From Narcine bancroftii (taxonomy: Eukaryota), in NCBI RefSeq assembly GCF_036971445.1, contig NC_091482.1:46066001-46130000 (forward strand): a stretch of DNA of 64,000 bases. Reading direction: 5' to 3'. The notes under the pieces were generated by a model that worked only from the letters and a program-made list of their open reading frames with translations, ran no database searches and had not been told where the DNA came from. Each line of letters begins with the position of its first letter. Position 1 is the first letter of the stretch. Made by a program: the position numbers and the translations under genes. Positions 1 through 64,000 of the stretch are shown piece by piece.

Positions 1-94
1 GCTACCTTTGGCAGATACCATTGACATTGTGAAGGTGCCATTTCAACTCCTTTCATCATGGTTTCCTGGAAAAGTAAGACCTGTATTTATCTAG

Positions 95-1093
95 CATGAC
101 AGAGTATATAGAAATGTTTTTTTGGGAGATAAATTGGGAAAGGTTTTTAAAACAGATCTTATTTGAAATACTGGAGATATAGTGGCTTTTTACACCTTTT
201 TGCAAGAACTTTGAAGAGTGCTCAAGAAATGACACTAATGGATTATTGTTTATCAAGGCAACAGTTGAAAGAGCAGGTTGGAACCGCTGCAATCTGAAAG
301 GAGAATTTTCTGTTGTAAGAGGGTCATGTGGTTTTGTAAGCAGAGAGAGTCAACGGNNNNNNNNNNNNNNNNNNNNNNNNNNNNNNNNNNNNNNNNNNNN
401 NNNNNNNNNNNNNNNNNNNNNNNNNNNNNNNNNNNNNNNNNNNNNNNNNNNNNNNNNNNNNNNNNNNNNNNNNNNNNNNNNNNNNNNNNNNNNGACAGCC
501 AGTAGAAGTGGGATTGGAACCGAACAAGCTGGCAACCGTTTGGAAGACAGCCTGGTCGAAGCCCTTGTGGCTTATGCAAGAGGATAGGACTGGCTGTCTA
601 ATGTCTCACTTGGAATAATAGAAACAAAAAGGAACTCTGTGGTGACCTGAAAGAAAGAGGATACCATCTGGAAAACCCTGAAGGGGCAAGTTTCATCAGC
701 GAGACACTGAGGAGACTGATGGAAGTGTCAACACATCTCTCTCTGAAAACTGACAAGAACCTTCCATTTACATTTCGAGCACCAAAGCCTGGTGAACTTT
801 ATAAATGTTAAATGTTATACTGTGCACAGTATAAGAATTGCCTGCAACCAGTAAACTTGAAGGAATGAGAAGTGAGATTGGACTGTGAACCAAAGGGTTT
901 TTCTGAACTTATACACACATTACATACACGTGCGCTTAGAATTAGAAGGGGGTTAAGTTAAGTTAATAATAAGTTAAAGTTTGATTCTGTTTTCATGTTT
1001 AAAGATAATTAAAAGCAAGTTTTGTTTAAGTTACCATTTGTCTTGGTGAATATCTACTGTTGCTGGGTTTATGGGTCCTCTGGGCTCGTAACA
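95..1093 (+). mobile_element. Solo LTR, long family A (Gypsy/ERV-type), containing an assembly gap
   Basis: Starts (CA)TGACAGAG and ends CTCGTAACA; flanks CTAG/CTGG (4-bp TSD, 1 mismatch); homologous to copies at 21796, 32128, 34754 and 50697. Confidence 0.8.
357..493. other. Assembly gap (N run)
   Basis: Run of n; lies where the ungapped LTR copy at 21796 has a (GA)n tract. Confidence 0.95.
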
Positions 1094-2632
1094 CTGGCAT
1101 CATCTGTGACCTCATAATTATCCACAAGTGCATTGAAGCCAATAATCTTCAAATGAAGCCACTGTTAGGGCATAAATGCAAGAAGGAGGGAATCATTCTG
1201 TTCCTCCAGTCTGCTCCACCGTTCACAGCTGAACCCTCACCTCATTCCTACGTTCTGCAGTCACCCAGGTGATTCCCTTCAGATCAAACTTACCTGTTGT
1301 TGTGAGGTTGCTTTCACCCTTCAACTCAGATGCAAGTTGTGACAATCTGCTCACGCTTACTCAAAGTTTATTCCCGTAATAGCTTGGAAATCTGCAACAC
1401 AATTTTCAGTTCTTTTTTCTTTATACATTAAATAGCCTGCTATTTTTCTCTTCGATCTCTAAATGAGCTTCCAACAGGATTTGTAAAAATGAGACGGAGA
1501 GTAACAAAGCATTTCTGGCATTGAAATAGCACGTAATAAAAACACAGACTGCATTAAGTGATTTTAATGTTGGGCAAGTGTTAAAGGTATTTCAAATGGT
1601 TTTATGTAGGCAGGGAGATTCAGTTACAACTTCGGCAGCATCTTAACTTAATGTTGGTATCAGATGAAGCAAACATTCGCCCTTTTACATCCTTATCGCA
1701 GGGCTCACTTTTGTTGAATAAGAATATGGGCTCTTTACAGTTGAGAATATTGCCATTCCCTTCCCTTCCCTTCCGTTCCCTTAAAGCTTTTCCCGTGAAT
1801 ATTGGGGACAGAGTCCGTTTCCACCGTAGCTGAGTTGGCTCCTAAACCCTTATATCCTCACATGACAGGGACATTGTACATCCTCCCAAGTTTTTCGACC
1901 TCTGTACATTGTAAACCTATAAACAGCACAATGTCATGTGATTTGAGTGGCCACAGCAGCTCACCTGCATGCACTCATGAATTGAAATTTCTTCTTCATT
2001 ATCTGTGGCCTATTTGCTTATGCCAAAAAATAATTCCCATGACAATCATCTTTCCAAAGATATACTTTTAACTATTGTGTTCAGTTACTCTTTTCATCTA
2101 AACAACTAATAGAGTTTAAAATATAAGATAATATTTAACCTATGAGCCAATATTTTTATTTGTAAAGTGAAAAGTATTGATTTTTTTAATGCCTCTCCTT
2201 GCCCCTTTCCCACTTGCTGTCGATAGAAGACGTACGCTACCTGCTATGGCATCTTAATTATATTTCAGCCACTAAGTATCTATTACACACTCCAAGCTAG
2301 CACGCTATGAAGGTCATGGGAATTCAAATAGCAAATTACACGTGGTCACTCAATTTTGATCACTAATCTCAGAGTTCAAAATGGCATCAACTGGCCCACT
2401 AGTGTAAACGAGGTGAGAGGTCACCTGAGGTTAGGTAAGACAGCCGCCAACCTCGGTCATACCAGCCCCAAAGTTTCTCACAATCACCTTAATCTTCACG
2501 TGACATTGTAAGACACTGCCCCAGTCTCATTCTGAGCTATGCCACCCATGGAATTATATATTTTTTAGAGCTATAGCAGAGTAACAGGCCCTTCCTGCCC
2601 ATGTGCCGGGCCGAGCAATCTTGAGGGTAATT

Positions 2633-2853
2633 GGGCGGCACGGTCAGCATAGCAGTTGGCGCAACGCTGTTACAGCACCAGCGATCGGGACCGAGATTTG
2701 ATCTGGCGCTGTCTGTAAGGGGTTTGTGCGTTCACCCCGTGTCTGTGTGGCTCTGATTTCCTCCCACCATTTGAAATGTACCAGAGGTTGAAGGTAATTG
2801 GGTGGCACAGGCTCATGGGCCTAAAGGTCCTGCTACCGTGCTGTATGTCTAAA
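2633..2853 (+). mobile_element. HE1-like V-SINE
   Basis: tRNA-like head GGGCGGCACGG, then V-domain GCTGTCTGTAAGG.GTTTGT.CGTTC.CCCCGTGTCTG. Confidence 0.8.
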
Positions 2854-3811
2854 CAGCTCTTCTTCCAATTAGGTTCCTCACTGCCCTTTGAACTTCACAG
2901 GAATTTTTCAATTTCATATTTGCACTGCCCTGATTATTCCATGCAGCCACTGGTAATGAGGATCAACTTTTGTTTCCTCTTTATGCTTTAACAACATATC
3001 TTAAATAGCGGGTAATGATAAGTCAGATACAAGATGGAGAGGGAGAATGTGATTGTGTGGTGCTAGAATAACAATCTTGCTCTCAACATTAGCAATACCA
3101 AAGAGTTGACTGTGGACCTTAAAAAAGGAATGTGGAGGGATCGCACACCTGTCTTCATTGGCAGACAGCGGTATGGAGGGTGAGCTTCCAATCACTGAGC
3201 TTTCATGAGACCTCTTTTGGGACAGCACATCAAAGTACCTGCGAAGAAAGCACACCAATGTCTCCACTGTATAAGAAGTTTGAAGAGACTGCCCAACTCC
3301 TATACTCAGTACTTTTATTTATGTGACAAAAGCGCTCCACAATCACATACGACTGGGTTAAATGCAAATGAAGCAACCTGCTGTTTGACCAGGTAGGCCA
3401 ACGCAGACACAGTCCCAGGGTCGGGGTACTGTCTGGGGACAAAGACCTCCAGGTTCCTCTTCTTCAGGATGGGAGTGCATTGCAGGTGAACGTACAAAGG
3501 AAAGGAAGGGGTAGAGGAGAGGAAAGAACAACGGAAGATCTATGGAAAGGTGGAAGACAGACTAAACTAAATGACAAAGAGATTCGATTAAAGCAAAAGT
3601 GGATAGGAAAGAAACAAAAGTGTTGTTGAAGGGTGTCAGCCAAAAACATTAATCATTCTACTTCTCCCAAACAAAAAAGGTTTGAGGCTTGTAAAATGCA
3701 TTAGTGAGAGCACCGAAAATTTACTATGTCTCTGAACGAACACTTGCAGTACAACTTGAACAATGGCTTCTTCCTTCATGCCACAGAGGATCACTAGAGT
3801 CTCCCTCCTTC

Positions 3812-4200
3812 CACCCCCGCCCCCCACCCCATCAAGGTGATCTACCAAGATCATTGCCTGAAGAGGGCACACAAAATCATTGAGGACCCTTTCCACCCTG
3901 CACATAGCATCTTTCAGCTGCTCCTCTTGGGAACAAAATACAGCCAGCACCATCAGGTTGAGAAACAGCTTTTTCCTACAGGCAGCGAGAATGCTGAATG
4001 ACCAAGGGAACTGCTCACACTGACCATCTAAGACTCTCATATTCATGAAACAATATTTATTTATTTGTCTATATGAATACATATTGTTTATCTGTATGTG
4101 GTTGCGTGTCTGCGTGTTTTGCACTGAGGATCTGAGAACACTGTTTCATTGGGTTGTACTTGTGCAATCAGATGACAAGAAAACTTAACTTGACTTAACT
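3812..4200 (+). mobile_element. Rex-Babar LINE 3' fragment (a further degraded piece lies at about 3010-3300)
   Basis: Encodes RLRNSFFLQAARMLN-like C-terminus; short (ACTT) tail; upstream piece resembles LNxSxTKELxVD. Confidence 0.65.
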
Positions 4201-5239
4201 TGATTGAAAATTACCTGGGTAGCTCCTCTCCACAAAAAGCATAGCAAATCCAATCTGTCTCATTCCTGCCCCAATCTGGAAGGTCTCATCACAGAGCTGT
4301 TAAGTGGCGCTTACACAATAATAACCTGTTCATCTGTGCTTGGTTTCGATTCCACCCAGTCTATGGTTTTGGATCTTAACATAGTCTATTCCAAACAAGG
4401 ACATAAGGACCAAATTCCATGGGAAAGTAGGTAATTATTGCCTTGGAGACCAAGAAACCCTGCTGAAATTGAAGACAACTAGAATTAAGGGGAACTTCCT
4501 CATAGATGGAGTGATCTCAGCCCCAGGTGGTCTGGAAGGTTGTCTACTCCAACCACCCTCAGCATCACAACTTCCCAAGTGTCAAGCATTTGCTGGTACC
4601 TTTTCATTGTAACTTCTATTTACAATTCTTAATACAAAAATAAACTGTTCTTGCATGAAAACCTGGCAACCTGGGTGAGGTGAAAAAGCAGTGATGTACC
4701 ACTGGGAGGCAATGCCCATTTCCAGTCACAAAGGATCTAACCACTGGACCCATTCCCTCGCCAAGCCCACGGTCATCAACATCCTGGAGCTTAGGAAAGG
4801 GCCGAACCAGTCACTTTGACAAGGTAATAAGATGCTGCATTAATCTAAAAGCTTAATTAAGACAAGTGCAGATCAATCAGAGGATTATTATTACATCATC
4901 AGCCTCTGAACTCAGGGCTTGCTAATATGGAGCAAAAGGTGAGGCATTATCAAAAGTGTTTTATGGAACAATAATGTTGAAGTGAGTGGCTCCTGAGTTT
5001 ATGGTTGACCTGACTTGCTAAAATCTGATGATACATATTCTCCCATTAGCATTCTTCAAGCTAATATTAAGAATAAAATGTGTTGTGACATTCATTAATG
5101 ACTTGATACGGTATGCATTCCATCAATTTAATTATGTGTAGTGAAAGGGTGACTACTCGATGAAATCAAACTATAGCACAAGCCTGTCGAGTTGCACAAG
5201 ATGGGTTACTGCAGAAAACAGGCCTTTATTTAACCATAA

Positions 5240-5862
5240 AATATTTTATTCACAATAAATTTTTTATAGAAAGAAAACTGTTCAAAACTCTTTGTACCCT
5301 TCAATATATTTTACATTAATTTCTATGTACATCATTGCCACTACTGTGGCTCCTTGTCATTACTCCCCCTCTGTTATTTGAGGGGCTTTCTCTCAAAGCC
5401 CAGAAATGGGAGGACTCTAGACCATCCCTTGGGGCCACAGCACATTTAAGTAAAAGCCTTGTTTTCTTTTCACTTTACATAGCATAAGTATTTAATATGT
5501 TTTTTTTTTATGTAGGTGTATGGGAAAAAGCAAAACTTGACTGCTTCACAGGGAAGGAGGCACATAGACTTGGAGCAGAGTCCTGGAGGGGAGGGGCCTA
5601 CAGCTGAAAAAAGGTTGAGAATGGCTGCTCTAGACTGTGGCCCTTCCCCACAGCGCCATCGCATTGGCTGCCTCACTGTATCCCTCAGCATGTACTCCTG
5701 CAGCCTGGAAGGTGCCAGTCGGCAGCGTTCTCTCACTGACATCTCCCTGTGCTGGAAGCTCAACAGGTTTCGGGCTGACCAATGGGAGTCTTTCGCCGAG
5801 TGGATGGTCTTCCAGCAGTTCTGGGTGTCTGACTCTGGGTGCATCTCCAGGGACAGTCCATA
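5240..5862 (-). mobile_element. Tx1/L1-clade LINE 3' fragment, interrupted by a hAT MITE
   Basis: Minus ORF CWKTIHSAKDSHWSARNLLSFQ...RLQEYMLRD matches the Tx1-type ORF2 C-terminus; AATAAA near 5245 on minus. Confidence 0.7.
5423..5627. mobile_element. hAT (Charlie-type) MITE
   Basis: Perfect 8-bp TSD CTCTAGAC (5415-5422, 5628-5635); end GTTGAGAATGGCTG shared with copies at 46635 and 59609. Confidence 0.8.
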
Positions 5863-6002
5863 GATCAGAGAGTCCACTGCTGCTGGGGATGAACCGTGGC
5901 AAGGTCCCTTGTATCCTTCTCCACACACTCTTAGTGAATCTACATTATGCGAAGAGGTGGGCAACTGTTTCCACTCCACCGCAGTCATTGCTGTGGGTAA
6001 TG

Positions 6003-6427
6003 CAGGGTCGGCATCAGAAGGTATGTTAGAGGGGGCCCTTAGCAATTTTGAGTGGGGCTTGTTTAGTGGGGGGGATGCTGGCAGGGACGTGTTGATGGGA
6101 GGGGGATGTGTTGGCAGGCACCTGTTGATGGGGGGAGGTGCTGGGTGGAACCTACCTGCCATTAACACCATCTACCCCTCCGACATGGGGCACGAGGATG
6201 CTCTTCTTAATTGTATCAAGCATCACTAGACACTACTGATGTTTGATGCACACTAGTGACACAGCCAAGGGGGCAGGTGGAAAGTCATTAGCCTGCATCT
6301 ACCTAGATGCTACTGACACAGGAAGGAGTGGGGTGGTTCTGATGGCCAGGGATGGCTGCGACTATATGGGAGCACAGCACTTCGTTTGCGGGCAATGCCA
6401 CATATGGCCCCCTTGCCACCAACCCTG
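6003..6427. mobile_element. hAT non-autonomous element
   Basis: CAGGG...CCCTG termini; perfect 8-bp TSD GGGTAATG; same family as 44332-44694. Confidence 0.8.
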
Positions 6428-6949
6428 GGGTAATGTTCCTATTGTACAGGAAGAATAGGAGACCAGGAGAGCTTCTCTCACCACCATTTTTGATTTACAG
6501 AGAAATCAGCTTACAGAAATGGAATGCTGATGTAACTGAGGGATTACCTGTACCACATTTAACATATCATGGATTTAGTGGAAGGTACAATATAACAGAA
6601 GCATCACTCTCCTATTGGAAATAGGTGAGTCAGTAAGAAAGAATTGAAATTAAGGCTTTAGTTCTGACCAATTCTACTTTGAGGAAACACTCTGACACAT
6701 TAATGAGTATGTCAGGTGGTCTAAACACGCAGAACAATGTTGTACTGTTGCAGCCAATCTGCAGCAGGCAATAGCTTCAGGAGTTTCAGGGCTGTACGAC
6801 TGAGGTCCTCATTGGAGTTTCTGTCTCTTCTGTGAATGCTCAGATTGCAGCCAGATTGTATCCAGAGTGATCATGATTGCTTCATCTCAGCTGCATTGTG
6901 AATGGAATGGAACATCTTGCTGGATCCACTGATATCGGTAAGTTAACCA

Positions 6950-7255
6950 CACACAACATTACAGCACAGGAAAAGGCCCTTCATCCTTTCTAGTCTGCGC
7001 CGAACTACCTCATTCCACTGAGCTGCACCGAGTCCATAGCCCTCCATGTACCTGTCCAAATCTTTTTCTTAAATGTTAAAATTGAGCCCAAATTCACCAC
7101 TTCAGCTCGTTCCACACCCCCACCACTCTCTGGGTGAAGAAGTTCCCCCAAAAACATTTCCCTTTTCTCCCTTAACCCATGTCCTCCCGTTTGTAGCTCA
7201 CCTACCCTCAGTGGGAAAAAAAACCTTCCTACTCTCTCTACACCCCTCATAAGAG
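6950..7255 (-). mobile_element. CR1 LINE 3' fragment
   Basis: Minus strand resembles the CR1 end (FFTQRVVGVWN, TFKK) followed by the CR1 3' UTR. Confidence 0.65.
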
Positions 7256-7779
7256 ATCTGTGGGGTTGGGTAGATCTGGAGACATCAGGGAATGTTAACA
7301 GCAGGACAGCAACATGATGTAGACTGGAAGCAGAATCAGGGCCATGACACTGGAGCCACCTCATTCCTTCATATCTTCAGTCAGGGAGCAGTCTTAGCTC
7401 TCAAAGACTGAGGAGGCACCTAAAAGGTTTGGCATCCTTAGATCTATCCTACTTCTGAATACGTTGGCACCAAGAATCACACACGCTTTTTCTCAGCATT
7501 TACCTTACAGTTATGATTACATTGAAGTTGTGAGCACAGGCATTATCCTTAGCAAGATTTGGAAATCACCCTCACTCTTTGCCAAATACCACCTGTTTGA
7601 CGATGAGGGGCACAGACTCCATGGGCTGAATCGCCTATTTCTGCTCCTTTGTCCCATGGACTTATGGAAACCTCACCTTCAGCAAAGGGATTGCCTCATT
7701 TGATTCAGAGTTGCCCTCTAAACTTGCTGAGCAACTAAGGGATGCAGTGCATGGAGATAGTTCTTGCCTGTGGTGAAGT

Positions 7780-8267
7780 GAGACGCGGGATCGCCACGTT
7801 GACGACCTTTTGGTTGAGTGAATGACTGTGAAGTTGAAACCCTTGGCGTCTAATTTGCCTGCTGGACAGGTAGAATCGCCCGCCTCTTTCTCTCAATGCT
7901 GTCCCCCACCACCCAGCCCACTCGCCCCAACCCTACCTCAAAAGCAATGCGTTTGAAAGCCCAGAAAGGACTTGGGCGCCCGGGACCCTGATTGACCCGG
8001 CGGGCAAGTGCACGCCTTGGTGATGAATGATTAACCCGGAGCGCTGGAAGTTTGGGCAAAAGTGCACAATGCTGCTGCCTCTCCAGTGACGGCAACTTCT
8101 TAGGAAACCTGGTGGGCTTTCAGGACAAAGGGGTCGGCGGGGAGTGAGCGAGCCGGTTGGATGTGATCACCTGGCGCAGCGGACCAGCCCGGGGGAGGGG
8201 TGTCAGTCCACCGGCGGCGAAGTTCGGAGAGGGCTGCTCTTCCACAACACGAACAGAGGAACGCGCC
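7780..8267 (+). promoter_or_regulatory. CpG-rich promoter/5' UTR of the aquaglyceroporin gene, with an HNF1-like site
   Basis: Locally high CpG immediately upstream of the ATG; GTTAATCATTCAT on minus at 8023-8035; GGGGGAGGGG box near 8191; TSS not determinable. Confidence 0.55.
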
Positions 8268-8372
8268 ATGGAAGCCCAGACCCAGAGGAAGAGTCTGGTG
8301 GACAGATGCAAGCTGCAGAACACCTGGATTAAGGAAGGGCTCGCTGAATTTCTGGGATCTTTTATCCTGATT
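8268..8372 (+). CDS. aqp9: Aquaglyceroporin coding exon 1 (aquaporin-9-like): MEAQTQRKSLVDRCKLQNTWIKEGLAEFLGSFILI
   Basis: Strong Kozak GCGCCATGG; MIP-family AEFLG motif of TM1; phase-0 donor GTGAGT at 8373; N-terminus resembles AQP9 more than AQP3/7/10. Confidence 0.85.
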
Positions 8373-8754
8373 GTGAGTACCTCCCTCTAACTTCATCCTC
8401 ATCTCTCACCCTGGGACCCTAGACCCCAGGTCGCCTCCAAATAGTCGCAAAGATCCTCTTGGTCAAATTCCAGGGAAGTTTGAACTGAAGTGTCAAATTA
8501 GACCTCCAATTTTTAATTTCAGCAAGGATTTTTTTTTAAAAAGAGGGAGTTAAGGAACAAACTTTTTTTTTGGCAGATCCCACAGTCTGTGCCCGGTGCT
8601 GTAGAGCGGATAACTGCTCCCGTGTTATTCCCGGGTACGTTCACTCTTTGAATTATCCGAGACATCAGGTCTTACGGACTGGCACCCAGAGCTGAAAACG
8701 GCTGCAAAGTCTCTAGGGCGAAACTAGAACTTGGGGCAAGACAGGAGATTTAGG

Positions 8755-8995
8755 ATTGAGATGAGGAGGAACTGCTTTTCTCCAGAGGGGTGGGGGGTGA
8801 ATCTGTGCAATTCATTCACTGTCCATCGACCTCAGTAAATGCATTTAAGATATTTTTTTACAGCGGAGGGGAATGAAGGGATATGGGGAAAAGGCAGGTC
8901 GGGTGGAGCTGAGCCCATCATCAGATCATTGAATGGGAGAGCAGGCTCGAAGGGCCGAATGGCCAATTCCTGCTCCCTATTTCTTAAGCCCTCTG
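8755..8995 (+). mobile_element. CR1 LINE 3' fragment
   Basis: GAGATGAGGAGGAACTGCTTTTCTCCAGAGGG ... GCAGGCTCGAAGGGCCGAATGGCC, typical CR1 3' end. Confidence 0.65.
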
Positions 8996-9444
8996 GGTCT
9001 TTGTGGGTCTCTGCGCCATCGGAAATATTGCAATAGCCGACTAGGCAGATGTGCCATCGGTCAGCAGGGAGAGAACAGGAACAGAACGCAGCATCAATCG
9101 GTTGGGGAGGGGACTCATTCGCTTTCGCTGATGTCACCGGGATGACTCTTTAGCTCCAGAGCCTCAGAAGCAGTCAGTATTCTTTTCAGAGAGGAAAAGG
9201 TTAGTTAGAGGCCATTCACCCCATGGTTCCTATGCTCAACCTATGAAAGAGTCAAAATCCCTCCTCTCCCCCCTACCCCCCCCCCCCCAACATGCATAGG
9301 TTGTCTTTTTAAATATTGGTCTACCTTTTAGAAAGTGCCCACCTTTGCACTAGAGCAACTTAGCAAGGCTCCTCAGACAGCATCTTGCAAACCCACCAAT
9401 TAGGCAGTCAAGAGAAACAAAAACAGCAAAAAAAGCAAAACACA

Positions 9445-10082
9445 AAAGTCTGGTTGAAGTAAAAACACGACGCTGGAGAAACTCAGCAGGTCTAACAGTG
9501 TCCTTTATATAGCAAAGATATATAATCAATGTATCGGGCTTGACCCCTTCATCAAGGTATGAGCAAAATGTAGGCAGGTGCCTGAACAAAATGGTGGGGG
9601 ATGGGACTGAGGGGGAGAAGGTCTAACGCCCAATTGTTCGTCTGAACGAGGCTGTATGGATCAGTATAGAAACCAGAATCGGATCCATTTTATCTCATGG
9701 CATATAAAGAAGTTAAGGAAGGATGGACTCTCACCTCCCCAGGAGGAAGCAGATCACTGGTAATTGGACGGGGAAACTAGCAGGTTGTTGTGGGGAGCTG
9801 TCTGTTCTACACAGGACCATCTCAGCACACACACCAACTAGTCTATGTACAAATGTGCTGGAGAAATGTGGCAGGTCTGGTTTCTCTCATCAATATAGCT
9901 CCGTTCAGATGAACATTTGGGTGTTAGACCTCCATCACCTCCAGATTTTGTTCGGGGAACTGTCTACATTTCGCTCATACCCTGATGAAGAGCTCAAGCC
10001 CGAAGGTTGGTTATGTATTTTTATGTCTGCTATATAAAGTAAACTGTTTGACCTGCTGAGTTTCTCCAGCATTGTGTTTTAA
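9445..10082. mobile_element. Penelope-like element remnant with inverted pseudo-LTRs
   Basis: About 130-bp inverted repeats (GCTGGAGAAACTCAGCAGG...CTTCATCAAGG vs CCTGATGAAG...CCTGCTGAGTTTCTCCAGC) carrying hammerhead-like cores. Confidence 0.7.
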
Positions 10083-10552
10083 CAAAAGCATGGAAACACG
10101 ACCTTTGAAATTGCCCTCCAAGCCACACACCATTACTGGGTCAAAATCATGGAAATCTCTACCTATCAACATTATGGGCACATTGACACCTCAAAGACTG
10201 CAGCAGTTCAAGAAGGCAGCTCCCCACAACCTTTGTCTGGGTTATAATGAATAGTAATTCATGGCTGGCTCAGCCTGTGAAGCCCACCTCCTTAAATGCT
10301 GGAATCCAAAGCTGGAATCTTGCACAAACCATGAGCTGTGGTAGCAGCCAGTCAGGCAGCATCCGTGGGTAGGAGTGGGCAGGCAATTTTTCAGCTTGGG
10401 TTCTCCTGCAGAACAATGTTCCATTTTTGTTGCACATATTAAAATCCAGGGATGATTATTATTAATGTTTTACGTTGAAGGGTAATTAGGATATTAAAAG
10501 GATATTATCTTTTGACCCAACTAAATATTGTTCAAAATTCTGTGTCTTGCAG

Positions 10553-10679
10553 CTGTTTGGTTGTGGTTCCATTGCCCAGTCAGTGCTGAGCAGAGGAGCA
10601 AGTGGAAATATTTTGACTTCTTCCATTTGTTTTCCGTTCGGAATTACCATTGCTGTTTATGCCTCGATGGGAGTTTCAG
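10553..10679 (+). CDS. aqp9: Aquaglyceroporin coding exon 2: LFGCGSIAQSVLSRGASGNILTSSICFPFGITIAVYASMGVS(G)
   Basis: Acceptor TGTGTCTTGCAG, donor GTACGT at 10680; 127 bp, phase 0 to 1, the conserved exon-2 size of vertebrate aquaglyceroporins; FGCG.AQ.VLSRG and GVSG motifs. Confidence 0.9.
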
Positions 10680-13419
10680 GTACGTGAGGACATTGTTCTC
10701 AGAGTGAAATATGTAAATGGTGAAACAGAAAGTGAAGGATCATCATTAACCAACCCAAGTTTTGGTTTAGGTCTGGCTCTAATATTTCTTGGACTATTAA
10801 TATTAATAAAGGTAACATGGCTATTTCTTGAGTGTTTGGCTGCAGCCTTGAGCGTATAATCCTTAAACTGTTGGTAAATCCAGGAAAAATATTACTTGCT
10901 GGCCATCAAGCTCTTCATAAGGTTTTCAGTCTATAAACAATGAAGCTCAAAGAATATTTTAATCATAAAGCAAACTATAAATTTGATTAACACTTTGAAA
11001 ACTCCATAATGCTGCAAATTAAATCTGCATTTGAATTATCAAGTTCAAAATTTTGAAGCAATTTGAGTGAAAATGATAAAAACAACTATAGATGTTCATG
11101 ATCAAAATTATAACTGAGATGGGTGGAAATAATTCAGCAGATCAGGCTGTACATCTGAAGGACTGAAATCTTTAATATATTGTATGTTTTTATGTCGTCA
11201 GGTAGGCAGAGGCAGATTTATTACCACCCAGGCCCCTAGGCTGGGCTTGAATAAGGACCCCCACCCCAGGTCCCTCTGACCCTGTCCCCCTGCCCCACAG
11301 TCCCCATCCTTTATTGAGTCAAATTAAGTGAAATTGTTCAATGCCCTCACATATTCTAAATTTATTTGCCGGGTATGTGCTGGGAATACACCAGTTGGTG
11401 TTTGGTTGTGGAATTGGACATTTTAGAGCCTGCAGTTTTGCACCGGCTCTCACATTTGGGAACGGATGTGGCATGTAATTTATTATAATTTTCATTAAAT
11501 AAATATTCCTGGATTAAGATTGTTTCTTAATGCTAACTGTCAGGCTACATCACTTTATTCACTTATTATTTTGGACTGGCTTATGAAACCTGCACTCGGG
11601 ACCCGGCTGTCGCTCTATCACATCAAGCTACCAACAAGGCACTATGGGCACTGGAGGCTGACTGGTGATGGTTGAGTCAATGAGCGATGAGTCAAAGGGA
11701 CCAGGGGACAGAGGTGAACTGGGTGGAGGGGAGTGGGGTGGGTGGAGGGGACGAGGAATAGAGGGTGATCAGGGATCATGAGAGGTTCGGGGTCCGGTCC
11801 CCAAACCCGGGACAACCTGCCTCCGCTACCCTCGGAAGGGTTCAGCAACAGGTTCCCTCCCACTGTCTGCCGCTGCTGCTTACTCACTGCCAAGTGCTGG
11901 TAAGCCTCTAGCGCCCGCAGTGCCACGTCGGTCAGGCTGACGTGATAGAGCAACAGCCACTGTCCTGAGTGCATGGACCCGCATGACAGCTTGAAGCACC
12001 ACCCCTCGCTTCATAATAAGTATAATAAGTGAATAAATTGTTGTAGCCAACTGTTAGCACCAAAACGTCCCAGTGCCAAACTTCATTAAAATCAAACAAA
12101 ACTTTATTTTATAGAAGCCAACTGCTAACCCCAAATAATTTGAAAAGTCTGTCAGTTCTAAAAAAACTTGATACAAAATAACACAGGAGAGGGAGAGTCT
12201 TTTTTTTAAAAGTGAATCTCAGCTCCACAGAAATATACTGATAGTTAAGAGTCTTTACCTCCTGTGGACGCTGCAAGACCTGCTGAGTTCCTCCAGCATT
12301 CCCGTATTTTTACTTTGTAAAAGAAGTGCGCCCCCCCCCCCCCACCTCAGGGTGCCCAGCACCCAGGTGTGAGAAAGCACAACTGACCGTTTTCATTGCC
12401 GAATCCAACAGGGAACGGGGAGAATAGGACACGTAGTGGTGAGTGACCTGGAGGTGGGTCCGAGATAGTGACAGGTTTCCGAAATGGAGCGTAAGAGGAA
12501 GATGTGGCGCGGGGATGAGTGGATGGGCGCTGTGCGGGATAATGTCATTACGGGAGATCACGTGGTTTCGTTGCAGTTTATGTATTCTTTTTAAGGCAGG
12601 CAAGATGGGACCGTTTCTGCACCACTCTGCATTGTGGGTACAAACGCTGACATCTCTCTTGCTCTACCCCTGCTCCGGCAGCATTGCACCCCCGTGACGG
12701 TTCTAATGGGCCCCCTTACCTTCGAGCTCGAGGCTTCAGCCTAATGGTTAATCCACCACTGTCGGTCAGAGAGCTGCACAGGAGAAACGCAGTAAACTTG
12801 ACTTCTTCACAGGGTAGGGGGCCCATAAACTTTGAGCAGAGTCCTAAGGCAAATAAAATGTTGAGAATGACTGGAATAAGATGCTGATTGAACTTTACAT
12901 AAAGAGCAATATGTATAATCAGCCTTCATGTTACTTTCAAAGCAAAATGAAGCTCAACAGTTTAAGAATTCTTCCATTCTGAACCAAGCCAGCAACCTTT
13001 TTGGAAGAGCCACCCGATGTATCATCCAACATGTATCTGGTTCCAGGGTAGAGGATCAATTGTCAAAAAATGATCCATCAAGATGTAATGACTTTCAGAT
13101 GGATGAAACAGCATCAGTTGCGAATATTTTACAGGAGAAGTTAAAAATTATTATTTTGTTTAAAGTGCTAATTGCTGAAATAAATCAGGAACATGGGGTT
13201 GGATTCTCATTTGTACCTTCAGCCATGTTTTGAAATGTTTAGAAATCTTGGATTGTTTTTGCAGAAGTTCACTGACAATAAAAATAAATTGATCAGGCTG
13301 CACTTGGCATTCTGGTCACCCAATTACAGGAAAGGTGTGAAGGCTTTGGAGAGTATACAGGTTTATCAGGGTGTTGCCTGGATCAGAGTCTGGACAAACT
13401 TGGGGTGTTTACTCGAGAG

Positions 13420-13790
13420 CAGTGGTTTTCAAACTTTTTCTTTCCACTCACATCCCACTTTAAGTAATCCCTAAGCCGTCGGTGCTCTGTGATTAGTAAG
13501 GGATTGCTTGAGGGGGTATGTGAGTAAAAAGGGAAGGTTGAGAATCACTGGTCTAGACCCAATTGTTACTGAAGTATTTTGCTTGAGAAAAATTGTCCTT
13601 GGTCCATACCCTTTGGAGTTATGAAATGGTGCAAATAACGATTTGGTGCAAAGGTACAATTAAAACCAAATTTTTTTCTTCCCAGTCACACACCACCTTA
13701 AGGAATCCTTTACTAATCACAGAGCACCTCTAGCATAGGGATTACTTAAAGTAGTATGTGAGTGGAAAGAAAAAAGTTTGAAAACCACTG
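13420..13790. mobile_element. Palindromic hAT-Charlie MITE
   Basis: TIR CAGTGGTTTTCAAAC/GTTTGAAAACCACTG; TSD CTCGAGAG/CTCTAGAG; same family as 38824 and 61808. Confidence 0.85.
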
Positions 13791-14037
13791 CTCTAGAGTG
13801 TTGGAGGTGGAGGGGAGACCATGTAGAAGTGTGTACAATCGTGAGAGACATGGATAAGGTGGTCAGTCAGAATCAGTCAGATTTACCCAGGGCAAAAGCA
13901 TCACTCACTGAAGGAAATGTGTGTAACGTGAGGGGGTAGAAATTTAAGGGAGAAGTGCAGGCCAAATATTTTACACAACTGCTGGGTGCCCGGAAAGACC
14001 CTGAGTGGAATAGTAACATTTAGAAGGGTTCTAGTTT

Positions 14038-14363
14038 TTTTAAAAAAAATTTATTTTTCACACTATGAACCATACTGACCAAAATACACACAAACATTTC
14101 CCTCTTGAATATACACAGTGTCATTTTCTCCCCTTTTCCCCCCTCCCTTCCCTTCCTCCTTTACCCCCCTCCCCACCCACTCAATGTTCAACATATATAA
14201 TACATTAAACCCATTAAACAATGTCATCACACAATGTTTTCGCTGTAAGAAGGAAACGGGAACAACAGTACATGCAATTTGGGCATGTGAGAAAGTGGAA
14301 ACGTTTTGGGAAGATCTAAACCAGGTATTAAATAAAATCACAAAAGCAACATACCAAAAAAGG
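14038..14363 (-). mobile_element. 5'-truncated, 5'-inverted L1
   Basis: Poly(T) and 3' UTR on minus joined to the ORF2 zinc-knuckle CFRCKKETGTTVHAIWAC on plus; TSD AGGGTTCTAGTTT. Confidence 0.8.
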
Positions 14364-14659
14364 AGGGTTCTAGTTTGACACATGAATGTGAAGGCGATGG
14401 AGGGATATCTACCAGGTGCAAGCAGCAGAATTTTAGTTTGATTTGGATATCATGTACCACACAGACATGTGGGTTGAATGGCCTGATCTGTGCTGCACTG
14501 CTCTGAATTCTCTGTTCTGTTGTATTGATTCAACGGAGTTTCATTTCATTGCCATGACTGCACCATAATTTAGTTAAGTTAAATAAAAAACAGTGAGCAA
14601 TAATTATTCATGTAGCAAGCATTGATCCAAAGGTAAAGCAGATTTTAAAAATGAACTGT

Positions 14660-14950
14660 AGATACACTGCACGGTAACAGGCGCCACTCAATTACACCCA
14701 AATGATCTCCACGCCCAGTACGTTTTGAAGGATGGGAGGAAACTGGAGCCCCCGGGAAAAACCCACGCAGACACAGGGAGAAAGTGCACAGAGAGCGCTG
14801 GATTCGAATCCTGGTCTCGATTGCTGGCGCTGTAACAGCGTTGCACTAACCACTACCCAATACATAAAAACTCCTTTCAGACAGCATGGACTCGAACTTG
14901 GGTCAGTGGCACTGGAACAGCTTTGCACTAAACACTCCGTTAACCATGCC
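14660..14950 (-). mobile_element. HE1-like V-SINE (plus a partial second head)
   Basis: Reverse-complement V-domain GGGAGGAAACTGGAGCCCCCGGGAAAAACCCACGCAGACACAGGGAGA. Confidence 0.75.
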
Positions 14951-15544
14951 ATTCTTTTATAGAGATTAACAATGGGGATATATCCAGATTTCCCAATATA
15001 TCAAATGCAAGTATTTCCACTATCATTGGGTTAAAAGGAATAATCAGCTCTCCCCAGCGGGGGGGGGGGGGTAAGTTGTGTTATGGTTGCATCAATACCA
15101 TTACAATGTGGTATCAGGATGAACTCCAAATAGCCTCCAAATAGTACACAAATGTGGAAGAGAACCAGTGACATCAATGCTCATATCAGCTGCTTCTCCT
15201 GACCGGGACATCAGCCATCAGTGCCAGTGGGTGTGAATTGGGGCAGGAAGGTGCAGGTGAGGCTCTGGAGCAACCACTGAGCTGGGAGGCAGGGGGTTGG
15301 GGCTGGTCAGGCAGTGATTGGCAGGTCGTATGAATGTGGCTGTAGGAGTACCCAAGGATGGAGGTGAATAAACTGAATCCCATTGCAGGACTCCACATCA
15401 GAGCTCTGGAATCAGATCATAGTGCTCTGGTGGGGTAGGGGCGGTGGTGGGGGGGGGGGAGATGGCCATCAACAGGTGCCCCTGGACAACATAATCCACA
15501 TTCCCTGTAACGGTCCAATGGAGAATGATCCTGCAATGGTATCA

Positions 15545-15690
15545 GTAAACACACCATGCTAGAGAAACTCAGCATAGCAAAGATAAAGGTACATAACCAA
15601 CCTTCATCAGAGTAAAGGACACTGTTTGACCTGCTGAGTTTCTCCAGTATTGTGTTTTTACTTCAACCACAGTGTCTGCAGACTTTTATA
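15545..15690. mobile_element. Short hairpin-type Penelope pseudo-LTR remnant
   Basis: GAGAAACTCAGCA...CTTCATCAG...CCTGCTGAGTTTCTCCAG inverted arms. Confidence 0.6.
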
Positions 15691-16108
15691 TTTTACTTCT
15701 GTGTGGTATCAGGATTGTTGTGTTCACTCATGATAAAAAAGGTTACTTGGATAAATTGTCAGAATGACACAAAACAACACAGAAAATTTTGCTTTTATAT
15801 TTCACTCGTGAGAAAGAAAATGGATTTTCAATTGTAAAAGAGAATAACAATGGAATCAAATCTCCAGACAGATAGTTATGAATTATGATACATACACACC
15901 CATTAGATAAGTCTCACAGAGTAAGATTCCCTGAAATTATCATTAATGTATATGAACTTGAGGCTGGGAGCTAAACTTTATATTCTACTGAATATAAATG
16001 CTCTTAAATGTTCACTGAACTTCATATATGCAAGTTTACACAAGCAACAAGTACCATCAGGAGTCACTTAGGTCTAAACGTTCATTTTATTGCCAAATAA
16101 TTTTAAAA

Positions 16109-16314
16109 TGTGGAGCGGTGCTATGGCGGCACTACAACTCCCAGAAGGCATCCAAACAGCTATGTGATCTCAGTGCATGATGACATCAGTGCGCCAGGCA
16201 CATGATTCGGGCTTTAAAAAGTTTGTGTGTTTTGAAGAGTAAATCCGTTTGCTTCGCTCTAAAAACACCTCGTGTGGTTATTTCATCGTGTCCACTGTGA
16301 TTCCAGTGGCCACA
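16109..16314 (+). mobile_element. Short solo LTR (Gypsy-type)
   Basis: TGTGG...CCACA termini, TTTAAAA box and AGTAAA poly(A)-like signal; TSD imperfect. Confidence 0.6.
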
Positions 16315-16628
16315 AAAGCAATATGTTGCTGCACTTCACTTGGTGCCTTTTCCATGCAAAATAATTTTATTCTCCCCTCCTGTCTCCATTCTTCTTCGCT
16401 TTGTTTTTTTTTACTTACCTTCGCCAGAGGAAGTTTGGGATTGTTTTTCAACTACACGTGAATTAACCAGTCAAAGCAGCTCCTCCTCTCTCCCAGCCTC
16501 TCGCCTTTCAGAAATGCCTCCATCCATTCCTCTTTCAGGGATCTTCAGCCTTCACAATGGGAGGGTGTTTATTGGGAGCTCCAATCCGCTGCTACAATCC
16601 TGCACAACAGTGTCGAATTAATATCCCT

Positions 16629-17250
16629 GCTACGAGGCCAGAGGACTCCAAAGACCAGCAGCAACAGAAATTCACCAAGACAATGGCTATTTAACAAAAT
16701 TGGTTTTATTTTCCAACTACAGAATAAGATAAATGTTTAACTTATCACCTATTAAATTACTGAACTTAACCCTCTCTTAATTCTAAGCGCATGTGTGTGG
16801 GTGTGTTTGTGTGTGAAGATGGTTCTTTTTCACTGTCCAATCATTTACTGTTCATGTCTCCAAGTTCACTTGATCAGGCAGTTTTCAGTACTGTGCAGAG
16901 GACCAAACAGTCACTACATTCAATAGGCTCTGGCGCCGTAACTTAAGTTGTTTCCAGACAGGAAGGTTTTTGGTAGGTGCAGAGAGGTTTGTTGTTCTTG
17001 GGCACCCAAACTGATTTCCTTCAAGCAGCAACAAAGTGTCTTACTGAAGAAAAATGCCTTCTTCTTCCAGGTTACCGCAAAGAGTTCTTCTCTTCCCCTA
17101 TTTCAGGTTAAACATGACAACCAGCTGTGACGGAGATTTTGAATAGGCTGAACTCAGAACTCAAAACCCTTCTTGAAATGGGGTCTTTAGCAGGCTTTTC
17201 ACTCTTCAGCCTTGCACTGACTGCTGGAGCTTTTATCTTCCTCTGTCTCT
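16629..17250 (-). mobile_element. Partial diverged LTR related to long family A
   Basis: Similar to 34754-35200 (CAGCAACAGAAATTCACCAAGACAA, TTCTAAGCGCA, CCAAGTTCACT). Confidence 0.65.
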
Positions 17251-17595
17251 CTTTTTGTTTCATTTTCAGTTTTCTGTGATTCCAGTGGCCACAAAAGCAA
17301 TGTGATGTTTGCTTGTGAAAAGTGGCCTAAACTACCTAATCTTTTTCCCCTTTTAAACAGACATTTTATGAACTTATCCCGTTACACCTCATTGTCATGA
17401 CTTTGTTATTTGTAGAATCAGCATACAGTTTACCCACTACCATCTGGGTAGACATTTTTAAACCCTTCTCAACTCCATAGAAACCAATGCAAAAGTATTT
17501 ATTGTCCAATTTGCAAACAATTCACTGACTGTATTCTTTCCTCTGGCACTCAGAGAACTGTCCATTTTTTAATAGTCCTGGCCACTTGATGGTAA

Positions 17596-17830
17596 GGGTG
17601 GAACAGTCAGTGTAGTGCTCAGTACAACCCTATTACAGCGCCAGCAACTTGGATACAATTCTGGCTCTATCTGTAAGGAGTTTGCACGTTTCCCCCGTGA
17701 CCACGTGGGTTTCCTCCGGGTGCTCTGGTTTCGACCCACATTTCAAAGATGTATGACCTTAGTAGGTTATCTGGTTCTAGCTGGATGGGGCTCATGGGCC
17801 AGAAGGGCCTGTTACTGGGCTGTCAAAAAA
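17596..17830 (+). mobile_element. HE1-like V-SINE
   Basis: V-domain CTGTAAGGAGTTTGCACGTTTCCCCCGTGACCACGTGGGTTTCCTCCGGGTGCTC. Confidence 0.8.
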
Positions 17831-17959
17831 ATTAAATCTCCTAGGCCGTGCCTTGTGATGGAAGTTGACAATTCCCCTTCAGCTTTGTGGTGCCTGAGCT
17901 GGCTGATGAAGACTCTGCAGGGATCCCAGTTTCTGGATGAGGCAGTTGATGGCTCATGG

Positions 17960-18500
17960 GGCATGTAGATGAATAGTTTGCTCCTTTCCCCACTTGCACT
18001 TGATTTCCTTGTGTGTATGAAGCTCTCAAGAGTCTCGATAACATCCTGAAAGCTCCTTTGCCATTTTGAGCAGTCATGGGATGGAAAGTCCTGGAAGTCA
18101 GTGGGGATGTCTTGGTTCTTTGAGATGGTTTTAAGCACATCCTTGAATCCTTTTCCACCAAGAAAGGAACTGTTTTGGAAGTTTGATGTTGAGCATTCAA
18201 ACAACATGGCTTAACCTACATTGCCAAGTAAGCTGTAAATAGGATTGTAATACCATGGATATTTATCTTGGAGAGGACACCAACGTTGGTTGGCCATCCC
18301 TGAATTTGAATGTTGGTGGGATCTTCCTTGTTGTTTTGAGATAGTGGAACAGGTTGAGCAGGTGTCAGGTATAAGAGGGCAGCTTGTAGTATGTACGTTT
18401 TAAGTTGGGTCTCAGATCTTGAATTAGTTCCAATTTGATGATGAAGGTTCATGGGTTTGCTTGTATCATGTACACACCAGTTACTGCACAGGGGAATGAT
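17960..18500 (-). mobile_element. RTE-clade LINE 3' fragment
   Basis: Minus translation GGKGFKDVLK...KWQRSFQDVIETLE resembles the RTE C-terminus. Confidence 0.55.
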
Positions 18501-18627
18501 GAACGCATTCAAGGTGACTTGAGATGCAAGAGACTGGACTTTGCTTTCCTTACCCCACTGTTCCTAACTGTCCATCATCCCTCCTTTAGTTGAATCCACT
18601 TCCTTACTTCTCAGACTCCATAATCTG

Positions 18628-18850
18628 CGGCACAGTTGATGCAAATCTGTAACCGCGCCAGCGAACGGAATCTGTAAGGAGTTTGTACATTCTCGCCGTG
18701 TCTGCGTGGGGTTTTCCTGGGGGCTCCAGTTTCCTCCCACCATTCAAAACGTACCAGGGGTGGGGTGTAGGTTAATTGGGTGTAGATCGGGCGGCACAGA
18801 CTCGTGGGCAGAAATGGCCTGTTACTGGGCTGTATTTCTAAATTTGAATT
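18628..18850 (+). mobile_element. HE1-like V-SINE
   Basis: V-domain and CR1-like tail. Confidence 0.75.
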
Positions 18851-19054
18851 TAAATAATCTGCAGTCCTTTGTTCCCTCCACATCACCCTGCACATTGTGT
18901 CGTCCCCCCCACCCCAGCCTCTGTCATTATCTCCATCCCTCCCCCTCACCTGTCTCCATCTGCTCCTCAGTCTCTCCCCACCTGTATCATTCCCCTCACC
19001 TTGTGTACGCTGGGTATCTCCTCTTTGCCCTCATATTCCTGCTGCAGGGTCTCA

Positions 19055-19690
19055 GAAGCAGAACCAGAATTTATTCTCATGAACGTATCGTGAAATTTGT
19101 CATTTTGCAGCAGCATCTTTAGTGCAAACATTCGTATGAACCACCTTACAAAATAAATTAAAATAGTGCAAGCAAAAGAAAAAGGCAAAATGAGGCAGTG
19201 TCTGTGGTTCATTGTTCATTCAGAGGGGAAGAAGCTGTCCTTGTGCCACTGGGTGCTCATCTTCAGGCTCTTGTACCTTTTTCCCAATGGTACCATAGTG
19301 AAGAGGGCATTGCCAGGGTGGTGAGGGGTCCTTGACATCAGAGGTTGCTTTGTTTAGACACCACCTCTTGTCGAGGTCCTCGATGGAGTTAACGACCCTA
19401 TGGAATTTTTTATTGTCCTGATCATTGGCAACTAGCCAGAATGCTCTCCATGGGACACCTGTAGTTTTTGAGAGTCTTCGGTGACGTACCGAATCTCCTC
19501 TAACTCCTCACAAAGTATAGCCGCTGGCGAGTCTTCTTCATGATTGCGTTGACATGGAGGCTCCAGGACAGATCCTCAGAGATGTTGACACCCAGGAATT
19601 TGAAGCCCGACCCTCTCCACTGCTGACCCTTTGATGAGGGCAAGTTCATGTTCTCCTGATTTCCTCCTGAATTCCACAGTCGTCTCCTTG
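19055..19690 (-). mobile_element. Rex-Babar LINE 3' fragment
   Basis: Minus strand encodes FKFLGVNISEDLSWSLHVNAIMKKTRQRLYFVRS-type motif. Confidence 0.75.
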
Positions 19691-20144
19691 GTCTCGTCCC
19701 GAGACGTCAACCATCTCTTTCCCTCCACAGATACTGCCTGACTCACTGGATCAGAAAATTTATTGTCATGAACAAGTCACAAAATTCCTCCAGATGTCTG
19801 TTCTTTACATTCACTGGTGCTGACTGCAGAGACGCCGAGTGCAGACAGAACCTGTCATCAGTCAGTGGGCAACCTGATTGTGAAGCCACCCCTGCCCCTG
19901 TGTTCAATGATGCAGCCAGGCCGTGTGTTAATCACACATGGAGAAGTACATGTTAAGCTGCAGGGTTGTCCCTTTCAGCACTGTTTAAGGGGATCCGTGG
20001 TGATTGGTTAGTTGCTGCATGTTTTCTTTTGGGTGTTGCTTTGATTGAAGGGACATTGAACGAGGGGACATGGACTCACAGAACCAGAATTAGAAAGCAT
20101 GGCCTCAAGGTTCAGGGGATAGATTTAGGATGGAGATAAGAAGG

Positions 20145-20738
20145 AGGTTTAGGATGCCATGGCTAGGGTCCTAACAGGTGCCAAGAAGAGGGACCATATC
20201 ACCCCAATTCTGGCCTCCCTTCAATGGCTGCCAGTGCAGCTCAGAATCAACTTCAAGCATCTGCTAATTACATACAAGGCCCTCAATGACCTTGTTTCCC
20301 CCCCCCCCCCCACCCCACCATATTTCCAATCTGCTTACACTCCACTCCCAAGCAGCTCAGGTCAGCTACCGCAGGATGCCTGGCTGTTCCTTGCACTAAG
20401 TGCACACAAGGGGGAGACTGGGCCTTTGTGGTTGTGGCCCCCAAACTGCGGAACAGCATTCCCCTGACCATTAAACTCTCCCCCTCCTCAACTGCTTTAA
20501 ATCCATGTTAAAAACGTACCTTCTGTCATTAGCGTTTAACATCTGAAACCCTTTGTACATTCCTAACCTCCGACAGGGCTGCATTTTTCATTGCAATTGT
20601 GGTCTATTTATAACATCTTAATCTGTTGTTCTGTAAATAGTTGTACTAGTTTTGATCAATTGCCTTGGTTTGTACAGCATTTTTGGAAATGCAAGTTGGA
20701 AAAAAATATGCTATATAAATAAAGAACTTGAACTTGAG
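20145..20738 (+). mobile_element. L2 LINE 3' fragment inserted in a CR1 fragment (about 20090-20950)
   Basis: ARVLTGAKKRDHITPILASLQWLPVQLRINFKHLLITYKALN is the L2 C-terminal signature; AATAAA and (AACTTG) tail. Confidence 0.8.
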
Positions 20739-21059
20739 CTGTTTTTCCCGAGAGTAGTGGATCTGTGGAATCCTCTTCCCATGGAAAGGTGGTAAAGGCA
20801 TGGTTAGTTAGACTATTGCAAAGTTAGAAATTAAGAGTTGTGGGGCAAAGGCAGGTAGGTGGGACTGAATCCACGGCCACATCAGCCGTGACCTTGTTGA
20901 ATAGGGGAGCATTTACCACGCCGCATGGCCACCTCCTGCTCCAATTCCTTGCGGAAGGCCTGGCCTCCGGACTTCCTGAAAGAAGCTAAAGCCTCCTCTG
21001 AGGGGCTGTTAACCGAGGGACTTTGCCTTCACTCTGACTTCCACAGCCACAGGTTGAGC

Positions 21060-21790
21060 ATGAATGGGGGGAAGACATGGCGAGGAAAATGGTCGGAGGA
21101 CTCATGTGACTCACAGTGTGGGGACAGGCCGCCAGCCAAGGATAAGGAGCAGGCAGGGACAGGATCCTCAGCAGACCTCAGAGAGGAACACAGGTGTCAC
21201 CTGTACTCCTATTGGGACACTCTGCCACGAGCTCCAACTTCAGAGGAGTCCATTACCAGTGATCGGTATGTTTACTCTTCAAGATACCTGGAACACGTCA
21301 CAGGCAGTACAACACAGGTTACCAATGGTTCATTTTCCAAAGGAACTGTCTTCATTGCATTTAATTCACTCTTGCCTGCAAGCAGAGGACAGAGAAAGCT
21401 CCCAGGGCAGGAGTGCAGATGTGCCACCAAGCCGCTGAGTGACCACTCACTGGTCAGTTCATGAAAATTCAAAACAGCAGATTCTGCAAACCTGAAATAA
21501 AGCAGCAACCCCGGAAACACTCTGCATCCGACAAGTGTTCTGATCGTCCTCTGTTTTTAGGTCAGCGGTCGAAGGGCTTTCACTCTGTAACCAGCCTGTC
21601 AGCCCCCAGTGTCGTCTGTAATCCCCACACACACACACACACACACACGAGCAGCAAGCAATGTCCAACAGGAGCCATGGAAAACCAGATCCTCTACTCA
21701 GGTCATGCTGGAGTTACGTCTTCCGGACAATCAAGACCCCATTCACTGAATTTGAGGATATTTCAATCCCAAGAGGCAAAGTGACCACTA
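21060..21790 (+). mobile_element. Heavily decayed LINE RT fragment, possibly RTE
   Basis: Faint similarity to the RTE RT region; no intact frame. Confidence 0.3.
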
Positions 21791-21795
21791 CTTAC

Positions 21796-22036
21796 TGTGA
21801 CAGAGTATAGAGAGGTGTTTGGGAGATAAATTGGGAAAGGTTTGTTAGAGCAGGTCACACACAAAAGCAGGAGCTTTTGCAAGAGAGCTCAGATTCATGA
21901 TGGACTGTCATTTGCAAAAGGCAACAAATGTAACAACAGGCAGTAGCATCTTTGTCTGGAAAAAAGAATTTACTATCTGGAAGGTCATGTGATCTTTGCA
22001 GGCAGAGAGCCCAAAAAAACAGGCTTTGCTCTCGGA

Positions 22037-22085
<49 letters not shown>

Positions 22086-22576
22086 GAGACACAGACATCG
22101 GTTCCAGAGGAACAAGCTGGCAAGCTTTGGAAGACGGCCTGGTCAAAGGAGAGGACTACTGGCTGTCTGGTGTTTCCCTTGGAATAGGAGAAACAGAAAG
22201 GAACTTTGTGGTGAACTGAAACAAGAAAAACTCTCTCGCTGAAGACCAACAAGAACCCTTCTGAGTGGTAACCACTTACCTGTTAAGCACCAAAAGCCTG
22301 GTGAACTTTACTAATGTTAACTTCTGTGCACAGTACAAGAATTGCCTGCAATCAGTGAGACTGGACTTTGAACCAAAGAACTTTGCTGAACTTACACACA
22401 CGTGCGCTTAGAATTAGAGGTGGGTTAAGTAGGTTAAGTGAGTCAATCGAAATAAGTTAAAGTTTGATTCTATTTTCACGTTCAAAGATAATTAAAAGCA
22501 AATTTTGTTTAAGTGACCCTTTGTCATGGTGCATATCTATTGCTGCTGGGTTTTGAGCTCTTCTGGGCTCATAACA
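21796..22576 (+). mobile_element. Solo LTR, long family A
   Basis: TGTGACAGAG...ATAACA termini; perfect 4-bp TSD TTAC; internal (GA)n at about 22042-22083. Confidence 0.9.
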
Positions 22577-22588
22577 TTACTTATAGAA

Positions 22589-22792
22589 TGTGATAAACCA
22601 TCATTAGCTGCTGCTGGCTGGACACGCCTCCTGAGACCGATCCTACTCATTCCTACTCATAGCCCTTTGCAATGCTCCCCATTCCACCCTGTCTTGATCA
22701 GTCAATGAGGCTGATGGCTGTTCCAGTCTATAGTTAATAAAAGCCGGTCAGTTTCACAACTTCAGTCTTTTGTCATTATTGATGGTGCATCA
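22589..22792 (+). mobile_element. Short solo Gypsy LTR
   Basis: TGTGATAAA...AATAAAAGCC...TTATTGATGGTGCATCA; same architecture as the LTRs at 27662 and 62690. Confidence 0.7.
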
Positions 22793-23444
22793 CAGAGATA
22801 GCCTGTTCATGCATGGGAAAAACCCTTCTCACTGTACTTGGTATTATGTGGCAAACCAACTTCAACATCATGATCCTGAAGTTCGATGAGAGCAGACTAC
22901 CGCATCATTGGAGAAAAGGTCTTCAAAATGCAACATGACAAAACAGAAAAGGGACTATTTCTAACAGTGATAAATACGTAGTGGTCCCTTTCTCTCTTGG
23001 GATTTCTATATCCTCAAATTCAGTGAATGGGGTGAGCATTATGTGAGTTTAATAAACTTACATTTGACAACTTTAAGATGGCACAGAGATGCAGCGGTTA
23101 GTGACACTGCATCACAACTCCAGAGACCTGCATTTGACCTTCATCCTGATTGCTGTCTTTGCAGAGTCTGCATGCTCTCCCCGTGACTTTGTGTGTTTAC
23201 CTGGGTACTTTATTTTTCTTCCACATGCGATGGTTGGTCAGGTCATTGACTGCTGGAAATTGTCCCCAGTGCAGGTCGGTGAATGGAGAATTACAAGGTT
23301 GTGATTGAGAGAGAATGCATCACAAAGAAATAAATTGGGGAATGGGAGTGAATCTGAGAACCAACGTGGCCTCGCAAAATCAAATGGCCTCCTTCTGTGT
23401 TCATTATAAAATATACAAATAACAATTTAGCTCAGAGAGGAATA

Positions 23445-23718
23445 AAGCACGAAAGTCTGCAAATGCAAGATTTGACAGAGAACTTTCTGAACTATGTTGT
23501 AATAACACAATGCTGGAGAATCTCAGCAGGTCAAACAGAGGACATTATGTAGCAAAGGTAGAGATACAGTGTGATTTATAACAATAAAAATATTGTTCGG
23601 GCGCCTGCCTACATTTTGCTCATACCTTGATGAGCCCAAAACATCAGTTCTGTATCTACCTTTCCTACATAAAGGTCACTGTTTGACCTGCTGAGTTGCT
23701 CCAGTGTTGTGTTTTTAC
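23445..23718. mobile_element. Hairpin-type Penelope pseudo-LTR remnant
   Basis: Inverted arms GCTGGAGAATCTCAGCAGGTCAAACAG / CTGTTTGACCTGCTGAGTTGCTCCAG. Confidence 0.65.
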
Positions 23719-24899
23719 AAATATAACTCACAAAGTTATGTCAAATCCTGTAAACTCAGGATTAGGAGGGGTAAATACAAGAGGACATGGCTTTAGGGTG
23801 AAAGGAGAAATGTTTAGGGGGAACAGTGGTGGGAGTTTGGAACGAGCTAACATCTGACGTGGTAAATGTGGGCCCTCTCAAGAATAAATTGGATAGATAC
23901 ACGGATGGGAAAGGTCTGGCGGTGGTGGAGGGGGGCAGTTATGGAATGGGGACAGGTCTGTGGGATTAGCTGAATGATGTTTTGGCACAGACTAGAAGGG
24001 CCAAATGGCCTGTTTTCTGTGCCGTAGTTTTCTATGTTTCTATGGTTAGATATCCTTATTTCATTTATTTCGCTTAAGCTTCTCCATCTGTTTCTGTCAA
24101 CATTTCTTTTCTCTGAATTTATACAGGGATATATCAAGACCCACGATATTTATCTCCATATGTACTCCATCATGGTTAACAGTCTTTAACTCTGACAGAT
24201 CTCCTAAGGTTGAGCTTTAACCCTCTATGTTAGAAGCTGTTTAGATTCCAGTTCATTTGATGCAGCTTTTTCCACATAAAGAAGCAGAAATGCTCTGGAT
24301 TGTGTGTTCCTTGGCCAATTGAGGATTGTTCCATGTTATTTAAGAGAAGAGGGATCAAGAGGAGAAACTGTGTGCCTATCCCTTGACACGGGCTGGTTGA
24401 AATGACAGGATAATGCCAGTGAATGAACGGCCGAGGGAAGGTGGCCAATGTCCGACTGGTGCTCATCCACACATCTCAAAGTGTTCCGCTTTACAGATCT
24501 TCAAACATGCCCAATCAACCCCTTTGATTTAAGATCTTAGGTGACCGAGGAGAACACGGAGCTTGAATTACAGAAAATTAAATTGCTGCTAATTTAAAAA
24601 ATATTAACCTTCAGACCAGGAGTTCATTTCAATGGCTATTACATGGACAGAAATCTAATGTAATGGATTAGATCCATTTTCCACAATGGCTTCACAGACA
24701 GGTCTTAAACCTAGTCCCATGACTAAAGTGTCTGTTTGGGCTGTCTTAACTCAAAGCAACTTGCACAAACTTATCTTAAAATAGTCGTAGATTTAGCCTG
24801 TTCTGGGTTAAACAGAGCCAATCACAAGACGAAGGCCTAGAACTACTCTAGGACTAAATTGAAGCTTAAATTAATCCTTCAAAGAGGCAGGTTTAACTT

Positions 24900-26450
24900 C
24901 TGCTTAGTGCTGTTTGTGAGGGAGTATGGAGTCTTTGGAATATCTTAATGAAGACCAACCTACACTACAGAGGCCAGCCAGACGAGTATTTGTGGAAAGA
25001 AGTGATCCATTAAATTACTTGGATGGGATAACTTTTCAAGACTGCTTTCGTAGGTACAAAGAAAGTGCATTGGAGATAATATCTTTGCCTTGAGCCTAGA
25101 CCTTCCTCTCCATCTCAAAGAGGAAGGCTTTTTACCAATTCTCTCCAAGTTCGGATCACTTTGAGGTTTTTTGGCATCTGCAATCTTTCATCTTGAAACT
25201 GTTGATTTGTGTGGTGCCAGTGAAGCAACTCTGTTTAGAATAGTTCACAAAGTCGGCAGGGCCATTTGTGAACAGAGGAGTCTTACGTCAGGTTTCCTGA
25301 TGCTACTGGCCAAGACAACTAGAAAGTGCAATTCTATGAATATGGGCACTTCCCAGGAGTGACTGACTGTATAGATTGACCTCATGTTACCATCAATTGT
25401 CCATCAACTCCTGATTCTGAGGAGTAGAGGATCCATTTCCATCAATGCTCCGGGTGTATGCACTCCTCATTTAGAGTTTTCAAACATTGTTACCCATTGG
25501 AAAAGTGAAACTCACGATTCAAGGATTTTTCTCAATTCTTCACTCTGTTCAAGTTTCAGAGAGGACAACATATTACTTGGTGACAGTGGATAAGGTCAAA
25601 GTAAATTTTTAATCACTCCATACATAAATCTCACAACAGCGGAGCAGCAAACATACAACAGAGCTCGTAAACAAATAACTGGAGCTAGATTCCCACAGAA
25701 TCCAATGTTATTTTTACTGGGAGATGAATGTGTATCAAGTGAAATTTGTTCAAATTGCCTTGGCAACAGCTAGAAAATGTATTGCTATAACTTGGAACTG
25801 ATACTGATTTGGGAATGGAGAGATGGCAGAAGTTCGGAGTTGAATTCCTCTTGAGAAAATTACTTACAATTTAAGAGATCAATATTACATTTTTTATGAA
25901 CTATGGAGCCCGTATTTACAAACTGTTGGAATTAAAAGTTAAATGAATCTCCAACATTCCCTTTCTCCTATGAATATTTATATGTTTAAAGGTTTTGTAA
26001 AGTGAAGTGCTCCTGCTGTGGCTTTCTTGTCCTTTTTCTTTGTTTGTAGGGGGGGTTGGGGGGAGGGAGTGGGGGGATTTAGGGGAGGTTTTTTTTTCCT
26101 TTATTTCTTTACTTTTTTCTTTCTTTGTTTTTATAAAATTCCACATGTATTAAATTTGGATTAAGTTTGAACTATTGTGATATGTTTGATCAGCGGTTTC
26201 ATATTAAATAGTTTTAAAAATCAGAGCTCGTATCCACCCTAGAGGGTATGGTAAAATCGATTCCAGTGTTTACGCAATACACTTCGTTCAAACTAAGTAA
26301 GATGCTGCAAGGTGATCGTTGCTACAGCCGTGCTGTCCTGATCCTCCAATGGAAGATCAAGATCAGGCAGATGTGCCCATGGCTGGGGCAGGCAATGGGC
26401 AACGAGGACTTGCGCATGGAATTGCTCTCACATTGCAGCACCTCAACTAG
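24900..26450 (+). pseudogene. Harbinger (HARBI1-like) DDE transposase pseudogene, split by an L1 insertion
   Basis: GHFPGV..CID, SIN...VC...F..IV..W...THDSRIF.NS.L and LLGDSG motifs with stops and frameshifts. Confidence 0.85.
25670..26221 (+). mobile_element. 5'-truncated L1 inserted in the Harbinger transposase
   Basis: ORF2 C-terminus (LATARKCIAITW, IPLEKITYN); ATTAAA and short A tail; 11-bp TSD CAGAGCTCGTA (25659-25669, 26222-26232). Confidence 0.85.
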
Positions 26451-26625
26451 ATGAGATGGAGTTAAATATGGAATGTATTCATTAGGGCTTATTTTCACTT
26501 TGATGATGTTTCTCCTGTACAAAATTAAAATAAAGTGTGACTAAACCAAGGCTGGTTTAAAATATAGTTTGTGGTGATTAAAATATGAATATCCAGAAGA
26601 CAAAACATTTAATTTTTCACCTATC

Positions 26626-27526
26626 TTATTGTTCACTGTGGCTGGTGAACACAATCGTCTCATCACTGATCCATTTTTGGATCCTATTTCTCTCTTCCAA
26701 CTTCATATCCAATTCAACCAGTAGAATTCTCATTTCCATTTCATGTTCTTCCTTCAGATGTTTCATTTCATACTCATGAAATTCTCCAGCTAACTTTTCA
26801 TGCATGGTCATCTATTTTTGGTCTCTCCATAAAGGTGGTGGCAGCATCTTCTCTCAGGCATGCTACAGCGGATGTGGAGGGTACATGGTCACTGGCTTTT
26901 CCAACCTGTTCCTCTGGAAAAAGAAAGCCATGAGAAGCACAAATAAACTCATGTGGTCTTAGAATGAAAGAAGAATAAAGATTGTTGCAGACAGGGGAAT
27001 ATATTTGCCAAAGGAAGTAACCGATTTACTTTCTTTGGTTTATCTACCATTTGTGCTCAGTTCTTCATCTGAACTGTCCAAATGGTCACTGTCCATCATC
27101 CAGAGGTTGCTGGTGCTCTATTATTCCAGACAACAAGTCTCTCAATCCATCAGTCTTGTCACCACCACCAGGGTTAAATCACTCTCTTCTGATCTCTGCA
27201 TTCTTTCTTTTTAAAGCCAGTTTAAGGTTCTTCCACAAAGTCCATAAAGGCAGATATCATTCAATATGTGATGTCACAAAAATATGAATATGGGAAATGT
27301 GAAATTCTGATAATAATGAAGATATCTCACCTGAAGTTGTGCTGTTCTTGAGGTTACATTTTCAATTTCATTGAATTCACTACAAATTGTGGCCCAACTA
27401 TTTCTCAATAGAAGTAGTACAGTTTTTATGTTCAATAGTTGAAGGATTTGACACAATTTGTTTTAGTAGCATTTTTCTTTTATACTCACTAAAGTTTTTT
27501 GAACCAATTCTTTTTGCCTCTACCAT
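26626..27526 (-). pseudogene. Harbinger Myb/SANT-like DNA-binding accessory gene (intron-containing, disrupted)
   Basis: KNFS...W..I..EFN, then W.NLK...RRE...GGG motifs; coiled-coil C-terminus EHEYEMKHLKEEHEM. Confidence 0.75.
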
Positions 27527-27661
27527 CGTTTTGCCTCAAGATTCACACCAGTAATGGTGTTTTCTATTCCATTCCGGGTTTTTATGAGCACCATTTGACC
27601 AACAGCATGTGCTCATACTTAATCAAGCTTAACCCAGATGTTCTCATTTAAGCTTACTTAC

Positions 27662-27858
27662 TGATGCACCATCAATAACTCCAAATGACTGGAAGTTATC
27701 TAAAACTGATAGGCTTTTATTCACAATAGAATGGAGGCAGATCCATGCAGGTCGACTGTCCTGGACTGGGAAGGGGGGGTGTGGGACAGTCAGCCAATTT
27801 TTCAGGAGTCTGTGGGAGGAGCCACAGCCAAGGGGCATGTCCAGACAGTTTACCACAC
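27662..27858 (-). mobile_element. Short solo Gypsy LTR nested in the Harbinger
   Basis: Minus TGTGGTAAA...AATAAAAGCC...TTATTGATGGTGCATCA; flanks CTTAC/CTGAC. Confidence 0.7.
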
Positions 27859-28157
27859 TGACCCGACTCCAGGACTCCGTAGTCTCCGACTAACTAATCC
27901 AAATTTAAGCCACGTTTATGAAAGCTACTTAAATGTCCTAGTTTAACTAGTACACATTAAGGCCTACTCCTGTCTGTGAAACTGGTCTGTATGTAATTTT
28001 TTTCATTGGATGGAACATTTAGAAAAAATATCATATGTCTTTTTTTAAGAATTCCCCAAAGAGAAAGTTACAGTATGGGGGCCGGTCTATTATTGAGCGA
28101 TGTTTGGATTGCTACCGAATTGGCCTTCATGGCAGAACCTCTAGCACTAGATAGTGA

Positions 28158-28368
28158 AACATGGAAGGTCTGCAGATGCTGTGTTTACACAGAAATGCTG
28201 GAGGAAGGTAGCAGGTCTCACAACATCCATAGGAGGCAAAGATATACTGTATAACTTATATTTTGGGCCCTAGCCCTTCCTCAAGATGTAAATATCAGTT
28301 ATATACCTTTACTCCTATGGATGCTGTGGGACCTGCTGCGTTCTTCCAGCATTTCTCTGTTTTCACTG
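28158..28368. mobile_element. Hairpin-type Penelope pseudo-LTR remnant
   Basis: AATGCTGGAGGAAGGTAGCAGGTCTCACAACATCCATAGGAG vs CTCCTATGGATGCTGTGGGACCTGCTGCGTTCTTCCAGCATT. Confidence 0.65.
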
Positions 28369-29571
28369 CAGCATTCAAATTCCAGGGACCAAATGTTGAG
28401 ATGCTGACGAGGACATAGTGTAAACGCTATGGGGCTTCAGAATCTGCCTTTAATCCTCTATTATTTTTCCCTGAAAAGAGATTTAAAGTCTGGACGGTAT
28501 CTTGTTTTCCTTGCGCTCAAGTGCCTGTGAACCAGGTGGATTTGGAGGGTGATGTAGGACCACCTGCAAAACATGGCTCTGCCTCCTGTTCCACCTACAG
28601 AGGAGCGGGACAAGTGGAGGGAGTGGGGGAGGGAAGAATGGTGGATGCGGCAGGGGCCCCTGGTAACCTCGTTCTTCGGCCACCTCAGTATGCCGGACCA
28701 TCCACCTTATAGAGCTGTGACGGAACTTTGCAAATCCCCTCTCATAAAGAAGCCCCATTGCTACATTTCTTTTCCCTGGACCATCTTACTTTCACATTCT
28801 GAGCATACTGGTGTATTGTAATCTCTGCACAATAAATAGTTCCTGGGATCAACGATCCCATATGGTTTTATTTGCACCATCTTGTAAAGACATGTTGCGG
28901 ATTTCTCAAAACCATAAATTTTCACGAGCACATTTGCTCGGGGACCTTTTCTATTTAATATAACATCACAACAATGGAACAAGATTTATTTTTTAATCAA
29001 TTGTTGGCGCTCAGTAAAGCGTGCAAAGCTTATTGTCCAGCTGATACATTTGTAATGAAAATAATCCACAATGTATAATAAGATCCAGTGGTGTCACTAG
29101 TGTTGGTGGAGCCAAGTGCGATAACTCATGATGTCACCCCCCACCCCCACCCCATGGACCTCCTCCCGTACCAGGACCAAACAGAATCTTCAGCAATGTT
29201 TTTTACTAAATGTTCCTCATAATTCGAATTCCCGTTTATCTCTGGTGTAATGGCAATAGTAGTGAGATAAACAAGGAGAAAAATAAAATTATACCTTTAA
29301 ATTACAATATCATATGCACAGTCTCAATGTATATTTAAAGTTTCATGTGGTTAAAGTGAAAATTCGATAAGAAAACAATGCAATTCAAAATAAAGAACTA
29401 CATCAAAATTAGGTTGATTTTTACATTAAAATTTATTGTTATGTGAGATACATTAATGGATTAGGTTTGCATAATCAATAATGGCCCAAATAATGTAGAA
29501 CTTGTACACGGAAATATAGTCATAATCCCATTAAAAAACCAACAGGAACAAACACACCAACATTTCAGCTC

Positions 29572-31976
29572 TTAGTGAACATCTCGACGAATTCCAAACT
29601 TTCCTGCTTTCAAAGCTGCGAACTTGTGAATTACTTCATCGAAATCAATGCCTTTCACCAACTGACTTTCAATTGATAATATCACAAGATTGGAAAAGCC
29701 TTGACTGTCCCATGGTGGTTCGCAAAGTAGTTCTTTATAAGGTTCAGCTTTGAAAAGCTCCTCTCATATGAAGCCACAGACACATGGATCGTCAGAAATA
29801 ATTTTAGGCTTAGTGAAGGGGTTGAGAGAGATTCTGCAAAGTCCCGTTCAATTATGTATGTCAAAATATCTAATATTGCCCAATCTTTAGCTTCTTCCAG
29901 ATCAATCTCTGCTGCTTTCAGGTGCCTTCTCAGCTTTGGTATTTCTATTAGAAGCTCACTCTCAGATTCCTAGAAAGTGGTCAGTTTTGGAATGGACACC
30001 TTTAACTCTTTGTCAGTGGCAGATATGAGACTCTTCACTTGAACAACCTCAAACGTGGCTGCTACTTCCTTGATCTGGAGTTCAGAATGAAAGTGATCAA
30101 TGCATTCAAGCATCGCCCTCTTATTTTCCTCTTGCAGAGTGAGCCATCTTCTTGCGTTAGACCTGGCACTTCTCTCTACTGCAATTCCATATTCGCTTGA
30201 TTTTAAAAGAGCCCGTTCAATCACATGCCCCACTAGGTAACTGCGCTCCTCGAGCAGAATAAGCCTTAGCACCTCCAGCTTTATCGCCACCTTATTGAGA
30301 GTTCAGCCCTGAGTCTGTAGGCACTGCTGTGTAAGATTAACTTCCTGAAGTACATCACACCGGAAGTACAGGCTACGTGGAAAAGTGAAATCACAGACAG
30401 CAGGCAAAAGCTGCTCCTCTTGTGTCCAAATTTTCATGTGGATCACAAAGAGGTTCAATCGCCGTCACAAACTTATCAAACTTTTCTTTAACTGGATTAA
30501 ACTGCGTCATGATAAACACTCCAGCATGTTGCTGAGCTTTTTCAATCCAGTGTGGTCAATTAACACATCCCATCGATTGGTGGAAGCGGCAAAGAAAGAA
30601 AATATTGTCTCAAAAGTTCCAAAAAATATCACACACGCTGCATTTTCAGTAAAAGAATGCTGACACACATCCATTAAAAATAGCTTTCTTGTTGTCTCCC
30701 TTAGGAATGGCTTCTGCACCTCCGTGGATTCCAGCCATAGTGGCAGGATTATCGTAAACCTGAGCGCAGCTCATCATTATGTCCAGTCCATCACTTTCCA
30801 GCTTTTTAAGCATGTCAGAACTGAGGTCAGCAGCTTTTTCCCCCTTTCAAGGGGAAAATCCTAGAAGCACTTCTTTCATGTTCCTATTGTTGAGTTTTAC
30901 CTATCTGATCACTTCGGCATCTGGTCAGTACGTGATGTGCTGTCGAACATGACCCCAAAGTACTTTGCAGACTTTCTGTCCGTGACAAGCTTCCCCTTCA
31001 CATGATTTGCCAGGACTCATTCTGAGTTTTTGGTGCAGGATAAGAGGCTAATACTTTAAGTTGACCATGTGCTCCACTTTAAGTTGACCATGTGTCCCAC
31101 TTTAATCTCCTTTAGCTGCTCTTTCAGTAATGAATCATATTTTCAAAGCATCTCCACCATCTCAGGAAAGTTCCCTCTATTCAATGAAGATTTGCCTTCC
31201 TAGTGACCGCAGAATGCCAGATTCTGCTCACATGAAGCAATGTGATATCAAACAATCTGTGCAAGGTGTCCCTCCATTTTTTCTTCTCCATCAAAGCAAT
31301 AGTTTTGGTGTCAAGGGTTTTGTGCAGCCTCAGTCCTGCTGCCAATGCTTTCCACTTTTCAAGGTAACCAGGGGTGCTCCTGAAACCCAGTCACAAATTT
31401 GGATGTCATATCTGTGGCACTGACACCAACCGGTCGGCAGCAAAAACAGTACAAATTCTCGCTGACAAACGACCGCAAAATTTTCTCACCGTTTGGCATC
31501 ACCTGGTTAAAACCACTCTTTCGAAAGCTGGCGCATACCTCCCTTTCTTTTTGCCCCTTGCCTTGCCACAACACTGAAAGGCCCATCTTTGTCTGGAAAG
31601 AAGCAGTTCCCCTTTTGATGATTTCAACCCAAAAAGGATTTGGAACTGGTATCTACCAGAAACATCACATCAAATTTGCAAATCTTTCTCCTTAACGTCA
31701 GTCATCTCATTCACAGTATCATGGCTAGGGTTACGTTCAGCACTCTCTTCTGCTTCAAGTTCTGCCATTTCCACTCTTTGTTCTTCTACAGAATGCAGGT
31801 TAGCATCAGAAGAATCAGCTTTATTAACTGGAGACTGACAACCCCTGGCCATCATCTAGTCTTTTATTGATGTAGCGAAGCATAGAACCAGCAAGTGTTT
31901 TGAGTGATTTAATTCTTGCCCCTTTTTGTTTCCTTTGCTGGCATCCACTTGGCCTCTTTGTTATTGACTTATACAT
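29572..31976 (-). pseudogene. hAT transposase pseudogene
   Basis: N-terminal SGCQQRK, YCFCC zinc-finger-like motif, FFAASTNRW and dimerisation motif SVASYERSFSKLNLIKNY; many stops and frameshifts. Confidence 0.85.
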
Positions 31977-32127
31977 TCCTTGAGGCATGATAGAATATCC
32001 CTACACTTAAAAAAAACAAATTAGCAATATTTGAAAAAAAATATATAGTTGTAAAAACATAGAATAATATATAATAAATATAGTTGTAAATTGCTTCAAT
32101 GTAATATTTCTTAGATTATATGAATAC

Positions 32128-32929
32128 TGTGACAGAGTATATAGAGGTGTTTGGGAGATTAATTGGGAAAGGTTTGTTAGAGCAGGTCACACACAAACAC
32201 TTTAAAACACAGAATCTTTTCAGGAGCTTTTCCAAGAGAGCTCAGTCTCCTGATGGTCTGTTATTTGCAAAAGGCAACAAATGTAACAACAGGCAGTAGC
32301 AACTTTGTCTGGAAAACAGAATTTACTGTCTGGAAGGTCATGTTTTGTTTGCAGGCAGAGTGCAGAAGAAAAACAGGCTTTGNNNNNNNNNNNNNNNNNN
32401 NNNNNNNNNNNNNNNNNNNNNNNNNNNNNNNNNNNNNNNNNNNNNNNNNNNNNNNNNNNNNNNNNNNNNNNNNNNNNNNNNNNNNNNNNNNNNNNNNNNN
32501 NNNNNNNNNNNNNNNNNNNNNNNNNNNNNNNNNNNNNNNNNNNNNNNNNCAGTTGTGGAAAGATTGCCGGGAACAAAAAAAATCTCTCTCTGAAAACCAA
32601 CAAGAACCCTTCTGAGTGGTAACTACTTACCTGTTAAGCACCAAAGTCTGGTGAATTTTATTAATGTTAACTTCTGTGCACAGTATAAGCATTGCCTGCA
32701 ACCAGTGAAATTGGGCTCTGAACCAAAGAACTTTCCTGAACTTACACACACATTACACACACGTGTGCTTAGAATTAGAAGGGGGTTAAGTAGGTTAGTG
32801 AGTCAATAGAGATAAGTTAAAGATTGATTCTATTTTCATGTTCAAAGATAATTAAAAGCAACTTTTGTTGGTTGGTGTTTGTCGTGGTGAACATCTATTG
32901 CTGCTGGGGGGTCCTCTGGACTCGTAACA
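32128..32929 (+). mobile_element. Solo LTR, long family A, nested in the hAT; contains gap 32383-32549
   Basis: TGTGACAGAG...CTCGTAACA; perfect TSD ATAC. Confidence 0.9.
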
Positions 32930-33041
32930 ATACTAACAACAAAATAGTTTTGTAAAATCTTTCTACATTACTTTATTAGTAACTGAGCAGAAGCCTTATT
33001 TAATTTTTCTCCTTCTTTTCCTGTAATTACTTCTTCATTCT

Positions 33042-33352
33042 TTTTTTGTAATTTTTTTAAAATTTAATATTTCACTGTGAACTACTTCAATAACAATATA
33101 TACAAACATTCATCATTAAAATATATACAGTGACATTTTCCCCACCTTCCCCACCCCTATAACATAAAGCAATAGTTAAAAAAAAGAAAAATAAATAAAC
33201 AATAAAAGAATACAAAAGAGAAAAAAAAGAAATTGTGTCGTCCTAAATTCCATATTTAAGTTTTTCGTACTTGTAGTTTATCAATTTAAGAGATGGAGGT
33301 CTGAAAATGGTGGTTTCTGGTATACTCTATGTATAGTTTCCATTTAATTACA
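33042..33352 (-). mobile_element. L1 3' end nested in the hAT
   Basis: Poly(T) and L1-like 3' UTR; approximate TSD AATTACT..TTCATTCT. Confidence 0.55.
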
Positions 33353-34184
33353 AATTACTATTTCATTCTCAAAAATGTTATAGATACAGGTTCACAAATA
33401 CTAATTACCACAATATTGTAGCTGAAACACCATAAAATTTGGCCAAAGCAGCGACTATAAAAACATCAGCATCAACGATAACAGCGCGTGCTAGTAGCGT
33501 GTGGAGAGGAAACCACGTGGTTCGAAGCATCGTCATTGGGTAATAATGACAGCTCTGACCAGAGTGCATTAGAAGGTTGAAAAAGTAAATGAGCATCGAG
33601 TTTTTAGCCTTGTAAGTACATTGATACATGTAAGCTGGGCTTACAAGAAATGTTTTTATTGCTGTAACTAACTGCAGGGATATTTTTATTTTATTTTAAA
33701 TATGTTTCCACTGAAACATTGCAAAAAGAATTTTATGGACAGTCATTTTGGTGTCACCCCCCTCTGATGGTGTCACCTGGTGCGGTCCGCACCCCCCGCA
33801 GCCCCCTAGTGATGCCAGTGAGAAGATTAACATAATTTCCTCTGTCCCAGACTGTGGTTCTTAATCCTGGTCTTGACCAGTGTATGTTCTATCTAGAGGG
33901 GAAATGTATTGAGAGGAAGATGATCCCATGATTTTCATCTCATTTTCCCAATTCAAATGTCATTGCTTGGATAACTTTTGGGTAAGGCAAATTACCTCAA
34001 ATGAAATGCGACAAACCCCAACTGCTGATTTCTCACTTGGTGAAGGAGTGAAGGTTTTCTGAAGAATCTGACAGAGAGTAAATCACATGTCTAAACATCT
34101 ACTATTCAATAGATTTTCTTAAAGCTTTGTTTCCCCCCCCAATTCGGGGAGAATTAGTAGAGTTTGGGGGGAATTGTTTCATTC

Positions 34185-34752
34185 AGCCCAAATCTCCCAG
34201 TGACCAGCCACTTTACTTTCCCACAATGACATGTCCATCCACTGACTACTGTTCTCCCAAGTTGAGGCCACGTGCTTCTTAGAAGAACATCGGCTTTATT
34301 CCACCTCAGCATTCTGCAACCAGATAGCATCAATATAATCTTCTCCAATATCTGGTAATCTCCCCCCCCTCCTCCTTGCTTTCCCTGATCCCTCTGACCC
34401 CATTCCTTCTTCTCTTACCCCCACCATCCATATGCCCATCTTCCTTACCTTTATTCCTATCGCTCCTCACCTCTTGCCTCCATTCCATGATCTACTGATC
34501 TGCTATCAGAGTGCATCTTCCTCAGACATCCACCTCTTCCTCCTATCTCCTTGCTTCTTACTATTTCCCCCATTTCTCCCTTCCCACCTGCCATCATGAA
34601 TCACCTTGTGCTCCTCCTCCTCTCCATGCATTTATTTGGGTGCCAGCCCTCTTTCTTGCTATACCTGATGAAGGGTTTCGGCCTGAAGCATCGACCATCT
34701 ATTACCTTCTACAGATGCTACCTGACCCATTGAGTTACTCTAGCATTTTGTC
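34185..34752 (+). mobile_element. Penelope-like element 3' fragment (GIY-YIG end and pseudo-LTR)
   Basis: PV.SHF...LEEH.L.FHLSILQPDSIN resembles the PLE GIY-YIG C-terminus; CTGATGA...GAA core at 34665. Confidence 0.7.
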
Positions 34753-34753
34753 T

Positions 34754-35702
34754 TGTTACAAACCCAGAGGACCCTAAAACCCGGCAGCAATAGATATTCA
34801 CCACGACAAATGATTACTTAAACAAAAATTACTTTTAATTTTCTTTGAACATGAAAATAGAATCAAACTTTAACTTATCTCTATTGACTTAACCCCCTTC
34901 TAATTCTAAGTGCACGTGTATGTAATATGTGTGTGTAAGTTCAGAAAAGTTCTTTGGTTCACAGTCCAATCTCACTTCTCATTCTTCCAAGTTCACTGGT
35001 TGTAGGCAATTCTTACACTCTGCACAGAATTTAACATTTATAAAGTTCACCAGGCTTTGGTGCTTGAAAGGTAAATGGTTACCACTCAGGAATGTTCTTG
35101 TTGGTTTTCAGAGAGAGATATGTTGTTCCTTTTTAATCAGCCACTTCAGTGTCTTGCTGATTAAACTTGCCCCTTCAGGGTTCTCCAGATGATAACCTCT
35201 TTCTTTCAGGTCACACAGAGTTCCTTTCTGTTTCTCTTATTCCAAGTGAAAAATTAGACAGCCAGTCATCTCCTCTTTCATGAACCACAAGGGCTTTGAC
35301 CAAAAGATTGCCAGCTTGTCCTGTTCCAGTACCAGGTGCTGTCTTCTGGCTGTAACACTGTAGAAGTGTGTGTGTGTGTCTCTCTCTCTCCCTCTCTGAG
35401 AGAAAAGCCTGTTTAACTCTCTCTGCTTGCAAAACCATATGACCCATTCAGAACAGCAAGTTCTCTCCTAGACAGCAGTGGCTCCAACATGCTCTTTCAT
35501 CTGTTGCCTTTTGCAAACAACAATCCATTAGTGAAGACTCTTGAGCACCCTTCAAAGGCTCTCGCAAAAGCTCTGGTGCCGATATTTCTACCGTGGGGCA
35601 GAGCTCTAGTATTTTAAATAAGATCTGTTTTATGACCTACTCTAACAAACTTTTTCCAATTTATCTCTCAAAAACATATATATCTCTATGTACTCTGTCA
35701 TA
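34754..35702 (-). mobile_element. Solo LTR, long family A
   Basis: Reverse complement of family A; flanks GTCT/GTTT. Confidence 0.85.
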
Positions 35703-36142
35703 GTTTCTTGCTCCAATTTCCCAACATCTGCCACCTTCCCATCTACTTCTCAGTCGTGCCTTACCAAGCAGAAGGAGACCAGTTCATCATTCCATTAATG
35801 CTCCTTATAAAGTGCACCCATTCCACTTTTCTCCTTGCAATCAGTCCTGTCTCATATATCCATCGCAGAAAAGTGCAGAGGTTTGACTTGCAGTTGGCAG
35901 ACAGAGAGAATCAGTGCCACAAAGAGGTTGGGATGGTTATCTCAACACCCAATTACTACAATGCAAAGAATTCCGTTACTCGACCACCAGGAGATAATCT
36001 TTAAATTGACTCCAAATACATGATTCCCAGACAGATCTGTTCCCCTTCGGAATTCTATTCCACTCTCTCGAAACGTTACTTGACAAACTTTCCATGGGAA
36101 AGGCATGTTAACACTTAGCTTACTGTAGAATCTATAATCGGC

Positions 36143-36400
36143 TGGCACGAAGTTGAGCACAGTGATTAGGCGCAATGCTGTTACAGCGCTGACAACCTGG
36201 GTTTAAATCCAATGCTGTCTGCAAGGAGTTTGTACATTCTCGCTGTGTCTGTGTGGGTTTCCTCTGGATGCTCCAGTTTCCTCCCACCCTTCAAAACATT
36301 TGGGGGTTGCAGGTTAATTAGGGTACTTGGGCAACATGGGCTCTTGGGCTGGAAGGGCCTGCATGTCTAACCATGCTGCATGTCTAAATTTAAATTTAAA
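36143..36400 (+). mobile_element. HE1-like V-SINE
   Basis: tRNA-like head, V-domain and (TAAATT) tail. Confidence 0.75.
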
Positions 36401-37164
36401 AATAGAAATTGTTTTGAGGGAGGTTGGTATCATGCCTTAGAACCAAGACAATAATATTAAAAAGGAACATTTTCCACCAGAGTTAGGGTTGGATTTGATA
36501 CAACGATGTGTCCTCAAACCCTTGTCCAAACAATTAGCTCTTTCCCTGTTACAATACCAACGTATGGAAAGTAGCAATAAGAATTTCCATAGCTTGGTAG
36601 TCAGAAGTTTGGACATCTCAATCGGTGAGATGTAGGGGTGGAATGAGCCCATACGGCCCATCGAGTCTGCCCCATGACTGATTTCCTATCCTTTTCAACC
36701 CCATTCTCCTGCCTTCTCCCTACAACCCTTGATTTCCTTGCTTATCGAAAACCTGCCTGTACCCAATGACTTGGCCACAGCTGCCTGCAGATTCACCCCA
36801 ATTTGGGTGAAGAAATTCCTTTTTATCTCTGTTCTTACTTTCTAGTTGCCTGCAAACAGAACCGACTGACTGATAATCAATAACAAACATGTAGCTCTCG
36901 ACATTGAGCAAGGCCCATTATAAATCTGTTCTCTTATCCAGTCAGTTGCTGGGCCAGATGAATGACTTCCTCTAAGAATGGAACATATCAGGTCATGTAA
37001 GAAAGGAAAACATGGTTAGGTTCACTAATTGTCCTGATCAGGTAAATGTGCAGCATGACCTGACAACATTTGGGCTGATAAGTGACAGGTGAATATTGCA
37101 TAACATTCATACAGTCAATGAATGTCTCTCATTAGAGTCCAATCATTTTTTGCTCTATGTTGAA

Positions 37165-37760
37165 CACAGAACTTTATGGCACAGCCAAGGCCCTTCAGCC
37201 CACTATGTTGCAATGACCTATATATACCTAAAAAAAACCCCGAAACCCTCCCTACTTCGTAACCTATTTTTCTTTCATCATATGTCTCTCTTAAATGCCC
37301 CCAATGTTCCAGCCTCCCTGGCAAGGCATTCCAGGCACCCACAACTCTCTGGGTAAAAAACATACCCCTGATGTCTCCCCTAAACTTCCCTCCCTTCACA
37401 TTGTACAGATATCCTCTGGTGTTTGCTACTCCCTCCCTGGGAAACAGGCACTGGCTTTCCACCTTATCTATGCCTCTCTTAATCTTGTAGACCTCTATTA
37501 ATTCTCCTCTCCTCCTTCTTTCAAAGGGAAAAGTCCCAGCTCTGATAACTTTGCCTCATACATATTTTCCAGTTCAGGCAACATCCTGGTAAATCTCCTC
37601 TGCATCTTTTCCATAGCTTCCATATCCTTCCTATAATGAGGTAACAGGAACAGAACACAATATTCTAAGTGCATTTGTAGAGATGCAACATCACATCGCA
37701 ACTCCTGAACTCAATCCCCCGACTAATAAAGCCCAAGATCCCATTGGCCTTCTTAACCTT
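37165..37760 (-). mobile_element. CR1 LINE 3' fragment
   Basis: HLEYCVLF..PHYRKDMEAMEKMQRRFTRMLP and FFTQRVVGAWNALP motifs. Confidence 0.85.
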
Positions 37761-38823
37761 GAATGCCATTCCCATCTCCCAGTCCCCCAATTTCAACATC
37801 CTGAGGATCTCTGGTGATCCAAAACTAACATAAACACTGTGGCTGCAGGATAATAATTTGAGAATGAGTTATTGTCAGACACATAAGTGCAATATGTACA
37901 GGTGCACTGAAATTCTTACCTGCTGCACCCGAACAGGCACGTAAGATACACCAGCTATAAAAAGTAGATACTAAATTACTCCAGTACAGAAAGAGATAAA
38001 AATATAAAGGAAAGATAGATACATAAATATTCACGGTCACTACTAATCCAAGAAAACAAAAGTGATGTTTCAATACTGCAGACTGGAAATCTTGTGTTTC
38101 TCTCCCTGGTTCATCAAAGCCCCACCATCAACAAGGTACATCAATGCGTTGAAATACTCTCCCATTGACTGGCTGAGCAGAACTCCAAATCAAAAACAGC
38201 CTCACACCATCCGCAGCTCGCTTTATTGTCACCTCGTTCTCCACCCTAAACGTTCACTCAGGAAAAGCTGAAACATTCAGCAGGTTGGGCTACATCTGAA
38301 GGAAGAGAAGCAGAGCTAAGCTTTCAGGTCAAAGGTTCTCCAGTTCTAACGAGCACAAGGGGTGACACAACAAGGGTTCCCACCATTTCCTGTCTTTAGT
38401 TTGGATTTCAGCGCCTGTTGTGCCCTCCTTTACTACACACCTACCTTCGACAAAATACACAAAAGTTACTGCGGGACGCCAAAGAAGGTATGTGGAGAGG
38501 GCTCAAGTCCACACGGCCTCCTCCAAGTAACAAACCATTTTGACTGGGAAATACTCCTCATCACCACTGCTTCTAAACTTCACTGGAAGTGTTTAAAGAA
38601 GGTAGAACACCACCATTACCTTCATAATGGGTTTTAGAGAGAGCCAGTAAATTTCTAAGTAATTTAAAAACTTGTGCTGAATTTTCTCATTAGCTGAGGA
38701 CCTTCCAGTCTAATCCAACATTAATAACATAGAAGAAGTTATTTTACATCAAAATCATGAGATTGGGTGAACGCAGAGAGTTATTTGCCCAGAGCAGATT
38801 TACCAAAGAAGATAGGTTTAAGG

Positions 38824-39143
38824 CAGTGGTTCTCAACCTTTTGCTTTCCACTCGCATACCACTTTAAGTATTCCCAATGCCATCATGCTCTGTGATTAGT
38901 AAGAGATTGCTTAAGGTGGTATGTGGGTGGAAAGAAAAAGATTGAAAACCACAGTTTTAATCATCCCTAATTGACTTGTTATGTGCATGGTTTCATAACT
39001 CCAAAGGAAATAGGCCAATTACAATTTTTCTCAGGCAAAATATTTCAGTGACAATTGGATCTCGAGCAGTGATTCCCAACCTTCCCTCATCCCACCTTAA
39101 ACAATCCCTTACAGAGATTGATGGCATAGGATGAGAACCACTG
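38824..39143. mobile_element. hAT-Charlie MITE inside a CR1 3' fragment (about 38750-39425)
   Basis: TIR CAGTGGTTCTCA; perfect 8-bp TSD GTTTAAGG. Confidence 0.85.
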
Positions 39144-39557
39144 GTTTAAGGTGAGGGGGGAGAGATTTAACAGGAACTTGAGGGGTAAAACTTTTTTACA
39201 CAGAGGGGTGGTGGGTGTGCAGGATGGGCAGCTGGAGGAGGCGGTTGAGACCGGTGCTATTGCAATATTTAAGAAAAAGATTGAATGGATACATGGATAG
39301 GAAGGGTTCAGAGGAATATGGGGCAGACACAGGCAAGGTGGGACTAAGTAGGTGCGACATTTTGGTCGGTGTGGGCAAGTTGGAATGAAGGGTCTGTTTC
39401 CTCGCTGTCGCCCTCTATGACTCATGACCCAGGCAAGTTGGATAATTTTTGTAACATACCATTTTCTTGTTGAATCATTTTATAACAGATAAAGGAATAT
39501 TCTTTGGGTCAGCACCATGTGGTATTATTAAGAATTAGCCACCCGATGTTGTATCAG

Positions 39558-39607
39558 TAAAGTGACCTTTGCCCCTTCAATAAAGTGACCTTTGCCCTAT
39601 TGTTTGT
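39558..39607. promoter_or_regulatory. Tandemly duplicated DR1 nuclear-receptor element plus forkhead motif (candidate intronic enhancer)
   Basis: TGACCTTTGCCCC (39563-39575) and TGACCTTTGCCCT (39586-39598), followed by TGTTTGT (39601-39607). Confidence 0.5.
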
Positions 39608-40099
39608 TGACGAGCAGTTTTGTTTGTGATTTGGCGATCACTGTCTGCATTGATCTGTTCACAGTTTGCTGTAAATTCATGATGCTGAATGATGCAAACC
39701 TCAGCCAAGAGGGGGTTCAGAACAAAAGAGTAAGGCTCATTTTTGAACCATTAAGTCTAGTTGGGGGGGGGGGGGGGGAGGTGGTGGAAATAATTCCGTG
39801 ATGTCAAGCACCTGATGTGCTCGCTTGAAATCTGTCTGGGCACAGGGCTGTCAAGAATACTCCAGGAATTTGGCTTTGTTGCGAGCCCTAGTGAGGCAGT
39901 TCCTGCTCTTGGATTATGAAATCTGTGTGTTGGATCCAAATGTATCTGGCACAAATAATGTGGCAGAAATAACTAATCCCTAAAGGAAGCCACCTGAAAA
40001 ATGTAAAAACACAGCAGCAGGCTTCTTGACCATTGCCTCTGGCTCCAGCCAGGTGTGCTCTGTCCCAGCAGAGCCCACGTTTGTCTTCACCGGACCAAA

Positions 40100-40992
40100 G
40101 AATTTCCCCACATAGCCAGTGATTCGTCGTTCGATGCGTTCACACAGACCACCCTCCAGAATGGCGGACCATTCCCTTGAGGACCTTTGCTCTGTCCGCT
40201 GCAACAGCAAGGACATCACAGTGGCCAACCATTTTAATTCCACACACCTTTCCCACATTGACATGTCTGTCCATGGCCTCATGTCCTGCCAAGCCTAGGC
40301 TACCCTCAAAATGATGGAACACCTTAAATTCCGTCTGGCCACTCACCAGCCAGAGAGCATTGACATTGACATCTCCAATTTCCATTAGACCTCTCCCCTA
40401 GTCTCTCCCTTTCCTTATTCCTCTGTCTCCCAGCTCCCACCCCTTCACTTCCTTCCCCTATCAGAGAGTTACCCCTCAACTGTTTTTCTGCCAGCTGTAT
40501 CCACCTGCGATCTCTTACCTGCTTAGTTCCCCCTGCCCCTTTGTGGGGATACACCACTAGCCTACTGCAGGGGGTGATCTCTGTACCTGCAGAAAGATCA
40601 CCCAAGGACAGACTACACCTGGCCGTCTGTTAATCAGCCGACCTGAATAGACCAAACTCCACCCAGCCGGCTGTCAATCAACCACCCGGATATAGTCCTG
40701 AGCTGGCCCCTCCCGAGCTAGTCACTCGGGAGTCACCAGTGCAGCTACCACTGTAGCAGAGACTTTTAACCGAATAAACCCTGTTGTACAGTCTTTTTCG
40801 AGTTTTGTGTCTGCTTACTGCTGCAGCTGTGCATCACACCCTTCCTCTCTCATCACCTCCCCTCCTTCTCCTCCCTTAACTTTTTAATGAAGAGCCCAGG
40901 CCCAAAATTTTGGTCACCCTACGGATGCTGCATGACCTCCTGAGTTGTCCCAGCACGTTTTGCACTCGACCCCAGCATCTGCAGACTTTCCA
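40100..40992 (+). mobile_element. Penelope-like element 3' fragment, interrupted by a solo LTR
   Basis: VANHFNSTHLSHIDMSVHGL...HLKFRL GIY-YIG-type C-terminus, then pseudo-LTR GGATGCTGCATGACCTCCTGAG. Confidence 0.7.
40542..40838 (+). mobile_element. Solo LTR (Gypsy-type)
   Basis: TGTGG...ATCACA termini; AATAAA; perfect 5-bp TSD CCCTT. Confidence 0.85.
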
Positions 40993-41444
40993 CCTCAGGA
41001 GAAATTTATTGAACTAGTCAATAGATTATAACTCAGCACTCCATCATTCTGAGGATACCACACAAGAATTTGAGAGGCCCATGTGAAGCAGAATAAATCC
41101 AAATCTTGGTGCAAGATTCTGTCCAAACCTAAGATGAGAATCATCGTGACAGCGGAAGCTGATTCTTCACAAACTCTCAGAAGAGTTCAAGTAAAAACAA
41201 TGTCTTACAGAGAGAACTGATTGAAAAGTATGGTGGTAAACAAAAAAATCCACAGATGCTGAGGTCTAGTACCAGCTAATCGATTGGATTTGAAGAAATT
41301 CTAGCGAAGATGTTCTTTGTTATGAAGATGCAATGTATAATGTTAAGAAAGTGTGTCGAAAGGAAAGGTTTCCATTCCTAGTTGCTTTAAATGAAAGTTT
41401 TATGATAAAAGGGAGTTAGTTTAGCTCAAGTGACATATAGTTAA

Positions 41445-41662
41445 TGTAGTGGTTAGCACAGCGTTATTACAGCACCTGCAACCCAGGTTTGAATCCTGCG
41501 CTGTCTGTAAGGAGTTTGTACGTTCTCCCTGTATGGGTTTCCTCCGGATGCTCCGGTTTCATCCCACATTCCAAAGATGGACGGGGTTAGTAGGCTGATA
41601 GGGCGTATTTAGCCAGCGTGGGCTCGTGGGCCAGAAGGCCCTGTGACCGTGCTGTATCTCTC
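41445..41662 (+). mobile_element. HE1-like V-SINE
   Basis: A/B-box head and V-domain. Confidence 0.8.
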
Positions 41663-42904
41663 AAAGTATATTCCTATTGGATATGACTTAGCTTAGTAGA
41701 AGCAACTTCCATACTAATCACAAGGTAGCAACTTAGATAAAGATGTGTGTCTATAGTTCAATCATTCGATTCTCAGCTGCACCCTGCTTCTTTTAGGAAT
41801 CCGTAGCATCTGGCTCTTCACTCATTGCGCAAACTTCCCGATTTCAATGCTAACTTCTTCCAGCCCAATCACATGGTGAGCAACCATTATGGTTTTGATT
41901 TGATGCCCATGATTCGGGTTTTTGGCCATTGTTTCACTCTACTCTGTGGTCAAGTCTCAAGTCAACGCATAAGGAGGCCTTTCATCCCATCAGGTACAGG
42001 ACAATTTCACCATTCGGATTTCCCACAACTATTGACTCCCCCCTGACTTTCCCGCTAACCACCCACATGAGCAGCAAGCTTGCAGGAACCAACTAAACCA
42101 ACCAGCACGTCTTCAGGGTGAGACGAAAAACTGAAGTAACCAGGGAAACACCCACACAGTCGCACGTAAACCAACAGAGGTCAGGATTGAACTTGGTCTC
42201 TGGAGCTTGAAGAAAGAGTACACGCTGCAGGAGCCATCAAGGCAAGATAATTCAAGTTTTTTAAATTGGTTATGTTTTTGATAGAACAGAGAACATTACA
42301 GCACTATACAGCCCACGATGTTGTGCAGACCTACATAAACCTACCCCCCAACAATCTAACCCTTCCCTCCCTCACTGCCCGGAACCCTCCATTCTTCTTT
42401 CATCTCTGTGCCTAAAAGTCTATTATACCAGCCTTCCCCACTAACAGCGAGCCACGCCAATTTTAAGCTTCCATATTTTTTACTATTTATTTTCTGCAAT
42501 TTCTTTTGCCAGTTGTCTGAGGCTGCCAATTGCTTAAGTTCCAGATGGCAGGGGTTTTACTGTTCAATAGTACACATTAAATCAAATTAAAAGGCAATAA
42601 TTCATACAAAAGATGGATAATAAAAGTGGAAATTGTGGAGTTTTATTAAAGAGCTGAAAATGAACTTATCACAAACTATGAACATTTACATCATGCCCTC
42701 TGAGTAATCTTTACAGAAAAATCCTGGAGGAACTCAACAGTGTCCAAAGAGGCTAAAGATATACCATGGACGTTTTGGGCTTGACCGCTCTTCAAGATCT
42801 GAGCAAAAAGCAGGCAGGCTTCAGTTTTAAAAACTGAATTGAGTTATTTATCAAATGACTCCAGTCAGTGCTTCTTATTTCATGATACTTTTGTCAATAT
42901 GTAC

Positions 42905-43480
42905 AGTGATAGAACAGATCTATCACCAACTTACAGAGTGTATATAGTTACTGTATCTAGACTGTGCTTACAGCGATTGGCTGAGAGCTAAGCCACACCT
43001 ATTGTCTGGGCCTTAAAGGGTTGTGTCCCTAGCCAGGTCGGATCATTCCGGACTGGTCGGCCACCTGTGAAGAGCTCCTGTCTTTTGCTAATAAAATTGT
43101 AGAGCTCGTCGAAAGAACCAAAGACTTGTTGATCCTGTCAGACCCCCTGACCGCTACAGTCCTTGACCTACCCCTTCCTTTCATTCTCTCCCTCGTTTTT
43201 GTTTTTTTTGGCCCAGGGTCAGTTCTCCAAGAAGGGGTGAATGTGATAGTACAGATCTATCACCAACGTACATAGTGTATATAGTTACAGTATCTAGACT
43301 GTGCTTACAGCGATTGGCTGAGAGCTAAGCCACACCTATTGTCTGGGCCTTAAAGGGTTGTGTCCCTAGCCAGGTCGGATCATTCCGGACTGTCGGCCAC
43401 CTGTGAAGAGCTCCTGTCTTTTGCTAATAAAAGCCTTGGTTTGGATCAACAAGTCTTTGGTTCTTTCGACGAGCTCTACA
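42905..43480 (+). mobile_element. Miniature two-LTR Gypsy derivative with internal deletion and inversion
   Basis: Near-identical LTRs 42905-43096 and 43242-43480; PPT AAGAAGGGGTGAA; 5-bp TSD TGTAC. Confidence 0.85.
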
Positions 43481-43734
43481 TGTACACACTTAATAAACAT
43501 GCTTTCTAATACCTTGGCTGCCTAAAAGATGGACTGATTTTAATCCCCACCAAAAGCAGTGCGCACTGTCAAATCTAGCAGAAACCCTCGGCGCTCACCA
43601 TTTTCCTGAGGTCAGTTCTGTTGACATTAGTGATTTGTAGCTCAAGGTTGTTTGAACCAGTGTTGAAGATTATGTAATCTTGTTGCTCAAAGTCCTGTGA
43701 TCTTTTGTTCTGTTCAGTACATGTTTTGTTTTTG

Positions 43735-44265
43735 TGAAACCATCGGGAACAGGTGGAGACTGCATCAGTGGGTCGCTCAGGTCTGTCCACTGCAATAGCG
43801 CGGATCTCTCAGTGGCCGCCAATTTGAATTCCCCATCATATTCTCTTGCTGACATGTCTGTCCGTGGTCCTCATGCACTGCCGGACCCACAAATCTTCTG
43901 ATTGGGCCCCCTCCAACAGGATGGCATTAATAATGATTTCTCTGGCTTTTGATAAACAGCCCTCCCTTCACTTCTTCCCCACCCCCCACTCGCCCCCCCC
44001 CCCCAGTCTCTTCCCCAGCTCTGTCTCTTTCCTTTTTCCCTGTTTCACACAAGCGTGATAAATACTTGCCGCGTCCCTTATCATATCCCATTAACACCTT
44101 TTGTTGGCACCGTCTAAATTCTGAGCTTTTTGAGATTTCGTGCTTCCGACTCATTCTCCTTATTCCCTGAAGAAGGGCTCAGATCCGAAAAAATCGGCAG
44201 TATACATTTTTGGTTTTTATGGATGCTGCAAAGACCGGCTTAGTTCCTCCAGTACTTTGGTGTCA
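43735..44265 (+). mobile_element. Penelope-like element 3' fragment
   Basis: GIY-YIG-type end (VAANLNSP...DMSV.GL) and CTGAAGA-GGGCTC...CCGAAA core at 44167. Confidence 0.65.
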
Positions 44266-44331
44266 CCAGGCTTTCATGTTCACCCAGCCTTCTGACTCCC
44301 AAATCATGTCAAACATCATTATTCTGTGATC

Positions 44332-44694
44332 CAGGGTCAGTGCCAAGGGGAGGGCATCTCTGGGCATTGTGCCCCCCCCCAGTGAAGTGTTGTGCCCCCT
44401 CCATAAGGCCGTGATCCTCGCTCGCCGTCAGATCCGCCCCCTCCTCCCTCCGGCATCACTAGCGTGCGTCTACCTTGACACCTACCAGCAACTCTCCACC
44501 CACGCCCGGCTGCATCACTAGTGTGCGTCAAGCGTCAGTAGCATCTAGTGATAAAAGCAGCGCACTTGTCACCTACACTGGAGGGGCAGATAATGTTAAC
44601 AGCCCCCTGTCCCCCCACTGAGTGTGTTTATGTGCGTGGCACACCCCAACACGCTAATGCCCCCCCTCTAACATTCGTTCTGGTGCCGATGCTG
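44332..44694. mobile_element. hAT non-autonomous element
   Basis: Perfect 8-bp TSD CTGTGATC; inverted homologue of 6003-6427. Confidence 0.8.
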
Positions 44695-44830
44695 CTGTGA
44701 TCATGTCCAAATCTTTTTATATGGCCAATAAGTTGATGTCATACACATTGCACAATGTTCATTTGCACCAAAATTCTTACTGGCTGCAGCAGGACAGTTA
44801 CTTGTTAAAAACAAACTATTAAAGAACCCA

Positions 44831-45072
44831 TGGGGCAGCACAGTTGGTGCAGCAGTTAGCACAACACTGGTATAGCACCAGCAATCAGGACTGGGGTTCA
44901 AATCCCGCGGTGTCTGCAAGGAGTTTATAAGTTCTCCCTGTGTATGCATGGGTTTTCCCGGGGGGCTCCAGTTTCCTCCCACCATTTAAAAACGTACTGG
45001 GAGTGTAGGTCAATTGGGTGCAATTGGGCGGCATGGACTTGTGAACCGAAAGGGCCTGTTACCGTGCTATGT
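44831..45072 (+). mobile_element. HE1-like V-SINE
   Basis: GGGGCAGCACAG head, GGGTTCAAATCCC B-box and V-domain. Confidence 0.8.
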
Positions 45073-45304
45073 GAATGTATAATAACAAACTTAATTGAAA
45101 AATATATTCACAGTAATCCTAGTGCAAAAAAGGTGACATGCAATAGAGCAGACGGTTGTCTTGTTGGAGCAGTTTCCGATTCGTGTAACAAGGGGAGGTT
45201 TTAGAGCCTGATGCCTGATCCAGATGTGAGTCTGTTGTCATACCAGGTCACTAGATGATGCATTTCCCAACACCAGCACTGAACCTCTTGAGATGGTCCC
45301 AATT

Positions 45305-45735
45305 TAGAATCAAGAATTAGAATTTAGTTTCATGAAATCCATTATTTCATGACAGTGCAAATATTGTTATAAAATTAGATTTAAAATAAAATAAATCAGT
45401 GCAAATAAAAAGGAAAGTGAGGCAGAGTCTGTGGTTTGTTGTCTGTTCAGGAATCTGATGGCAGAGGGGAAGAAGCTGTCCTTGTGCCATTGAGTGCTCG
45501 TCTCCAGGCACCTGTACCTTCTTCCTGATGGTAGCAGAGTGAAGAGGGTAGTGGGGGGTCCTTGAGGATAGAGGCACCCACTCTTGTAGGTGTCCTCGAT
45601 GGTGTGAGGACTGGTGCCCGTAATGGTGCTGGCCGAGTTCACAACTCTCTGTAGCTTTTCCTGTCCTGTGCATTGGCACCTCCATACCAGACAGAATGCT
45701 CTCCATGGTACATCTGTAGGAACTTGCAAGAAATT
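45305..45735 (-). mobile_element. Rex-Babar LINE 3' fragment
   Basis: YRCTMESIL, LQRVVNSA and LFTLLPSGRRYR..SFFPSAIRFLN motifs. Confidence 0.8.
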
Positions 45736-46634
45736 TAATCTGTTTGATTGAATATTTGACTGATATTTCTCCAGAGTGTTTCCTGACTATAGCCCCAGGA
45801 CAATTCTCCAGTTTTGTACACTTGCTCATTACCATTGTTACTGACAGCTGGCATTATCCATGTTGTTCAATCACTTCACGTATAAATAAAAGGCATAATG
45901 TTATTTGTTAGCACACTTAAATTTAACCTGCATTGTTTAAAGTTTAAAGTTTAAAGTTCACCTTCACTACATAAAATGACAAGCTCCTCTTCAAGAGAAG
46001 GTGGCTGGAGGAGACATTGAGATAATTCTTCTGGGATTAAGGAATTGCAGGGATAGGACGATGCCAACAGGGGACACCAGTGATGACCAATCAGCTCACG
46101 TAAAAGGAAACCTGCGGATATCCACGGACACTTCGGCAGTGTACATCTGGGGCTGAGGGTGGAAGTCCTTCTAGAACCCAGTGCGCGACCTGGCAACAAT
46201 TAGCTTTGGTCGACCAGGAAAAGTGTGCAATCCAGGGCTTTCAGAAGAGCTACAGGAATTCCTGGTGGTAGAGGCAAAATGAGGGAGAGACATTGTGGGT
46301 TTCAGGGGTCTCTTCGGCCACAGATGAAAAGGCAGTGTGAAGGCCGGAGACTTCAGCAGGAGATTAGCCCTTCATTTAGCATCTGAATCACTGGCAGATT
46401 TAATTACCTGGTAGGTGAAGAGATGAGAATTTATTGCAAGGAGCATTAGTAGAATGAACAGATCCATCAAAATTCTTACTTGCAACTTCCACACAGGTGT
46501 GTAAAGCACACCTTTAGATTTAGTCGATTTAAACATCTGTGTTCTCCTGCTCCACTGCGAGACACATTACTACTTCCCAATGCCATCATATTCCCCGTTC
46601 TTAATGAATCCCAAAATGCTGTAACTGTCTACAT

Positions 46635-46799
46635 CAGCCGGCTATGGACCTTGCTCAAAGTTTATGGGGCCCTTTCCCTGTGAAGCAGTCACGTTTTGAT
46701 TTCTTCCGTACATCTATTTGAGGTGAAAAGAAAACAGGGCTTTTACTTAAATGTGCTGTGGCCCTCAGTGGACAGTAGAGTCTCCGTTGAGAATGGCTG
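46635..46799. mobile_element. hAT MITE
   Basis: CAGCC...GGCTG; TSD GTCTACAT/GTCTACAC. Confidence 0.75.
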
Positions 46800-47339
46800 G
46801 TCTACACCACCAGTCATTTTTAGTTGATTATATCACCCCATTTCTCACCAATCAACAACTGTCATCAATCATAACGTAGAGCTCATGTTCTACCTTCATT
46901 TCCCATCACACACTGAAGCAGCCCTGCACCAGTGTCCCAGGTCTCCTTGTGGGGTTGTTGCTGGGCCTGGCAAAGCTAGCTGTTCACAGGTTGAGGCGGC
47001 AAGCCATCGAGGGTTCAGCGGCAGCCAACTACCTTTTGGGGTTACATCCGAGTGCGTGCGATGTTAGAGCAAGTGCACACAGTCTCCGAGGGGACGGTGG
47101 GTGAGTTCCAGGAACAGGGGATTGAGTGTGTTGTCGATAGTGAGAACCGGATTTTAACCTGAACCTGTAAAGAGTACGTAACAGAGGGACGGAATTGATT
47201 TTCCGCTTATCAGGAAGATTTTAAAATGTAACTAGAATGCTTAGATGTAGTTTGTGTAGTTTTGTCATGTTGTTATCTGAATAAACTACTTTTGTATGTA
47301 AAATAAAGTGTCCCAGCTATTCAACTGTGATAGTCACAT

Positions 47340-47510
47340 CAGCCAAAAGTATTACATTGGAGAAGGTGGGACATAACCAGCACAGACATGCAGGGAAAGA
47401 AATGCTTGCAAGTTCCTGATGCGTTAGAAGAGATGATTCTGGCAATTATAGGCTGGGCCATTGCTGGGGACATGGTGAAACACCGAGCTGAAACTACTGA
47501 AGATGCATTA
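47340..47510 (+). pseudogene. Possible remnant of a Harbinger Myb-like accessory gene
   Basis: LQVPDALEEMILAIIG resembles the L..LEE.V..IIG motif downstream of Harbinger Myb domains; weak. Confidence 0.3.
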
Positions 47511-47589
47511 TCCTCAGAACTAATTCTCCTTCTTGAGCTACAATTTCTTCCCATTACAATGCCATAGATGCAAATACCTTTCATTTATT

Positions 47590-47835
47590 TGCAACATGGT
47601 AGAAACCATTTAAACCATGCTACCCAATTAACCTACAACCCTGTATGCTTTGGAGAGTGGGAGGAAACCGGAGCACCCAGGGAAAACCCAGACAGACAAG
47701 GGGAGAATGTACAAACTCCTTAAAAAGAGCAGTGGATTCGAACCCAGGTTGTGAAAATATGCAAACTCCTTAAAGACAACACCAGAATCAATCCTGGATC
47801 AGTAGGTGTTGTAATCGTGTTGCGCTAACCTCTAC
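47590..47835 (-). mobile_element. HE1-like V-SINE
   Basis: Reverse V-domain GGAGGAAACCGGAGCACCCAGGGAAAACCCA. Confidence 0.75.
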
Positions 47836-49275
47836 AACTTCTCTCAGGTAAGGAGGGAGGAAAACTGAGAGGGGAATGCAGGTAAAAACGTAAATTCCAC
47901 TTCGTAGCCATAAACTCTGACACCAACAAATGCACAAACTTAGTAAATATTGTGGAGGCAAGGCATGGTGAGTCAAGCTGGAGCTCGCATGGGGAAGCAG
48001 TTAGTGCTGCTACGCTACACCAGAGGCTACGTTAACCAAGCAGTGCCATGCAGAATTTAGATGAGTCAGTGAACCTGTGATAGGAGCAGATTGGCAGCTG
48101 AAGACAACAGAATGCGTGCATTAGGTCATATGCCAGGAAGCCTGTATTCACTGTCAAGATGAAGACGTTTGCTGCCAACTTGGCAAAGGGCTCTGTGCCG
48201 AGCTTGGAGCCCACCCTCTACCCAGCACGGCAGTGGCCAACTCCTCTGGCACCCATGATGGCAACGCTCAGCTTATGACTCCACAGAGGCAGCTGCCGCT
48301 CTTTGTCTGAGTACTGGGGTGCAAGCACACGCAGCCCGCTGCCCGCCTCCCCCCGTCGCAGAAGCTCAATGTGTGCTTAACGGGCTCTCAGGATGCCAGA
48401 GTGCCCTGGCGTTCCAACCTCCAGCAGGTTACTGGGGCCACTGAGCCCATCCCAGGGCAGTGGCAGTATCTCTTCTCCACATTCAAGACCAAACTCCTTC
48501 CTGGGCAACAGGAACTCAACCCACTCCCCACAATGATATTGGTTCAAGGTTCCTTTTGTTGTCACATTAAAAATGTAACATACACGATTCACTTTAACTT
48601 TTCACTGCCTTAAAGTCAACAAAGGTTTGCCATGAGCAAACAATAGGACAAAGGGAAACAAAAGGGACTCCCTTCAGAGCCACTGTGTCTGTGGATTCAC
48701 CTCCAAAGCTCCCGCAGCCTCTGCAGCCGCACAGACTCCTGTTCGATACATCGGCCGCCTGAGCTCCAGATCCAATCTCTGACACGATCAGGATACCTTC
48801 AGTGCCCGAGGCCCTTCTGGAACCCTTTTTGCCCTCAGCACCCTCTAGAATCCCGGCTCCATCATCCAGCTGTCCTCTAGGACCAATTACAATGGTAATG
48901 ATGGTAGCACATAGGCACCCAAATTCTTGCTCGCTGCTATCAAACAGGCAATTGTAAATAAAACTATTATCATAAAGATAATTAAATTAGGAGACAGCAA
49001 ATAGATTATATAGCTAAATAATAAATATTCACAGTAATCTTGTTAAAAAAAAATGTCTTGTAATAGAGCGGACGGTTCTTTTGTGCTGCCAGAGCCATGC
49101 ACGATAGTGTGCCAAGGGGAGGTTCAAAAATCTGATTGCTGATGGAAAGAAACTGTTCTTGAGCTTAGAGGTGCTGGTGCCCATGGTAGCAGTGTGACGA
49201 GGTTGTGCCCAGGGTGATGTCAGATGCTTTCTTGAAGCAGTGCCTCACATCAATGTCTGCAGTGGACAGGAGGTC

Positions 49276-49462
49276 TTTTGCATCACACCAAATTTTGCAT
49301 CGCATCAAATTTAGCATCGGATAAAAGTTGCATCACATCAAATTTGCGTCGCATCAATTCTGCGTCACATCAAAATTTTTGTCGCATAAAATTTGCATCG
49401 CATCAATTTTGCTTCGAATCAAATTTTGTTTCGCATCAAATTAGTGTCCCATCAAATTTGCC
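49276..49462. repeat. Minisatellite, about 11 copies of a 16-17-bp unit TTTGCATCGCATCAAA
   Basis: Directly visible degenerate tandem units. Confidence 0.9.
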
Positions 49463-50254
49463 TTTCTTCCTTCAATCAAAATCCATGACTACACACTGTA
49501 GATGATGCTTCCCTTATTCTAATGTATCCTAATTTCAAAGAATCATCTTCCAAGGTGTGAGCTGCAATATCCCAAATTTAGATCTCTTTAATCCAACAGA
49601 TCAAACTCTGTGGCTGTTACTTTATGTAGTTTAATTCGTTCCTAGAACAGATCAACCTTTTGCATAGCTTCACAACAAGACAATGACAAAGCATTTACTA
49701 TATAAAGGTAGTGCTTTAGACTCTAATTACTCAAGTTGTCATAACAAAACCAATAGCTAAAGATTGCTATAGAAACAAAGATATATAGAGATACAAAGTT
49801 TAAAGAAAAATTTCTCGTGCTCACGCTTCCTTCACATCTTGTAGAATGAGAGCAAGCCATTATCCTGGGTGGATATTAGGACATATTACATCATAGTCAC
49901 TCTGCAAACAACAGTTCTCTTAAAGAGACAGGAATAAAATCAAAAACGCAAGGTTTTAACCTTTACATACACTTCTCTACGTTGTATTCCATCTGCCACT
50001 TCTTTGCCCACTCTCCTCATTCTTCATCTTATCTCCTTCATCTCCATCCACTTATTTTTTGCTTATTCCTTGAAAAAGGGCTCAGGCCCGAAATGTCAGC
50101 CACATATCTTTGTCTTCTATGGACACTGAAAGGCCAGCTGAGTTCCTCCCACATCTGCAGACTTTAGTCTTTCACTCGTTCTCCCAAACAGTCCGGGTCT
50201 GTCTGCACACTCCCTGCTTCCTCATTACCTGCTTCTTCACCTATCATTGTGTAT

Positions 50255-50430
50255 CAACGCAAAAACATGGCCACAGGGATATCAATCCTGTCATCCAGAT
50301 CATTAATGTATAATGTGAAAAGTATTGGACCCAGTACTGAACCCTGTGGAACACCACTAGTCACCGGCCGCCAGCCAGAAAAGGCCCTCTTTATCCCCAC
50401 TGTTTGCCTTGTGCCAGTCAGCTGATCTTC
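50255..50430 (-). mobile_element. CR1 reverse transcriptase fragment
   Basis: [30 protein letters not shown]. Confidence 0.9.
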
Positions 50431-50696
50431 CCATGAAACCATGGGCTCCGACCTTTATTTTCTTTATTTTTATTTGCAGCATGGTAGAATCCAATTCTAG
50501 CCATTTAGTCCCAATGCAGCCCAATTGCACCCAATTAATGTACAACCCTGTATATCTGGGAGGGTAGGAGGAAACAGGAGCATCTCTGGAAAATTTACAT
50601 GGACATGGGGGTAAAATGTACAAACTCCTTACAGACCAAGCCAGATTTTAACCTGGGTCACTGGCTTGAAGCTTCATGTGCGACACCTTGTCATAG

Positions 50697-51006
50697 TGTG
50701 ATGAGAGTATATAGAGGTGTTTGGGAGATAAATTGGGAATGGTTTGTTAGAGCAGGTCACACTTTAAAATTTTTGCAGGATCTTTTGCAAGAGAGCTCAG
50801 ACTCATGATGGACTGTTATTTGCAAAAGGCAACAAATGTAACAACAGGCAGTACCAACTTTGTCTGGAAAACAGAACTTACTGTCTGGAAGGTCATGTGA
50901 TCTTTGCAGACAGAGAGCAGAAAAAAAAGAGGCTTTGTTCTCAGAGTTGGAGGGAGTGAGAGAGAGCGAGGAGAGACACAGACCCTTTGTCGTGGTGCAT
51001 GTCTAT
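50697..51006 (+). mobile_element. Internally deleted LTR, long family A
   Basis: 5' part matches the 21796 copy up to the GA tract, then jumps to ACCCTTTGTCGTGGTGCAT near the LTR 3' end. Confidence 0.75.
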
Positions 51007-51378
51007 AGGCCTTCTGGAAATCTGAGAAGAGAGGATCTTTGCTGAATTGCAAGCCTCCACCCCGATTCCTGTCAACAATTGTGCTTGTTCCTGACACCAA
51101 AACTGAAATTATTTGCCAACACCCATTCCCTTGATGAGTTAGTGGTGAAACATGAGGATTGTTTAGCATCCACTGAAGTGAAGAAAGAAACAAATGTGGA
51201 GCAAGATAGCAGGATATTTATAGTTCATCTGAAGTGTGGAGATGTTACAGCCTGAATCCATTTTACCCTGCCTTGTTGTTATGCTATTTTATATGGATGA
51301 AGAGAATTGACTTATTATATTAGCTTCACGACTTTTGTTTTACAATGTGGTGAAATTGTGTCAAACCTGAATATCCCT

Positions 51379-52722
51379 TTAACTTAAATGGGGTAATAAT
51401 ACAATTGATTTTTGATTTATATAAATCTCTTTTCTTTAGTCTCTTATAATGTTATATAAATATTAGTAATAAATTTCTTAGCAACAAATGTATCTGTTTT
51501 TATATCTTCAAATTGACTTTGTTTAGAGAGTCTCAAATCTGCTCCCAGTCTCTTTTTCAAATACATTTTTAATTGATAATTTTGCAAAAATTGTATTATT
51601 ATGTATATTGTATTTATCTTTTAATTGATCAAAAGTTAAGAAAAAAAGATCCTAAAAAACAATCTTTTATTCTCTGTATCCCTTTACTGAACCAATTACC
51701 AAATAAAGAATTATTCAATGTAGAAGGAGGTTGATTTTGTTTTAACAACATTTTTGATAATTGATCATTTTTAATTCCTCTCTCAATATGAATTCTATTC
51801 CATATGTTTAAAATATGTTTCAATACAGAAAAATCTTTAGTTCCTTTAAATGACTCACTATTCCATTTATACAAAATTAACACCGGAATAGTTTCACCAA
51901 TTTTATTAATTTCTATTTGAATCTAAACTGGTTTTTCATCCCATTGATAACAGGAGGACAAAAGCATGCTTTAAAATAATTCTTAAAATTTAGTACTCTT
52001 AGTCCCCCACGATCAAATTTCCACATTAATTTTTCAAAACCAATTATACTCCACATAAGTTAAATGGACTTAATCCTAATTATTCAAATAAGTGTTTTCG
52101 ATGTGCAAAAGACACATGCGAAGGACTTTTTTGCATTCTGTGTGGTCTTGTGAAAAAGTGGAAAGGTTTTGGAATGAACTGAGTTTATTATTAGGGCAAG
52201 TTATGAAGATAAAGGGTACCAAAGGATCCAAGAATATTTTTACTTGGAGATATTTATGAAAACAATATAAAATTGAAATTGGACAAATACCAAGAAAAAT
52301 TTTTAAGTGTTGCAATGGCAACTGCAAAGAAATATATAGCGATACCATGGAAAGATGATAGAGAAGTGTTATTAAGTAGATGGTATAATGAGATGTGAAA
52401 TTGTATACCTTTGAAAAAAATTCCGTAGTTTAAGGAATCGAGTTGAAAATTTTTATAGCATTTGGAAACCATATATGGATTTTATGGATAATTTTCCATC
52501 CACCTATCTTATCCACTCCTCTTAATTAGTAATCTTTAATAACAATCAATGATTGTCGATGCTAATATGATTGTATATTAAAGGGTAGGTGTTTCTTTTA
52601 TTTTGAGGTGGGAGGGGGATTGGGAGAAAAACATAAAAGTATTTTTTTTATCACTGGCTAAGGATATTTGATTAATGTTTTATTTTTTTTTCCTTTAATC
52701 ATGCAAACAATTAATTAAAAAA
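51379..52722 (+). mobile_element. 5'-inverted L1 insertion
   Basis: Minus-strand ORF2 segment (GGLRVLNF...W..KGI..IKD) joined to a plus-strand CFRC..H..WSC segment, 3' UTR and poly(A); 16-bp TSD AAACCTGAATATCCCT. Confidence 0.85.
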
Positions 52723-53574
52723 AAACCTGAATATCCCTACCTTCCCAAAAGATGTAAGGTGTTTCTCTATTCCACTCAACTGTGATTTGCGTACTTTGAA
52801 GAAACTTTCTTCCTCCGAAGGGAATTCCGTGATGTGATTTGGTCTGTGCTCATTTAAAATGGTGTACAGCAAGCGCCAGTGTGGACAACCCTCGAGGCAT
52901 CTGGCCGCAAGTGCCAGGCACATGGTGAAGGTCACTGGGCTCAGCGAATTCATTTGAAGCAAGAGCAAATCCTTTTACTTCTGCTTTCAGCCTTGAAACA
53001 GATATGTTTTAAGTGTAAAGATCTTCAGCTAGCCAGCTTTCTAGGCTACTGTTATGACTGCGAAAGAAAGGTTTCAGCTGTGCATTTAACTAGCATTTCA
53101 GATTTTGTGAAGGCTGAGGGTAATTGAAACCGATCTTAAGTATATATTTTATGACTGGCTGATAGCCCAATAACATCCACTCACCCAGGTCGATATGAGA
53201 TCAGGCTGATAATAGCATTTACAAGGCAATGGAAAAGGATTGAAGTCAACTCTTTTCCCAAGAATGTTTATGTAGTTTGTGGTAGGATTTAAGACCAGCG
53301 AATCTTAGCTAAGAATGAATAAGCAAAGAATTTATTTAGATTGCACCAAAACAGCCAATTGGAATTGAAAAACAAAAGATTTTCGTAAACGCAACAGACT
53401 CTCTGAGCCAAACCAGGAGCAACCTGCTTTCATGCAATGTTTTCAGTCGAAGGAATTTCACCGAACAAGCACACGGGTTTTAACACATGGTAAAGGGAGA
53501 AATATTAGGACAGGCAACTTTAATTTAGAGGTCCATTTTAAATACCATCTTAAAGTAATGAGGAATGAGGGAAT

Positions 53575-53910
53575 TAAAATATTTTGAATGTTAAAAGGCC
53601 TGGACAGGGTTGATGTGGCAAAAGTTATTTCCCATGGTAGGGGAGTTGAGAGCAAAGGGGGCACAACCTCAGGATCGATGGATGCCCATTTAAAAACAGA
53701 AATGCAATGGAATTTCTTTAGCTATAGAATGGTGAACCTCAGGCAATGTTTTTGGGTGCAGTTTAGGCAGAGATTGATAGGTATCTGAATAGTCAGGGTA
53801 TTAATGGTTTTGAGAAGAAGGCAGAAGAATGGGGCTGATTGGGAAAATGGATCAGCTCATGATGTCAACATCAGAGCTGACTAGGTGGCCTATGTGCCTA
53901 CCTCTACTCT
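53575..53910 (+). mobile_element. CR1 LINE 3' fragment
   Basis: LKGLDRVDV..NFFS motif and CR1 3' UTR. Confidence 0.7.
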
Positions 53911-53917
53911 GAGGATG

Positions 53918-54497
53918 AAGAACTTCAGATTTCTGTGTCAACATCTCTGAAGATCTGTCCTGGGGCCTCCATGTCGATGCAGTCATGAAGAATGTTTTCC
54001 AGCAGTTATACTTCGTGAGGAGTTTGAGGAGATTTGGTATGAACCCAAAGATTCTCAAAAATTTCTACATGTGTACCATGAAGAACATTCAGTCTGGTTC
54101 TGATGCACAAGGCAGGAAAATACTCCAAGGATTTGTTAACTCAGCCAGCGACATCACGGGCACCAGTCTTCACTCCATCAAGGACATCTACAAGAAGCGG
54201 TATCTTAAGAAAGCAGTCTCAATCCTCAAGGTCATGCCCTCTTCACTCTGCCACCATCAGGAAGGAGGCATAGGAGCCTGAAGATGAGCACCCAATGGTA
54301 CAAAGTAGCGACTTCCCCGACTCCATCAGATTTCTGAATGGACAATGAACCCCAGATGCTGCCTCACTTTCTCTCGTTTTCTTGCACTATTTATTTATTT
54401 TTGAAATGTAATTTATAGCAATATTTTCACTATAACATTTCACTTTCACTGCAAAATGACGAATTAGCGTGACATGGTCATGACCATAAATTCTGAT
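53918..54497 (+). mobile_element. Rex-Babar LINE 3' fragment
   Basis: QQLYFVRSLRRFGMNPKILKNFY motif; tail ..CATGACCATAAATTCTGAT. Confidence 0.8.
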
Positions 54498-54528
54498 ATC
54501 TTATGGACCAATGGTCTTAAAATGCAAT

Positions 54529-55986
54529 CCTAAATAATAGGTTGTCAATATGCGGGCAGCGGGATAATCATCCCCCTTGTGTTCACGTTTCCCCTATCTG
54601 GGGTTCTGTGTCACTCTGAACTGCTACTTTGTGCTGGCCCATGTTTTCATTACACTGTGTCTGTTTCTAGTCTCTGTTGGCCTCGTATCTTCTCCGGTAG
54701 GTCTCTGTATCATTCATTCAACAGTTTTTACAATTTGTATGGTGTTAGGGTTAGAGTTAGTGTTTAGTGGTGTTTCTTGGTAAGCTCGGGTCTGTGTTAG
54801 GGTGTCCCTGTAATTTGTCCTAAGTGTGCTAGCCCATGGAGTCTGTTGTGGAGATTGCTGTTGTTGTGGAGCTTTTATTTGTGTTGTCTTTGGATGGGGT
54901 TGAGACTGGGTAAGGGTGAGGGTTAGGGTGTTAATATGTGGACAGCAGGATCATCATCCCCCTAGTGTTCACTTGTTGCCCCTCTCTGGGGTACTGTGTC
55001 ACTCTGAACTGCCACATTAGAGTTAGGATCAGGGTTAAGGCTAGGGTTAGGGTTAGAATTAGGTTGTCAGCTTAGGTCTATGATAGAGTGTTCCTGTAAT
55101 TAGTCCTAAGTGTTCTGTTCCAGGGAGTCTGTTGTGGGAATTGGTGTTGTTGTGGACCTTTTATTTGTGTTGTCTTTAGATGGTGTTGAAACTGGGTAAG
55201 GGTTACCTCTGTGATTCCTGATTGTGTTCTGGCCTGGGGGTCTGTCCTCATCAGTGCCTGGCAGAGTTAGCCGAATGGACTTAAGGCCCATGTGAAATTA
55301 CACTGGGTTATTTGGGGGTTTTAGGATTAGGGTTAAGTCTGGGTAAGGGTAACTTTATGTCTCTGATTGTGTCCTGGCCTAGAATCTACCTCAGGCAGTG
55401 CCTGTTTGAGTTTGCTCTTAGGCCTTAAGGCCCTTGTGGGATTGGTTTTGTGTTGTTGGAGCTTTAGGATAAGGTAAAGCCTGGGTAAGGTTGATCGTGA
55501 TGTGTTTGGAGTTGGTGTTTCTAGGTTGAGGTCTGGGTTAGGGTGTCCCCCAGGTGTTTGGGGTTGTGTAGATAGGGTGATATGATAGGATTTGTGTCTT
55601 GGGGTATTCAGTTGGAGTATAGCTGGGGAGGGATTGTGGTGATGGGTTTGGGTTGGGTGGGATTTTGAAAAAAAGTGGGGGATGGGTTTGGATAGTTGGG
55701 GGTGTTTGGGAATTTTTGGAGGGTCCACTGGATGGCTCAGTTGGTGAATCCCTTTCTGGATGATCGCCGGCCCTAATCGTTCAATTGCCTCACACCCCCG
55801 GGCGCACCTTAGTCTCGTCATTGTCATTCAGTGGGTTAGTACTTGGATAGTGGACCGTTAGACAAGGTTGGGGTGGGGAGGGTTTGGGTCAGGGATTGGG
55901 GTGGTGATGGAGGGCTAGGGGGAGGAAGAAGAGGAAAGTGGAAAGATGTAGAGAAAAGAGAGAGGAGAGAGAAGAGGGGGGATTTG
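54529..55986. repeat. GT-rich, telomere-like complex repeat insert flanked by a 65-bp direct duplication
   Basis: Scattered TTAGGG/GGGTTA/GGGTAA runs, internal diverged repeats; flanks 54464-54528 and 55987-56051 differ at 3 positions. Confidence 0.85.
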
Positions 55987-56635
55987 TTAGCGTGATATGG
56001 TCATGACCATAAATTCTGATATCTTATGGACCTATGGTCCTAAAATGCAATGAAACTTGGAGAGGGAATTTGATCCGAAATAATAGGTGTTGGACCAGAG
56101 GTCAGAGTTGCAGGAATGCAGCAGACCGGAGAGGTTCCATGGGAAGCAAGGAAGGGGTGAAGCAGCGGAGGGATTCCTGCCAGGACGCCGGAGCTTATAA
56201 TGTAGAACAGAGAGCTGAGGTAGCATAGATGAGCTCAGTGAATGAGATAGTATGAGGTAGAACACAGGCTGGGTTACAAATTTTGGAAATGAATGGTGAA
56301 TCAGCAGCTGATTGGAGAAGCATGGATAAGAGACAGCAGCCGATTGGCCAAGGTGGAGGTCATGATAGAAACAGAGAGGGGAGCAGATAGGGAGCCATCG
56401 GGGCCATTGAGGAATGTGAACAATCTGGCTCACCGAAGCTATGGGTGACTGGAGTCAATGATGGGCTGGTGGTGTTTGTGCCACGGTTTTGAAGCCAACA
56501 GCTCTGGATTTCCCAAAGGCACTGACTGAAATCCTGAGTAATTGAAAAATCCGCACGGAAAATGTGATGGCAGTGGAGAGATTGAATGAGGTGATGATAA
56601 GGAAAAATTGGATACCTTCAATGTGCATGGGGAGG

Positions 56636-56805
56636 CACAACACCAGAGAAACTCAGCAGGTCAAATAACGTACTTTATTGAGCAAAGAGTTAGAGACAGA
56701 AAGATATCTTTATCTTTGCTCCATAAAGTTTGACCTCTGCTGAGTTTCTCCAGCATTGTATTTTTACTCCAACTCCAGTGTCCTGCAGATGTTTGTGTTT
56801 CACTA
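56636..56805. mobile_element. Hairpin-type Penelope pseudo-LTR remnant
   Basis: GAGAAACTCAGCAGGTCAAA / TTTGACCTCTGCTGAGTTTCTCCAGC arms. Confidence 0.6.
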
Positions 56806-56923
56806 ATGTGCATGTGCAACCTGTTGCTTTTACCATAGTGAATGTTATAACTGATAACTGGAAAGAAGAGAAGGCTGGATCAGATGGAATGATTCAGGAT
56901 TGGAGAGAAAGGCGGGGTCTTCT

Positions 56924-57022
56924 TTTTTTTAAATTTTTTATTTTTCACACTATGAACCATACTGACCAACATTTTTCTCTTGAATATATAGTGTCATTTT
57001 CTCCCCTTTTTCCCCCCTCCCA
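56924..57022 (-). mobile_element. Very short L1 3' end (same family as 14038)
   Basis: TTTTTCACACTATGAACCATACTGACCAA identical to about 14054-14082; 9-bp TSD GGGTCTTCT. Confidence 0.8.
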
Positions 57023-57044
57023 GGGTCTTCTGACAACTATAGAA

Positions 57045-57545
57045 GCATAGAACACTGCAGCAAAGAAACAGACCCTTTGGCCCAACTAGTCTATGCCGAA
57101 CTATTATCCTGCCTGGTCCCATTGACTTGCACCCAGACCATATCCCTCCATACCTTTCCAGTCCATGTACCTATCCAATTTTTTCTTAAATGCCAACATT
57201 CACCACTATAGCTGGCAGCTCAGTCCACATCCCCACCACTCTCTGTGTGAAGAAGTTCCCTACTGTTCTGTTTAAACATTTCACCTCTCACCCTTAACCC
57301 ATGTCCTCCAGTCTCATCTTACCTAATCTGAGTGGAAAAAGCCTGTTTGCATTTACTCTATCTGTACCCCTCATAATTTTGTATACCTCTGTTCAATTTC
57401 CCCTCACTTTCTGATGCTACAAGGAATAAAATCCTAAACTATTTAACTTTTCCCAGTAATTCAGTTCCTCATGTCCCAGCAACATCCTTGTAAGTATTTT
57501 TCTCTGCATTCTTTCAGTCCTATTGATGTCCTTCCTGTGAGTGGG
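57045..57545 (-). mobile_element. CR1 LINE 3' fragment
   Basis: Reverse complement of the CR1 end (FFTQRVVG.W); homologous to 23760-24045. Confidence 0.7.
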
Positions 57546-57609
57546 ATGAATTAAGGGAGAATATTTTGATCTGGATAAAGACGTCAATGTGGTCAGTCAA
57601 GTCAATGTT

Positions 57610-57836
57610 AAATTTAAATTTAGACATATGCAGGCCCACGAATCAGTGCTGCCCAAATACCCCAATGAACCTACAACCCCAGTACATTTTGAAGGGTGGG
57701 AGGAAAGCGGAACACCTGGAGGAAACCCCCCACAGACACGGGGAGAATGCACAAATTCCTTATAGGCAGCACCAGATTCGAACCCAGGTAACTGGCACTG
57801 TAATTGCATCTTGCCAACCGCTATGCCAACCTGTGC
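57610..57836 (-). mobile_element. HE1-like V-SINE
   Basis: Reverse V-domain and (AAATTT) tail. Confidence 0.75.
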
Positions 57837-58689
57837 CACTCACACTACGCAGACCGTACCCCCAGTTATGTCCTCAGGTTGAGAGGAATAGGAGTGGATG
57901 AACATGGCATCTTATGGGTTGACAAGATGGACTGCCCGCAAGAGGAAGTTCCTCGCTGTACCTTGGTACACATGGCAACAGAGCAGATTACGGAGCAGGG
58001 AGTGAGAATGTGGGCTAGAATGTAGAGCACAAGTATTCCAAGCCAATTTTGATCCTGCCCTCTGCCATTCTTCCCGCACACATTTACCCTAGTCCTGCTC
58101 CAAAGAGGAGACTTCACGATCCAGTCACAATCACTGTCTGGGTCACTGACTTCACAATCACTGACTTCACAATCCTGTCTGGGTCACACCCTGAAGCAGG
58201 ATCATGGCCATCTCCCACCCTCCCCTCACTATCTGCTTAGTCACAAAATGCAGCCAGCATCCATTTTGTATTTGGGCCAAAGGAAAAGTGTCAACAGAAA
58301 TCGTAACAACATCCCACCCAGAGGAAACATGTTAGTTTCTCTTTGATAGAAATGGAAATAATTTCAAGCCTTCTGTGAATTGGCAGTCAAATCCATCGCC
58401 CAGAAGCAGACTCACATCTATGTGGACAAACCGCGTGCGCACTTAATGTGTGAGTTGTGTCTACAATGTCCACATGCGTGTCTGTGTTCAATGTGCCTGA
58501 TGCACCTCATGACAAAATAAGCACAGAGTTCATTGTCATGGAGTTTTACATGATTCACAGTCTGGGCTGAAATTTTCTCTTGGTGTCAGTGGTAGGGAGA
58601 TGTTAAAATCTACAACGAGGATGATTATTATGATCAGAAAATAATGATTGATTGGAATAACGGTGGAGTACGGTTGCCACAGAGAAATC

Positions 58690-59057
58690 CATAGGACCAT
58701 AAGGGTGGCATAGAGCATCGCTGGAGTCTCCCTCCCTCCCATCAACACGACCTACCAAAATCATTGAGGACCCTTCCACCTCGCACACAGCATCTTTCAG
58801 CTGCACCCATCAGGAAAGAAATACAGGAGGATCAGAGCCAGCACCACCAGGCTAGGAACAGCTTCTTCCCATGGGCAGTGAGAAGGACCAAAGGAACTGC
58901 TCACACTGACCCTCCGAGACTCTCATATTCACAAATCAATATTTATTTATTTGAATTTTGAATACTTGGCCTGCATGCATATTGTTTGTCCATATGTGTG
59001 TTCTGTCTGGGTGTTTTGCATCGAGCTCCGGAGAACACTGTTTCATCAGGTTGTACT
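58690..59057 (+). mobile_element. Rex-Babar LINE 3' fragment; tail resumes at about 59519
   Basis: Near match to 3870-4190. Confidence 0.7.
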
Positions 59058-59518
59058 GTCAGGTCACTCGTCTGAGTGCTACTGGTACCATGTAACCCAG
59101 TAATACCTGTGGCATGGTCAGGTGGTTGGTGACTAAACCGGGCTTGCTTGGTGTGGAAGGTGGCTAGACACCCTACAGGATAAAAAGCAAGACCTGTCAA
59201 AGGGTAGACAAACCCTCTTGTAGGGACAACGGCCGTCTAGCAAACACGTACCAAGAAGCACAGATAGGTCCTCCCTTGCATCGAAGCTTGGACTGGCCAT
59301 TCACTGCAACAGAACTTCCCCCAGCCGTCTTGGACATCACCAGGCCGCTGAATCCGGGAGGATATGTCAAGAGGGTGGTTCTGGACCTATACAACCCCCT
59401 ACTCACCTAAAATCCATTCATGCGCATGCTGTTTCTAAGGAGTGGAGTATCCTCGTATCAACCCCCACCAACTAACTGAAAGGAACTCTTATCATCCTAT
59501 GGGATGGAGAGCCAGAAT
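59058..59518 (+). mobile_element. Unclassified insertion resembling an RTE-type 5' UTR
   Basis: Splits the Rex-Babar tail (GGTTGTACT | CTTGTACAATCAGATG); family assignment is by resemblance only. Confidence 0.4.
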
Positions 59519-59608
59519 CTTGTACAATCAGATGAACTTGCCTTGTCTCAATGTGGATTCAGAACGGGAAAATTTAGCCTCAGTGGTTTCCGTATAGAAT
59601 GATTAGAG

Positions 59609-59835
59609 CAGCCATTCCCAATCTTTTATTTGGCTATGACCCCCCCTTAGGACTCTGCTCAAAGTTTATGGACCCCTTTCTCTGTGAAGCTGTTGTGTTG
59701 AGTTGGTTTCTTCTGTACTTCTCTCCTGCCAACGACATTAAAAAAAATCAAAATAAAATTTAAGATTTCGGTCCATCGCTCCTCTGAAATCTGCTGCAGC
59801 CACTGGGGTGGCCACATGGCTGTTGAAAATGGCTG
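59609..59835. mobile_element. hAT MITE
   Basis: CAGCCATT...AATGGCTG; TSD GATTAGAG/GATTACAG. Confidence 0.75.
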
Positions 59836-60204
59836 GATTACAGGAAGTGCATGGCTTGCAGATTTATTACACACGCCCTCTGCAGAAGTGATAAAGCAGA
59901 TGGCAGAAGGGAGATAACCTGGAATACACCTTGACTGATAAGGATTCCAAGAATTTGTACTAAAAATAGAAAGGGTGATGACACCACAAAGATAACATTG
60001 CAAATATATCTAGATATCTAGATGTAAGAAATGGCTTCTATAAAAATAAATCCCTCAGGGAGAGAGCAGGAATTAAAAAAATGTGCCATTACAAATGAGT
60101 TGACTGGGGGAATACTAACATCTGTTGTGGGCAATATTATTATTGGAAAAAATGGATTGGTCAGAGTCAATAGAATTCAAGAAAGGGAAAGAAAAGTTTA
60201 ACAA

Positions 60205-61170
60205 ATCAGAATCAGAATTTATTGACATAAACATCATGACTTTGTTTTGCGGCAGGAATCACAGTGCAAAATATTCCTATAAAATAACATACAAAAATCA
60301 ATAAATTAGTTTAAAAATAAGAGAAAGAGAGGTCATGTCTACGTTTCATTGTCCATTCAGAAATCTGATGGCAGTGGGGAAGAAACTATCCTTGTTCCAT
60401 TGGGGGTTTGTCTTTGGGCTCCTTCCCGATGGTAACAGAGTGAAGAGAGTATGGCCTGGGTGGTGGGGGTCCTTGAGGATAGAGGATTGAGGATAAGACA
60501 CCACCTTGTAGATGTCCTCGATGGAGTGAAGTCTGGTGCATCAACGACCATCTGGAGTTTTTTCTTGTCCTGGACATTGGCACCTCAAACCAGCCAGAAT
60601 GTTCTCCATGATACAGCTGTAAAAAATTGCAAGCATCTTCGGTGACAGACCGAATCTCCTCAAACTCCCCACGAGGTACAGCCGCTGCCGAGCCTTCTTC
60701 GCGATTGTATCGACAGGACAGGTCCTCGGAGATGTTCACACTTGGGAATTGAACAATTCCATTGCTGACCTCTCCATGAGGACTGGTTCTTGTCCTGATT
60801 TCCCCTTGCTGAAGACCTCAATCAGCTCCTTGTTTTTTTCATTCTGACATTGGCACCACTCAGCTAATTGATTTATCTCCCTTCTCATTACTGTCTGTGA
60901 TTCTGCTGACAACCATGGTGTCATCAGCGCATTTAGAGATAGCATTTGAATTATGCCTGGCCGCATAGTCGGGGGTGGGGGGTGGTGTTGGAATGTGAAT
61001 AGAGTAATGGACTAAGCGTGTGTTGATTGTCATTGAGGAGGAGACGTTGTTTCCGATTTGTACTGACTGTGGTCTTCTAAGGATTCAGTTGCAAATGGGG
61101 GGTGCAGAGGCCCAGGGTTTTGGAGCTAGCATGGAGGGTATGATGGGTGTTGAAAGATGAGCTGTAGGCG
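60205..61170 (-). mobile_element. Rex-Babar LINE 3' fragment
   Basis: REINQLAEWC..KNKELIEVF, NISEDLS and KKARQRLYL-type motifs; (TCTGAT) tail. Confidence 0.8.
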
Positions 61171-61807
61171 ATTAAAATAAATCTACCAGACTTAATAAAT
61201 TTATATCTGAAGTGATAAGGAAGAACCAAAGGGTGTTGTATGCCTAGCCTTCCAATAGATATTCAGTAAGGTGCCAGTCAAGAAGTTATTGAGCAAAATT
61301 AGAATGCATCAGACTGGGGAAATTCTGCCGATCACCATTTATCCCCAAAACAATCGTTGAATGATTAATTGACTGCAATATAGTCCTTTCTCCTTACCAA
61401 ACATTGTTTATAACCTCCGCTTTTTCTGGGAATCTGGGAGCCCTCGCTATGACAATGTCGTCAATGTGGCCGAGCAGCCAGTCAGAGAGATGTATATACT
61501 CCAAGGCCAAGAAGTCAAAATCACCACATTCAATTTTAGACAGTCTACAGAAAGTGAAATAAAATAAGGGGCACTTGTGGGGTTAAAGTGCAAGTCAAAA
61601 CTGTGATGTTGTTGCAAAACAACAAATTTTATGACAATAAATTCTGACGGTGATTCTGAAAATATAAGGAACAGAAAATATTATTAACATTTAGTTCCAT
61701 GATTTGTCATTGTTAGTTCAGGGAGATGCCATACAAAATAATTTTCAGGTCCAGGGAGAGTGCTTGTCAGTAATTTTAGCTTAGCATGCCACCCCAGATG
61801 TTTACAC

Positions 61808-62171
61808 CAGTGGTTCTCAACCTTTTTCTTCCCACTCACATCCCACTTTAAGTATTCCCTCTGCCATCGGTGCTCTGTGATTAGTAAAGGATTGCTTAAG
61901 GTGGGATGTGGATGGAAAGAAAAAGTTTGAAAACCCACTGTTTGAATCGTCCCTGAGTGATGAGGTTTCATCACTCCAAAGGAAATGGACCATGACAATT
62001 TTTCTCAAGCAAAATGTTTCAGTAACAATTGGGTCTCGAGCAGAGATTCTCAACTTTCCCTTTCCACCCACATGCCACCTTAAGCAATCGCTTATTAATC
62101 ACAGAGCACTGATGGCATAGGGATTGCTTAAAGTGGGACGTGGGTGGAAAGAAAAAGGTTGAGAACCATGG
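61808..62171. mobile_element. Palindromic hAT-Charlie MITE
   Basis: TIR CAGTGGTTCTCAACC; perfect TSD GTTTACAC. Confidence 0.85.
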
Positions 62172-62689
62172 GTTTACACACAATTCAACAAATTTTTATT
62201 ATTTTCTCCAGTGAGAATAGGATATAAAAACTGGCATATTAAATTACCCACCTCGTTTCGATTGCTTCTGTAAAGGCTCCAGCTGTGCAGGTAGGAGAGA
62301 AGAAAGAGATGGCTGACAAATGTCACTTTTAGTGACGTATGTGGAGACATTGAACACTGTTGTCAGCTTTGCAAATTAACAACAGTGTTGTCACTTTCAA
62401 TATCAGTACAGCAGCTAATTCCAGGGGGAAATGCTGGGACAGACAGGCCGATACCACCAGCTTCCCTGCTAAAGCACTTAAAGCAGACTTTCTACAAATT
62501 ATTAATAGAATCACAATTGGGGGTTCGGTAGACTTGCTGCCTTCTGGTTATTTTACTTGTTTACTTCCTCTTTGACTGTCTGCCTTCAAGACAAGTTTGT
62601 GTTCATCTGATTGTGCAACCCAACAAAACAGCGTTCTCCAGTACTCGGTGCAAAACACGCAGACACACAACCAGACATAACACACATAC

Positions 62690-64000
62690 TGATGTACCAT
62701 CAATTACTTGAAAGACTATTGTAGAGAAACCATATATATATAAAACCATAAAACAATTATAGTATGGAAACAGGCCATTTCGGCCCCTCTAGTCTGAACT
62801 GATTTAAGTGAACTCCACTAGTCCCACCTACCCGCTCCCTGTCCATATCCCTCCAATCCCTTCACATACATTCACTTAAGAACACAAGGGCATCCCTACT
62901 GTTCGACTGTCCTGCACTGAGTTGCAGGGGGCTGTGGAACAGTCACTTTTAGACAGGAGCCTGTGGGAGGGGCCATAGGTTCTCCGGCCAATAGGTATGC
63001 CTGAGCAAACAATTATACATAACTGTGGTTTACCACATTCACTCCTTCTTTTTAAAAGAAGTCTAGTGGGGTGAAGTGGAAGTTACAAGGTTGTAAATGC
63101 AGTCTTTCTGGTGTTCTGGTCATTCATTGGGACCGTCGTAGTACTGGTTGTGATTGCGGTGCAGCGGCAGGGTCTTGGACGGTCTCAGGCATCTGTATGT
63201 ACTCATCGGTGTGCCAGTGCGTAGGCACCAATGAGTCCGGCGTACCCTCCCTCGGGGCAGATACAGGGTACCGGGGGTCAGGTGCATTGTGTGTGATCCA
63301 TGGTGAGGGGGACAGCCGTGGTCTCCAGGGCCCCTGAGTGAGCCAAGTTCCTGACAGTGTCTTCATGTCCTTCAGGGTATGCCCCATAGGCATATTGGGA
63401 GTTGGCATGAAGGAGGTGGACCCTTTCGACCAGGGGATCAGACACGGTTCCTTACATGCCTCCAGAGTACGACGGGCCCTGGGGGCATCAAGCACACCAG
63501 TTGTGTGGTCCCTGTCACAGATTTCCTGGGAAAGGAAAACAAATGTTAATGTGGTGTGGCATTTGTGGTCGTACATAGCAGGGACCTGATGGAGTGGAGG
63601 GCCTCTGGGAGAACCTCTTGCCAGCGGGAGACTGGGAGACCCTTCGACCGCAATGCTAGAAGGACTGCCTTCCAGACTGTAGCATTCTCCTTCTTCCTGG
63701 GAGTTGTAATTTGTGGTCCTGCTCGTGACAATGCCTCTGACCAACAGGTACTGGCACAGCTTGTCACTCATAGATGGCCCCCGGTCACTGTTGATATAAC
63801 TGGGGAAGCCAAATAGAGTGAAGAGGCTGCGCAGGGCCTTGATGACTGTGGCAGCGGTCATGTTCGAACAGGGATGGCAAATGGAAAACAGGAGTATTCG
63901 TCGATGATGTTAAAAAAATACACATTGCAGTCAGTGGAGGGCAGGGGTGCTTTAAAATCGACACATAGTCGCTCAAAGGGGCAGGTGGCTTTAATTAATT
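62690..64000 (-). mobile_element. Gypsy LTR retrotransposon 3' end (3' LTR about 62690-63036, PPT, integrase), continuing beyond the window
   Basis: Minus PPT AAAGAAGGAGTGAA directly before TGTGGTAAA; LTR contains a small CR1-tail insertion at about 62745-62860. Confidence 0.85.
63124..64000 (-). pseudogene. Gypsy integrase pseudogene
   Basis: DFK..IIDEYS..FAIP, FGFPSYINSDRGPS and WQEVLPEALHSIRSL.TTNATPH motifs spread across frameshifts. Confidence 0.9.

Follow-up and report, generated by a model that had tools for sequence, protein, structure and literature searches.

A 1,451-base insert in the genome of Narcine bancroftii is the 3′ untranslated region (UTR) of a 5′-truncated Penelope-like retrotransposon, and long target duplications are a trait of its family. 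The insert lies in a stretch of 64,000 nucleotides (GCF_036971445.1, contig NC_091482.1, positions 46,066,001–46,130,000 of the forward strand), which is referred to as the window, and all coordinates without a contig are those of the window. Judging from the junctions, we put at about 65% the probability that the family inserts by target-primed reverse transcription, which starts from a G-strand nick and is followed by second-strand resolution at a distant upstream site. No enzymes are more closely related to telomerase than Penelope-like reverse transcriptases (RTs), and the completion of their insertion is a standing question. The family offers a defined substrate, target, and footprint for testing second-strand resolution, and also a test of the link between dispersed and telomeric Penelopes.

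The insert and its flanking duplication

The original prediction was based on a 65-mer repeated on both sides of a telomere-like insert, and this pair is present at 54464–54528 and 55987–56051 (95% identity, 3 mismatches). When one 23-bp gap was allowed, the match extended to 54464–54542 versus 55987–56088, with 75 of the 79 aligned bases identical, and the full target duplication at this locus is 102 bp rather than 65 bp. The left copy (54464–54542, plus strand, 79 bp) has a 23-bp deletion between 54526 and 54527, and the right copy (55987–56088, plus strand) has all 102 bp. The last 5 bases of the left copy are common to the 3′ terminus of the element, an overlap that would represent priming microhomology, and the first 2 bases of the right copy coincide with those that follow in the family sequence, i.e., 5′-junction microhomology. 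A genome search with 55975–56620 returned these two copies only. The duplicated segment crosses the end of an older LINE, as had been proposed: a high-copy LINE tail makes up roughly the first 39 bases, after which the sequence is single-copy (contig depth ∼750 versus ∼9), so the segment is host target DNA. This LINE 3′ fragment (approximately 53931–54502, plus strand), the tail of which lies inside the duplicated target, matched Pfam PF09004 at E 5e-4, under the cut-off, and we take it to be Rex-Babar-like.

It is very improbable that the duplication is unrelated to the insertion, i.e., that it is an assembly mis-join, an older tandem duplication, or a terminal repeat carried by the element. 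The short-read contigs (one sample, with a small-share second organism) leave room for a mis-join in that, among the contigs listed, none joined the two sides of the insert and the left junction was uncovered, while the right junction was bridged by just 28 element bases; these contigs therefore neither support nor contradict the assembly. The two copies in the window, however, differ at 4 sites and by the 23-bp gap, and the duplicated segment is single-copy elsewhere. An element-borne LTR or split direct repeat was rejected since the 65-mer is absent from other copies of the element, in agreement with the earlier view of the 65-mer as duplicated target.

The insert itself, at 54538–55988 on the minus strand with its 3′ end at 54538, consists of the last 1,451 bases of the family 3′ UTR of a Neptune-like element, contains no ORF, and is truncated about 330–340 bases before the stop codon of the longer copies; it is an old, dead fragment. 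The reported G/T skew of the plus strand was measured as 33% G and 34% T. TTAGGG-like hexamers with ≤ 1 mismatch numbered 39, against 22 ± 5 in 300 Markov resamples (maximum 36), and exact hexamers numbered 6, against 1.7 ± 1.4 (maximum 7), so that the predicted clustering corresponds to a real yet modest excess. The diverged internal repeats that had been noticed resolve into three pairs. First, 54924–55018 (minus strand) is a diverged internal copy of the element 3′ terminus that pairs with 54538–54630 at 85% identity; TTAGGG-like bases precede it on the plus strand, and it is likely to represent a past self-insertion. The other two are a 138-bp pair (54780–54917 and 55066–55203, 86%) and a ∼150-bp pair (55192–55348 and 55339–55490, 72%), and the copy number of the unit of the latter differs among element copies. 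A degenerate TTAGGG tract at 55017–55063 (plus strand) is CCCUAA-like in the element RNA. There is a purine tract at the right end of the insert, as described, but it is an internal part of the element and not its end.

A dispersed Penelope-like family with a fixed 3′ end

When the genome was searched with 54400–56700, at least 134 matches were found (the best 40 of 664 candidates were scored), and apart from the self-hit all of them fell within the insert. A 21-base terminal motif, allowing ≤ 1 mismatch, gave 75 matches along the large contigs, whereas its reversed control gave 0. Ten copies contain both ends of the window insert; their left end is common and their right ends run 0 to about 4,000 bases further, and the element therefore has a fixed 3′ end and variable 5′ truncation, with its sense strand on the minus strand of the window. 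Identity to the window copy was 76–95% (median, 85%; n = 58 copies), and the family 3′ UTR is 2.1–3.2 kb long.

Longer copies, contiguous with the same UTR, have a coding region broken by stops and frameshifts; it specifies a Penelope-type RT, then a CX4CxxC linker, and then a GIY-YIG domain with an internal CxxC. The Pfam score for GIY-YIG was 25.8 bits (cut-off, 22.6), and RVT_1 was matched at E 6e-4, under the cut-off. The CCHH motif, the two cysteines inside GIY-YIG, and a DKG motif were read in the translations of c8a, c5a, c30, and C29 copies. No intact ORF was found among the 11 long copies examined. The closest homologue in public data is an intact 740-aa RT + GIY-YIG protein (P0001; 68% identity), for which a PDB search gave no match. 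There were 964 homologues, of which the best 120 are RT proteins, most with GIY-YIG; the CxxC inside GIY-YIG occurs in 113 of these 120, and the CX4CxxC linker is shared by the family and its two closest homologues (P0001 and P0002) and is absent in the other 118. An upstream ORF gave no Pfam match itself; a fused PLE protein resembles it at 33% identity in its N-terminal portion. Two of its homologues matched Lipase_GDSL_2 at E 2.5e-5 and 5.8e-3, both under the cut-off, and through these the ORF appears weakly GDSL/SGNH-like; one upstream-ORF homologue (P0122) also has a NADAR domain (73.5 bits).

Pseudo-LTR and partial-tandem layouts are typical of the PLE class and lie outside its enzymatic definition. 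In two copies sharing a 5′ end, the 5′ 1.5 kb was not repeated in the 3′ 2.2 kb, i.e., no pseudo-LTR was found, and a few loci had two blocks or 200-bp terminal tandems. No Rfam hammerhead was detected at E ≤ 1 in 5 loci, where old copies may hide degenerate ribozymes; a scan of 7 copies for the hammerhead core motif gave one match, which lacked the closing pair, and the 3′ end had no stable fold (z −0.9). The element is thus Penelope-like by its predicted enzymes and Neptune-like by its linker and perhaps by its upstream ORF, without the usual pseudo-LTR and ribozyme.

This dispersal bears directly on the reading in the original prediction that the insert is captured subtelomeric DNA or RNA. 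A single capture during double-strand-break repair would account for the G/T skew and the TTAGGG-like tracts, and duplications accompany 5–16% of interstitial telomeric insertions in mammals (PMC2246262, Table 1). However, a dispersed family with a common terminus and an RT–nuclease ORF does not fit such an event, and it is refuted by other copies, in which this UTR is contiguous with a retroelement ORF; moreover, there was no match in the 7 assembled telomere arrays or 10–20 kb inward; we regard capture as practically out of the question. The alternative offered at the same time, a telomere-associated mobile element making widely staggered cuts, held in part: the element is mobile, its junctions are widely spaced, and its sequence is telomere-like. 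Its location is a different matter, as the 75 terminus matches are spread along the contigs and no copy was found in the 34 end or near-end stretches (20 contig ends, including the 7 telomere arrays, and 14 stretches 10–20 kb inward). Two 72% matches in the end stretches hit a nested piece of one reference copy and were taken as unrelated.

Several copies have unusual structures. The first ∼110 bases of a full-length copy (L050, about 5526–5630) include a GTAAG donor-like site near a 5′ end that two long copies have in common; intron retention can occur in PLEs. An L1/Tx1-like insertion cuts the ORF region in a set of near-identical long copies (L063, L065, and L067; G000:C29:38.76–39.96 Mb, C89, and C30), which seem to be part of a segmental duplication or a haplotype duplicate. 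In copy c11c (L037/L059), the element is separated from its 185–202 bp duplication by an 829-base piece next to the 5′ truncation. This piece is similar to another Penelope family and has the same orientation, and it may have arisen by nested insertion or by switching of the RT from one PLE RNA to another. Additionally, inverted element pieces adjoin the 5′ truncation in L076 (G000:C8:56.50–56.51 Mb), L128, and c24a, like the inverted arrangements described for PLEs.

Long target duplications and TTAGGG patches

Duplications were examined in 79 stretches, which comprised, besides the window, 60 newly added loci and 18 from the initial set, with loci chosen by an intact terminus or a high score; 66 loci remained after one duplicate and 12 composite-repeat loci were removed. 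Locus-specific duplications touching both element ends were present at 20 of the 66 loci. They ranged from 21 to 967 bp with a median of 141 bp, as seen by an anchored search reaching 1.3 kb and a BLAST check of 1.5–3 kb, beyond which longer duplications could escape; 15 were ≥ 50 bp and 11 were > 126 bp, and the pooled identity was 3488/3638 (95.9%). Four of the 20 were seen only with the right end shifted beyond an intervening piece. No duplication of ≥ 20 bp was found at 43 loci, and duplications shorter than about 15 bp are inseparable from chance. When flanks were swapped as a control, none of 240 combinations reached the threshold score of 30 (maximum, 26). The 5′-junction microhomology, read by eye, was mostly 0–2 bases and was 5–10 bases in 4 of 17 loci.

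These data also bear on an origin of the duplication independent of the insertion. The remaining three loci (L097, L125, and c24b) sit inside host tandem repeats, as that origin would have it, and were set aside as ambiguous. Against it, this geometry recurs at 19 loci other than the window, where the duplicated host sequence is a different one and directly adjoins the element at either end. Furthermore, paralogues of two host repeats, used as a proxy for the empty site, hold the duplicated segment once (11/11 among the best 11 of 40, and 7/7 among the best 7 of 40).

The 12 loci that were removed (L074, L087, L091, L092, L098, L102, L116, L119, L123, L079, L110, and L111; about 2600–3450 in element orientation) belong to a second, composite TTAGGG-rich dispersed repeat. 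It contains the terminal 130 bases of the family internally and has its own shared flanks, and only that block is common with the family; it is possibly a non-autonomous derivative. L161 and L163 are similar to it.

The right-hand duplication copy preserves the target and was used to read the 3′ junction. At 10 of the 20 duplication loci, the window locus not among them, the junction lies in or beside a patch of 2–3 TTAGGG repeats. At least 12 of 15 bases matched (TTAGGG)n on the extended (priming) strand at 10/20 loci and on the other strand at 0/20, with a background of 0.15%. The 24 bases downstream of the junction alone matched at 11/12 in 7/20 loci, against 1 of 4000 background windows, and the same test 100 bases further on gave 0/20; a primer cannot select these downstream bases by pairing. 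That half of the duplications are at TTAGGG patches suggests that priming likely occurs from the G-rich strand, as it does for telomerase. A GG-T-GT target motif (15/20 versus 6%) was set aside as post hoc and partly circular.

The patches at these targets look telomerase-made. At two testable loci, the patch is missing from the host paralogues and thus was added. Short, perfect, stand-alone TTAGGG patches gave 315 genome matches of 2–6 repeats, and none of the 40 fetched had a flanking duplication or an adjoining element. The bases upstream of the stand-alone patches are similar to the strand that the host telomerase RNA templates: 16/20 “CAC” patches extend the telomerase-RNA match, and 6/40 match 6–8 bases. 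The idea that the patches are templated by the element was dropped, given stand-alone patches with telomerase-RNA-like upstream bases and without duplications. The host telomerase RNA was located at L158:1501–1972 (G000:C21:109885195–109885666, minus strand; Rfam RF00024, 154 bits), and its template in this assembly is UUUAACCCUAAU, with a U-rich 5′ boundary. Most patches have C at a position for which the present RNA would specify T (73 C, 13 T, and 14 A in a hand count of the first 100 of the 315), possibly a fossil record of an older telomerase RNA allele.

Insertion mechanism and relation to known elements

The proposed course of insertion is as follows. The putative GIY-YIG nuclease of the element would nick the G-rich strand at or just before a TTAGGG-like sequence, and the freed 3′ end (mostly ...GG or ...GGT) would pair with a CCUA-type end of the RNA. 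The cDNA would then extend the G-rich strand with telomerase polarity, and its truncated end would join 20–970 bp upstream via 0–10 bases of microhomology. This joining, which would involve either a second nick some distance away or strand invasion followed by displacement synthesis, would leave the interval duplicated. The preferred targets would be short interstitial repeats made earlier by telomerase and also the TTAGGG tracts of the element itself, which would explain the repeated termini in the UTR; these do follow TTAGGG tracts inside the UTR and fit self-insertion. Some observations do not favor this course. The window target is weakly telomere-like (9/15 bases, ending in the five bases common to the family terminus), no intact ORF was seen in the 11 long copies examined, and in the Poseidon element of the anole, which alone among PLEs has been studied in vitro, cleavage is in AT-rich DNA and reverse transcription begins internally, at sites without homology to the target, according to the portion of PMC11167929 available to us.

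The same element could instead have entered without its nuclease, a course that is the main rival and that we consider rather unlikely. The RT would extend the 3′ ends of breaks or collapsed forks that were already there, in the manner of Athena elements at telomeres; telomerase acting at the same break would make the patch, and the cDNA end would invade upstream or sister DNA and copy back, producing the duplication. This would suit the bimodal outcome (a long duplication at 20 and none at 43 of the 66 loci), since the 43 loci fit repair at breaks as well as nicking, and also the deletions inside the duplications at the window locus and at L124. In addition, most patch loci have no more than about 6 bases between the PLE junction and the telomerase priming point, and 10 of 59 element termini follow a CAT-TAGG junction of the telomerase-patch type, a proximity that a shared break would give too. 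In contrast, the family keeps the GIY-YIG core, the CCHH residues, and the linker, and several patches appear to predate the insertion. At L100 and L121, patch bases lie partly inside both duplication copies, so the patch is older than its duplication. The patch in c9 is flanked by an older, 76%-identical repeat, as opposed to the 95%-identical duplication of the insertion. Similarly, short patches at L160 and L085, with a one-sided duplication after a short 3′ duplication, point to pre-existing patches. Among six extra loci picked for a TTAGGG tail, L160 had a short duplication, and a search over 1.5 kb found no long duplication at any of them.

Beyond the nick-primed course itself, and at somewhat less than even odds, the family may be a vertebrate nuclease-bearing Penelope that seeks short telomerase-made TTAGGG patches throughout the genome, adds to their G-rich strand in the manner of telomerase, and with each insertion duplicates as much as a kilobase of host DNA; it would be a living-lineage intermediate between dispersed Neptune and telomere-bound Athena/Coprina elements and would carry a TTAGGG-specific GIY-YIG nuclease. 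With the Neptune-clade EN+ PLEs it shares an RT with a C-terminal GIY-YIG, two cysteines within GIY-YIG, a CX2-5CxxC linker, and 5′ truncation, and perhaps a weakly esterase-like upstream ORF, insofar as these are covered in the available parts of PMC8557442, PMC5408684, and PMC12602865. The same excerpts describe the linker as a Neptune feature shared with Nematis and propose a simple-repeat bias for it, and an upstream esterase-like ORF is reported for fish and mollusc Neptune-like PLEs (PMC5408684, in part). Compared with that clade as described there, the family has a TTAGGG-like target and not (TA)n, a 2.1–3.2 kb telomere-like 3′ UTR, and no detected pseudo-LTR or hammerhead. Naiads also lack the hammerhead, and Neptune is paraphyletic with Coprina (both from the portion of PMC8557442 at hand).

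The EN− Athena and Coprina elements are characterized by telomeric repeats and by priming from G-overhangs (PMC8557442, in part), and they have, like the family, reverse-complement telomeric repeats near the RNA 3′ end and a cDNA that extends the G-rich strand (PMC8557442 and PMC3846280, in part). Unlike them, the family keeps a nuclease, is interstitial and was not found at the seven assembled telomeres, makes target duplications, and has no detected hammerhead. TRAS/SART LINEs and Tx1-1_ACar of the anole share the preference for telomeric-repeat targets, but they are of another element class with another nuclease and lie in terminal arrays, whereas the family is found at short interstitial patches and loosely similar sites; the sole vertebrate telomeric-repeat element in the accessible text of PMC10088271, the source for this comparison, is a Tx1 LINE. 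Telomerase-made interstitial telomeric sequences resemble the target patches in having few repeats, target deletions, and upstream bases that match the telomerase RNA beside the template, and they correspond to the target and not to the 1.45-kb insert (PMC2246262, in part).

As to the length of the duplications, EN+ PLEs have short or variable ones in the passages available from PMC3846280 and PMC8557442, and the rotifer Penelope/Poseidon copies have 8–10 bp (PMC3846280), against up to 967 bp in the family. Very long, variable duplications are made by the Dualen-4b_cRei LINE of Chlamydomonas and by rotifer R9 (a median of 900 bp in the former and 126 bp in the latter); these are LINEs with APE and/or RLE nucleases, and the long duplications of Dualen are ascribed to its two nucleases, whereas the family has one GIY-YIG (PMC9977147, in part). 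Within the excerpts of PMC9977147 and PMC3846280, kilobase duplications were found for Dualen LINEs only and those of Penelope were short. Nothing on PLE duplications or TTAGGG targeting appeared in the accessible portions of PMC12602865, PMC3681739, PMC4700185, and bioRxiv 10.64898/2026.07.22.740005. The literature search, which lay outside Repbase and so leaves a prior description possible, found no nuclease-bearing PLE with long duplications and TTAGGG targeting; the element class is known, and we did not find the long duplications and the TTAGGG-site preference described. The family also shows that kilobase target duplications are possible without the two nucleases of Dualen, and that such elements can make small tandem duplications in a vertebrate genome.

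TTAGGG sequence was also seen in three settings apart from the element. A patch has been amplified with an A-rich satellite at G000:C116:1.73–1.89 Mb (L145–L157, 13 matches), and also with a repeat unit of about 60 kb at G000:C11:208.77–208.95 Mb (L138–L141, 4 matches). About 1 Mb from its contig start, a perfect telomere array of > 900 bases (L254; G000:C1:1026369 and below) begins with a telomerase-type junction; it may mark a break that was healed or a join between scaffolds, or it may be a large array in an interstitial position.
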